Part shown: positions 1 through 38,873 of the stretch, piece after piece
How the letters are laid out: each line of letters opens with the position of its first letter
Numbering within the stretch: position 1 is the first letter of the stretch
Assembly (NCBI GenBank): GCA_051531975.1
Contig: JAOPTT010000019.1
Coordinates: 1 to 38,873, forward strand
Source of the DNA: Spirochaetaceae bacterium
Lineage (GTDB): Bacteria; Spirochaetota; Spirochaetia; DSM-2461
DNA: 38,873 nucleotides
Reading direction: 5' to 3'
Notes under the pieces: model-generated
What the model was told of the DNA's origin: nothing
Databases searched by the model: none
What the model saw: the letters and a program-made list of their open reading frames with translations, nothing else
Translations under genes and position numbers: made by a program

Positions 1-786
1 AATTTAATTAAATCCAGATCCGAAAAAATATATGTCGCAACAAAGTGTGGTAGGTTTATAAATCCCCATATAAGTGAAAATTACAATCCGGAAATTTTGA
101 AGAAATTTGTTGAGGATAGCCTTACAAATATGAATTTAGAAGTTCTGGATCTTGTTCAACTTCATTGTGCACCAAAAGAAGTATATTCTAGACCAGATAT
201 TTTTGAAGCTTTTAATGAGTTAAAAAAAGAAGGTAAAATAATTAACTTTGGAGTGAGTGTAGAAAAGATAGAAGAAGCGTTAAAAGCAATAGAATACGAC
301 AATGTTACAACTGTACAATTAATATATAATATGTTCAGACAGCGGCCAAATGAGTTGTTTTTTAAAGAGGCTGCTAAAAAGAATGTAGGTATAATAGTAA
401 GAGTTCCTTTAGCAAGTGGACTTCTTACTGGTAAATTTACAAAAGATAGTAAATTTGCAGATGGCGATCATAGGTTTTTTAATAGAAATGGTGAAGCTTT
501 TGACAAAGGTGAGACTTTTTCCGGTGTAGACTATAATCGAGGTTTAGAAGCTGTGAAAGAGTTAAAAAAAGTATTTCCTACGGATAAAAACATAGCACCT
601 GTTGCTCTTAAGTGGATATTAGAATCTAAAGAGGTCAGTTGCATAATACCTGGAGCATCAAGATTAGAGCATGTAACATCAAACATTGCATCTGTAGATA
701 GACAAAACTTAACTAATGAGCAATTAACCAGTGTAAAAAAGATATATGAAGACTATATAAAAGAAAGTGTTCATCAAAGATGGTAA
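1..786 (+). CDS. Aldo/keto reductase (5' end lies outside the window)
   Basis: Frame is open from base 1 (NLIKSRSEKIYVATKCG), so the ORF-track start at 97 is not the true start. AKR motifs: IYVATK, LDLVQLH, GKIINFGVS, RVPLASGLLTG, IIPGAS. Confidence 0.9.
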   Translation, partial: NLIKSRSEKIYVATKCGRFINPHISENYNPEILKKFVEDSLTNMNLEVLDLVQLHCAPKEVYSRPDIFEAFNELKKEGKIINFGVSVEKIEEALKAIEYDNVTTVQLIYNMFRQRPNELFFKEAAKKNVGIIVRVPLASGLLTGKFTKDSKFADGDHRFFNRNGEAFDKGETFSGVDYNRGLEAVKELKKVFPTDKNIAPVALKWILESKEVSCIIPGASRLEHVTSNIASVDRQNLTNEQLTSVKKIYEDYIKESVHQRW

Positions 787-839
787 GCATTTAGATGTTT
801 TCGTAAATAAATGTTAAAAAATTATTAAGGAGAAACTCA

Positions 840-1802
840 ATGAACAAGAATTTTAATAAAGAACCATACATAATATACGGTGGTATGGGTTTAGGTGGTG
901 AGTGGGGTAAAATTAATCCATTGACTGAAATTGACTATGAAGAAGGCAGAATAGCCTTAGACACTGCAATAGAGTGTGGCATTAATTTTATAGACCTAGC
1001 AGATATATATAGAGAAGGGAAATCTGAACTTGTTGTTGGTAATTATTTAAAATCTAAACTAGGACTAAGAGAGAAACTCATTATACAATCTAAGGTTGGT
1101 ATACATTTGACAGGAGCAGAATTTGGTTCAAGATTTGACTTTTCATACAAACATATTATCAGTTCTGTAGATCAGATTTTAGAGCGAATAGGTACTGATT
1201 ATCTAGATATTCTACTACTACATAGACCTGATCCACTTTTAGATAGAGATGAGATAAAAAAGGCTATTGATGAACTTTTTGATTCTGGTAAAATTAGGGA
1301 TCTAGGTGTCTCTAATATGGATCATCATCAGATTCAGTTATTAGAAGCCTACACAGGAAGGAAAATGGTAGCCAATCAATTAGAACTTAGCCTATTGAAA
1401 ACCGATTTTGTTAGTAGTGCTGTTGGTTTTAATAATTACTTTAGCTTAGGAACCAATTTCCCTCTTGGGACAATTGAACATAGTATTTTAAATAATATTA
1501 GTCTTCAGTCATGGAGCCCTATAGCAAGAGGTATATATACTGGGAAAAAATTAGATAAGAATACTCCTCAAACTGTTATAAATACAAAAAAAATTGTTGA
1601 AAGGTTAGCTAAAGAGAAAAATGTCTCAACGGATGCTATTGTAATTGCTTGGTTAATGAAACACCCAGCAAAAATTAATCCTGTAATAGGAAGTAAAAAT
1701 CCACAAAGAATTAAAAATGCTGTTGAGGCTTATTCTGTAGAACTATCTAGGGACGAGTGGTATGAATTAGTCGTATCATCTACTGGTAAACCGATGCCGT
1801 AA
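840..1802 (+). CDS. Aldo/keto reductase, YdhF/YcsN-like
   Basis: DLADIY (catalytic D/Y), IQSKVG, LLLHRPDPL, LGVSN, NQLELS, WSP, HPAKINPVIGS. AAGGAG RBS upstream. Confidence 0.9.
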   Translation: MNKNFNKEPYIIYGGMGLGGEWGKINPLTEIDYEEGRIALDTAIECGINFIDLADIYREGKSELVVGNYLKSKLGLREKLIIQSKVGIHLTGAEFGSRFDFSYKHIISSVDQILERIGTDYLDILLLHRPDPLLDRDEIKKAIDELFDSGKIRDLGVSNMDHHQIQLLEAYTGRKMVANQLELSLLKTDFVSSAVGFNNYFSLGTNFPLGTIEHSILNNISLQSWSPIARGIYTGKKLDKNTPQTVINTKKIVERLAKEKNVSTDAIVIAWLMKHPAKINPVIGSKNPQRIKNAVEAYSVELSRDEWYELVVSSTGKPMP

Positions 1803-1808
1803 CTTTAT

Positions 1809-1835
1809 TCTCATGGGTAGATGCTATCCATGAGA
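1809..1835 (+). terminator. Stem-loop just after the AKR pair, possible terminator or 3' stabiliser
   Basis: TCTCATGGGTAG-ATG-CTATCCATGAGA: 12-bp stem with one G-U pair. No U-tract follows. Confidence 0.5.
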
Positions 1836-2040
1836 CGAAAGAATTTATGTTCATTTAATGTAAATCTAAATATTATTTCAATACAAAAACCTCTACAGAT
1901 ACGCGATAATAATGTTAAACTATATATAGAACTTATAGATGCGACTATACAGTAAGGGTGTCTTTTTTTTCTCTCTATTATTTTCTTTATGCCTTATACT
2001 TTAAGTAGTAGTTAAAAATAATATTATTAAGGAGTTAAAT

Positions 2041-3375
2041 ATGGGAGTAGTAAATAATGATTCTAGTGGTAATAATAAAGTTAAAACGTTCGTTATTGAT
2101 ACCAACGTTTTAATTCACCGACCCGAGGCTATCTTCTCTTTTAGAAATAGTAATGTTGCTATACCAATAGAGGTATTTGAAGAGTTAGATAAGTTAAAAT
2201 CTGAACACCATTCAGGTAGAGGTAAAAGTGCTAGACAAGCCTGTAGATTAATAGATGGAATAATAAGTAAAAGAGATGTCTCTAAAGGAGTTAAAATGCC
2301 CAGTGGTGGTGTTTTAATCATTCCAATTTTAGAGGATTTTAAGGAATTCCATGGTTTAATAAAAGGTAAAAAAGATAACCATATACTTTTAACAGCTCTA
2401 GCTTTAAAAGAGAAGGGAGACCAGGTCTTTTTTGTATCTAAGGATATTAATGCCAGGATAAAAGCAGAGGCTTTAGGCATTAGAGCTGTAGATTATGAGA
2501 AACATAAAGTCAGTATGAGCGACCAATATACAGGTTATGTTGAACTTGAAGTTTCTGAAGCTAAATGTAAAGAGTTAGAAGAGATGAAGTCAGTAGAACT
2601 AGAGGGAAACTTTTACCCTAATCAGTACTGTTTTTTATCTAGTAAAAAATCAAATACAATTTATATGGGACGTTACGATAAAGATGCTGAGTGTTTTAGA
2701 CATGTACCCTCTACTATGGAGGAAGATGTAACTGGAATATCTGCGCTAAATACACAACAAAGAATAGCATTTGATGCTCTATTAAACCCAAAAATAAAAT
2801 TAGTAACTTTAGTAGGTGCTGCGGGGACTGGTAAAACTCTGCTTGCTATAGCATCAGGGCTTAAAGAAGTATTAGAGACCAAAGAGTACTCTAGAGTATT
2901 AGTAAGTAGACCTGTTGTTCCTATGGGACATGATATAGGATATCTACCAGGGGAAAAGTCACAAAAAATGTCACCTTGGATGCAACCAATATTTGATAAC
3001 TTAGAGTTTATTATTGAAAGGTCAAATAAACAGAATGTTAAAAGCGCCGATCAGTTAATAAATAATAAAATATTAGAAATTGAAGCTTTAACTTATATAA
3101 GGGGACGAAGTCTTCCAAAACAGTTTATTATTATAGACGAAGCACAAAACTTAAGTTCCCACGAGATTAAAACAATTGTAAGTAGAGCAGGGGAAGGAAC
3201 TAAAGTAATATTAACTGGGGATCCTCACCAGATAGATAACCCATATTTAGATGCTGAATCTAACGGTTTAATTACCTTAGTTGAAGCCTTTAAAGATGAG
3301 GAAGTCTCTGCCCATGTAACATTAACTAAAACAGAAAGAAGCTCATTAGCTGAGTTAGCTACTAAACTTCTTTAG
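2041..3375 (+). CDS. PIN-PhoH fusion protein (PhoH2/YlaK family ribonuclease-ATPase)
   Basis: N-terminal PIN domain (FVIDTNVL, EELD, DNHIL, VSKDINARIKA). PhoH domain with Walker A GAAGTGKT, IGYLPG, YIRGRS, IIDEAQN, TGDPHQID, ERS. Confidence 0.92.
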   Translation: MGVVNNDSSGNNKVKTFVIDTNVLIHRPEAIFSFRNSNVAIPIEVFEELDKLKSEHHSGRGKSARQACRLIDGIISKRDVSKGVKMPSGGVLIIPILEDFKEFHGLIKGKKDNHILLTALALKEKGDQVFFVSKDINARIKAEALGIRAVDYEKHKVSMSDQYTGYVELEVSEAKCKELEEMKSVELEGNFYPNQYCFLSSKKSNTIYMGRYDKDAECFRHVPSTMEEDVTGISALNTQQRIAFDALLNPKIKLVTLVGAAGTGKTLLAIASGLKEVLETKEYSRVLVSRPVVPMGHDIGYLPGEKSQKMSPWMQPIFDNLEFIIERSNKQNVKSADQLINNKILEIEALTYIRGRSLPKQFIIIDEAQNLSSHEIKTIVSRAGEGTKVILTGDPHQIDNPYLDAESNGLITLVEAFKDEEVSAHVTLTKTERSSLAELATKLL

Positions 3376-3381
3376 TTATCA

Positions 3382-3741
3382 TTAAAGACCCAGGGTCTCC
3401 TTGATATCTGCTAACAATATATCAGAGTCAAAGGGACCCATATATTTAATTTTTTTGTTCACAGTTAAAATAGGAAATGAAAAACTCATATTTATTAGTG
3501 TTGCAACATCTTTATATTCTGATAAATCTTCTGAGTGAATATCTCTAAACTCTACAGATATAGAACCGGAAAGCTCTGCCTTTTTAACGGAGTTTAACAG
3601 TTGTTCTGTTAGTTCTTCCGATGTAACTTGGGGAGTATTGTCTGTACATAAGTGTTCTGATTTATCATCACATCCACTACAAGATGTACAGCTACTTGTT
3701 ATTACTTTTGTCTCTTCGCCAAATAAAATAATCTCATTCAT
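3382..3741 (-). CDS. Small Cys-cluster protein with a possible thioredoxin-like fold
   Basis: N-terminal CTSCSGC...C, and a FPILTVN segment resembling the cis-Pro strand of Trx-like folds. Promoter-like signals directly upstream. Confidence 0.6.
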   Translation of the reverse strand: MNEIILFGEETKVITSSCTSCSGCDDKSEHLCTDNTPQVTSEELTEQLLNSVKKAELSGSISVEFRDIHSEDLSEYKDVATLINMSFSFPILTVNKKIKYMGPFDSDILLADIKETLGL

Positions 3742-3747
3742 TCCTAT

Positions 3748-3776
3748 ATTTTGCCTTTTTATAAAAATAAAGTAAA
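3748..3776 (-). promoter_or_regulatory. Putative sigma70 promoter, leaderless arrangement
   Basis: Minus strand: TTTACT-N17-CAAAAT-N6-ATG(3741). Confidence 0.4.
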
Positions 3777-3830
3777 GATTTATCGAATAGATCTAGCAAA
3801 GAAATTGAATATTAATATCTTTATAATTGT

Positions 3831-3859
3831 TTGCATTCTTTAAATAAGATACTTACACT
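3831..3859 (+). promoter_or_regulatory. Putative sigma70 promoter, leaderless arrangement
   Basis: TTGCAT-N17-TACACT-N6-ATG(3866). No SD sequence. Confidence 0.55.
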
Positions 3860-3865
3860 TGAAGT

Positions 3866-4075
3866 ATGAGCGATTATGAAGAGTGTCTAATTTGTAAAAA
3901 TATTATCCCAAAAAATATGGATATTTGTCCAAGTTGTGGTAACATTGTCATTAGAAGTAGTTCTGATGATACTAGGAATACTGCTGATAAAAAAATGGAA
4001 CAATTAGAGCATCTAGATCTTACATTATCAAATCTAGAACATGAGTTAGATGCTATTTTATGTAAAAAAAGATAG
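3866..4075 (+). CDS. Small zinc-ribbon protein with a C-terminal coiled coil
   Basis: CLIC...CPSC pair, then heptad-like LEHLDLTLSNLEHELDAIL. Confidence 0.7.
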   Translation: MSDYEECLICKNIIPKNMDICPSCGNIVIRSSSDDTRNTADKKMEQLEHLDLTLSNLEHELDAILCKKR

Positions 4076-4148
4076 ATATTTTATGAATTTCTATTGAATA
4101 AACTATCAAACAGTTTATTGTTAGTGTATCTTTTATTAGATGATAGAT

Positions 4149-4176
4149 TAAAGAGATAGATTCTACTTGTCGATAA
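4149..4176 (+). promoter_or_regulatory. Sigma28 (FliA/SigD)-like promoter
   Basis: TAAA-N16-GTCGATAA against consensus TAAA-N15/16-GCCGATAA. Directly upstream of fliS and its AAGGAGG RBS. Confidence 0.65.
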
Positions 4177-4203
4177 ATAATGTAATACTTTTAAGGAGGT
4201 CCT

Positions 4204-4623
4204 ATGAGGCGAGGGGCATTAAACTCATATAAAGAAACTAAAGTAACTACAGCAAGCCAGAGTAAACTAATTATTATGTTATACGATGAAGTTATTAAAC
4301 AGATCGATATTGCATCAGAGGCAGTTAATAAAAAAAAGGCCAAAGATGTATCTCATAATGCTTTTGTTAAATCCCAGGATTGTATATCAGAACTAATGGT
4401 ATCCTTGGATTTTGAAAAGGGTGGAGAGATCGCACAAAATCTTTTTAGCTTATATAACTATTTTAATAGAGAACTACTAGAAGCTAATAATTACGGAAGA
4501 TTGGAAAAAGCTGTTGCAGTACAGGACATGATGAAAGAACTTAGAGCGTCTTGGGTTTCTATTTCTGGAACAACACAGCATGAAGTTACTCCAGATCGGA
4601 TTGGGATTAATATCGCTGGATAG
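4204..4623 (+). CDS. fliS: Flagellar export chaperone FliS
   Basis: YKETKVTTASQSKLIIMLYD, ELMVSLDFEKGGEIAQNLFSLYNY, ELRASW. Strong RBS. Confidence 0.95.
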   Translation: MRRGALNSYKETKVTTASQSKLIIMLYDEVIKQIDIASEAVNKKKAKDVSHNAFVKSQDCISELMVSLDFEKGGEIAQNLFSLYNYFNRELLEANNYGRLEKAVAVQDMMKELRASWVSISGTTQHEVTPDRIGINIAG

Positions 4624-5029
4624 ACTAATAATATTACAAAATAGGGTTCTGTTAACGATTACAGATTATAGAACCCTAATAAACTCCCTAGATACTGCAT
4701 TTTCTTCTAATAAATTAGAATTGATAGATACTTTAGAACTTAGGGAAAAAGAACTTCTAAAAATCCTCACTCAGAGGATGAAAATATTCAAAGCACATAT
4801 AAAACATCTGAAAACACTCCCAAAAAAACAGGTAGAAACTATTATTAAAATCGAGACAGAAGTATATACTAAAATAGAAGACCTTAATTTAACTATAGAT
4901 AAATTCCAGAAGAAACTGCTTGCAGACCGGATAGAATTAAAGAAAGAGATGGCTATGGTTAGTAAAAGAGTAAAGCCAATGGGGCAAGGTCGAGATTACA
5001 CAGCAAGAAGGATAGATATAATAACATGA
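4580..5029 (+). CDS. Helical/coiled-coil hypothetical protein, FliT/FlgN-like position; start uncertain
   Basis: All-helical composition, lies between fliS and polA, and its stop overlaps the polA start (ATGA). Confidence 0.6.
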   Translation: MKLLQIGLGLISLDRLIILQNRVLLTITDYRTLINSLDTAFSSNKLELIDTLELREKELLKILTQRMKIFKAHIKHLKTLPKKQVETIIKIETEVYTKIEDLNLTIDKFQKKLLADRIELKKEMAMVSKRVKPMGQGRDYTARRIDIIT

Positions 5030-7710
5030 AAGAACCATTATATATTTTAGACGGATACGCACTTATATTTAGAGCATTTTATGCATTTATTAATAGACCA
5101 TTAAGAAACAGCAGTGGTTTTAATATAAGTGCCATATTTGGATTTTACCGAACTCTATTTAACTTTTTTAGAGATTATAGACCAGAAAACTTTGTAGTTG
5201 CCCTAGATAGTAAGGGTAAAACATTTAGAAGCGATATATTCCCAGAATATAAGGCCAACAGGTCTCCAGCTCCTGAGGAATTAGTTGCTCAATTTCCAAT
5301 TATAATCAAAATATTGGAAGAACTTAAAATTCCATCTGTCGCTCTACCTGGTTGGGAAGCTGATGATATTATTGGTAATCTTGCTAAACAGTGTGAGGCA
5401 GAGAACCGTGAATGTTATATAATTTCCGGGGATAAAGACCTGATGCAACTAATTACAGAGAATACCTTTTTATTAAGACCTGATGGTAAAGGTAGTTATA
5501 CTAAATATGATCCAGCAAAGGTTCTAGAAGAGAAGATGGTACGTCCTGATCAAATTATAGACCTACTATCGTTAATGGGAGATAGTGCGGATAACATTCC
5601 TGGTGTTGCAGGTATTGGTCCTAAAACTGCTAGTAAACTATTAGCAGAACATGGAACTTTAGACGAAATTTATAAAAATGTGGAATCTATTAAAGCTAAA
5701 GGTCAACGTACAAAAATGATCGATGGTAAAGAGAGTGCAATATTTAGTAAAACTCTAGTTATTTTAGATTGTGATTGCCCAATTACATTAAAACCAGAAG
5801 ATTGTGGCATGCCTCAACTTGATGGGCAAAGAAGTGCAGAGCTATTTGAAGAGTACGGTATTAAATCTATAAGCCCTGATGCTGGTAATAATAGTACAAA
5901 CTCAGAACCAAAAATTCCAGAAGCTAAAAAAGGTATTTACAAAGCTATTTTAACAGAGGCTGAACTAAATAGTCTGATAGATAGTGCAATAGAAGCTAAA
6001 ATAGTTGCTTTTGACTGTGAAACAGACTCTTTAGACGCTGTATCAGCTAATCCTGTAGGTTTCTCCATTAGTTTTATAGAAGGGGAAGCGTATTATATAC
6101 CATTAGCTGCAGAGGGTTGTGAATCTTTAGATCCTTTAGTTGTTAAATTAGAACTAGAAAGAATGTTTAAACAGTGCCAAATAATAGGCCAGAATATAAA
6201 ATATGATTATAAAGTATTAAAACAGTGGGATCTTGATATAACTAATATATATTTTGATACCATGGTTGCTGCTTGGATTCTAGACTCTTCGTTAAGAAGT
6301 TACTCTATGGATTTTTTAGCTGAGAAGTTCCTAAATTATAATACTGTCTCATTTAAAGATACTGTTCCTAAGGGTGGTATTTTTAGCGATGTACATATAG
6401 ATCAAGCTACAGAGTATGCAGCAGAAGATGCTGATATTACATTTAGACTATATAAAATATTTCAGACGGATCTGCTTAAATATGAGAAGTTAAAAGATAT
6501 ATTTTATAATATTGAAGTTCCACTAATTAGAATATTAGGTAATATGGAGTTAGAGGGTGTTATTCTAGATGGTGGCATATTAAAAGACTTCTCTAAAGAG
6601 TTAGAAATTAGCCTTGGTACTTTAGAGCAGGAAATATATAAAGAGTGTGGTAAAGAGTTTAATATTAACTCAACAAAACAGCTGCAAGAGGTTCTTTTTG
6701 TAGATAGAGGTCTAACACCTATTAAAAAAACTAAAACAGGTAACTCTACAGATACAGCAGTATTAGAGAAGTTAGCAAAAGAAGATATTGTACCAGAGAA
6801 GATAATAGAATATCGGGGTTTAGCTAAATTAAAATCTACATATGCAGACGCACTACCTAAACTAATCAATAATAAAACTGGCCGGGTTCATACCCACTTT
6901 TTGCAAACTGGAACAGCTACAGGTAGATTAAGTAGTAAAGAGCCAAACCTACAAAATATTCCGGTTAAAGATGATAGAGGAAGAAGAATCAGATCCGCTT
7001 TTATACCAAAAGAGGGCACACAATTTTTATCCGCCGATTATTCACAAATTGAACTTGTAGTACTTGCCCACTTATCAGAAGATCCAGGGTTAGTTGATGC
7101 GTATAAAAATGGTCGGGATATACATACTCAAACAGCAGCGATAATAAACGATGTTGAGTTAGATGGTGTTACTCCAGCTATGAGGCGTGTAGCTAAAACA
7201 ATTAACTTTGGTGTTATGTATGGTATGAGTGCATTTAGACTTTCAAACGAATTAGAAATTCCTCGAAGAGACGCTGCGGATTTTATAAATAGATATTTTA
7301 CAGAGTTTGCAGGTATAAAAACTTTTATGGACGAAACAGTATTAAAAGCTGAAGAGGTTGGTGGAGTTTTTACAATGTTAGGCCGTAAGAGAGTACTACC
7401 AGGTATTGCTAGTAGTAATAAAATGGTTAAAGCTGGAGCTCAAAGAGCCGCTGTTAACAGTGTTGTTCAAGGGTCAGCTGCGGATATAATGAAGCTTGCT
7501 ATGTTAGAAATTGATAGGCGTATAAAAACTGAGTGCCCAAAATCTAGACTTATTTTACAAGTTCACGATGAGTTTATATTTGAGACTGATTTAAACGAAA
7601 CAGATACGCTAAAAAAACTAGTTAAAGAGTGTATGGAAGGTGCTGTAAAATTAATTGTTCCATTAACATCATCTATAGAGTTAGGTCATAACTGGGGAGA
7701 TATCCACTAA
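5026..7710 (+). CDS. polA: DNA polymerase I
   Basis: 5'-3' exo (LDGYAL, YKANR, EADD, SGDKD, GDSADNIPGV). 3'-5' exo (FDCET, NIKYD, YAAEDAD). Polymerase motifs ADYSQIEL, RRVAKTINFG, QVHDE. Confidence 0.98.
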   Translation: MKEPLYILDGYALIFRAFYAFINRPLRNSSGFNISAIFGFYRTLFNFFRDYRPENFVVALDSKGKTFRSDIFPEYKANRSPAPEELVAQFPIIIKILEELKIPSVALPGWEADDIIGNLAKQCEAENRECYIISGDKDLMQLITENTFLLRPDGKGSYTKYDPAKVLEEKMVRPDQIIDLLSLMGDSADNIPGVAGIGPKTASKLLAEHGTLDEIYKNVESIKAKGQRTKMIDGKESAIFSKTLVILDCDCPITLKPEDCGMPQLDGQRSAELFEEYGIKSISPDAGNNSTNSEPKIPEAKKGIYKAILTEAELNSLIDSAIEAKIVAFDCETDSLDAVSANPVGFSISFIEGEAYYIPLAAEGCESLDPLVVKLELERMFKQCQIIGQNIKYDYKVLKQWDLDITNIYFDTMVAAWILDSSLRSYSMDFLAEKFLNYNTVSFKDTVPKGGIFSDVHIDQATEYAAEDADITFRLYKIFQTDLLKYEKLKDIFYNIEVPLIRILGNMELEGVILDGGILKDFSKELEISLGTLEQEIYKECGKEFNINSTKQLQEVLFVDRGLTPIKKTKTGNSTDTAVLEKLAKEDIVPEKIIEYRGLAKLKSTYADALPKLINNKTGRVHTHFLQTGTATGRLSSKEPNLQNIPVKDDRGRRIRSAFIPKEGTQFLSADYSQIELVVLAHLSEDPGLVDAYKNGRDIHTQTAAIINDVELDGVTPAMRRVAKTINFGVMYGMSAFRLSNELEIPRRDAADFINRYFTEFAGIKTFMDETVLKAEEVGGVFTMLGRKRVLPGIASSNKMVKAGAQRAAVNSVVQGSAADIMKLAMLEIDRRIKTECPKSRLILQVHDEFIFETDLNETDTLKKLVKECMEGAVKLIVPLTSSIELGHNWGDIH

Positions 7711-8291
7711 TGATAATAGCTTTATCAGGGAAGTGCTGCTCTGGTAAAAACTATATATCCTCAATTTTAGAGGATTTAGGGTACACTATAATTGATGTTG
7801 ATGAACTATCTAAAACTGTTTTTACTAGGAGTTTAAAAGAGGTCTCAGAACTTTTTGGTGACTCTGTTATAGTGGATGGAAATATAGATAGAAAAAAAGT
7901 TGGGGATATTATTTTTTCAGAGCCAGATAAACGTTTAGCACTTGAAAATATAATACACCCATTAGTTTATAAGGAAATTTTCAACACGTTAGATGATAAT
8001 CCAGAAACAAACTTTGTTGTTAATATTCCCTTATTAACTGATATTCAGCTGGTTAAAAGGTGTCGTGGAATAATTTGGATAAAATCACCCCTACTTTTAA
8101 GAATATTTAGAGCTATAAAAAGGGATAAATACAATTTTATTACCGTTTTTAAAAGAATATTGGCTCAAAAAAAACTTAGTGTTAAACATTTTATTACTAT
8201 CGTCGATATTTATTACATAAAGAACAGTTGGTTTTCTAATAAAATAGAGATGGATTTAAATAAGATTCTAGCCAAACTACAAAGAGGTTAA
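7710..8291 (+). CDS. coaE: Dephospho-CoA kinase
   Basis: GKCCSGKN P-loop, IDVD, IDRKKVGDIIF, LENIIHP. Typical position right after polA. Confidence 0.88.
   Translation: MIIALSGKCCSGKNYISSILEDLGYTIIDVDELSKTVFTRSLKEVSELFGDSVIVDGNIDRKKVGDIIFSEPDKRLALENIIHPLVYKEIFNTLDDNPETNFVVNIPLLTDIQLVKRCRGIIWIKSPLLLRIFRAIKRDKYNFITVFKRILAQKKLSVKHFITIVDIYYIKNSWFSNKIEMDLNKILAKLQRG
8183..8209 (+). promoter_or_regulatory. Sigma28-like promoter inside coaE, upstream of the SPOR gene
   Basis: TAAA-N15-GTCGATAT, about 80 nt before ATG 8293. Confidence 0.5.
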
Positions 8292-8292
8292 T

Positions 8293-8970
8293 ATGACAGA
8301 AGAAGCAAAAAAAGAGATAAATGATACAAAAATATCCACAGATACTCTCTTTGTCCTCCTACTAATAATTTGTGGTCTAGCAGCTATTCTTTTAGTTGGT
8401 TATCTACTGTATAAACCATATCAGGCAACAAATGATGTTGTAATTAGAGATATTGTAGTTTCAGGCATAACAGAAGAAGAGAGAAACCTTATTGAAAGTG
8501 TGCAGGATTCTCTAGAAAATAGTTATTTAGATGAAACCGACGGTACAGAAACAGTCGATGGCGATAAAGTAGGTGATAATAAAGAGGATGCAGTTGTAAT
8601 CGAAGATAAACCTATTTTTAAACCCCAAAGCAATAAAACTTTAAAACAGACAGCAACTAAAACCACTGTTGTTAAAAAACCAACAACACCAGAACAGAAA
8701 CTTATAACAGTTAAAGCTTACTGGATTCAGGTTGGTTCATTTTCAACTACATCCCAGGCAAATAAAAGTGTTAGTTTATTAAAAGAAAAAGGCCTATCAT
8801 CTAGAGTTGTTTTAAGCAGTGTAAATGGTAAAAGTGTATACAGGGTTAGAATCGGTGCATACGAAAGTAAAGATGAAGCGGATAAATTTACTACAGAAGT
8901 TAGAAAAATTGAAGGTTTTGAAGAGAGTTATGTTTCTGAATCAACTACGCAAAAATATGTTGATAAATAA
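8293..8970 (+). CDS. Membrane-anchored SPOR-domain protein
   Basis: N-terminal TM helix, low-complexity linker, C-terminal SPOR (YWIQVGSF...YRVRIGAY). Confidence 0.9.
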   Translation: MTEEAKKEINDTKISTDTLFVLLLIICGLAAILLVGYLLYKPYQATNDVVIRDIVVSGITEEERNLIESVQDSLENSYLDETDGTETVDGDKVGDNKEDAVVIEDKPIFKPQSNKTLKQTATKTTVVKKPTTPEQKLITVKAYWIQVGSFSTTSQANKSVSLLKEKGLSSRVVLSSVNGKSVYRVRIGAYESKDEADKFTTEVRKIEGFEESYVSESTTQKYVDK

Positions 8971-9033
8971 ATAAATAAAAAATAAACAAATCCTTGCAGT
9001 TTCTATATTTTCTATTAAAATAATAGGTAAGAT

Positions 9034-10296
9034 ATGATAGATATAGAAAACAAGTTAATGTATAAAACACTATTTAAATTACTCGACCATGATACTCGAA
9101 ATACGTTTGTTAAATTAAATGCATTAGTTAGTGATCTTAATCAATCTCCAGTCAAAGATATGATCTCTGATTCAATACAGGAACTCTCGGAATTAATAGT
9201 CGCCTCCTCTGGATTTATCGATGGTAAAAAAAGAGTTATGTCAGTTTATGATATTGTATCTGAACTATCTTTAACTTCCGATAAAATTACATTAACTAAC
9301 CATAATAGAATCAATTTTACCCACGATCCTAAAATTTATCTATTTGTAGAGGTTTCTGAACTTTTCAATCATGCAATTATAAATTTAATTGAAAATGCCC
9401 TAAAATACTCAGATGAGTCTACTAAAGTAGATGTTTCTATAATAAGAGAAGTAAATAATATAATTATTAGTATAAAAGACAGAGGCATTGGTATCTTAGA
9501 GGAAGATAGGGAACATATATTTGAGCAGGGGTTTAGAGCACAAAGTGCAGCTGGATATGAAGGGACAGGTATAGGTCTTTGGATTACAAAGAATATTGTT
9601 CTTAAGGACTATGGAACTCTGGAAGTTTTGGATAGAGAAGGTAGTGGTTCTGAATTCATAATTACTGTTCCTATATTTTTTACAGACAGTCTAGAAGAGT
9701 CCATGGAAGTTGTTATTAATAATTATATTGATAACCCAAAAGAGTTAAAAGATTGTATGAGTAGTATTAAAACACTAATAGATCTACATAATCCTCCAGA
9801 TGAATATCACTACGACTCCCTAGTATTTGCTAACTTATTAAACTATGTAAGAAAAGAGAAACGGAATAAAACAGATTCCCACTTTAAAGATAGGTTAGAA
9901 GAGATAAAATCTAGAAACCCCGATGGAAAAACTGTACTTATAGTTGATGACTCTACATATGTACACTACTATTTAGGATCATTTTTCTCAGATTTAGGTT
10001 TTAGAGTATTAGATTATGCTTATAATGGGAAAGAGGGATTTAACTTATACGAGACTTTTAAACCAGACCTTGTATCACTTGATATTACAATGCCAGTTAT
10101 GTCAGGTTTAGAAGCAAGTGAGAAGATTTTAGAATTTGATCCAAAAGCAAATTTACTGTTTTTATCTGGGTTAGGTAGTCATAAAGGTCTGATTAAAGTA
10201 ATTAAAGAGAGATTAAATGATAATAAATTTGGTATGTTAGCGAAACCTTTTAACATCGATGAGTTAAAAGATTCACTAACTATTTTTAATTTCTAA
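9034..10296 (+). CDS. Soluble hybrid histidine kinase / receiver protein with no sensor domain
   Basis: H-box-like LDHDTRN at about residue 20, N box NLIENALKYS, G1 DRGIGI, G2 GTGIGL. C-terminal REC (VDDS, DITMP, KPF). Confidence 0.85.
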   Translation: MIDIENKLMYKTLFKLLDHDTRNTFVKLNALVSDLNQSPVKDMISDSIQELSELIVASSGFIDGKKRVMSVYDIVSELSLTSDKITLTNHNRINFTHDPKIYLFVEVSELFNHAIINLIENALKYSDESTKVDVSIIREVNNIIISIKDRGIGILEEDREHIFEQGFRAQSAAGYEGTGIGLWITKNIVLKDYGTLEVLDREGSGSEFIITVPIFFTDSLEESMEVVINNYIDNPKELKDCMSSIKTLIDLHNPPDEYHYDSLVFANLLNYVRKEKRNKTDSHFKDRLEEIKSRNPDGKTVLIVDDSTYVHYYLGSFFSDLGFRVLDYAYNGKEGFNLYETFKPDLVSLDITMPVMSGLEASEKILEFDPKANLLFLSGLGSHKGLIKVIKERLNDNKFGMLAKPFNIDELKDSLTIFNF

Positions 10297-11167
10297 TATC
10301 ATAATCAGCAGGTGTATAATAAACTTTAGAGTTCTCTTTTACTGATTTTGTTATCCAGATATTACCACCAATTGTAGAATCTTTACCTACAACAGTATCA
10401 CCACCTAAAATTGTAGCCCCTGCGTAAATTGTAACTCCATCTTCAATAGTTGGGTGTCTTTTTAAATGTGCTTCCTCTTTTTTAACACTAAGTGCACCTA
10501 AAGTAACACCCTGGTATATCTTAACATTTGAGCCTATAATTGTTGTTTCACCAATAACTACACCAGTTCCATGATCTATAAAAAAACTATTACCAATGGT
10601 TGCCCCAGGGTGAATATCTATTCCAGTTAAAGAGTGGGCATGTTCTCCCATCATTCTTGGAATAAGTGGTATCTTTAACTTGTAGAATTCGTGGGCAATT
10701 CTATGGACCATTACAGCTTTTAGGCCTGGGTATGATAAAATTACTTCTTCCATTGTAGATGCAGCAGGGTCACCTCTTAAGGCAGCGTCAACATCTAGAA
10801 GTAACATTGATCTAATTTGTGTAAGTTTTGATATAAATTTATTTGTATAATCTTTTGCATATTCTTCACAATTTATACAATTACAATTATCTTCTCTTTT
10901 TAATTTAAAACATGTAGCTTTTTTTATCTCTTGATACAAATCCTGAAAAAGTAGATTAATTTTTTCACTAGTCCTGTTACTTAATATACCCTCTTCTAAG
11001 TTTTCATTTGACTGGAAACCTGGAAACATAAGGGACTCTGTTGTCTCTATTATTTTAGTAATACTCTCTCTAGAAGGTAGAGAGGGCCCTCCAATATGGT
11101 TTACTCCACCAGAGAGGTTATATGATCCTAAAATTTCTTTTTTTATCTTATCTAATAGTTCATCCAT
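10286..11167 (-). CDS. cysE: Serine O-acetyltransferase (CysE/EpsC type)
   Basis: GDPAA, YPG, HRIAH, TGIDIHPGATIG, FFIDHGTGVVIGET, KRHPT. Confidence 0.93.
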   Translation of the reverse strand: MDELLDKIKKEILGSYNLSGGVNHIGGPSLPSRESITKIIETTESLMFPGFQSNENLEEGILSNRTSEKINLLFQDLYQEIKKATCFKLKREDNCNCINCEEYAKDYTNKFISKLTQIRSMLLLDVDAALRGDPAASTMEEVILSYPGLKAVMVHRIAHEFYKLKIPLIPRMMGEHAHSLTGIDIHPGATIGNSFFIDHGTGVVIGETTIIGSNVKIYQGVTLGALSVKKEEAHLKRHPTIEDGVTIYAGATILGGDTVVGKDSTIGGNIWITKSVKENSKVYYTPADYDIRN

Positions 11168-11173
11168 AAAAAT

Positions 11174-11219
11174 AATGTAGATATACTATGTTTAAAAGTC
11201 AAGCTTTTACTGTTAATAT
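11174..11219. promoter_or_regulatory. Overlapping divergent promoters for cysE and the KamA-family gene
   Basis: Minus: TTGACT-N17-TACATT-N6-ATG(11167). Plus: TGn-TAATAT (11211-11219)-N5-ATG(11225). Neither gene has an SD. Confidence 0.6.
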
Positions 11220-11224
11220 AAAGT

Positions 11225-12163
11225 ATGAACAATTTTAAAGTGACCCCTTATTATGAATCTATAGCAGTTGGTAATCCACCACTGCTTAAACAGTACCAGC
11301 CAGATTCTAGGGAAAAAAATATACTGCCATATGAGGTCTCTGACCCTTTGGATGAAAAAAAGCATATGATAACACCAAGGTTGATCCATAGGTATGCTGA
11401 TAGGGTCTTAGTACTAGTTACAGATAACTGTCTACTGTATTGTAGACACTGTTTTAGAAGGGATTTTATTGGCAAAGGGCAAAATATAATTACAGATAGT
11501 GAACTTGATGATGTTTGTAAATATATAGACTCAAACAATGATGTACATGAAGTTCTTTTAAGTGGTGGAGATCCTCTGACTATTCCTATATCCAGGCTTT
11601 CAGAAATATTAAATAGAATAGTTAATATAAGGCCTAATCTGGTTATCAGAATTGGAACTAGAGTACCAATTGTATCCCCTGGTAGCATAACTCCAGAACT
11701 TTTAGAACTATTTAGAAACACCAGTTCAATCTGGTTAGCCCTTCAGTGTAATCATCCCTTAGAGTTAACATCTGAAGTGCAGGTGGCTGTGGATTCTTTA
11801 AGGTTTGCAGGAGTTACTCTGGTTAATCAGGCTGTTCTATTAAAAGGAATTAATGATGACTCTTTGATATTAAAGGATCTATGTCATAAATTATTAGAGT
11901 TTGGTATAAAACCCTATTATATATTCCAGGGTGATCTTGCTAGAGGTACATCCCACCTAAGGGTTCCTTTAAAAGAAGGTCTTAAAATAATGGGGGAGTT
12001 AAGGGATTTAGTTTCAGGATTGGCACTTCCAATTTATGCAGTAGACATTCCTGGTGGTGGTGGGAAAATTCACTTAACAAAGGATTTTATTGTAGATGAA
12101 GATGAAGATAATTACATTTTAAAAAACAGTGATGGGTTTATAGGTAAGTACCCTAAGGAGTAA
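11225..12163 (+). CDS. KamA-family radical SAM/PLP enzyme (lysine 2,3-aminomutase-like)
   Basis: HRYADRV, CLLYCRHCFRR, LSGGDPL, RIGTR, NHPLE, NQAVLLKGIND, PYY, DIPGGGGK (PLP lysine). Confidence 0.9.
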   Translation: MNNFKVTPYYESIAVGNPPLLKQYQPDSREKNILPYEVSDPLDEKKHMITPRLIHRYADRVLVLVTDNCLLYCRHCFRRDFIGKGQNIITDSELDDVCKYIDSNNDVHEVLLSGGDPLTIPISRLSEILNRIVNIRPNLVIRIGTRVPIVSPGSITPELLELFRNTSSIWLALQCNHPLELTSEVQVAVDSLRFAGVTLVNQAVLLKGINDDSLILKDLCHKLLEFGIKPYYIFQGDLARGTSHLRVPLKEGLKIMGELRDLVSGLALPIYAVDIPGGGGKIHLTKDFIVDEDEDNYILKNSDGFIGKYPKE

Positions 12164-12165
12164 AT

Positions 12166-12720
12166 ATGATTAAAAAATGGAAGACATTAAATAAAAAATT
12201 GCGTGGAGATTATAGAATATTTAAAACTTTTGCTGTAGATAGGCAGAGTTCTAATGGTGAAAAAAAAGCAGAGTTTTATCTTGTAGAATCCCCAGATTGG
12301 ATGACAATAGTTCCAGTTCTTAAAAATGAGGAGGGTATAGAGTGTTTTTTAATGGTTAAACAGTATCGCCATGGCTCAGATTCTATTACATTAGAGTTTC
12401 CCGCGGGAATGGTTGACCCAGGTGAGGACTCATATAATACAGCAGCTAGAGAGTTATCTGAAGAGACTGGATATAAAGCAGAAAGTATAACTTTAGTCTC
12501 AGAAATTAATCCAAACCCGGCATTTATGACTAATAAAACATCAACTTTTGTTGCTAGAGGATTAACAAAATCTGGAGAACAGAATTTAGATGAACACGAA
12601 GAGATAGAGACCCTTTTGGTTCCAACCAGAGACTTTGAAAGTATGGTTGGAGGTGATATGGTAAACTCTGCAATTATGGTGCAGGCCTACTATTTTTACC
12701 AAAAGTCCCTAAAATCTTAG
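12166..12720 (+). CDS. NUDIX hydrolase, ADP-ribose pyrophosphatase-like
   Basis: KQYRH, EFPAGMVDPGE...AARELSEETG Nudix box. Confidence 0.92.
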   Translation: MIKKWKTLNKKLRGDYRIFKTFAVDRQSSNGEKKAEFYLVESPDWMTIVPVLKNEEGIECFLMVKQYRHGSDSITLEFPAGMVDPGEDSYNTAARELSEETGYKAESITLVSEINPNPAFMTNKTSTFVARGLTKSGEQNLDEHEEIETLLVPTRDFESMVGGDMVNSAIMVQAYYFYQKSLKS

Positions 12721-12721
12721 A

Positions 12722-15700
12722 TTATTCTCGCCAAACATTTTTAACTTTAGGATAACTTCTTAAGTCTATTAAAGTTATATCTCCACCATTAATTGTTAAC
12801 TGGCTAGATACTCTAATTACAACCTCTTTTTTATTCCCTGGTCTTTTAAAATGGAAAATAACCTGAGAGTTTCCTTTATTATCCATTAAAAATGTTCTTA
12901 AGTTTTCTAGTTCGTCTTCTGTTTGATCTTCCGGGTGAAATTCTATATGGACTTCAGGAGCAATTAACTCTTTTAATCCTCCTGGATCTTTTATTTCATC
13001 AACTTTAAATGAAGGTTTATCTCTAGATGTATCCACGTTTCCTGTAACTCCTACAACTGCGTCTGGTACTAATAGATGGCCATATTGTTCAAACTTCTTG
13101 GCAAATAGTACAAGTTCAATTGAGCCGTTGTAGTCTTCAATCTCTGCAAAGGCCATTCTTTTACCAGTTTTTGTTGTGATAGATTTAGGATTTTTAACCA
13201 TTCCTAAAATAGAATATGTTTTATCAGATGATGCAGTTTTTGGATTAGAAAGATCTAGATTAACAGTTCGTTTCCACTGATCCTTATATTTATCCATTGG
13301 GTGCCCAGAGAAGAAGAAACCTATATTTTCTTTTTCCATTTTAAGTAGTTCTAGTTCCGGGTACTCTTCTACCTGATCCCATACAATATCTGGGAATATT
13401 TCTTCTTCTATATCCCCAAAAAGTGAACCTTGACCAAATTGAGAGCTTTCTAGTTTTTTTTGTACACTTGCTATTATCTTTTCAGAGTTATTCATAATTG
13501 TAGCTCTGTTATGTTTCTCTATATTAGAAAAAAGTCCAGATGTTATTAGTACTTCTAATACTCTAGTATTTACTGCTCTAAGTTCAACTTTTTCTACAAA
13601 ATCTTCAAAGCTTTCAAATCGACCTTTTGTCTCTCTTGCAGTAATTATTGCATCAACAGCAGCTGAACCTATACCTTTCATCCCTGTTAAACCGTATACA
13701 ATTTTACCATCTACAACTGTAAAATATTTCTCTGAATCATTTATATCTGGAGGAGCTAACTCTATGCCCATATCCTTACTTTCAGCAAGGTAATCAGAGA
13801 ATGAACCTGGATTAGAAATTTCATTTGTTAGGTTTGCTGCCATAAACTCAGCAGGGTGGTTTGCTTTACAATAAGCAGTTTTATAGGCAACAACAGAGTA
13901 CGCTGCAGCATGGGATTTATTAAAACCATACCCTGCAAATGGTACTAACATATCAAATATACCAGCAGCGTGATCTTCTTTGTGACCTAACTCCTTTGCA
14001 CCTTCAATAAACTCTATTTTCATACGGTCCATTTCGGCAACTTTCTTTTTACCCATGGCTCGTCTTAAAATATCCGCTTTACCAAGACTAAACCCACCAA
14101 TTATCTGTGCAACCTTCATAACTTGCTCTTGATATACAATTACACCATAGGTTGGTTTTAAGGTCTCTTCTAGTAGTGGATCAGGGTATTTAATCTGCAT
14201 TTTTCCCATTTTAGAGTCAATAAACTGGGGTATATATTGCATTGGTCCAGGTCTATACAGTGCATTTAAGGCAATTAAATCCTCTATATTATCCGGTTTC
14301 GCTCTTCTTAAAATGTCCTGCATACCAGAACTTTCGAATTGGAATATTGCACTACTTTTACCGGCTTGTAACATTTTGTATGTTTTTTCGTCATCTATTG
14401 GAACGTCATCTACTTTGAAGTTAGGAGTGTGTTTTTTAACTAGTTTTTCCGTATTTGTTAACAAAGTAAGGGTTTTAAGCCCTAAAAAGTCCATTTTTAC
14501 TAGTCCACATGGTTCAATAATGTCCATTGTGAACTCACTAGATACTGCACCAGATTTTTGATCTTTATATAGGGGAACATAGTCGGTTAATTTTGTTTTA
14601 CCAATAACCATACCACATGCATGTGTTGATACATGTCTATTCATACCCTCTAATATTGTTGCAGTATCAAAAAGTTCCTCATATATTCCACCACGTTTAT
14701 AGTAGTCCTGGAGTTCAGGAGTAATTTCTAATGCAACAGGTACATTTATTTTTCTTCCATCGGGAGCTTTACCTTCAGGAAGTAGTTTAGATATGGCATT
14801 AGACTCAGCAAATGGTATATCTAATACCCTTGCTACATCTTTTAATACTGCTTTAGTTTTTAGAGTTCCAAATGTACATATACCACCAACTTGTTCTCTA
14901 CCATATTTCTCGGTTACATAGTTAATAACTTCCTGTCTTCTTTCAAAGCAGAAGTCAACATCGAAGTCGGGCATTGAGACTCTATCAGGATTTAAAAATC
15001 GCTCAAAAAGTAGTTCATATTTTAATGGGTCTATATCGGTAATTCCAATCGCATAAGCGATAATAGAACCAGCACCTGAACCACGACCAGGTCCAACAGA
15101 TATATCTTGTTTTTTCGCCCAATCAATAAAGTCCCAAACAATTAAAAAGTAACCCTCAAAGCCCATACCTAATAGAATACCAAGCTCATAATCTGTTCTA
15201 TCTTTAATCTCTGGTGTTATCTCTCCGTATCTATCTTTTACACCTTCCCAGGTTATATGAGTAAGATAGTCAGCTTGATTTTCAAACTCAGGTGGAATAT
15301 CGTAGTCAGGTAAAATAGGACCAGGTTGTGGAATAGAAACATCACACATCTTTGCTATTTTTACTGTATTGTCTAGGGCTTCAGGAGTATCTTTAAAAAT
15401 CTCTTCCATCTCGTCTGGAGATTTAAAATAGAGGTGAGACCCAGTCATTTTCATACGTTTGGTTTCACTCTTTTTTTTATTTGTACCAATACATATTAAT
15501 ATATCTTGGGCATTAGCATGCTCTTTTTTCTGATAATGAATATCATTGGTTGCAACTAAAGGAATTCCAGTTTCTGCAGAGATTTTTTTCATACCTTCTA
15601 TGACTATCTGCTCTTCTGGTAAATCATGATTCATTATCTCTAAATAATAACTATCTTCTTCAAATAAATTTTTATAATATAGTGCTCTCTCTACTGCTTT

Positions 15701-16156
15701 ATCATGTTGATTATTTAATATATGTTGTGATATTTCTCCTGCTAAACATGCTGATGTACATATTAATCCTTCAGAATATTGTTCTAAAAGTTCATCATCA
15801 ATTCTTGGTTTATAATAAAAACCATCTAAATAAGCTTGGGATACAATAGTTGTAAGATTTTGATAACCTATCGCATTTTTACATAATAGTATCATGTGAT
15901 AGTATTTCTTTTTATTAGAGTCCTTCTCTTTTCTACTACCAGGAGCTATATACACTTCACAACCAATAATTGGATTTATTCCTGCTGCTCTACAAGCCTG
16001 CTCAAATCGTAGAGAACCAAAAAGGTTTCCATGGTCAGTTAATGCGAGGTGTTTCATATCAAATTCTTTTGCTTTCTCAACCAAACCTTTTATTGATACT
16101 GCTCCATCTAAAAGTGAAAAGTCTGAATGGTTATGTAGGTGTACGAATTCCCTCAT
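12722..16156 (-). CDS. dnaE: DNA polymerase III alpha subunit
   Basis: PHP domain (HLHNHS, TDHG, NDIHY), GPGRGS, SMPDFDVD, KMDFLGL, YGFNKSH, C-terminal OB fold. Confidence 0.98.
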   Translation of the reverse strand: MREFVHLHNHSDFSLLDGAVSIKGLVEKAKEFDMKHLALTDHGNLFGSLRFEQACRAAGINPIIGCEVYIAPGSRKEKDSNKKKYYHMILLCKNAIGYQNLTTIVSQAYLDGFYYKPRIDDELLEQYSEGLICTSACLAGEISQHILNNQHDKAVERALYYKNLFEEDSYYLEIMNHDLPEEQIVIEGMKKISAETGIPLVATNDIHYQKKEHANAQDILICIGTNKKKSETKRMKMTGSHLYFKSPDEMEEIFKDTPEALDNTVKIAKMCDVSIPQPGPILPDYDIPPEFENQADYLTHITWEGVKDRYGEITPEIKDRTDYELGILLGMGFEGYFLIVWDFIDWAKKQDISVGPGRGSGAGSIIAYAIGITDIDPLKYELLFERFLNPDRVSMPDFDVDFCFERRQEVINYVTEKYGREQVGGICTFGTLKTKAVLKDVARVLDIPFAESNAISKLLPEGKAPDGRKINVPVALEITPELQDYYKRGGIYEELFDTATILEGMNRHVSTHACGMVIGKTKLTDYVPLYKDQKSGAVSSEFTMDIIEPCGLVKMDFLGLKTLTLLTNTEKLVKKHTPNFKVDDVPIDDEKTYKMLQAGKSSAIFQFESSGMQDILRRAKPDNIEDLIALNALYRPGPMQYIPQFIDSKMGKMQIKYPDPLLEETLKPTYGVIVYQEQVMKVAQIIGGFSLGKADILRRAMGKKKVAEMDRMKIEFIEGAKELGHKEDHAAGIFDMLVPFAGYGFNKSHAAAYSVVAYKTAYCKANHPAEFMAANLTNEISNPGSFSDYLAESKDMGIELAPPDINDSEKYFTVVDGKIVYGLTGMKGIGSAAVDAIITARETKGRFESFEDFVEKVELRAVNTRVLEVLITSGLFSNIEKHNRATIMNNSEKIIASVQKKLESSQFGQGSLFGDIEEEIFPDIVWDQVEEYPELELLKMEKENIGFFFSGHPMDKYKDQWKRTVNLDLSNPKTASSDKTYSILGMVKNPKSITTKTGKRMAFAEIEDYNGSIELVLFAKKFEQYGHLLVPDAVVGVTGNVDTSRDKPSFKVDEIKDPGGLKELIAPEVHIEFHPEDQTEDELENLRTFLMDNKGNSQVIFHFKRPGNKKEVVIRVSSQLTINGGDITLIDLRSYPKVKNVWRE

Positions 16157-16177
16157 TATCTCTCCTGTATGTGTATA

Positions 16178-17023
16178 CTAATTAAAACTCTCTAAAAAGT
16201 GGAGTATTATTTGGCTCATGCTATATATCTGATGTTCTTCTAAATCTGAATTTTTTGCTAATATGCTTCTTATTGTAGTGCAAAGAGTATCTCTTAATCT
16301 AAAACTTAGAGGAACTCGTTTTCCAATTAGTTCTGCTTCAATCTCTTTTGGTCTAACTATTAATCTGTTATTAATGTTAAATGCCATCGATAGGGAGGAT
16401 ATACTATCTTTTTCAATTTCTGCAATGGCTGAAAATGAAATTTCTGAAAATATATTATATTGGAATCCTGTTTTGTAATATTGAAAGTTACTTGGTGATA
16501 ATAGGGGGACTCTTACCCTAGTAATTAAATGTAAACCTCTATCCTTTTTTGTTTGTATATATTGAGCCAAAGATTCCCATTTTGGTTTTTTCTTCTTAGT
16601 ATTAAAAGATATAACCTCTACTTTGCAATCAAAAATAAGTAATAGGGGTATTATGTCAGCGATAATTTTACTATTTGCGACAGTACCACCAATTGTTGCA
16701 ACGTTTCTAATTGGGTATGGACCAACAGATTGTAGAGCTTCTAATAATATTTTAGGTATATTCCTTTTTGAACTATTAATAATCTGCTCGATAGTTAACA
16801 TACTACCAAAATCAAAGTACCTCTCAGTTCTATTCTCTTTTTTTAGATCAGGTATATTCTCTAATATCGTAATTGCACCTGGATGTATTAAATTATCCCC
16901 ATTTATTGTTCTAAATAGAGATGTCCCTCCAGCTAGTAGTGTTATTACATCCTCTTTATCAATTATATTCTCTAACTCAGTAACTGTTTCTGGGCTAAAA
17001 AAACGTGTACCAAGCTTTTTCAA
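16178..17023 (-). CDS. FAD-binding subunit, xanthine/CO dehydrogenase M-type
   Basis: LAGGTSL, IRNVATIGG, ADIIP. Confidence 0.8.
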   Translation of the reverse strand: MKKLGTRFFSPETVTELENIIDKEDVITLLAGGTSLFRTINGDNLIHPGAITILENIPDLKKENRTERYFDFGSMLTIEQIINSSKRNIPKILLEALQSVGPYPIRNVATIGGTVANSKIIADIIPLLLIFDCKVEVISFNTKKKKPKWESLAQYIQTKKDRGLHLITRVRVPLLSPSNFQYYKTGFQYNIFSEISFSAIAEIEKDSISSLSMAFNINNRLIVRPKEIEAELIGKRVPLSFRLRDTLCTTIRSILAKNSDLEEHQIYSMSQIILHFLESFN

Positions 17024-17493
17024 GAGTTTCCTCCCTGATAAAAGTTTGCTGCTAAATATAGACCCTCTTTTAAAGATTTTATATCAGTACAGTCACAACT
17101 AATACTCTGAATAATATTGTCTAACATATCCGCTGTAAGTTCTCTATTTTCTTCCAGTTGATGATATGTTAAAAGAATTCTTGCTGGTGCACAATTTGGA
17201 CATAAATCAACATTAGCTAGTTCAAAACCTTTAATAATATTATTGTATTCTGTCTTTTGGGTTATAGATTCCAATGTAACTATTTTTTTATTTTGAGCTT
17301 TTGATGCTGGATATAAACATGAGTATACTGGGATATTATCTAATAAAACTAAACAAGCTCCACATCTACCATTTCCACATTTATGTTTTACACTTTTTCG
17401 ACCTAAATTTTCCCTTAATAAAACAGATAACCGTAGATTTGAAGGAGAATCAACATTTAACTCTTTACCATTTACATTTAGTTTATATTTCAT
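17020..17493 (-). CDS. (2Fe-2S)-binding subunit, xanthine/CO dehydrogenase S-type
   Basis: KCGNGRCGAC...SC, then CPNC...CDC (eight Cys ligands), and IVTLE. Confidence 0.85.
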   Translation of the reverse strand: MKYKLNVNGKELNVDSPSNLRLSVLLRENLGRKSVKHKCGNGRCGACLVLLDNIPVYSCLYPASKAQNKKIVTLESITQKTEYNNIIKGFELANVDLCPNCAPARILLTYHQLEENRELTADMLDNIIQSISCDCTDIKSLKEGLYLAANFYQGGNS

Positions 17494-19573
17494 CTTTTTT
17501 AAGCTCCCGATATATCATATCTTTAGTTATAGGAAATGAATTTATATGGGAACCTAATGCTTGGTTCACACTTTGCAGGTAGGCTCCTGGGATTGTATTC
17601 TTAATTAAAGAGCCAACTCCTTTTGGTATGTTTTTGTTTTTTCCTGTTTCATAAATTCCAATATTTATCTTTGGAGAAGCTTGAATTGTTGGGTTGTTAT
17701 AATGATCTAATGCTGAAAATAAGTTGTTTTGAGTTCCAGGTTCACTGCCTTGTAACCAGTTTATCGTACTTTTGATCTCCCTGTGTATAGCACTAATTAA
17801 AGATGGTTTATGAAGTATCTGTCCAACCTCAAGTTCAATCCATAGCTGTTTAATTATACAACTTAAATCACGCTTATCTATCTCAATTTCTATGGCACAT
17901 GCAGCATAAGAACTAGATTTAAAAGGAATACCCTTCCAAACATCCTGGTTCCATATAGCCATAGAGGTTCTTCGGGTAGTTTTTGTCTGTCTTAAAGGCA
18001 GAGGATCTTTAAACCTTCTATCGTTTAACTCTTCGCAACACTGTTTAATCAGAGGTGTTAGGATTGTGACATTTTTATTTTCAATATTTGGTCCTGAATC
18101 ATCAACAAGCCAACTATCCTCAGATATAATAACTATATTTTTATGTTCTATGTTAAGGACTTCAGCTATTAAATCTTCCCATATGGTCAAGATTGATAAG
18201 TTACATACTCTGCAACTAACTGTTAGTTCTACTTTTCCATTTTTATCTAGTTGTAATGTAATACCGTTGGTTGAAATCTCTTTATTATTAGATAAAAAAC
18301 TGTTCCCATTATATCCAACAGATATTCCAATACCCCTTTTTGATGTATGGTGTATTCGGTTCGCAGGTCGTAATAAACTTAGATTAAACGAGGAGTTTTT
18401 TCTTGAGAAATCTGATTGAGTCACAACATTTTTTAACATAATATTTAGTGGAAGATCTCTCTTTATTATTGCTCCAGAAGAATTCTTAAATCCCTTTCTT
18501 AATAAATTATCATATCTCCATAGAAATTGATCAGAAGAGGTTTCTTGGATAATTTTACTTACTAACATCTCAGAAATATAAAGAGCATCTGATAAGTATA
18601 AACTTTTGGCTATACCACCTGGTGGATTATTACTTTTAACAGCCTTAACACTTATTTCTACATTTTTAAATCTGTAAAATGATGTAATACCATGTAGTAT
18701 TCTTAGTACTTTTTCTTTTGCAAATATAGGATATGCACCACAATTAAGTATAACTTCAACTTTTAGTGCTAATAACTTACTATTTTCATCGAATGCTAGT
18801 TTCCAATTTGCTTTTAGGCCATAACTTTTTTCTGAATATATATATTGGTCTTCAGGTGTTGGAACATAAGATACATTCTTTTTAATTATAGATGCTGTAA
18901 CAGATGTAAATATTGCAGATTTAAAACTATCATAAACAAATGACTCGTCTTCTCCTGTGGTTATCGGAGTAATTATTTTTACTCTGTTTGAATCTAAATT
19001 ACATATTGCTGCAATATTGTCTCTTAATTTACTTTCCCATATTCCTGATGAATATACTAAAAAACTATCCGACTCTCTTTTTGTAAAAGAACCATGTAAA
19101 AAACTACTTTTTACAACTCTATTTGGTGTCTTTATTATGCCCGATAAAACTTTGTAAGCCTCGGTTATAGAATTCTCATCACCCTGGTGTAATTTCTTTT
19201 CAAAGAATATTTCTGTTTCAGGTTCAGGTTCAGTTTCTGTGTAATCAATTTTTATTGCTTTATATATCTCTTTTAAAGTATTTATTGCAGGTCCTACAAT
19301 AAGTAAAACAGGTTCTCCTAAATAATTAACAGTTTTATTTGCTAATACTGGGATTCTATAATCATTAATCATAAAAGTTTTTTTAGATTTTAAGTCTTCA
19401 GATTTAATAATGGAATAATTTTCGGGTAGTTCAGGTAATTCCATAAGATCTATACTTCCAGAGTTGATTGTGGATCTATAAATTAAGATTTTGTAGCTTT
19501 TTTTTGTTACTGTATCTAGTGGAAGTATATATTTACCTGAATATATTAGCTTTAAATGTTCAGCTTTTGTCAT
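17483..19573 (-). CDS. Divergent molybdopterin-binding (L) subunit of the xanthine dehydrogenase family
   Basis: VNYLGEPVLLIVG, CGAY, KRGIGIS, DDSGP, YAACAIEIEID, PKGVG. Cofactor motifs are degenerate. Confidence 0.75.
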   Translation of the reverse strand: MTKAEHLKLIYSGKYILPLDTVTKKSYKILIYRSTINSGSIDLMELPELPENYSIIKSEDLKSKKTFMINDYRIPVLANKTVNYLGEPVLLIVGPAINTLKEIYKAIKIDYTETEPEPETEIFFEKKLHQGDENSITEAYKVLSGIIKTPNRVVKSSFLHGSFTKRESDSFLVYSSGIWESKLRDNIAAICNLDSNRVKIITPITTGEDESFVYDSFKSAIFTSVTASIIKKNVSYVPTPEDQYIYSEKSYGLKANWKLAFDENSKLLALKVEVILNCGAYPIFAKEKVLRILHGITSFYRFKNVEISVKAVKSNNPPGGIAKSLYLSDALYISEMLVSKIIQETSSDQFLWRYDNLLRKGFKNSSGAIIKRDLPLNIMLKNVVTQSDFSRKNSSFNLSLLRPANRIHHTSKRGIGISVGYNGNSFLSNNKEISTNGITLQLDKNGKVELTVSCRVCNLSILTIWEDLIAEVLNIEHKNIVIISEDSWLVDDSGPNIENKNVTILTPLIKQCCEELNDRRFKDPLPLRQTKTTRRTSMAIWNQDVWKGIPFKSSSYAACAIEIEIDKRDLSCIIKQLWIELEVGQILHKPSLISAIHREIKSTINWLQGSEPGTQNNLFSALDHYNNPTIQASPKINIGIYETGKNKNIPKGVGSLIKNTIPGAYLQSVNQALGSHINSFPITKDMIYRELKKDEI

Positions 19574-19655
19574 ATTGTATATTTTATCCCCTTTCTATAA
19601 ATTAACATTTAAGTTTTATTTCTGAAAGAGTATTGTTGTTTTTTATACCTATATC

Positions 19656-19683
19656 TTTAGAAATGTATTAATAGTTCCGATAA
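19656..19683 (+). promoter_or_regulatory. Possible sigma28-like promoter
   Basis: TCCGATAA at 19676-19683 (7/8 match to the -10 consensus) with a weak -35. AAGGAG RBS follows. Confidence 0.35.
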
Positions 19684-19705
19684 ACATATAAGGAGTCCAT
19701 GATCT

Positions 19706-20830
19706 ATGAAAAAATACTACTTTTTAACTATTTTATTATTAATTTCAGGGTATTTATTTGCCCAATCCACATATACTGGGAATTTATCTTTTTCTGAAGA
19801 TTCTTTCTTTGATGATAAAGACAACTCCGATAGTTATTATGCTGGAGGTTGCAACGCTTTTCCTATTGGAACCTTTATAAAAGTAGATCTTCCTTTCTCT
19901 GATGATTTTGTTAATGTAAAAATTGTTAGTAAAATTCCTGAAGATGGAACATTTGTTGTAGTTGATAATAGGGCAGCAGCTAGACTGAATCTGGATAAAG
20001 AGGATGTATTACCTGTTAAAGTACAGGTGATTAATTTTATACCTCTTCCATTAGAGGAGTTAGATAGTCTAGAAGAGTTGGATCCAGAACCAGAAATAAA
20101 AGGATTAACTGCTAAGCATGTAGAATCTGAAGATCCTGTAATTGTAGAGGAACCTGTAGTTGTAGAGGAACCTGTAGTTGTAGAGGAACCTGTAGTTGTA
20201 GAGGAACCTGTAGTTGTAGAGGAACCTGTAGTTGTAGAGGAACCTGTAGTTGTAGAGGAACCTGTAGTTGTAGAGGAACCAGTAGTTGTAGAGGAACCAG
20301 TAGTTGTAGAGGAACCAGTAATTGTAGAAGAACCAATAATTGTAGAAGAACCAATAATTGTAGAAGAACCAGTTATATATGAAGATGAAATCCCTGATGA
20401 ATCTATGTTTACTAAAGAAACTGAATTTGAAACTTTAACTCCAGTTGAAAAAGAGCCGGTCGTTACCGAAAAGACGCCAACAAAAAGAATATTCTTCTTA
20501 GAACCTGCAAATACTAAACCACCTAGTGGTGGAACTCCTGATATAAAATATGTACCTGTAACAAAAGTTGAAGAAAGTAAAGAATTTAAAGATGGTTATT
20601 ATCTTCAAGTAGGACTTTATAACATCAATCAAAAAGCTTTAGACTCTATAAAAATATTAGACGCACTTAACTTTCCTAACCTTTTAGTAAAAGAAGAATC
20701 ATCAACTAAAAGAGATATTTTATTAGTTGGACCACTTAAAAATGACGAACTAGGTGTTATTATGTTGCACCTAAAAAGTAGAGGTTTTGAAGATTTCTTT
20801 AGATATCAGAAGAAAACAGTTAATAAATAA
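19706..20830 (+). CDS. Exported protein: RlpA/DPBB-like N-terminal domain, EEPVVV repeat linker, C-terminal SPOR-like domain
   Basis: Signal peptide (YLFA-Q). FPIGTFIKV...AAARLNL resembles a double-psi barrel. C-terminal YYLQVGLY...LVGPL is SPOR-like. Confidence 0.7.
   Translation: MKKYYFLTILLLISGYLFAQSTYTGNLSFSEDSFFDDKDNSDSYYAGGCNAFPIGTFIKVDLPFSDDFVNVKIVSKIPEDGTFVVVDNRAAARLNLDKEDVLPVKVQVINFIPLPLEELDSLEELDPEPEIKGLTAKHVESEDPVIVEEPVVVEEPVVVEEPVVVEEPVVVEEPVVVEEPVVVEEPVVVEEPVVVEEPVVVEEPVIVEEPIIVEEPIIVEEPVIYEDEIPDESMFTKETEFETLTPVEKEPVVTEKTPTKRIFFLEPANTKPPSGGTPDIKYVPVTKVEESKEFKDGYYLQVGLYNINQKALDSIKILDALNFPNLLVKEESSTKRDILLVGPLKNDELGVIMLHLKSRGFEDFFRYQKKTVNK
20129..20380 (+). repeat. In-frame 18-bp tandem repeat, 14 units (EEPVVV)
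   Basis: GAGGAACCTGTAGTTGTA x7 identical (20147-20272), two CCA variants, then progressively diverged units. Confidence 0.97.
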
Positions 20831-20865
20831 TTGCCTAATGTAGTTAATCGTGATAAAAAAAACAC

Positions 20866-22071
20866 ATGGCTACATTTTTTTTGTTTTTTATAGTATTTGC
20901 AATATTTCTAATTATTATGTTTCTCTACTTCAATAGTGGTACATCTTTAGGTGGTGCTGAGTTTGTAGCTAAAGGTCGAGAAGCAGGTCTTAACCCACAA
21001 GTTATTAAAATGTTAAAAAAAACCGCTAGTATTATTAATCTAGATAAACCATTAACTCTTCTAGGTTCTATAACCCATATAGATCGTGCAATAACAGATA
21101 TTAACCTGATTTTAGAAAAAGAAGATTACAGAAATCCAGAACTTAGAGATTTACTGGAAGAACTTTATAGTTATAGAAAAAATATCGAATTAGAAAAAAG
21201 AGAAAGAAGAGCAACAATCACAACTTCTAGAGATATCAACTTAGAGCAACATATGAAAATAACAGTAGGGAATATAGAAACCCCTCTATTAGGTGTTGTC
21301 ATAGATAATACAACTAATTATCTAACAATTGAGTTATTAAAAGATACAAACGTAAAACCAGGAATAAATTGGGATGGTCCTATAAATCTATATTTTTGGA
21401 AAAAAGAAGATGCCGGATATTATTTCGAATCGGTAGTATCAGATACTAAAACTAATAGAGTATGGAATGTTATTCATTCGAATAATTTGATCAGAAGCCA
21501 AAAAAGAGAAGAGATAAGAGTTGATACAGATATTAATAGTTATGTTTATAAATTAGATGATATTTCTAAACGAGATGCTAAGCATGAAGGTTTTGTTGGT
21601 ATCTTCTCCCAACTTAAAAATATATCCGAAGGTGGAGCTGCATTTTTAATGAATGGAAAACTAGAGAGGGGTGTAGCTTTAAAAATAGAATTTAAATTAA
21701 AAAATAAAATTATTGTTATATGTGGGACTGTAAAAAGTAGCTCATTTAATAAGTCAAATAAAATCTCCTTGGTTAGAATTGAATTTGTTGAACCAAAATT
21801 TGAGATGTTAGCAGCATTAAGATCATTTATATATAATACAACTTCTATTCCAAAACTACCTAAAGAGATCAATAACACGATTAATCTTACTAAAGCTGTT
21901 GAAAATCTGGAAGAAATGGACAACAATACAAAAAAGGAAGATGCTGAAATTGAGGCTAAAGATGTTGACGCTACTGAGGTTGAAGAAATATCTGAGGTTG
22001 AAGAAATATCTGAGGTTGAAGAAATATCTGAGGTTGAATATCTTCCTGATAATAACAATGTTATGAATTAA
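20866..22071 (+). CDS. Membrane-anchored PilZ-domain (c-di-GMP receptor, flagellar-brake-like) protein
   Basis: N-terminal TM, YcgR-N-like middle region, RSQKREEIR (RxxxR) and NISEGG (D/NxSxxG). Confidence 0.85.
   Translation: MATFFLFFIVFAIFLIIMFLYFNSGTSLGGAEFVAKGREAGLNPQVIKMLKKTASIINLDKPLTLLGSITHIDRAITDINLILEKEDYRNPELRDLLEELYSYRKNIELEKRERRATITTSRDINLEQHMKITVGNIETPLLGVVIDNTTNYLTIELLKDTNVKPGINWDGPINLYFWKKEDAGYYFESVVSDTKTNRVWNVIHSNNLIRSQKREEIRVDTDINSYVYKLDDISKRDAKHEGFVGIFSQLKNISEGGAAFLMNGKLERGVALKIEFKLKNKIIVICGTVKSSSFNKSNKISLVRIEFVEPKFEMLAALRSFIYNTTSIPKLPKEINNTINLTKAVENLEEMDNNTKKEDAEIEAKDVDATEVEEISEVEEISEVEEISEVEYLPDNNNVMN
21974..22038 (+). repeat. In-frame 18-bp tandem repeat, about 3.6 units (EVEEIS)
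   Basis: CTGAGGTTGAAGAAATAT x3 plus a partial copy. Confidence 0.95.
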
Positions 22072-22097
22072 AATTATAAAATAAGAGAGGATTTAAA

Positions 22098-22988
22098 ATG
22101 AGATTGATTAAAGGACTAATGTCTGTTTTTTTATTATCTGTAATATTTTCATGTGCAACAACTGAAAATACAGTTGCAGTTGAAGTCGCAACTAAAGATG
22201 AAAGTCCAGAGTTAAAAAGCTCTGAACCAATATTAGTAGAGAAAGAAGTTACAGAAAGCGCATATTTTGTTACAAAAGAACAAGCTTTTTATGGGGATGG
22301 ACAAATTGATTCTGTTATTAGTTATACATTTAATGAGAACTTTGAACTATTAAGTAGAATACAGACTAACGAACAAGAAGAAGTTTTAGAATCTTTTAAA
22401 AATACAATAGAAAATGGTTTAATTATAAAACAAGAAAATTATGGTTTTGGGAATGTTTTAAACACATACTCTGAGTTTGTTTATAATGGGAATGGAGAGT
22501 TGATCAGAGAAACTTTATTTGACGACGAGAAAAAAATTCAATCTATTAACGAATATGAATATAAAACTGGAAACCTTATGGTTTGGAAAACTTTAGGTTC
22601 AAATGGTGGTGTCTTAGCTTTAACTGAGTATCTTTATGATAACAATAATAACAATGTTAAAGTTGAAATGAAGACCGCTGGTGGTTCTATTGATGGAGTT
22701 ATCGAAAAGAGTTATGAAAACAATTTTATATCTGAAGAGAAAATTTTAGATAACAAAGGTAATGTAGAGAAATCTATACAATATGTTTATAAAAATGAAC
22801 TTTCTACTGAGAAGATTTATTTTGATTCAAAGGGTCAAATGAAGCGAAGTGAAACATTTGAGTATGAAGGATCAAATCCATATCCAATAAGAATAAATTA
22901 CAACTACAAAAGTGGAGCACTTGATGCGTATACTTTAGTTGAATACGATACTAAAACAATCACCAAAACAATTTGGGTTGAGGAGTAA
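22098..22988 (+). CDS. Lipoprotein with YD-like beta-hairpin repeats
   Basis: Lipobox VIFSC. Recurrent Y-x-Y-(D/N)-x-x-G-type units. Confidence 0.75.
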   Translation: MRLIKGLMSVFLLSVIFSCATTENTVAVEVATKDESPELKSSEPILVEKEVTESAYFVTKEQAFYGDGQIDSVISYTFNENFELLSRIQTNEQEEVLESFKNTIENGLIIKQENYGFGNVLNTYSEFVYNGNGELIRETLFDDEKKIQSINEYEYKTGNLMVWKTLGSNGGVLALTEYLYDNNNNNVKVEMKTAGGSIDGVIEKSYENNFISEEKILDNKGNVEKSIQYVYKNELSTEKIYFDSKGQMKRSETFEYEGSNPYPIRINYNYKSGALDAYTLVEYDTKTITKTIWVEE

Positions 22989-22990
22989 AA

Positions 22991-24172
22991 ATGAAAAAAT
23001 ATAGAATCCTCTGTCTTTTATTATTGACAATAACATTTCAATCTTTTGCAGGAGATCGATCAGAAGTTTGGTCTCGAATGTACAAAAGAAGTATTTCCCC
23101 TGACTTAAAATACTCTGTAATGCTAAATATAGTTGAGTTAAACGATAGAGGAATGATTCCACTATTAGAAGAGATTCTCTCTGAAGATATTATTGCAAAA
23201 CTAAGTACTAAACGTGGTGTTACAGAAGAGAAGAAATTTGTAGATCTTACTACTTTAGTTATAAAAGAGTTAGGTGAACTAAAATCAAAAAGTTCAGCAC
23301 CACTTATATATAATATTTTAGTAGAGGCCACTGATCCTCTACTAAAAGCAGATGCTATTATTGCTTTAGGGAATATGAGAGCAACAGCTTATTTAAGTGA
23401 AATTGCATTTATATTAAAAAATATAAATCTGAAACCTACTGAAGGTTCTTACTCTGTTGTAGAAGCAGAGTCAAAAGTTGCTTATGCATGTATTGCTGCC
23501 TTAGATAGATTTAGAGATATTGAAGGTTATTCTCCAGTGTTTTTTGCTTCAGTTGGCTGGTACGATCAGAGAATCAGATTTTTTTCTGATAAAGTTCTTA
23601 AAACTATTGTAGAAAATCCAATTGATGCCTTAATTCCTATAATTTCTAATGGATCGTTTAAAGATAAAGTGAAAGCTATAAATGAAGTTGCAGTTTGTAA
23701 AGCACCTTCTGAAGATAAGGCAAGAGCTGCAAGAGAAGCGATGAAACAAGGTTTAGATAATGTTTTTGATACTATCCAGGAAGGCATGACATTAACAACA
23801 TTAAGAAAAAATGCAATTAAAGTATTATATGCAAGTAAATCTTCTAGTGTTGATGATGTTTATTATTTATCTCAATCTATTAAAAAAGGTTCAGATTTAG
23901 CTGAAAAGATTTACGCCATAAAAACTTTAGGTGTAAATGGAAGTGACGAAGCCTTAGAAGCATTAGCTTCAGTTTTATCAGAGTATAACGAAAGAAGTGT
24001 TAGTGGAATTGATATAAGTTACGCTGAAGAAGATATTATTAAAGAGTTAATAGTTACACTTGGTAGTACTGGTAGCGATATCGCAAGTAGTATAATAACC
24101 GAGGTGCAATTTTCTAGTTATTCTACTGGAATTGTCAGAACTGCTAAAGCCACATTAAAAAATATGAAGTAA
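22991..24172 (+). CDS. Exported HEAT-repeat protein
   Basis: Signal peptide (SFA). HEAT-like units ELGELK, AIIALGNMRA, AIKTLG, LIVTLG. Confidence 0.75.
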   Translation: MKKYRILCLLLLTITFQSFAGDRSEVWSRMYKRSISPDLKYSVMLNIVELNDRGMIPLLEEILSEDIIAKLSTKRGVTEEKKFVDLTTLVIKELGELKSKSSAPLIYNILVEATDPLLKADAIIALGNMRATAYLSEIAFILKNINLKPTEGSYSVVEAESKVAYACIAALDRFRDIEGYSPVFFASVGWYDQRIRFFSDKVLKTIVENPIDALIPIISNGSFKDKVKAINEVAVCKAPSEDKARAAREAMKQGLDNVFDTIQEGMTLTTLRKNAIKVLYASKSSSVDDVYYLSQSIKKGSDLAEKIYAIKTLGVNGSDEALEALASVLSEYNERSVSGIDISYAEEDIIKELIVTLGSTGSDIASSIITEVQFSSYSTGIVRTAKATLKNMK

Positions 24173-24199
24173 TAATAATTTTCTCTCTATATATTTTAT

Positions 24200-25585
24200 A
24201 TGAATAGAGAGATTATGCATTCATTATCAATAGGAGCCATAATAATATCTGTTATTATGGCTTTTTTTATAAAGTTCCCATTAGTTCCACTGTTTTTACT
24301 TTTATCTATATTTATTTCTTATACATCTTTATTTAAAACCAATATGGTGACCTATCTAATAGTCATCTGTTTCTCAATAATATTAGGAACTTTATGTCAA
24401 CAAAGAGTCAAACTTAAAGATTCTAGTAATTTCCTACCTATAAATCAGAATGTTATTACTTATGGAAATATATATATTGTAAAAGATTCTATTCCAGTAA
24501 ATGGTGGTTTTTTAAGTAGTGGTATAATATTTCAAATTAAAAGTCATCAGATGGAATCACAATCTAAATTACCTATTCTAGTTTTTTCTAAAAAACAGTT
24601 ATATTTAGGTGAAGTTCTAATTGATAGTAAAATTAAATGGAGCGATAAAGGTGCAACATGTAATGTGGATATCGATGGGCAAACAATAGTTAAGTCTAAA
24701 TATTATGAGCTTCGGAAAAAAATAATTTTAGAATTGAAGTGGGCTATTAAATCACCTCTGTTATTAGCACTGTTAACAGGTAATAAAAGTAAACTTGAGT
24801 TGTCTCAGATCGCTATGTTTAGGGAGAGTGGGTGTTCCCATATTTTGGCATTATCAGGATTTCATGTAAGTATTATTACTATTTTATTTATCTTTTTACT
24901 TAGACTGCTATTTACAGGTAGCAAAATTTATATTTTTTGCATAATAATATTAACAGTCTATCTATGTATTGTTGGTATTACCCCTTCTTTACTAAGGTCA
25001 GTTTTAATGTTTTCAATTGCAACTATATTACGTTATAAAGGTTATCATGTTTCAGTATATAAAATTCTTGTTATATCATTTTTCATTATTATAATATTAG
25101 TACCTGAAGAGTTTTATACTCTATCATTTAGATTATCATATTTAGCTCTGTTTGGGATTTTAACATTTGCAAATGAAGTCTCATTATTACCTCTTTTGAA
25201 TAGATTACCAACTATATTAAAACTTTCAATTTCAGCATCATTTTCAGCAATGTTAAGCACATCATTAATCTGTCTGCCTCTTTTTGGACTCTTATACCCA
25301 ATTGGTATAGTCGCTTCAATAATATTAACTCCTATTATTACTATATTTATCTGGATTGGAATATTGTCACTGTTCATTCCAAAACTTAATTTTTTAGTCC
25401 TGTTTATTGAAGATTTTATATATGTATTACTTAAATTGTTCTCAAATTCACCTGTAATCGATAATAACAGTGTTATTTCTCCATTTATTACTTTTATTAT
25501 TTTAAGCATTCCTGTTATATTGTTAATATTAAAATTATACAGGAGAACTGATGCACGAAGATTCAATATTAAATTTAAATTATGA
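24200..25585 (+). CDS. comEC: ComEC/Rec2 family competence membrane protein (short form)
   Basis: SGCSHILALSGFHV, PSLLRSVLM, SFRLSY, many TM helices. Confidence 0.88.
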   Translation: MNREIMHSLSIGAIIISVIMAFFIKFPLVPLFLLLSIFISYTSLFKTNMVTYLIVICFSIILGTLCQQRVKLKDSSNFLPINQNVITYGNIYIVKDSIPVNGGFLSSGIIFQIKSHQMESQSKLPILVFSKKQLYLGEVLIDSKIKWSDKGATCNVDIDGQTIVKSKYYELRKKIILELKWAIKSPLLLALLTGNKSKLELSQIAMFRESGCSHILALSGFHVSIITILFIFLLRLLFTGSKIYIFCIIILTVYLCIVGITPSLLRSVLMFSIATILRYKGYHVSVYKILVISFFIIIILVPEEFYTLSFRLSYLALFGILTFANEVSLLPLLNRLPTILKLSISASFSAMLSTSLICLPLFGLLYPIGIVASIILTPIITIFIWIGILSLFIPKLNFLVLFIEDFIYVLLKLFSNSPVIDNNSVISPFITFIILSIPVILLILKLYRRTDARRFNIKFKL

Positions 25586-26432
25586 TTCACCTCAGGAAAT
25601 AAGAGAATTATTAGATATTATGGGGTTAGGTCCACGAAAAAGATGGGGTCAGAATTTTTTAATTAATAGTGGTGCTCGTAAAAGAATAGTTGACCTTTTA
25701 GAGATGGAAGAAGGGGACACTGTTTGGGAAGTTGGTCCTGGTTTAGGATCTATTACAAAAATAATATTAGATCGTGGAGCAGAGTTAAAGGTTTTTGAAA
25801 TTGATCCCGGTTATATTGATTATTTATCTAAAGCTTTTGCCACCTTTGAGAGTTTTTCCATAGTCCCTGGGGACGTTATTAAAACTTGGAAAACCTTTAG
25901 AGAAGAACCACCTAAAAGATTTGTAGGTAATCTTCCATATAATATATCTTCCGCAATAGTTTCATCATTTATAGAGAATGATTTTGTTCCTGAAAGAATG
26001 GTTTTTACTGTTCAAAGAGAGATGGGACAGCGTATGACCGCTAAACCTAATAATAAAAATTATTCATCTTTTTCCGTGTTATGCCAATTTGCTTGTGATG
26101 TAAAAGAAGTTGGTGTTTTAAAACCTGGCTCTTTTTATCCTGTTCCTGGAGTTTCTTCTGCAATTATGACTATGGTTCCACATAAAAGGTTTAGGGATCT
26201 AAGTGATAAAGAGACATTTTTTAAAGTTACAAGACAACTCTTCTCTTCTAGAAGGAAAACTCTAAAAAATAATATTTTATTAAGCCCTTATCTAAAAAAA
26301 TATGATACAGAGGAAGTTTATAAAGCTTTTGCGGATGCAGATGTAGATATTACTAAGAGAGCCGAATCCTTGTCAGTTGAAAAATTTGTGGATTTAGCAA
26401 AAGAGATTAGTAAATTAAAAACAATCAACTAA
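25551..26432 (+). CDS. rsmA: 16S rRNA m6,2A dimethyltransferase RsmA/KsgA
   Basis: WGQNFL, EVGPGLG, EID, GNLPYNIS, FYPVPGVSS, RRKTL, RAE. Confidence 0.96.
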   Translation: MHEDSILNLNYDSPQEIRELLDIMGLGPRKRWGQNFLINSGARKRIVDLLEMEEGDTVWEVGPGLGSITKIILDRGAELKVFEIDPGYIDYLSKAFATFESFSIVPGDVIKTWKTFREEPPKRFVGNLPYNISSAIVSSFIENDFVPERMVFTVQREMGQRMTAKPNNKNYSSFSVLCQFACDVKEVGVLKPGSFYPVPGVSSAIMTMVPHKRFRDLSDKETFFKVTRQLFSSRRKTLKNNILLSPYLKKYDTEEVYKAFADADVDITKRAESLSVEKFVDLAKEISKLKTIN

Positions 26433-26451
26433 CTTTTGGTTATGATAATAT

Positions 26452-26485
26452 AAGGGTGTAATTTAATTACACCCTTTCTGTTTTT
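26452..26485. terminator. Intrinsic terminator hairpin between convergent rsmA and dapA
   Basis: AAGGGTGTAAT-TTA-ATTACACCCTT followed by TCTGTTTTT. Confidence 0.8.
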
Positions 26486-27359
26486 ATAATAAGTTTGCTT
26501 TTAAAAGCAGTTCTTTAAGTTTTTCTCTAGTGCTATCTTCTGGAGAACAAAGAGGAAGTCTATATACTTCTTTGCATTTACCAATTAAAGCTAATGCTGA
26601 TTTAACTGGTATTGGACTTGTCTCCATAAACATTGCCTTACATAGTGGTAATATATCATAATGAACTTTTCTGGCTTCTTCTAAATTACCAGCTTTTGTT
26701 AAGCTTATAAGTTTTTCCATTTTTTTAGGAATTATATTACTAATAACAGAAACGACTCCATCTCCACCTAAGGCAACAAAAGGAAAAGCAATGTTATCAT
26801 CACCAACCATTACAGAAAATCCTTTTGGTCTATTTAGAATCACATCCATCATCTGACCCAAGTCACCACTAGCTTCTTTCACACCAACAATGTTGTCATG
26901 TTTTGCCATTCGTAGTAGAGTTTCTGTCTCAATGTTTACGCCAGATCTTCCTTTTATATTGTAAATCAATAAAGGGATATCACACTGGTCAGCTATTGTC
27001 ATAAAGTGACGGTAGAGACCTTCTTGTGTAGGTTTATTGTAATATGGAGTTACTTGTAAACTAGCTGTAGCTCCCATAGTTTTTGCAATTTTTGTCATAT
27101 CAATAGCTTCCTGGGTACTGTTTGATCCAGTTCCTGCAACAACAGGTGTTTTCCCATCGGCTATTTTAATTGCCTCTTCAACTACCTTTAAATTTTCTTG
27201 GTGAGTAAGAGTTGGACTCTCTCCAGTTGTTCCTACAGGTAAAAGACCTGATATGCCCTGTTCTATCTGATTTTTAATTAAAGATCTATATGCGTCAAAA
27301 TCAATTGATCCATCCGTATTAAATGGTGTTATTAGTGCTGTATATACTCCGCTAAACAT
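26484..27359 (-). CDS. dapA: 4-hydroxy-tetrahydrodipicolinate synthase
   Basis: GTTGES, PYYNKP, YNIKGR, GVKEASG, PIPVK. Confidence 0.96.
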   Translation of the reverse strand: MFSGVYTALITPFNTDGSIDFDAYRSLIKNQIEQGISGLLPVGTTGESPTLTHQENLKVVEEAIKIADGKTPVVAGTGSNSTQEAIDMTKIAKTMGATASLQVTPYYNKPTQEGLYRHFMTIADQCDIPLLIYNIKGRSGVNIETETLLRMAKHDNIVGVKEASGDLGQMMDVILNRPKGFSVMVGDDNIAFPFVALGGDGVVSVISNIIPKKMEKLISLTKAGNLEEARKVHYDILPLCKAMFMETSPIPVKSALALIGKCKEVYRLPLCSPEDSTREKLKELLLKANLL

Positions 27360-27360
27360 A

Positions 27361-28119
27361 TTATTCTCCCTTAGAACTATTTAAAAGTTCATCTATAAAA
27401 TCTTCAACAGTAAAAAATCCTTTTTTACCATTTAACCATTCAGCTGCCATTACTGCTCCTAGAGCAAAACCACTTCTATTTCTAGCAGTATGTTTTATCT
27501 CTATTGAGTCTGCAAAAGAATCTAAGGTTACTGTATGTGTCCCAGGTATTGATCCACCTCTAACCGACGCTACATGTAATTCATTCTCTTTTATTTCTCT
27601 ATCTAACTTATCTGGCCAGATAGTATCTTTTATATTATTATTTTCCAGGATTTTTTCAGCAGTTGTAAGTGCTGTTCCTGAAGGAGAGTCTTTCTTTTTA
27701 TTATGATGATATTCAAGCATCATTATATCGTAATTTGGAACTTCGTTTATTAATTTCGATGCTTTTGATACTAGGTCAAAAAACATGTGAGCACCAACAG
27801 AAAAATTAGTTCCATGTAGGAAGCTACTATCATTCTGTTTTATGATATCTTTGATAAGTTCTTTTTTGTTGTCCCATCCAGTTGTTCCTAAAACAACAGG
27901 AACACCTGCCTCTGCATATAGAGTAATGTTATCTTCCATTCCATCTGGAAGTGCAAACTCTATAACACCATCGACATCAACCAATAGAGCGGGAGTTACT
28001 TTAGTGTAATCACCATAACCACCTTTATCCACTCTACAAGCAATTGTATGCCCTCGTTGGGTAAGAATTGTCTCAATTTCTCTACCCATTCTACCATAAC
28101 CAGTTATCATTATATTCAT
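27361..28119 (-). CDS. dapB: 4-hydroxy-tetrahydrodipicolinate reductase
   Basis: GYGRMG, GTTG, NFSVG, EYHHNKKKDSPSGTA. Confidence 0.96.
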   Translation of the reverse strand: MNIMITGYGRMGREIETILTQRGHTIACRVDKGGYGDYTKVTPALLVDVDGVIEFALPDGMEDNITLYAEAGVPVVLGTTGWDNKKELIKDIIKQNDSSFLHGTNFSVGAHMFFDLVSKASKLINEVPNYDIMMLEYHHNKKKDSPSGTALTTAEKILENNNIKDTIWPDKLDREIKENELHVASVRGGSIPGTHTVTLDSFADSIEIKHTARNRSGFALGAVMAAEWLNGKKGFFTVEDFIDELLNSSKGE

Positions 28120-28160
28120 AATATATATAATAGTTTAACTGGTTATAGCGTGTAAAGGGT

Positions 28161-29156
28161 TTATTTACACTGAGTCATTGTAACTGAAGTTGTATTTACA
28201 ATATCATCGATACTACAACCTCTGGAAAGGTCAGAAATTGGTTTTGCAAATCCTTGTAAAAATGGACCATATGCTCCAGCTCCTGCAAATCTTTGAACCA
28301 TCTTATAACCTATGTTTCCAGACTGTAGATCTGGGAAAATTAGTACATTTGCTTCACCAGCAATTGGAGATCCTGGAGCTTTCTTCGCAGATACACCAGG
28401 GATAATTGCAGCATCAGCCTGAAGTTCCCCATCCACTATTAGTGTAGGTTCCTCTTCTTTGACAATTTTATATGCTTCAGTAACTTTATCAACATTAGGA
28501 TGTTTTGCTGAACCTTTGGTTGAAAATGATAACATCGCAACCTTTGGCTCTGTTTGTAAAAATGCTCTACAAGATTCTGCTGACTGTCTAGTAATTGCTG
28601 CTAGTTCTTCACTAGAAGGATCAACAATTGTTGCACAATCAGAGAAGATCATTAAACCATCTTTTCCCCATTTTTTATCTGGCATGTCCATTACAAAACA
28701 TGATGAAGCTGTTTTAACACCTGGAGCAGTTTTAATAATTGTAAAACCAGCCACTAAAACTTTACCTGTAGAATTTTCAGCTCCAGCAACCATTGCGTGA
28801 ACATCGTCTAGTCTAACCATCATAGCTCCCCACTTAAGTGGATCAACAATAGCATCCTTTGCTTCTTGTTCAGAAATACCCTTATGTTTTCTTAAAGAGT
28901 AATACTCTGCGCCATATTTCTCCAAGTTTGTCGAAGTTTTTGGATCTTCTACTGTTATACCTTCTAAAGATGTATTAACTTTTGATGCAGCATCTTCTAC
29001 AGAAGCTTTATTTCCAACTAATACTACTTTTTGACATATTTTCTCGTCGATTAGTATCCTTGCGGCCTGAATTGTTCTCTCTTCAGTTCCTTCTGGTAAT
29101 ACTACTGATTTTTGCATTTTAATTGCTTGATTTTTCATTTCTGATACAAATGACAT
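28161..29156 (-). CDS. pta: Phosphate acetyltransferase
   Basis: VLPEG, FSDC, VAMLSFSTKGS, DGELQADAA, GNIGYK, DLSRGCS. Confidence 0.96.
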   Translation of the reverse strand: MSFVSEMKNQAIKMQKSVVLPEGTEERTIQAARILIDEKICQKVVLVGNKASVEDAASKVNTSLEGITVEDPKTSTNLEKYGAEYYSLRKHKGISEQEAKDAIVDPLKWGAMMVRLDDVHAMVAGAENSTGKVLVAGFTIIKTAPGVKTASSCFVMDMPDKKWGKDGLMIFSDCATIVDPSSEELAAITRQSAESCRAFLQTEPKVAMLSFSTKGSAKHPNVDKVTEAYKIVKEEEPTLIVDGELQADAAIIPGVSAKKAPGSPIAGEANVLIFPDLQSGNIGYKMVQRFAGAGAYGPFLQGFAKPISDLSRGCSIDDIVNTTSVTMTQCK

Positions 29157-29256
29157 ATTGCCCCCAATATTTTTTTATTTAGTTTATATAATTTAATCCT
29201 ATTTTTTTTTAAATACAATAGGTGTTTTTTTTTAAAAACTTCAATATAATCAGATT

Positions 29257-30000
29257 ATGACAGTTGGAATATATGGATTAGGAAGATTTGGAGCTTTTTG
29301 GGGGGATGCCCTTTCAAAGGTTGTTACAGTAAAAGGTTATAGTCGTAATACTAGTAGGTTTTGTCCACCATCAATACAGAGAGTTTCTGAAACTGAAGTT
29401 CTTAGTTGTGATGTAGTTATTATTTGTGTCGCTATATCAGCAATGGAACCTTTTTTATTAAATATAAAAGAGAAAGTTAAGCCGGGAACTTTGATAATGG
29501 ATACCTGTTCTGTTAAAGTTCACCCTGTAAAACTTATGCTGGATTTATTACCTGACAGTGTCGATATTATTGGTACACACCCAATGTTTGGGCCAGACTC
29601 TGGAAAAAATGGTGTTGCTGGGTTGCCCATCGTTATTTCTAAAGTTAGAACTAGTGGCGATAAATATAGGATTTGGGTTGATCTATTTAACCAGATGAAT
29701 CTGTCTGTAATAGAACTGACACCTGAAGAACACGATAAAGAAGCCGCATATACCCAGGGTATTACCCATTTTATTGGTAGAACTTTATCTGACTTACATT
29801 TAAAAGGTAGCTCAATATCTACAACAGGGTATAATAGCTTATTAGAAATAATAAAGCAGACATGTAACGATGAATATCAACTATTCCTCGATTTACAAAA
29901 ATATAATCCGTATACAGCAGACATGCGGAATGATTTAAAACATTCATTGCATAAAGTTTTAGGTGTTATTGAAGCAGAAACTACAGAAGGAGATATATAA
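29257..30000 (+). CDS. tyrA: Monofunctional prephenate/arogenate dehydrogenase
   Basis: GLGRFG Rossmann motif, DTCSVK, HPMFGP, EEHD, QGITH. Confidence 0.88.
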   Translation: MTVGIYGLGRFGAFWGDALSKVVTVKGYSRNTSRFCPPSIQRVSETEVLSCDVVIICVAISAMEPFLLNIKEKVKPGTLIMDTCSVKVHPVKLMLDLLPDSVDIIGTHPMFGPDSGKNGVAGLPIVISKVRTSGDKYRIWVDLFNQMNLSVIELTPEEHDKEAAYTQGITHFIGRTLSDLHLKGSSISTTGYNSLLEIIKQTCNDEYQLFLDLQKYNPYTADMRNDLKHSLHKVLGVIEAETTEGDI

Positions 30001-30001
30001 T

Positions 30002-30361
30002 ATGGCAGAGATACATTCCCAAAGAGTTCGAGAAAGGGAACTAGATACAGTTATGGGATTAGATATTGATTTTGCAGGATCCCTATCTTTTAGTGATCCA
30101 TTAATGATAAAAGGTAAATTAAAAGGTGATATTAATGCGACCGGTGTTTTATATATAGAAGCCACAGCTACCGTTCAAGCGAATATTAGTGCTGCAAGTG
30201 TACAAATTCGTGGTGAAGTCATTGGTGATATAAATGCAACAAAAAGTGTCCAGCTTTTTTCAAGCGCTAAAGTAACAGGGGATATTGTTGCTCCAAAAGT
30301 GAAAATGGAAAATGGGTGTTTTTTTAGTGGAAAGTGTCAAATGACTGGTAAGGTAGAGTAA
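30002..30361 (+). CDS. Bactofilin (polymer-forming cytoskeletal protein)
   Basis: Beta-helix pattern (IKGKLKGDI, GEVIGDINA, VTGDIVAP, GCFFSGKC). ATG 30002 preferred because of the AGGAGA RBS. Confidence 0.9.
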   Translation: MAEIHSQRVRERELDTVMGLDIDFAGSLSFSDPLMIKGKLKGDINATGVLYIEATATVQANISAASVQIRGEVIGDINATKSVQLFSSAKVTGDIVAPKVKMENGCFFSGKCQMTGKVE

Positions 30362-31008
30362 TGAATCGAAATGCAATTAGATTTTTTCTACTTTTAATTA
30401 TATTTAGCACAAGTTTATCTCTATTTTCACAAAAAGATAAAGACGCTCTTAAGTTATGGAGAGATGGTAATTTTAAAGAGGCTGCAGATGTCTGCTTTGA
30501 AGAGTTAGAAAATTTACCAAAGGCTAGTTTTGCCCAAAGAATGGATTCATACACAGTATTGTGTTGGTCCTTATTAAGTTTAAAGAGATACGACGATGTT
30601 ATTATCTATGGAAAAGAAGCTTATGATCAATCTACTCGAAATTGGCGATTTGTCGCAGCTTTAGGTGAGGCACATTACCATTTAGGAAATAATAGGGAAT
30701 CACTTTATTTCTTAGAGAAGTATATTGAATTAAAAAGTTCAGGTGATAAAGCCGGATATATGTATTACCTGATGGGCCATGTTTTTTTAAGATTAGAAGA
30801 GTATTATAGAGCCGATGTTGCACTGTCTATGGCTGTATATTTAAAACCTTTAGATGCCGGATGGTGGTCACGTTTAGGGTATGCAAGAGAGCAGGCTAAA
30901 GACTACCAAAGAGCCAAAGATGCATACAATAAAGCACTCTCAATTAACTCTTCATTAGTAGATGCAGACAGAGGAATGAAAAGAGTTCACAAATCTTTAG
31001 GATTATGA
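30361..31008 (+). CDS. Exported TPR protein
   Basis: Signal peptide. TPR units (ALGEAHYHLG, LMGHVFLRL, RLGYAREQ). Confidence 0.85.
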   Translation: MNRNAIRFFLLLIIFSTSLSLFSQKDKDALKLWRDGNFKEAADVCFEELENLPKASFAQRMDSYTVLCWSLLSLKRYDDVIIYGKEAYDQSTRNWRFVAALGEAHYHLGNNRESLYFLEKYIELKSSGDKAGYMYYLMGHVFLRLEEYYRADVALSMAVYLKPLDAGWWSRLGYAREQAKDYQRAKDAYNKALSINSSLVDADRGMKRVHKSLGL

Positions 31009-31009
31009 T

Positions 31010-31038
31010 TTGTGTATTACCGCCAACTGGCTTATAAT
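31010..31038 (+). promoter_or_regulatory. Sigma70-like promoter of the lipoprotein/barrel operon
   Basis: TTGTGT-N17-TATAAT. AAGGAG RBS at 31063-31068. Confidence 0.6.
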
Positions 31039-31074
31039 GAAGATAAGTAATAAATTTTTTATAAGGAGATAAGT

Positions 31075-32019
31075 GTGAAGTATATAATAAAACAATTCTT
31101 TCTACTTTTTTTAGTAATTTCTATTATGTCCTGTGATGTAGTATCCGAATTTTTAACAACTAATTATTTTGATGACTTAAGTGATACCGATGAGACAGAT
31201 ATAGATATAGATGAAAACTCAGTTTGGATTAGTATTTCTGACGCTGATAAACTTACTAAGATAGATGAATATACTAGTTATGCATTATCAGAAGATTTTT
31301 CAGGTCAATTATTCCAGAGTTTAAAAACTAATGAGACATATAAAAATGGTGTTTCAGATTATTATAGGCAACTTCTAGTTGATCAACCTATTCGAATGTA
31401 TATTTCAGATGATGGATATGACGATTATATAGATGATTTAGCTATTTACCAAAATCGTGCATTAGCATTAGCTAAAATTGAAGCCTACACTACTGATAAA
31501 TTAATGATTGCAGGTTTTAATGAACTTCTAATCGATTATTCATCTGGTATAAGAGAAGGTGTATTAAATCATAAATTAATTTTTTCTGAAATGTTTAGTG
31601 TTCCAGATACTCTTTGGGCAACTGATGGTGATGATGCGGATACTGTTAATAGTGAGTTATCTAGTTTTAAAAGAGCAGGTAGTGCACTTTCTTTATTAGG
31701 TGAAACTATAACAGACAGGGATAATCCTTTAATTGACTCCGTAACAGAGGATGATGCTATATTCATTTTATTAGCCTGTATGGTTAATAACGTGATAGAA
31801 GAAACTATGACAGATTCTTCAACTACTGAAACTGTTAGTTTACAATCTTTAACATCTCAGACAGTTACACGAGACACTACAGATGCTATTATACAATTTC
31901 CTGAAGATATAACTGGTGGGACAACTTTAGAGAATTATTTAGGTGCAGATGGTGCTTTATTATATGCTGCTTCAGGGTATGAATTACCAGAAATATCAAT
32001 ATTTGGAGGTAACTTATAA
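31075..32019 (+). CDS. Acidic lipoprotein A
   Basis: GTG start with RBS, lipobox SIMSC, very D/E-rich, predicted mostly helical. Confidence 0.8.
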   Translation: MKYIIKQFFLLFLVISIMSCDVVSEFLTTNYFDDLSDTDETDIDIDENSVWISISDADKLTKIDEYTSYALSEDFSGQLFQSLKTNETYKNGVSDYYRQLLVDQPIRMYISDDGYDDYIDDLAIYQNRALALAKIEAYTTDKLMIAGFNELLIDYSSGIREGVLNHKLIFSEMFSVPDTLWATDGDDADTVNSELSSFKRAGSALSLLGETITDRDNPLIDSVTEDDAIFILLACMVNNVIEETMTDSSTTETVSLQSLTSQTVTRDTTDAIIQFPEDITGGTTLENYLGADGALLYAASGYELPEISIFGGNL

Positions 32020-33275
32020 TGAAGAAAATTATATTAATGGTTTTATTTAGCCTTATGGCATCTCTTATCTGGAGTGCTGATACTTATATAGAAAACAATT
32101 TCTCATTTTTTAGCCCAAAAGTTTTAGCTCTTGGTAATTCATTTGTTGCCGAAGCCCATGGACTAGAGTCTTTTGAATTTAATCCTGCGGGTTTAGTTGA
32201 GGATCGAGAAATTACAATATTTAGTGGAACAAATAATCTTCTTTCTAATGTTTTTCAGTTATCTGAAGATCTACTAGACGCATATAATGAGGATAATGAT
32301 ACTAGTGTAGAAAATATTGGGCTTGAAGAGTTATCTTTTATATTAGAACCTGAGAATAGAGAAGCAATTATTAAAGCGTTGCTGAATCAGGCAAGTAAAC
32401 CCTACGAAGATGGAGCTTATGCCAATGGTTTAGGTTATTCACCTGTTTTATCATTAGGTTTTGCTGGTGATGGACTTGGAATTGGTCTACTAATTAATAT
32501 GGATTCAGAAGTTTTTGGAAATGAACTTCATACTACTGAGTTAGATAGTGTTATTACAACATCACTACTTTTAGGTTATGCAATGACTATTCCATTAGGA
32601 ATTGTTGATATTGATGTAGGAGTTGGAGCAAGACCAATGTATAAAATTCGGGTATCATCCGAACTACCTCCAGTAATAGATCTATTATTAAGCGATTCTC
32701 TTTTGTCAGATAATGATGAAACATACCAAGAGATGGAATATTTAACTGGTATAGGATTTGGTTGGGATCTTGGTACAAAGGTTCACTTTAAAGATTTAAC
32801 AGTTGGATTGTCATTAATTGATATGTTTGGAACAAATATGACATATAATTATAATACATACGATGATATTGTTGCTGGTGACTTTTTAGGATCAGAGAGT
32901 GCTACAGATGAGTATATAACACCTATGAGTGTTAAATTAGGGTTCTCATATAATCCAACTCTTGGATCAATGAATTCTATATTTAATCCTACACTTTCTG
33001 CAGACTATAAGTTTCTTTTTGTTGATGGTGACTCTGTGGAAGATTATGTAGATCAAAGTGAAGTTTGGAACAATTTATCCATTGGACTAGATATAGAGTT
33101 ATTTAAATTTATTAATGCTCGAGCTGGTATAAACCAGGGTTACATCACTCTTGGAACAGGTATTAAACTTCTATTTATGGAAATTAATGCAGCTGTTTAT
33201 TCAAAAGAGATTGGTGATAGCGTTGGAGATAGGCAGCAAATGGGGGCAGCTATTGAGTTTGCAATTAGATTTTAG
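32019..33275 (+). CDS. Outer-membrane beta-barrel A (FadL/TraF-like superfamily)
   Basis: Signal peptide, ALGNSFVA...NPAGL (FadL-type NPA hatch motif), amphipathic strands, C-terminal EFAIRF. Confidence 0.75.
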   Translation: MKKIILMVLFSLMASLIWSADTYIENNFSFFSPKVLALGNSFVAEAHGLESFEFNPAGLVEDREITIFSGTNNLLSNVFQLSEDLLDAYNEDNDTSVENIGLEELSFILEPENREAIIKALLNQASKPYEDGAYANGLGYSPVLSLGFAGDGLGIGLLINMDSEVFGNELHTTELDSVITTSLLLGYAMTIPLGIVDIDVGVGARPMYKIRVSSELPPVIDLLLSDSLLSDNDETYQEMEYLTGIGFGWDLGTKVHFKDLTVGLSLIDMFGTNMTYNYNTYDDIVAGDFLGSESATDEYITPMSVKLGFSYNPTLGSMNSIFNPTLSADYKFLFVDGDSVEDYVDQSEVWNNLSIGLDIELFKFINARAGINQGYITLGTGIKLLFMEINAAVYSKEIGDSVGDRQQMGAAIEFAIRF

Positions 33276-33978
33276 AAAAATTAAGCTAATTAACAAAAAG
33301 CTTGTTTTTATAGTTATGATTGTAACCTTTTTATATTCATGTACAGATATCTTTACCTCAAATCTTTTTTCAGAGTTAAGTACTGATTATTCAGATATGT
33401 CGGAAGACCAATTACAGAGTAATTTAGCAAGTGATGGTTTCCCAACAGATCCTGACGAATTACAAGATGTTGAAGACCTTTTAGTTGAGTTTAGATCAGA
33501 ATTAACAGATGACATTTTAAATGACCCAGACTTATTAGAACAATATGTTGAAGATACTACCCAACTATTAGATCTTAACCTTCAGCAGGCTGATGTAGAA
33601 GGTCTTATGGCTGACCTAATGGGAGCCTCAGATGGTGGTGGTGATTTATTATCTGGTCTAGAAGATGATGTTGAAAGATTAGAAAACCTTGCAGATGCTG
33701 GTGATTATGCAGTTGAAGCATTTGAATTAGACCCAGATAGTTTATCTACAACTCAGCTAGTTGTAGGTGGTGTAGGCCTTATATCTGATATTTTACAAGA
33801 TGATACACTTGCAGCAGCATTAGAGGACTCTCCGACGACAGAGACGGCGGATCTAGTAGCTGCAGGTTTTGATGCACAGCAAATATCCGATATTCAAACT
33901 GCTAGTGCTATGATGGATGCTGCAGAAGCTGGAGCAGAAGGCGACATAGCTGACTTATTAGAAGGATTACCATTTTGA
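33253..33978 (+). CDS. Extremely acidic lipoprotein B; start uncertain (TTG 33253/33259 or ATT 33280/33289)
   Basis: NKKLVFIVMIVTFLYSC signal/lipobox with Cys at 33340. Mature part has no Lys. Confidence 0.75.
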   Translation: MSLQLDFRKIKLINKKLVFIVMIVTFLYSCTDIFTSNLFSELSTDYSDMSEDQLQSNLASDGFPTDPDELQDVEDLLVEFRSELTDDILNDPDLLEQYVEDTTQLLDLNLQQADVEGLMADLMGASDGGGDLLSGLEDDVERLENLADAGDYAVEAFELDPDSLSTTQLVVGGVGLISDILQDDTLAAALEDSPTTETADLVAAGFDAQQISDIQTASAMMDAAEAGAEGDIADLLEGLPF

Positions 33979-35123
33979 GATTAATAGCAATTATACTTAT
34001 CTTAGTTCCCGCAACACTATTTTCCATTAATAACCAAGTAGATAATACCTCTATATACAATATGGCTATGGGAGGCCCTCATTCTGGTATGGCTAAGGGT
34101 TTTGGTACATTCTATAATAATCCAGCCTTGTTAGCTGAATATGATACAGAACTTAATTTTTTTGAGATAGGAGTTAATTTAAAAGGTGATGCATTAGATA
34201 TTGCTAACCTGTATCTAGGGGACTCTCTTACCTTAGATGACCCTGCAGCACTAATTACAACCCTACAAGATGAGAGTCTAACTAGTTTGCTAATTGGTGT
34301 TGATATACCAGGACCAATTTTTGTTGGTAGAATAAATAATAATTGGGGTTGGGCAGTAAAAAACATAACATCGTTAAATGTTGATGTCCCTGGACTGTTA
34401 TTAGATTCTAATATAATTGCCAGAGAAGATTTAATGTTTGCTATTGGTATAGCTTTCCCATTTGATTTTAAGTTAGGTGAATCTTTTAATTTAGGTTTTA
34501 CTCCAGGGGTTATGTCTCGTTCTACTATCCGAGCAGAGGTTGAAGTAGATAGTGATCTCCTAGGTATTTTAAGTTACATGGATGATTTTGCATCTATCCT
34601 CGATACTTACCCATTAACTATAAGTCCTATATTTGCACTGGATTTTGGATTTACACTGAATTTTAACAATATAATTTCTTTATCAGGTGTTGTTAAAGAT
34701 GTTTATACTCCCATTTTAAAGTACCCAGTAGCAGATATTGATGATGCAATGGATATATTTACCACAACAACCGAAACAACGGGTAATACAATCGAAAGAG
34801 AGATAAACTTTGGTTTAGCATCTGATATACCTTTAGGGCCCATAGAGCTTATTGTCAGCGATCTAGATATATATTTAGATTATTTTGATCTATTAGATTT
34901 TGATACAAATTTTTGGCTGCATTGGGGAATTGGAACAGATATTGAGTTGCTGAATAAATTTCACCTCTTAGCAGGATTAAACGAAGGATTATTGTCTTTA
35001 GGTGTAAATATTGATATAAGTGGATTAGAAGTAGGTTTTGCAATGTATGGAACTGAAGAAGGTTTAGAGCCAGGTGTAGCAAGTACATTTAACTTTCTAT
35101 TTAGTCTAAAAATTTCTTTTTAG
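33975..35123 (+). CDS. Outer-membrane beta-barrel B (FadL/TraF-like), paralog of barrel A
   Basis: TTG start overlapping the previous stop, MAMGG...NNPALL, AGLNEG...YGTEEG, C-terminal SLKISF. Confidence 0.75.
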   Translation: MRLIAIILILVPATLFSINNQVDNTSIYNMAMGGPHSGMAKGFGTFYNNPALLAEYDTELNFFEIGVNLKGDALDIANLYLGDSLTLDDPAALITTLQDESLTSLLIGVDIPGPIFVGRINNNWGWAVKNITSLNVDVPGLLLDSNIIAREDLMFAIGIAFPFDFKLGESFNLGFTPGVMSRSTIRAEVEVDSDLLGILSYMDDFASILDTYPLTISPIFALDFGFTLNFNNIISLSGVVKDVYTPILKYPVADIDDAMDIFTTTTETTGNTIEREINFGLASDIPLGPIELIVSDLDIYLDYFDLLDFDTNFWLHWGIGTDIELLNKFHLLAGLNEGLLSLGVNIDISGLEVGFAMYGTEEGLEPGVASTFNFLFSLKISF

Positions 35124-35129
35124 ATTATG

Positions 35130-35158
35130 TTGACTCTTTTTAGGTAAGTCTATATATT
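35130..35158 (+). promoter_or_regulatory. Sigma70 promoter of the tRNA cluster
   Basis: TTGACT-N17-TATATT, ending 15 nt before the first tRNA. Confidence 0.75.
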
Positions 35159-35173
35159 TAGTTTTCGTTGAGC

Positions 35174-35246
35174 GGGCCGTTAGCTCAGTAGGTAGAGCAA
35201 CGCCCTTTTAAGGCGTGGGTCGTTGGTTCGAATCCAACACGGCTCA
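35174..35246 (+). tRNA. tRNA-Lys(TTT), copy 1
   Basis: Acceptor GGGCCGT/ACGGCTC, anticodon arm ACGCC-CTTTTAA-GGCGT, TTCGAAT T-loop. CCA not encoded. Confidence 0.97.
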
Positions 35247-35315
35247 ATAAGGAAGAATTACGATTCTTCCCTGGGAAGATGATTTATCTTTCTTTTGAAG
35301 TTTACTTCAAGATAT

Positions 35316-35387
35316 GTCTTGTTCGTCTAGGGGTTAGGACACATGGTTTTCATCCATGCAACAGGGGTTCGATTCCCCTACGAGATG
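35316..35387 (+). tRNA. tRNA-Glu(TTC), copy 1
   Basis: Acceptor GTCTTGT/ACGAGAT, anticodon arm CATGG-TTTTCAT-CCATG, TTCGATT T-loop. Confidence 0.96.
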
Positions 35388-35431
35388 TTTATTGCTTTAT
35401 TATTTAAAGCAAAAATTGTTTAGCCAAGGGC

Positions 35432-35460
35432 TTTACAAAACACAACGCTTTTATTATTAT
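35432..35460 (+). promoter_or_regulatory. Internal sigma70-like promoter before tRNA unit 2
   Basis: TTTACA-N17-TATTAT, in a segment present only between units 1 and 2. Confidence 0.6.
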
Positions 35461-35480
35461 TCAAGCGTAATTTAGTACTT

Positions 35481-35553
35481 GGGCCGTTAGCTCAGTAGGT
35501 AGAGCAACGCCCTTTTAAGGCGTGGGTCGTTGGTTCGAATCCAACACGGCTCA
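35481..35553 (+). tRNA. tRNA-Lys(TTT), copy 2
   Basis: Identical to copy 1. Confidence 0.97.
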
Positions 35554-35619
35554 ATAAGGAAGAATTGTAATTCTTCCTCGAGAAGAGTTTACTCTTTTTT
35601 TGGTTTTATCCAAGTACAA

Positions 35620-35691
35620 GTCTTGTTCGTCTAGGGGTTAGGACACATGGTTTTCATCCATGCAACAGGGGTTCGATTCCCCTACGAGATG
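35620..35691 (+). tRNA. tRNA-Glu(TTC), copy 2
   Basis: Identical to copy 1. Confidence 0.96.
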
Positions 35692-35728
35692 TAAAATGCT
35701 TTATTTTATTAAAGCGAAATTATGACCC

Positions 35729-35801
35729 GGGCCGTTAGCTCAGTAGGTAGAGCAACGCCCTTTTAAGGCGTGGGTCGTTGGTTCGAATCCAACACGGCTC
35801 A
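35729..35801 (+). tRNA. tRNA-Lys(TTT), copy 3
   Basis: Identical to copy 1. Confidence 0.97.
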
Positions 35802-35870
35802 ATAAGGAAGAATTACAATTCTTCCCCGGGAAGATTATTTAATCTTCTTTTGAAGTTTACTTCAAAGTAA

Positions 35871-35942
35871 GTCTTGTTCGTCTAGGGGTTAGGACACATG
35901 GTTTTCATCCATGCAACAGGGGTTCGATTCCCCTACGAGATG
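35871..35942 (+). tRNA. tRNA-Glu(TTC), copy 3
   Basis: Identical to copy 1. Confidence 0.96.
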
Positions 35943-35945
35943 TTT

Positions 35946-35979
35946 AAAAGCAGATAATTTAATTATCTGCTTTTTTTTT
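35946..35979 (+). terminator. Intrinsic terminator of the tRNA cluster
   Basis: GCAGATAAT-TTA-ATTATCTGC followed by T9. Confidence 0.92.
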
Positions 35980-36025
35980 GCCCAAAATTATAATATATTT
36001 AATGTAGTTATGAGAGGTTTTTTGT

Positions 36026-37090
36026 ATGTCCAATAAAATTATTTTAAAAGCAGATGCGTTAGATGGGTTTCTTACAGATCAAGATCAAGTTTATTTAGAT
36101 GAAATGAGTAGTTTATATGATGAAGCTATGGAATGTTATAGTGTCTTAGAGATAAATGACTCCACTTCTGCTATTTATTTAGATACTAAAGATAAAATTG
36201 TTAAGCTCTATCAAGAGATGGGTGAGTTGATGAAGACTATATCATCAAAAGAAGAAAATCTAAAAATATATGCATTCGAGACACATCAAACTAAACATGG
36301 AGAGGCATCAAGGCTTATCGCTAAATTAAGAGATGAAAAAACAGGTCATGAAGAGTTTGTATATTATATTCAAAGAGCTTTTGAGTTACTGTTTAATCTC
36401 GTTTATAGCGAAGAGAGTGGATCTAAAAACTATTTAGTTGTTAAGACTCCTGTTACTCATCCTGTACAGAATTTCGCAGTACACAAAATTCCAGATGTTG
36501 ATAATGTTATAGGTAATACAGTTATGTGTGTAATGTTAAGGGGTGCACTGTTGCCTTCAATGATAATGAGTAAAGAGATTCAGGAATATTCATCTACAGG
36601 TTATGTAACACCATTTGCTCTGTTTAAGATAAAAAGAGATGACTCTAAAAATGAAACTGATATGGAATATTTACTAGATTTAGATAAATCATATTTTAAT
36701 ATTGATGAGATGCAAGATAAAGATCTTATTTTTGCTGATCCTATGAATGCTACCGGTGGTAGTATGGTTACTGTTGTAAAATATCTATTAGATAGTGGTG
36801 TAAAGCCACGATCAATTAAATTTATAAATGTCGTTTCGAGTTTAAAAGGGGCATTACAGATATTAAGGGCGTTGGATAATATTACATGTTATACATTATG
36901 GATGGATCCAGTATTAAACGATAAGGCTTATATTATGCCTGGTTTAGGTGATGCTGGTGATAGACTTAATGGTGAAGACGAAGATATGTATCCAAGAAAT
37001 ATGATTCAGCTAGTTGCTGATTATGGCTCAAATATTTCAGCTTTATATAGGTCTCAGGTTAGGAAAATTGAAAAAACAATCCTGGGGTAA
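36026..37090 (+). CDS. upp: Uracil phosphoribosyltransferase, long form
   Basis: LRD, MLRGAL, PRPP loop ADPMNATGGS, uracil pocket YIMPGLGDAGDR. N-terminal extension. Confidence 0.9.
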   Translation: MSNKIILKADALDGFLTDQDQVYLDEMSSLYDEAMECYSVLEINDSTSAIYLDTKDKIVKLYQEMGELMKTISSKEENLKIYAFETHQTKHGEASRLIAKLRDEKTGHEEFVYYIQRAFELLFNLVYSEESGSKNYLVVKTPVTHPVQNFAVHKIPDVDNVIGNTVMCVMLRGALLPSMIMSKEIQEYSSTGYVTPFALFKIKRDDSKNETDMEYLLDLDKSYFNIDEMQDKDLIFADPMNATGGSMVTVVKYLLDSGVKPRSIKFINVVSSLKGALQILRALDNITCYTLWMDPVLNDKAYIMPGLGDAGDRLNGEDEDMYPRNMIQLVADYGSNISALYRSQVRKIEKTILG

Positions 37091-37976
37091 ACTATCATTT
37101 GCTTCTATTATACTTATATTTCTCCTAAGTTCTTGTGTTACAGATAATAGTATTGAAGAGCTATCTTCTGAATATTTTAATGTAGGTAACGCTTTCTTAG
37201 AACTTGGGGATTTAGAGCAATCAAAAAAATATTATTTTAAGTCACTGTCTATAAACCCTGATTTTCATAAATCTAGATTTAATTTGGTTGAGGTTTTAAT
37301 TGGTTTGTCAGAGTTTGCAAGTGCCAAAGAAAATATTGACTATTTAATTTCTAAAGATTTTTCAAATAATAAGCTGAAGCAGCAATTAGCCTTTCTATAT
37401 TATTCCGAAGGTCTGTTACGAGAATCCATAGAAGAATATCTAGAATTATATTCAACAGGATATACCTCAGGCGATGTTAAAAAAAATATTGTTAAGCTTT
37501 ATTATCAATTGGAAGAGTTTGAGTTCGCTCTTCAGTTTATTGATTTGATGTTATTAGATAATGAAGATTCTGAAATTTATTTTATAGGTGGTTTAACTGC
37601 TGAGTCTTTAGGGGATTCTTTATTAGCAATTTCTTTTTTTGAAAGAAGTTACAATAAGGGGTTTAAGGATCTTATACTGTTGGAGCATTTAGCAGATTTG
37701 TATTATTCTGTGACCGATGCTGAGAATTTTAAAAATACACTTGAACTGATAATTCTTTCCGGTGATGATGCTAGAAAATCCGAAGCATATTTTGAATTAG
37801 CTAAGGTCTCTCTTTTATGGGATAATAATTTTAGTAAAGGTTTTGGTTATTTAGAGAAAGCCGTAAGTTATGGGTATAATAACAAAGATAATGTTTTAGA
37901 ATTGTTAGAACAACCTAATCTTATAGAAGTTGATAAGATTAGGCTATTTTTTGAACAAAATGAAATATTAAATTAA
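37068..37976 (+). CDS. TPR lipoprotein (likely TTG start at 37068)
   Basis: MKKQSWGKLSFASIILIFLLSSC lipobox. TPR units (YFNVGNAFLELG, AYFELAK). Confidence 0.8.
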   Translation: MKKQSWGKLSFASIILIFLLSSCVTDNSIEELSSEYFNVGNAFLELGDLEQSKKYYFKSLSINPDFHKSRFNLVEVLIGLSEFASAKENIDYLISKDFSNNKLKQQLAFLYYSEGLLRESIEEYLELYSTGYTSGDVKKNIVKLYYQLEEFEFALQFIDLMLLDNEDSEIYFIGGLTAESLGDSLLAISFFERSYNKGFKDLILLEHLADLYYSVTDAENFKNTLELIILSGDDARKSEAYFELAKVSLLWDNNFSKGFGYLEKAVSYGYNNKDNVLELLEQPNLIEVDKIRLFFEQNEILN

Positions 37977-38602
37977 TTTTTAAGAATATTTAGAACTGCT
38001 TCTAAAACTTTAGTAGGCTTTGGAGCTGCATCTATAGGGCGTAATACATTTAAGTTTTTGTAGTATTCTTTTAGAGGTTCAGTTTGTGAATAATAAACTT
38101 CTAGTCTATTCTTTATAGAATCTAACTGATCATCTTTTCTTGTATATAATTCACCACCACAATCGTCGCAAATATCTTCTTTCTGTGGAGGTACAAAAAG
38201 TATATGGAAACTATTACCACAGTTTTTACAAACTCTTCGTCCAGATAGTCTTTTTATTAACTCTTCATCATTTAAGCTTAGGTCAATAACTGTATCTACA
38301 TTAGAAAATTCCCCAAGAGCTTCTGCTTGCTTTGGTGTTCTAGGAAATCCATCTAGTATATAACCATCTTTAGTGTCTTTCTCTTCTAATCTTCTTTTAA
38401 CGACTTCGATTGTAACTTCATCTGGGACAAGGTCTCCAGCTTCTATTATAGATTTAATCTTTAATCCTAAATCGTTTTCCGCCTTAATGGCTGCTCTAAA
38501 AAGATCTCCAGTTGAAATATGAGGTATTTCTAACTCTTTTGTGATTTTTGACGCAATAGTCCCCTTTCCAGATCCTGGAGGTCCTAAGAATATAACGTTC
38601 AT
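37973..38602 (-). CDS. adk: Adenylate kinase (zinc-lid type)
   Basis: GPPGSGKGT, HISTGDLFR, LDGFPR, CKNC...CDDC lid, RKDD. Confidence 0.98.
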   Translation of the reverse strand: MNVIFLGPPGSGKGTIASKITKELEIPHISTGDLFRAAIKAENDLGLKIKSIIEAGDLVPDEVTIEVVKRRLEEKDTKDGYILDGFPRTPKQAEALGEFSNVDTVIDLSLNDEELIKRLSGRRVCKNCGNSFHILFVPPQKEDICDDCGGELYTRKDDQLDSIKNRLEVYYSQTEPLKEYYKNLNVLRPIDAAPKPTKVLEAVLNILKN

Positions 38603-38710
38603 TTATGCTCCTTATTTATATTATTGTAGAAAATCTTCTAGCTTGCGTAATAATATTTAATTAGGCCTGTACAGTCAATTCATAAAGAAGGAACTTCGTG
38701 GAATTACTGT

Positions 38711-38738
38711 ATTATAAAATTATATTTTATTTTTTCAA
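38711..38738 (-). promoter_or_regulatory. Putative adk promoter
   Basis: Minus strand: TTGAAA-N16-TATAAT. Confidence 0.5.
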
Positions 38739-38745
38739 AATACAA

Positions 38746-38774
38746 TTGACAAAAATATCTCCAATTGCTATATT
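38746..38774 (+). promoter_or_regulatory. Strong sigma70 promoter for a transcript leaving the window
   Basis: TTGACA-N17-TATATT with an extended -10 (TG at 38766-38767). Confidence 0.8.
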
Positions 38775-38873
38775 CATCGAGCATCACAGGAACAAGTCGT
38801 AACGATTTAATCTTGTAGCAAAAAAAGCCAAGTGTTAATTTATTAACTCTCGGTATTAACAACAGTAATAGAG

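Follow-up and report, generated by a model that had tools for sequence, protein, structure and literature searches.

Duplicated lipoprotein-barrel gene pairs in Spirochaetota: a candidate outer-membrane system with a probably surface-docked lipoprotein

The window analysed here, a stretch of 38,873 nucleotides (contig JAOPTT010000019.1 of the Spirochaetaceae assembly GCA_051531975.1), contains four adjacent genes that alternate between lipoproteins and barrel-like proteins, and raises the question of whether each barrel has a lipoprotein partner and, if so, what the two do together. An earlier note, made from the sequence alone, had proposed a duplicated two-partner outer-membrane system in which the lipoprotein is either a lid for import or cargo displayed on the cell surface.

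The locus and the predicted barrel fold

The features of the unit are as follows:

31010-31038, + strand: putative promoter-like TTGTGT-17 nt-TATAAT, read by eye
31075-32019, + strand: lipA (lipoprotein A), GTG start, 314 aa, signal II, Cys20 at 31132, predicted all-helical body
31132-31170, + strand: lipA tether CDVVSEFLTTNYF
32019-33275, + strand: barA (barrel A), 418 aa, predicted outer-membrane barrel of FadL fold, with 14 strands and an N-terminal hatch
32181-32189, + strand: barA hatch NPA motif
32250-32396, + strand: helical and acidic loop 1 of barA, on the cell exterior by barrel topology
33198-33236, + strand: barA loop 7 YSKEIGDSVGDRQ (E397-x5-G403), putative lipoprotein docking motif
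33259-33978, start uncertain, + strand: lipB (lipoprotein B), Cys at 33340, tether CTDIFTSNLF, very acidic body
33975-35123, + strand: barB (barrel B), TTG start, 382 aa, paralogue of barA
34119-34127, + strand: barB hatch NPA motif
35046-35084, + strand: barB loop 7 YGTEEGLEPGVAS (E361-x5-G367), putative docking motif

The ORF calls bore out all four same-strand genes in the proposed order, with overlaps of 1 nt between lipA and barA and 4 nt between lipB and barB. The ATG of lipB at 33316 would leave only 8 residues before the Cys, which makes the TTG at 33259 or the ATT codons at 33280 and 33289 likelier starts. The proposed single promoter fared less clearly: the promoter scan listed none in the 66-bp gap, and the site seen by eye misses the -35 rule of that scan. 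No terminator was found between the unit and the upstream tyrA-bactofilin-TPR genes. RNA from one metatranscriptome of the same sample yields 8 short contigs across a span of 14.9 kb, of which one lies in lipA (covering 31493-31918), and neither co-transcription nor expression level follows from it. The unit's neighbours are housekeeping genes (tyrA, bactofilin, mtaB and tRNAs), with ddl-ftsQ-ftsA-like genes taking this place elsewhere. The acidity remarked upon earlier extends to all four proteins, which fall within the most acidic 1.5% of the genome's 2954 long ORFs.

The AlphaFold2 model of barA (pLDDT 95.7) has 14 strands and the FadL/PorV/TraF_2-type fold that had been proposed. Its structural comparisons (VIA) gave CymD (Z 25.5, rmsd 3.1, 277 aligned), PorV (Z 23.8, rmsd 4.3, 275 aligned), FadL (Z 22.5, rmsd 3.5, 279 aligned) and BamG (Z 21.1, rmsd 5.1, 297 aligned), and from residues 3-10 onward the model aligns with the FadL and PorV hatches. 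Strand 3 is unbroken in the predicted secondary structure and strand 2 is broken at a Pro. On the strength of this model barA can be confidently predicted to be a 14-stranded barrel of the FadL/PorV/BamG type with an NPA hatch. BarB is its full-length paralogue (profile-profile 99.4% over 361 columns) and is assigned to the same fold by this profile homology; single-sequence BLAST recovered only the C-terminal block (E 1e-7). The two barrels share the motifs LALG/MAMG...NPA, AG[IL]N[QE]G and Y..E.G...G and the terminal Phe, the last of which is kept in just 70 of 228 relatives and is hence not universal. The hatch NPA Asn, by contrast in its reach, was kept in 214/214 classified relatives. In the barA model, strand 1 is likewise followed by the helical insert (mature residues 59-107), whose length is 62 residues in barA against 38 in barB.

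Sequence-based family assignments are much fainter. Pfam and NCBIfam searches with all four proteins gave nothing above cut-off; below it, Toluene_X scored 13.9 bits with barB (cut-off 29.7) and had no match in barA, and PorV_fam matched weakly (27.2 bits against a cut-off of 90). PDB sequence searches with single barrels returned no credible relative, and the best PDB match of the family profile was the BamG of P. gingivalis, at a weak E of 0.008. TraF_2 was matched by 20/23 close relatives at E<=0.1, and at E<=0.001 TraF_2 (PF13729) and DUF5723 (PF18990) were matched by 24/125 and 6/125 barrels respectively, UniRef labelling relatives as 'DUF5723 domain-containing'. The window's own barA and barB match neither; the functional content of these labels is only nominal, and no conjugation genes were seen near the spirochaete barrels.

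Linkage of lipoprotein and barrel

A neighbourhood survey across Spirochaetota placed a lipobox gene directly upstream of 107/137 barrel ORFs, mostly with gaps of -26 to +45 nt, as the proposed pairing predicts. Barrel matches were found in 158/401 genomes of the phylum and 104/161 of the class. In the latter set, by a comparison of lists made by hand, a barrel adjoins 30/32 lipA and 49/53 lipB matches, the remaining 6 lying at contig ends in genomes that have a barrel; none of the 85 lipA and lipB matches falls in the 57 class genomes lacking a barrel match. The A/B duplication is ancient and recurs across the class Spirochaetia, and A-A and B-B pairing is supported by the sorting of the A and B types and by contrasts within loci. 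No further paralogues were detected in the window's own genome by tblastn.

The distribution is patchy. The genes were not found in several of the families searched, nor was the family found in the small genomes of 1.0-1.5 Mb that were searched; the 125-barrel profile had no match in five genomes (G102, G124, G173, G190 and G145), in a search that ran without a positive control. Pattern scans, which are insensitive, recovered 4 loci in genome contigs and none in metagenomes.

The partner lipoproteins are united chiefly by their N-termini. A tether of the form Cys-x-(N/T/S)-hydrophobic-F is present in 96/107 of them, against 2/67 other lipoproteins at these loci and 8/301 lipobox ORFs of the window's genome. 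Clear acidity is found in 82/107, hence is not universal, and at least two acidic residues after the Cys, the surface signal of Bacteroidota, occur in only 10/107. LipB is remotely similar to lipA (89%, E 2e-6). The lipA model is all-helical (pLDDT 83) and has no family or fold match: Foldseek gave nothing at E<=0.001, its top match being TatT TP0956 at E 0.41, and the best VIA Z of 5.7 is not meaningful for a helical protein, with BamH not among the matches listed. The ESM Atlas held no usable match for either lipoprotein, and the lipB profile drew only weak helical noise from the PDB.

Outer loops and loss of the lipoprotein gene

The loop-7 motif E-x5-G is present in 100/103 barrels with a lipoprotein gene and 0/19 without, counts that are partly circular because the motifs were read from these training loci. 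Under a rule fixed beforehand, a held-out set gave 56/62 with the gene and 6/30 without it. The exceptions are thus 6 barrels that have a lipobox gene and lack the motif, and 6 that keep the motif without such a gene; a later search found a lipA at one of them (L177), and L171, L179 and L186 remain real-looking exceptions. Where lipA is missing and lipB-barB is present, barA lacks the motif and barB retains it, at 6 training loci and at the held-out loci L188, L195, L198, L202, L209, L210 and L214. Cap-less barrels make up 49/214 of those classified, with 15 state changes, and preserve the core (NPA Asn in 49/49, G182 in 46/49); without the lipoprotein, relaxation affects outer loops 7 and 5 together with strand 13 and spares the periplasmic turn that was tested. 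Since loop 7 degenerates in barrels whose lipoprotein gene has gone, this loop is the likely docking site. A tree-based test (FastTree, motif columns removed) yielded about 7 supported independent pairs, of which about 5 agreed with the contrast, none ran against it and 2 showed no change, for a median sign-test p of 0.0625.

Long loop inserts fall in cap-less barrels (5/5 in one set, 10/11 in another), tracing to only about 2 events. The idea that such inserts are fused lipoproteins was rejected, there being no sequence similarity and scores like those of reversed controls.

A probable surface-docked lipoprotein and its alternatives

The reading that we favour, at a probability of roughly 0.55, is that the locus encodes two anciently duplicated pairs, each comprising a predicted hatch-plugged, 14-stranded FadL-fold barrel and a helical lipoprotein that would dock cognately upon it as a surface cap. 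The barrel would be inserted by BAM, and the lipoprotein would reach the surface by a general route, with its lipidated Cys in the outer leaflet. The tether could then bind the face made up of loops 7, 5 and 6 and the start of loop 1, near the last strands, and the acidic helical body may sit over the barrel as a cap with a structural or protective role at the surface, which is the least tested step. Since the barrel survives without the cap, it is probably an anchor with its own role; two cap-less lineages instead carry a large helical insertion within one of the outer loops. An insensitive search for LptD_2 in the window's genome found no match, and so lends the general export route no support there.

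The earlier note had likened the pairs to SusC/SusD and Slam-type systems. SusC/SusD is built on a 22-stranded TonB-dependent barrel, and such a barrel is ruled out by the 14 strands and approximately 400 aa of the present ones; these comparisons stand as analogies only. The lipid-trapping PopA superfamily, with 16 strands (PMC12228718), was rejected on the same count. BamG-BamH, from the BAM complex of Bacteroidota, offers a closer precedent: BamG, a 14-stranded barrel of the FadL family, docks the lipidated tail of the lipoprotein BamH, a conserved N-terminal segment being implicated, and BamG2-BamH2 form a putative operon as the spirochaete pairs do, according to the available parts of two reports (PMC12611786, PMC12578637). 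By analogy, the spirochaete lipoprotein likely docks on its barrel in a comparable manner on another face, in that BamH is described as sitting on a pillar of strands 3-7.

With FadL, TodX, TbuX and CymD the spirochaete barrels share the fold (Z 22-25.5), the N-terminal hatch and an NPA similarly spaced from the mature N-terminus, its Asn being mature residue 36 in barA and 32 in barB, near N33 of FadL. Unlike these channels, to which they are 12-17% identical with Toluene_X far below cut-off, they have a helical loop 1, a family-specific loop-7 motif and a linked lipoprotein. PorV likewise shares the fold (Z 23.8) and holds a protein partner; it is described as a shuttle for T9SS substrates, whereas the spirochaete partner is a single adjacent lipoprotein with an N-terminal tether. 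The FadL-like proteins of T. pallidum (TP0548, TP0856, TP0858, TP0859 and TP0865) are reported as 14-stranded with an NPA/NAA hatch, some of them in one operon and three with a C-terminal helical bundle, and the available part of that report mentions no partner lipoprotein (PMC8407342); the profile's lack of a match in G102 concerns a 1.1 Mb genome of the treponemal family.

A minor but real chance remains with import, under which the docking is the same, the barrel passes a hydrophobic solute like FadL, TodX or CymD, and the lipoprotein serves as a lid that catches the substrate. The best fold matches are transporters, cap-less barrels too keep the hatch NPA without exception, and an accessory lid could be as dispensable as the lipoprotein is. 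However, no catabolic or acyl-CoA genes were seen among the housekeeping neighbours, searches of the most reduced genomes, in which one would expect scavenging, did not find the family, and lipA matched no pocket-bearing fold. Of the two roles first offered for the lipoprotein, the lid keeps some plausibility, and barrel-driven export is not supported.

Export enters two further readings. That the tether is a code read by the cognate loop 7 of a FadL-fold barrel which both exports and holds the lipoprotein, with the cap rebuilt as a loop insert and the system phylum-wide, strikes us as rather unlikely. That each barrel is a dedicated, Slam-like translocon, recognising the tether and moving its one lipoprotein to the surface, we consider improbable. 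The strict one-way dependence, lipoproteins never being seen without a barrel, would suit it, as would one-to-one pairing with a conserved N-terminal signal and the missing LptD_2 match. Against it, the hatch is predicted to occupy the lumen, many lineages retain cap-less barrels whose core is intact, and the decaying sites lie on the outside rather than the periplasmic side. SlipAM (PF04575) had no match among 125 barrels or in the window's genome, in a search whose control was also without a match. A dedicated exporter role is less likely than cognate docking. Nor is the hoped-for bearing on spirochaete export supported: because the family was not found in the small genomes searched, it probably leaves the Borrelia surface-export question unsolved, for which an LptD route has already been reported and is elsewhere described as challenged.

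A role for the pair as an accessory in outer-membrane biogenesis, as the spirochaete equivalent of BamG-BamH and bound to BamA or another machine, is quite improbable. The profile match to BamG, vertical inheritance at a conserved site and the TPR-like partner lipoproteins of other Spirochaetota lineages speak for it. Yet the N-terminal extension of about 10-12 residues by which BamG is described as contacting BamA is absent from the spirochaete barrels (residue 34 of B. thetaiotaomicron BamG, whose extension spans 23-37, aligns with residue 4 of the barA model), the implicated docking face is another one, the all-helical lipA departs from the carbohydrate-binding fold given for BamH, and the genes were not found in several families, BamG being described as essential and universal in its phylum. 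That the genes are merely co-inherited neighbours whose products do not touch is hardly credible: shared descent alone would produce the A/B sorting and the tree-based test stays above 0.05, but the outer loops decay site-specifically upon lipoprotein loss, A and B contrast within loci, and pairing is kept in unrelated gene contexts.

Docking of the lipoprotein on the barrel, if borne out, would extend FadL-fold barrels as docks for surface lipoproteins beyond the BamG-BamH of Bacteroidota, via a different face. We found no description of this barrel-lipoprotein family in the literature, subscription papers and supplements (such as T. denticola proteomics tables) aside; a large unannotated spirochaete outer-membrane family gains a predicted fold, a candidate partner and a testable interface of two loop-7 residues and a tether of about 10 residues. 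Related barrel-lipoprotein pairs are present in other Spirochaetota lineages. Separately, 3283 library representatives match the barrel family at E<=0.001.

Organization of the four-gene unit

The gene order claimed by the earlier note, lipoprotein A - barrel A - lipoprotein B - barrel B, is present in the window and its coordinates were confirmed:

31075-32019, + strand, lipA, ORF with lipobox IMS-C
32019-33275, + strand, barA, ORF
33259 (probable TTG start, or an ATT) to 33978, + strand, lipB, ORF with lipobox LYS-C
33975-35123, + strand, barB, ORF

We favor the TTG or an ATT as the probable lipB start because ATG 33316 gives no usable signal peptide; normal 15-18-residue signals are seen in five of six close relatives. 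The single promoter proposed ahead of the unit is plausible, in that TTGTGT-17-TATAAT is visible by eye upstream, but it is absent from the calls of a promoter scan. The acidity of all four proteins lies at the 98.5th-99.8th percentile among the 2954 ORFs of this genome, and their nearest named relatives are hypothetical proteins from Thiospirochaeta perfilievii and other Spirochaetales.

The unit is flanked by tyrA, bactofilin and TPR genes on one side and six tRNA genes on the other. The bactofilin and signal-peptide TPR genes (29963-31008) likewise precede it in many loci of the class Spirochaetia, where an mtaB-like gene often intervenes. Directly past barB, three tandem tRNA-Lys(TTT)/tRNA-Glu(TTC) pairs (35174-35942) are preceded by a separate promoter-like site (35130-35158) and followed by a terminator-like hairpin (35946-35974). 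Conserved 3' of the unit is a 354-aa uracil phosphoribosyltransferase-like protein (36026-37090) with an N-terminal extension of ~85 residues. Ahead of comEC, four unannotated genes on one strand (19706-24172) encode a match-less signal-peptide protein, a PilZ-domain membrane protein, a lipoprotein and an exported HEAT-repeat protein.

Structure and ancestry of the barrels and lipoproteins

Searches with barA and barB against curated families yielded none above the cut-off, and relatives of the barrels showed weak TraF_2 matches (20/23 at E<=0.1; 24/125 at E<=0.001). The AlphaFold2 model of barA (135 sequences; pLDDT 95.7, pTM 0.92) is a 14-stranded barrel with an N-terminal hatch, the plug bearing the NPA motif, and a helical loop 1. 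Its top structural matches are CymD (Z 25.5), PorV (23.8), TodX, TbuX and FadL (22-23) and BamG (21), with CymA (19) and OmpG (18) as the next class, which bears out the suggestion of a FadL/PorV/TraF-like barrel. While the fold was modeled for barA alone, the barB profile aligns full-length to the barA family at 99.4%. The barrels belong to the FadL structural superfamily, and are not FadL, PorV or BamG proper. In a FastTree phylogeny of 131 barrels the barA-like and barB-like clades (support 0.99 and 1.0, respectively) are separate and deep, and barrels from more distant Spirochaetota branch outside both, pointing to an old duplication that is not peculiar to this genome.

The lipA model (21 sequences; pLDDT 83) has an all-helical body, which gave no significant match to known folds, and a low-confidence N-terminal tether following the lipidated Cys. 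A remote relationship links the lipA and lipB families, extending over the tether and the initial helices (89%, E 2e-6). Profiles stripped of the tether pull in lipoproteins preceding A barrels when built from lipA and those preceding B barrels when built from lipB, with one B-clade neighbor (L039) and some reversed decoys entering in late rounds. A tether motif was derived from the same sequences in which it was then counted: either N-hydrophobic-F/Y or F-T-x-S/N, no more than 16 residues from the Cys. It occurs in 96/107 partner lipoproteins versus 2/67 of the other lipoproteins encoded at the partners' loci (of these two, one is a genuine lipB at the end of a contig), and in 8/301 lipobox ORFs of this genome as background. 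A weak TPR match lies at the start of the partner lipoprotein in 9 of 27 scanned from distant lineages. Some partners (L145, L193, L194, L222-L224, L038, L069) reach 400-650 residues, far above the usual length.

Distribution and linkage

Barrel matches were recovered in 158/401 genomes of the phylum at E<=0.001, the weakest of which may be other FadL-like proteins, and in 104/161 genomes of the class at E<=1e-12. None were found in families f20 (0/75) and f25 (0/38) in the phylum survey, or in f5 (0/7), f6 (0/8), f10 (0/6) and f64 (0/6) in the class survey. Across Spirochaetota, 107 of 137 barrel ORFs, including fragments and taken from a chosen part of the listed matches, have a lipobox gene immediately upstream, in several unrelated gene contexts. 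The complete unit is found again, at a matching chromosomal site, in loci such as L002, L036, L037, L116, L118, L122, L127, L131 and L133-L135. A lipoprotein-side search of the same 161 class genomes gave 32 lipA and 53 lipB matches, each single; by hand comparison of positions, 30 and 49 of these, respectively, adjoin a barrel and the remaining two and four are at contig ends, while the 57 class genomes lacking a barrel match yielded neither. The dependence is one-way: barrels also stand alone, lipoproteins do not. The earlier note's claim of cognate pairing, A with A and B with B, is supported.

Barrel B of L116 (G401:C1:2979169-2980312, a complete genome) is broken into three frames beside an intact lipB, reflecting either a sequencing error or a pseudogene. 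In L141 (G406:C1:2210690-2212472) a truncated lipB precedes a fragmentary barrel B, the pair apparently decaying jointly. In the distant lineages L049, L050, L052 and L053 the pair adjoins ddl-ftsQ-ftsA-like genes, recognized by eye, and anti-sigma-factor-like genes.

Lipoprotein loss and the outer face of the barrel

We compared 19 barrels preceded by a non-lipoprotein gene with 58 paired A/B-clade barrels; 9 cases at edges or missed were excluded. The unpaired barrels are less conserved in loop 7, loop 5, strand 13 and the opening residues of loop 1, with no such drop in the periplasmic turn that was tested or in the hatch taken as a whole. A loop-7 rule (Glu at mature position 378 and Gly at 384) is satisfied by 100/103 paired versus 0/19 unpaired barrels of the training loci. 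The rule was fixed before being applied to new loci, some of them related to the training set. These gave 97 complete barrels, of which 5 lying at edges were left out; the motif is intact in 56/62 with a lipobox gene and not intact in 24/30 without. Among the misses, L177 has a lipA overlooked by the lipobox filter, the lipobox calls at L192 and L227 are apparently false, and alignment artefacts seem to account for L206 and L213; this leaves L171, L179, L186 and several others as exceptions. Core residues persist in the 49 unpaired barrels (NPA Asn 49/49, G20 46/49, G182 46/49). Where lipA is lost and lipB-barB kept, barA decays and barB does not, which argues for cognate-specific pairing. In a tree from which the motif columns had been excluded, the lipoprotein state shows 15 or more changes, with only 7 pairs on supported branches: about 5 concordant, none opposite and 2 unchanged (median p 0.0625). 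The signal is strong by counts and suggestive, but not proven, by independent events.

Even-stranded barrels have both termini in the periplasm, so loops 1, 5, 6 and 7 would point out of the cell. On the simplest reading, the tether docks on this outer face and the helical body rests on the cell surface. The precedent is BamG-BamH, for which two reports (PMC12611786, PMC12578637) describe a FadL-family barrel with a groove in which a surface lipoprotein's lipidated tail is held; that groove lies on strands 3-7, whereas loops 1/5/6/7 are implicated here. Our literature searches found no account of the present family; the portions available of a T. pallidum FadL paper (PMC8407342), a Brachyspira preprint and a PopA paper (PMC12228718, sections 10-11) concern other proteins. 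We rate the pair as a widespread and undescribed variant of the barrel-plus-surface-lipoprotein theme, one that offers a precise, testable candidate interface for a putative docking interaction.

An import role with the lipoprotein as a lid is possible, but no catabolic genes were seen among the neighbors, and searches of 1.0-1.5 Mb genomes, presumably host-dependent, did not recover the family. Less likely is a dedicated exporter carrying each lipoprotein to the surface: it fits the one-way dependence, but the lumen is predicted to be plugged, the decaying sites are on the outside and barrels without cargo survive long. An LptD-type route for lipoprotein export is reported for Borrelia and, in a source that also notes a challenge to the Borrelia result, for Bacteroidota; an insensitive search found no LptD in this genome.

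Outer loops of at least 80 residues are almost confined to unpaired barrels (5/5 in one set, 10/11 in another) and trace to about two events. In the library representatives, 1/14 long versus 111/138 normal-length proteins carry the loop-7 pattern. The inserts bear no sequence resemblance to the lipoproteins. In lipoprotein-less barrels (L044, L045, L123, L196, L202, L203, L205-L207, L210; L104, L105) they span 114-178 residues in loop 1 or 83-124 in loop 2, and the three loop-1 inserts measured are very acidic.
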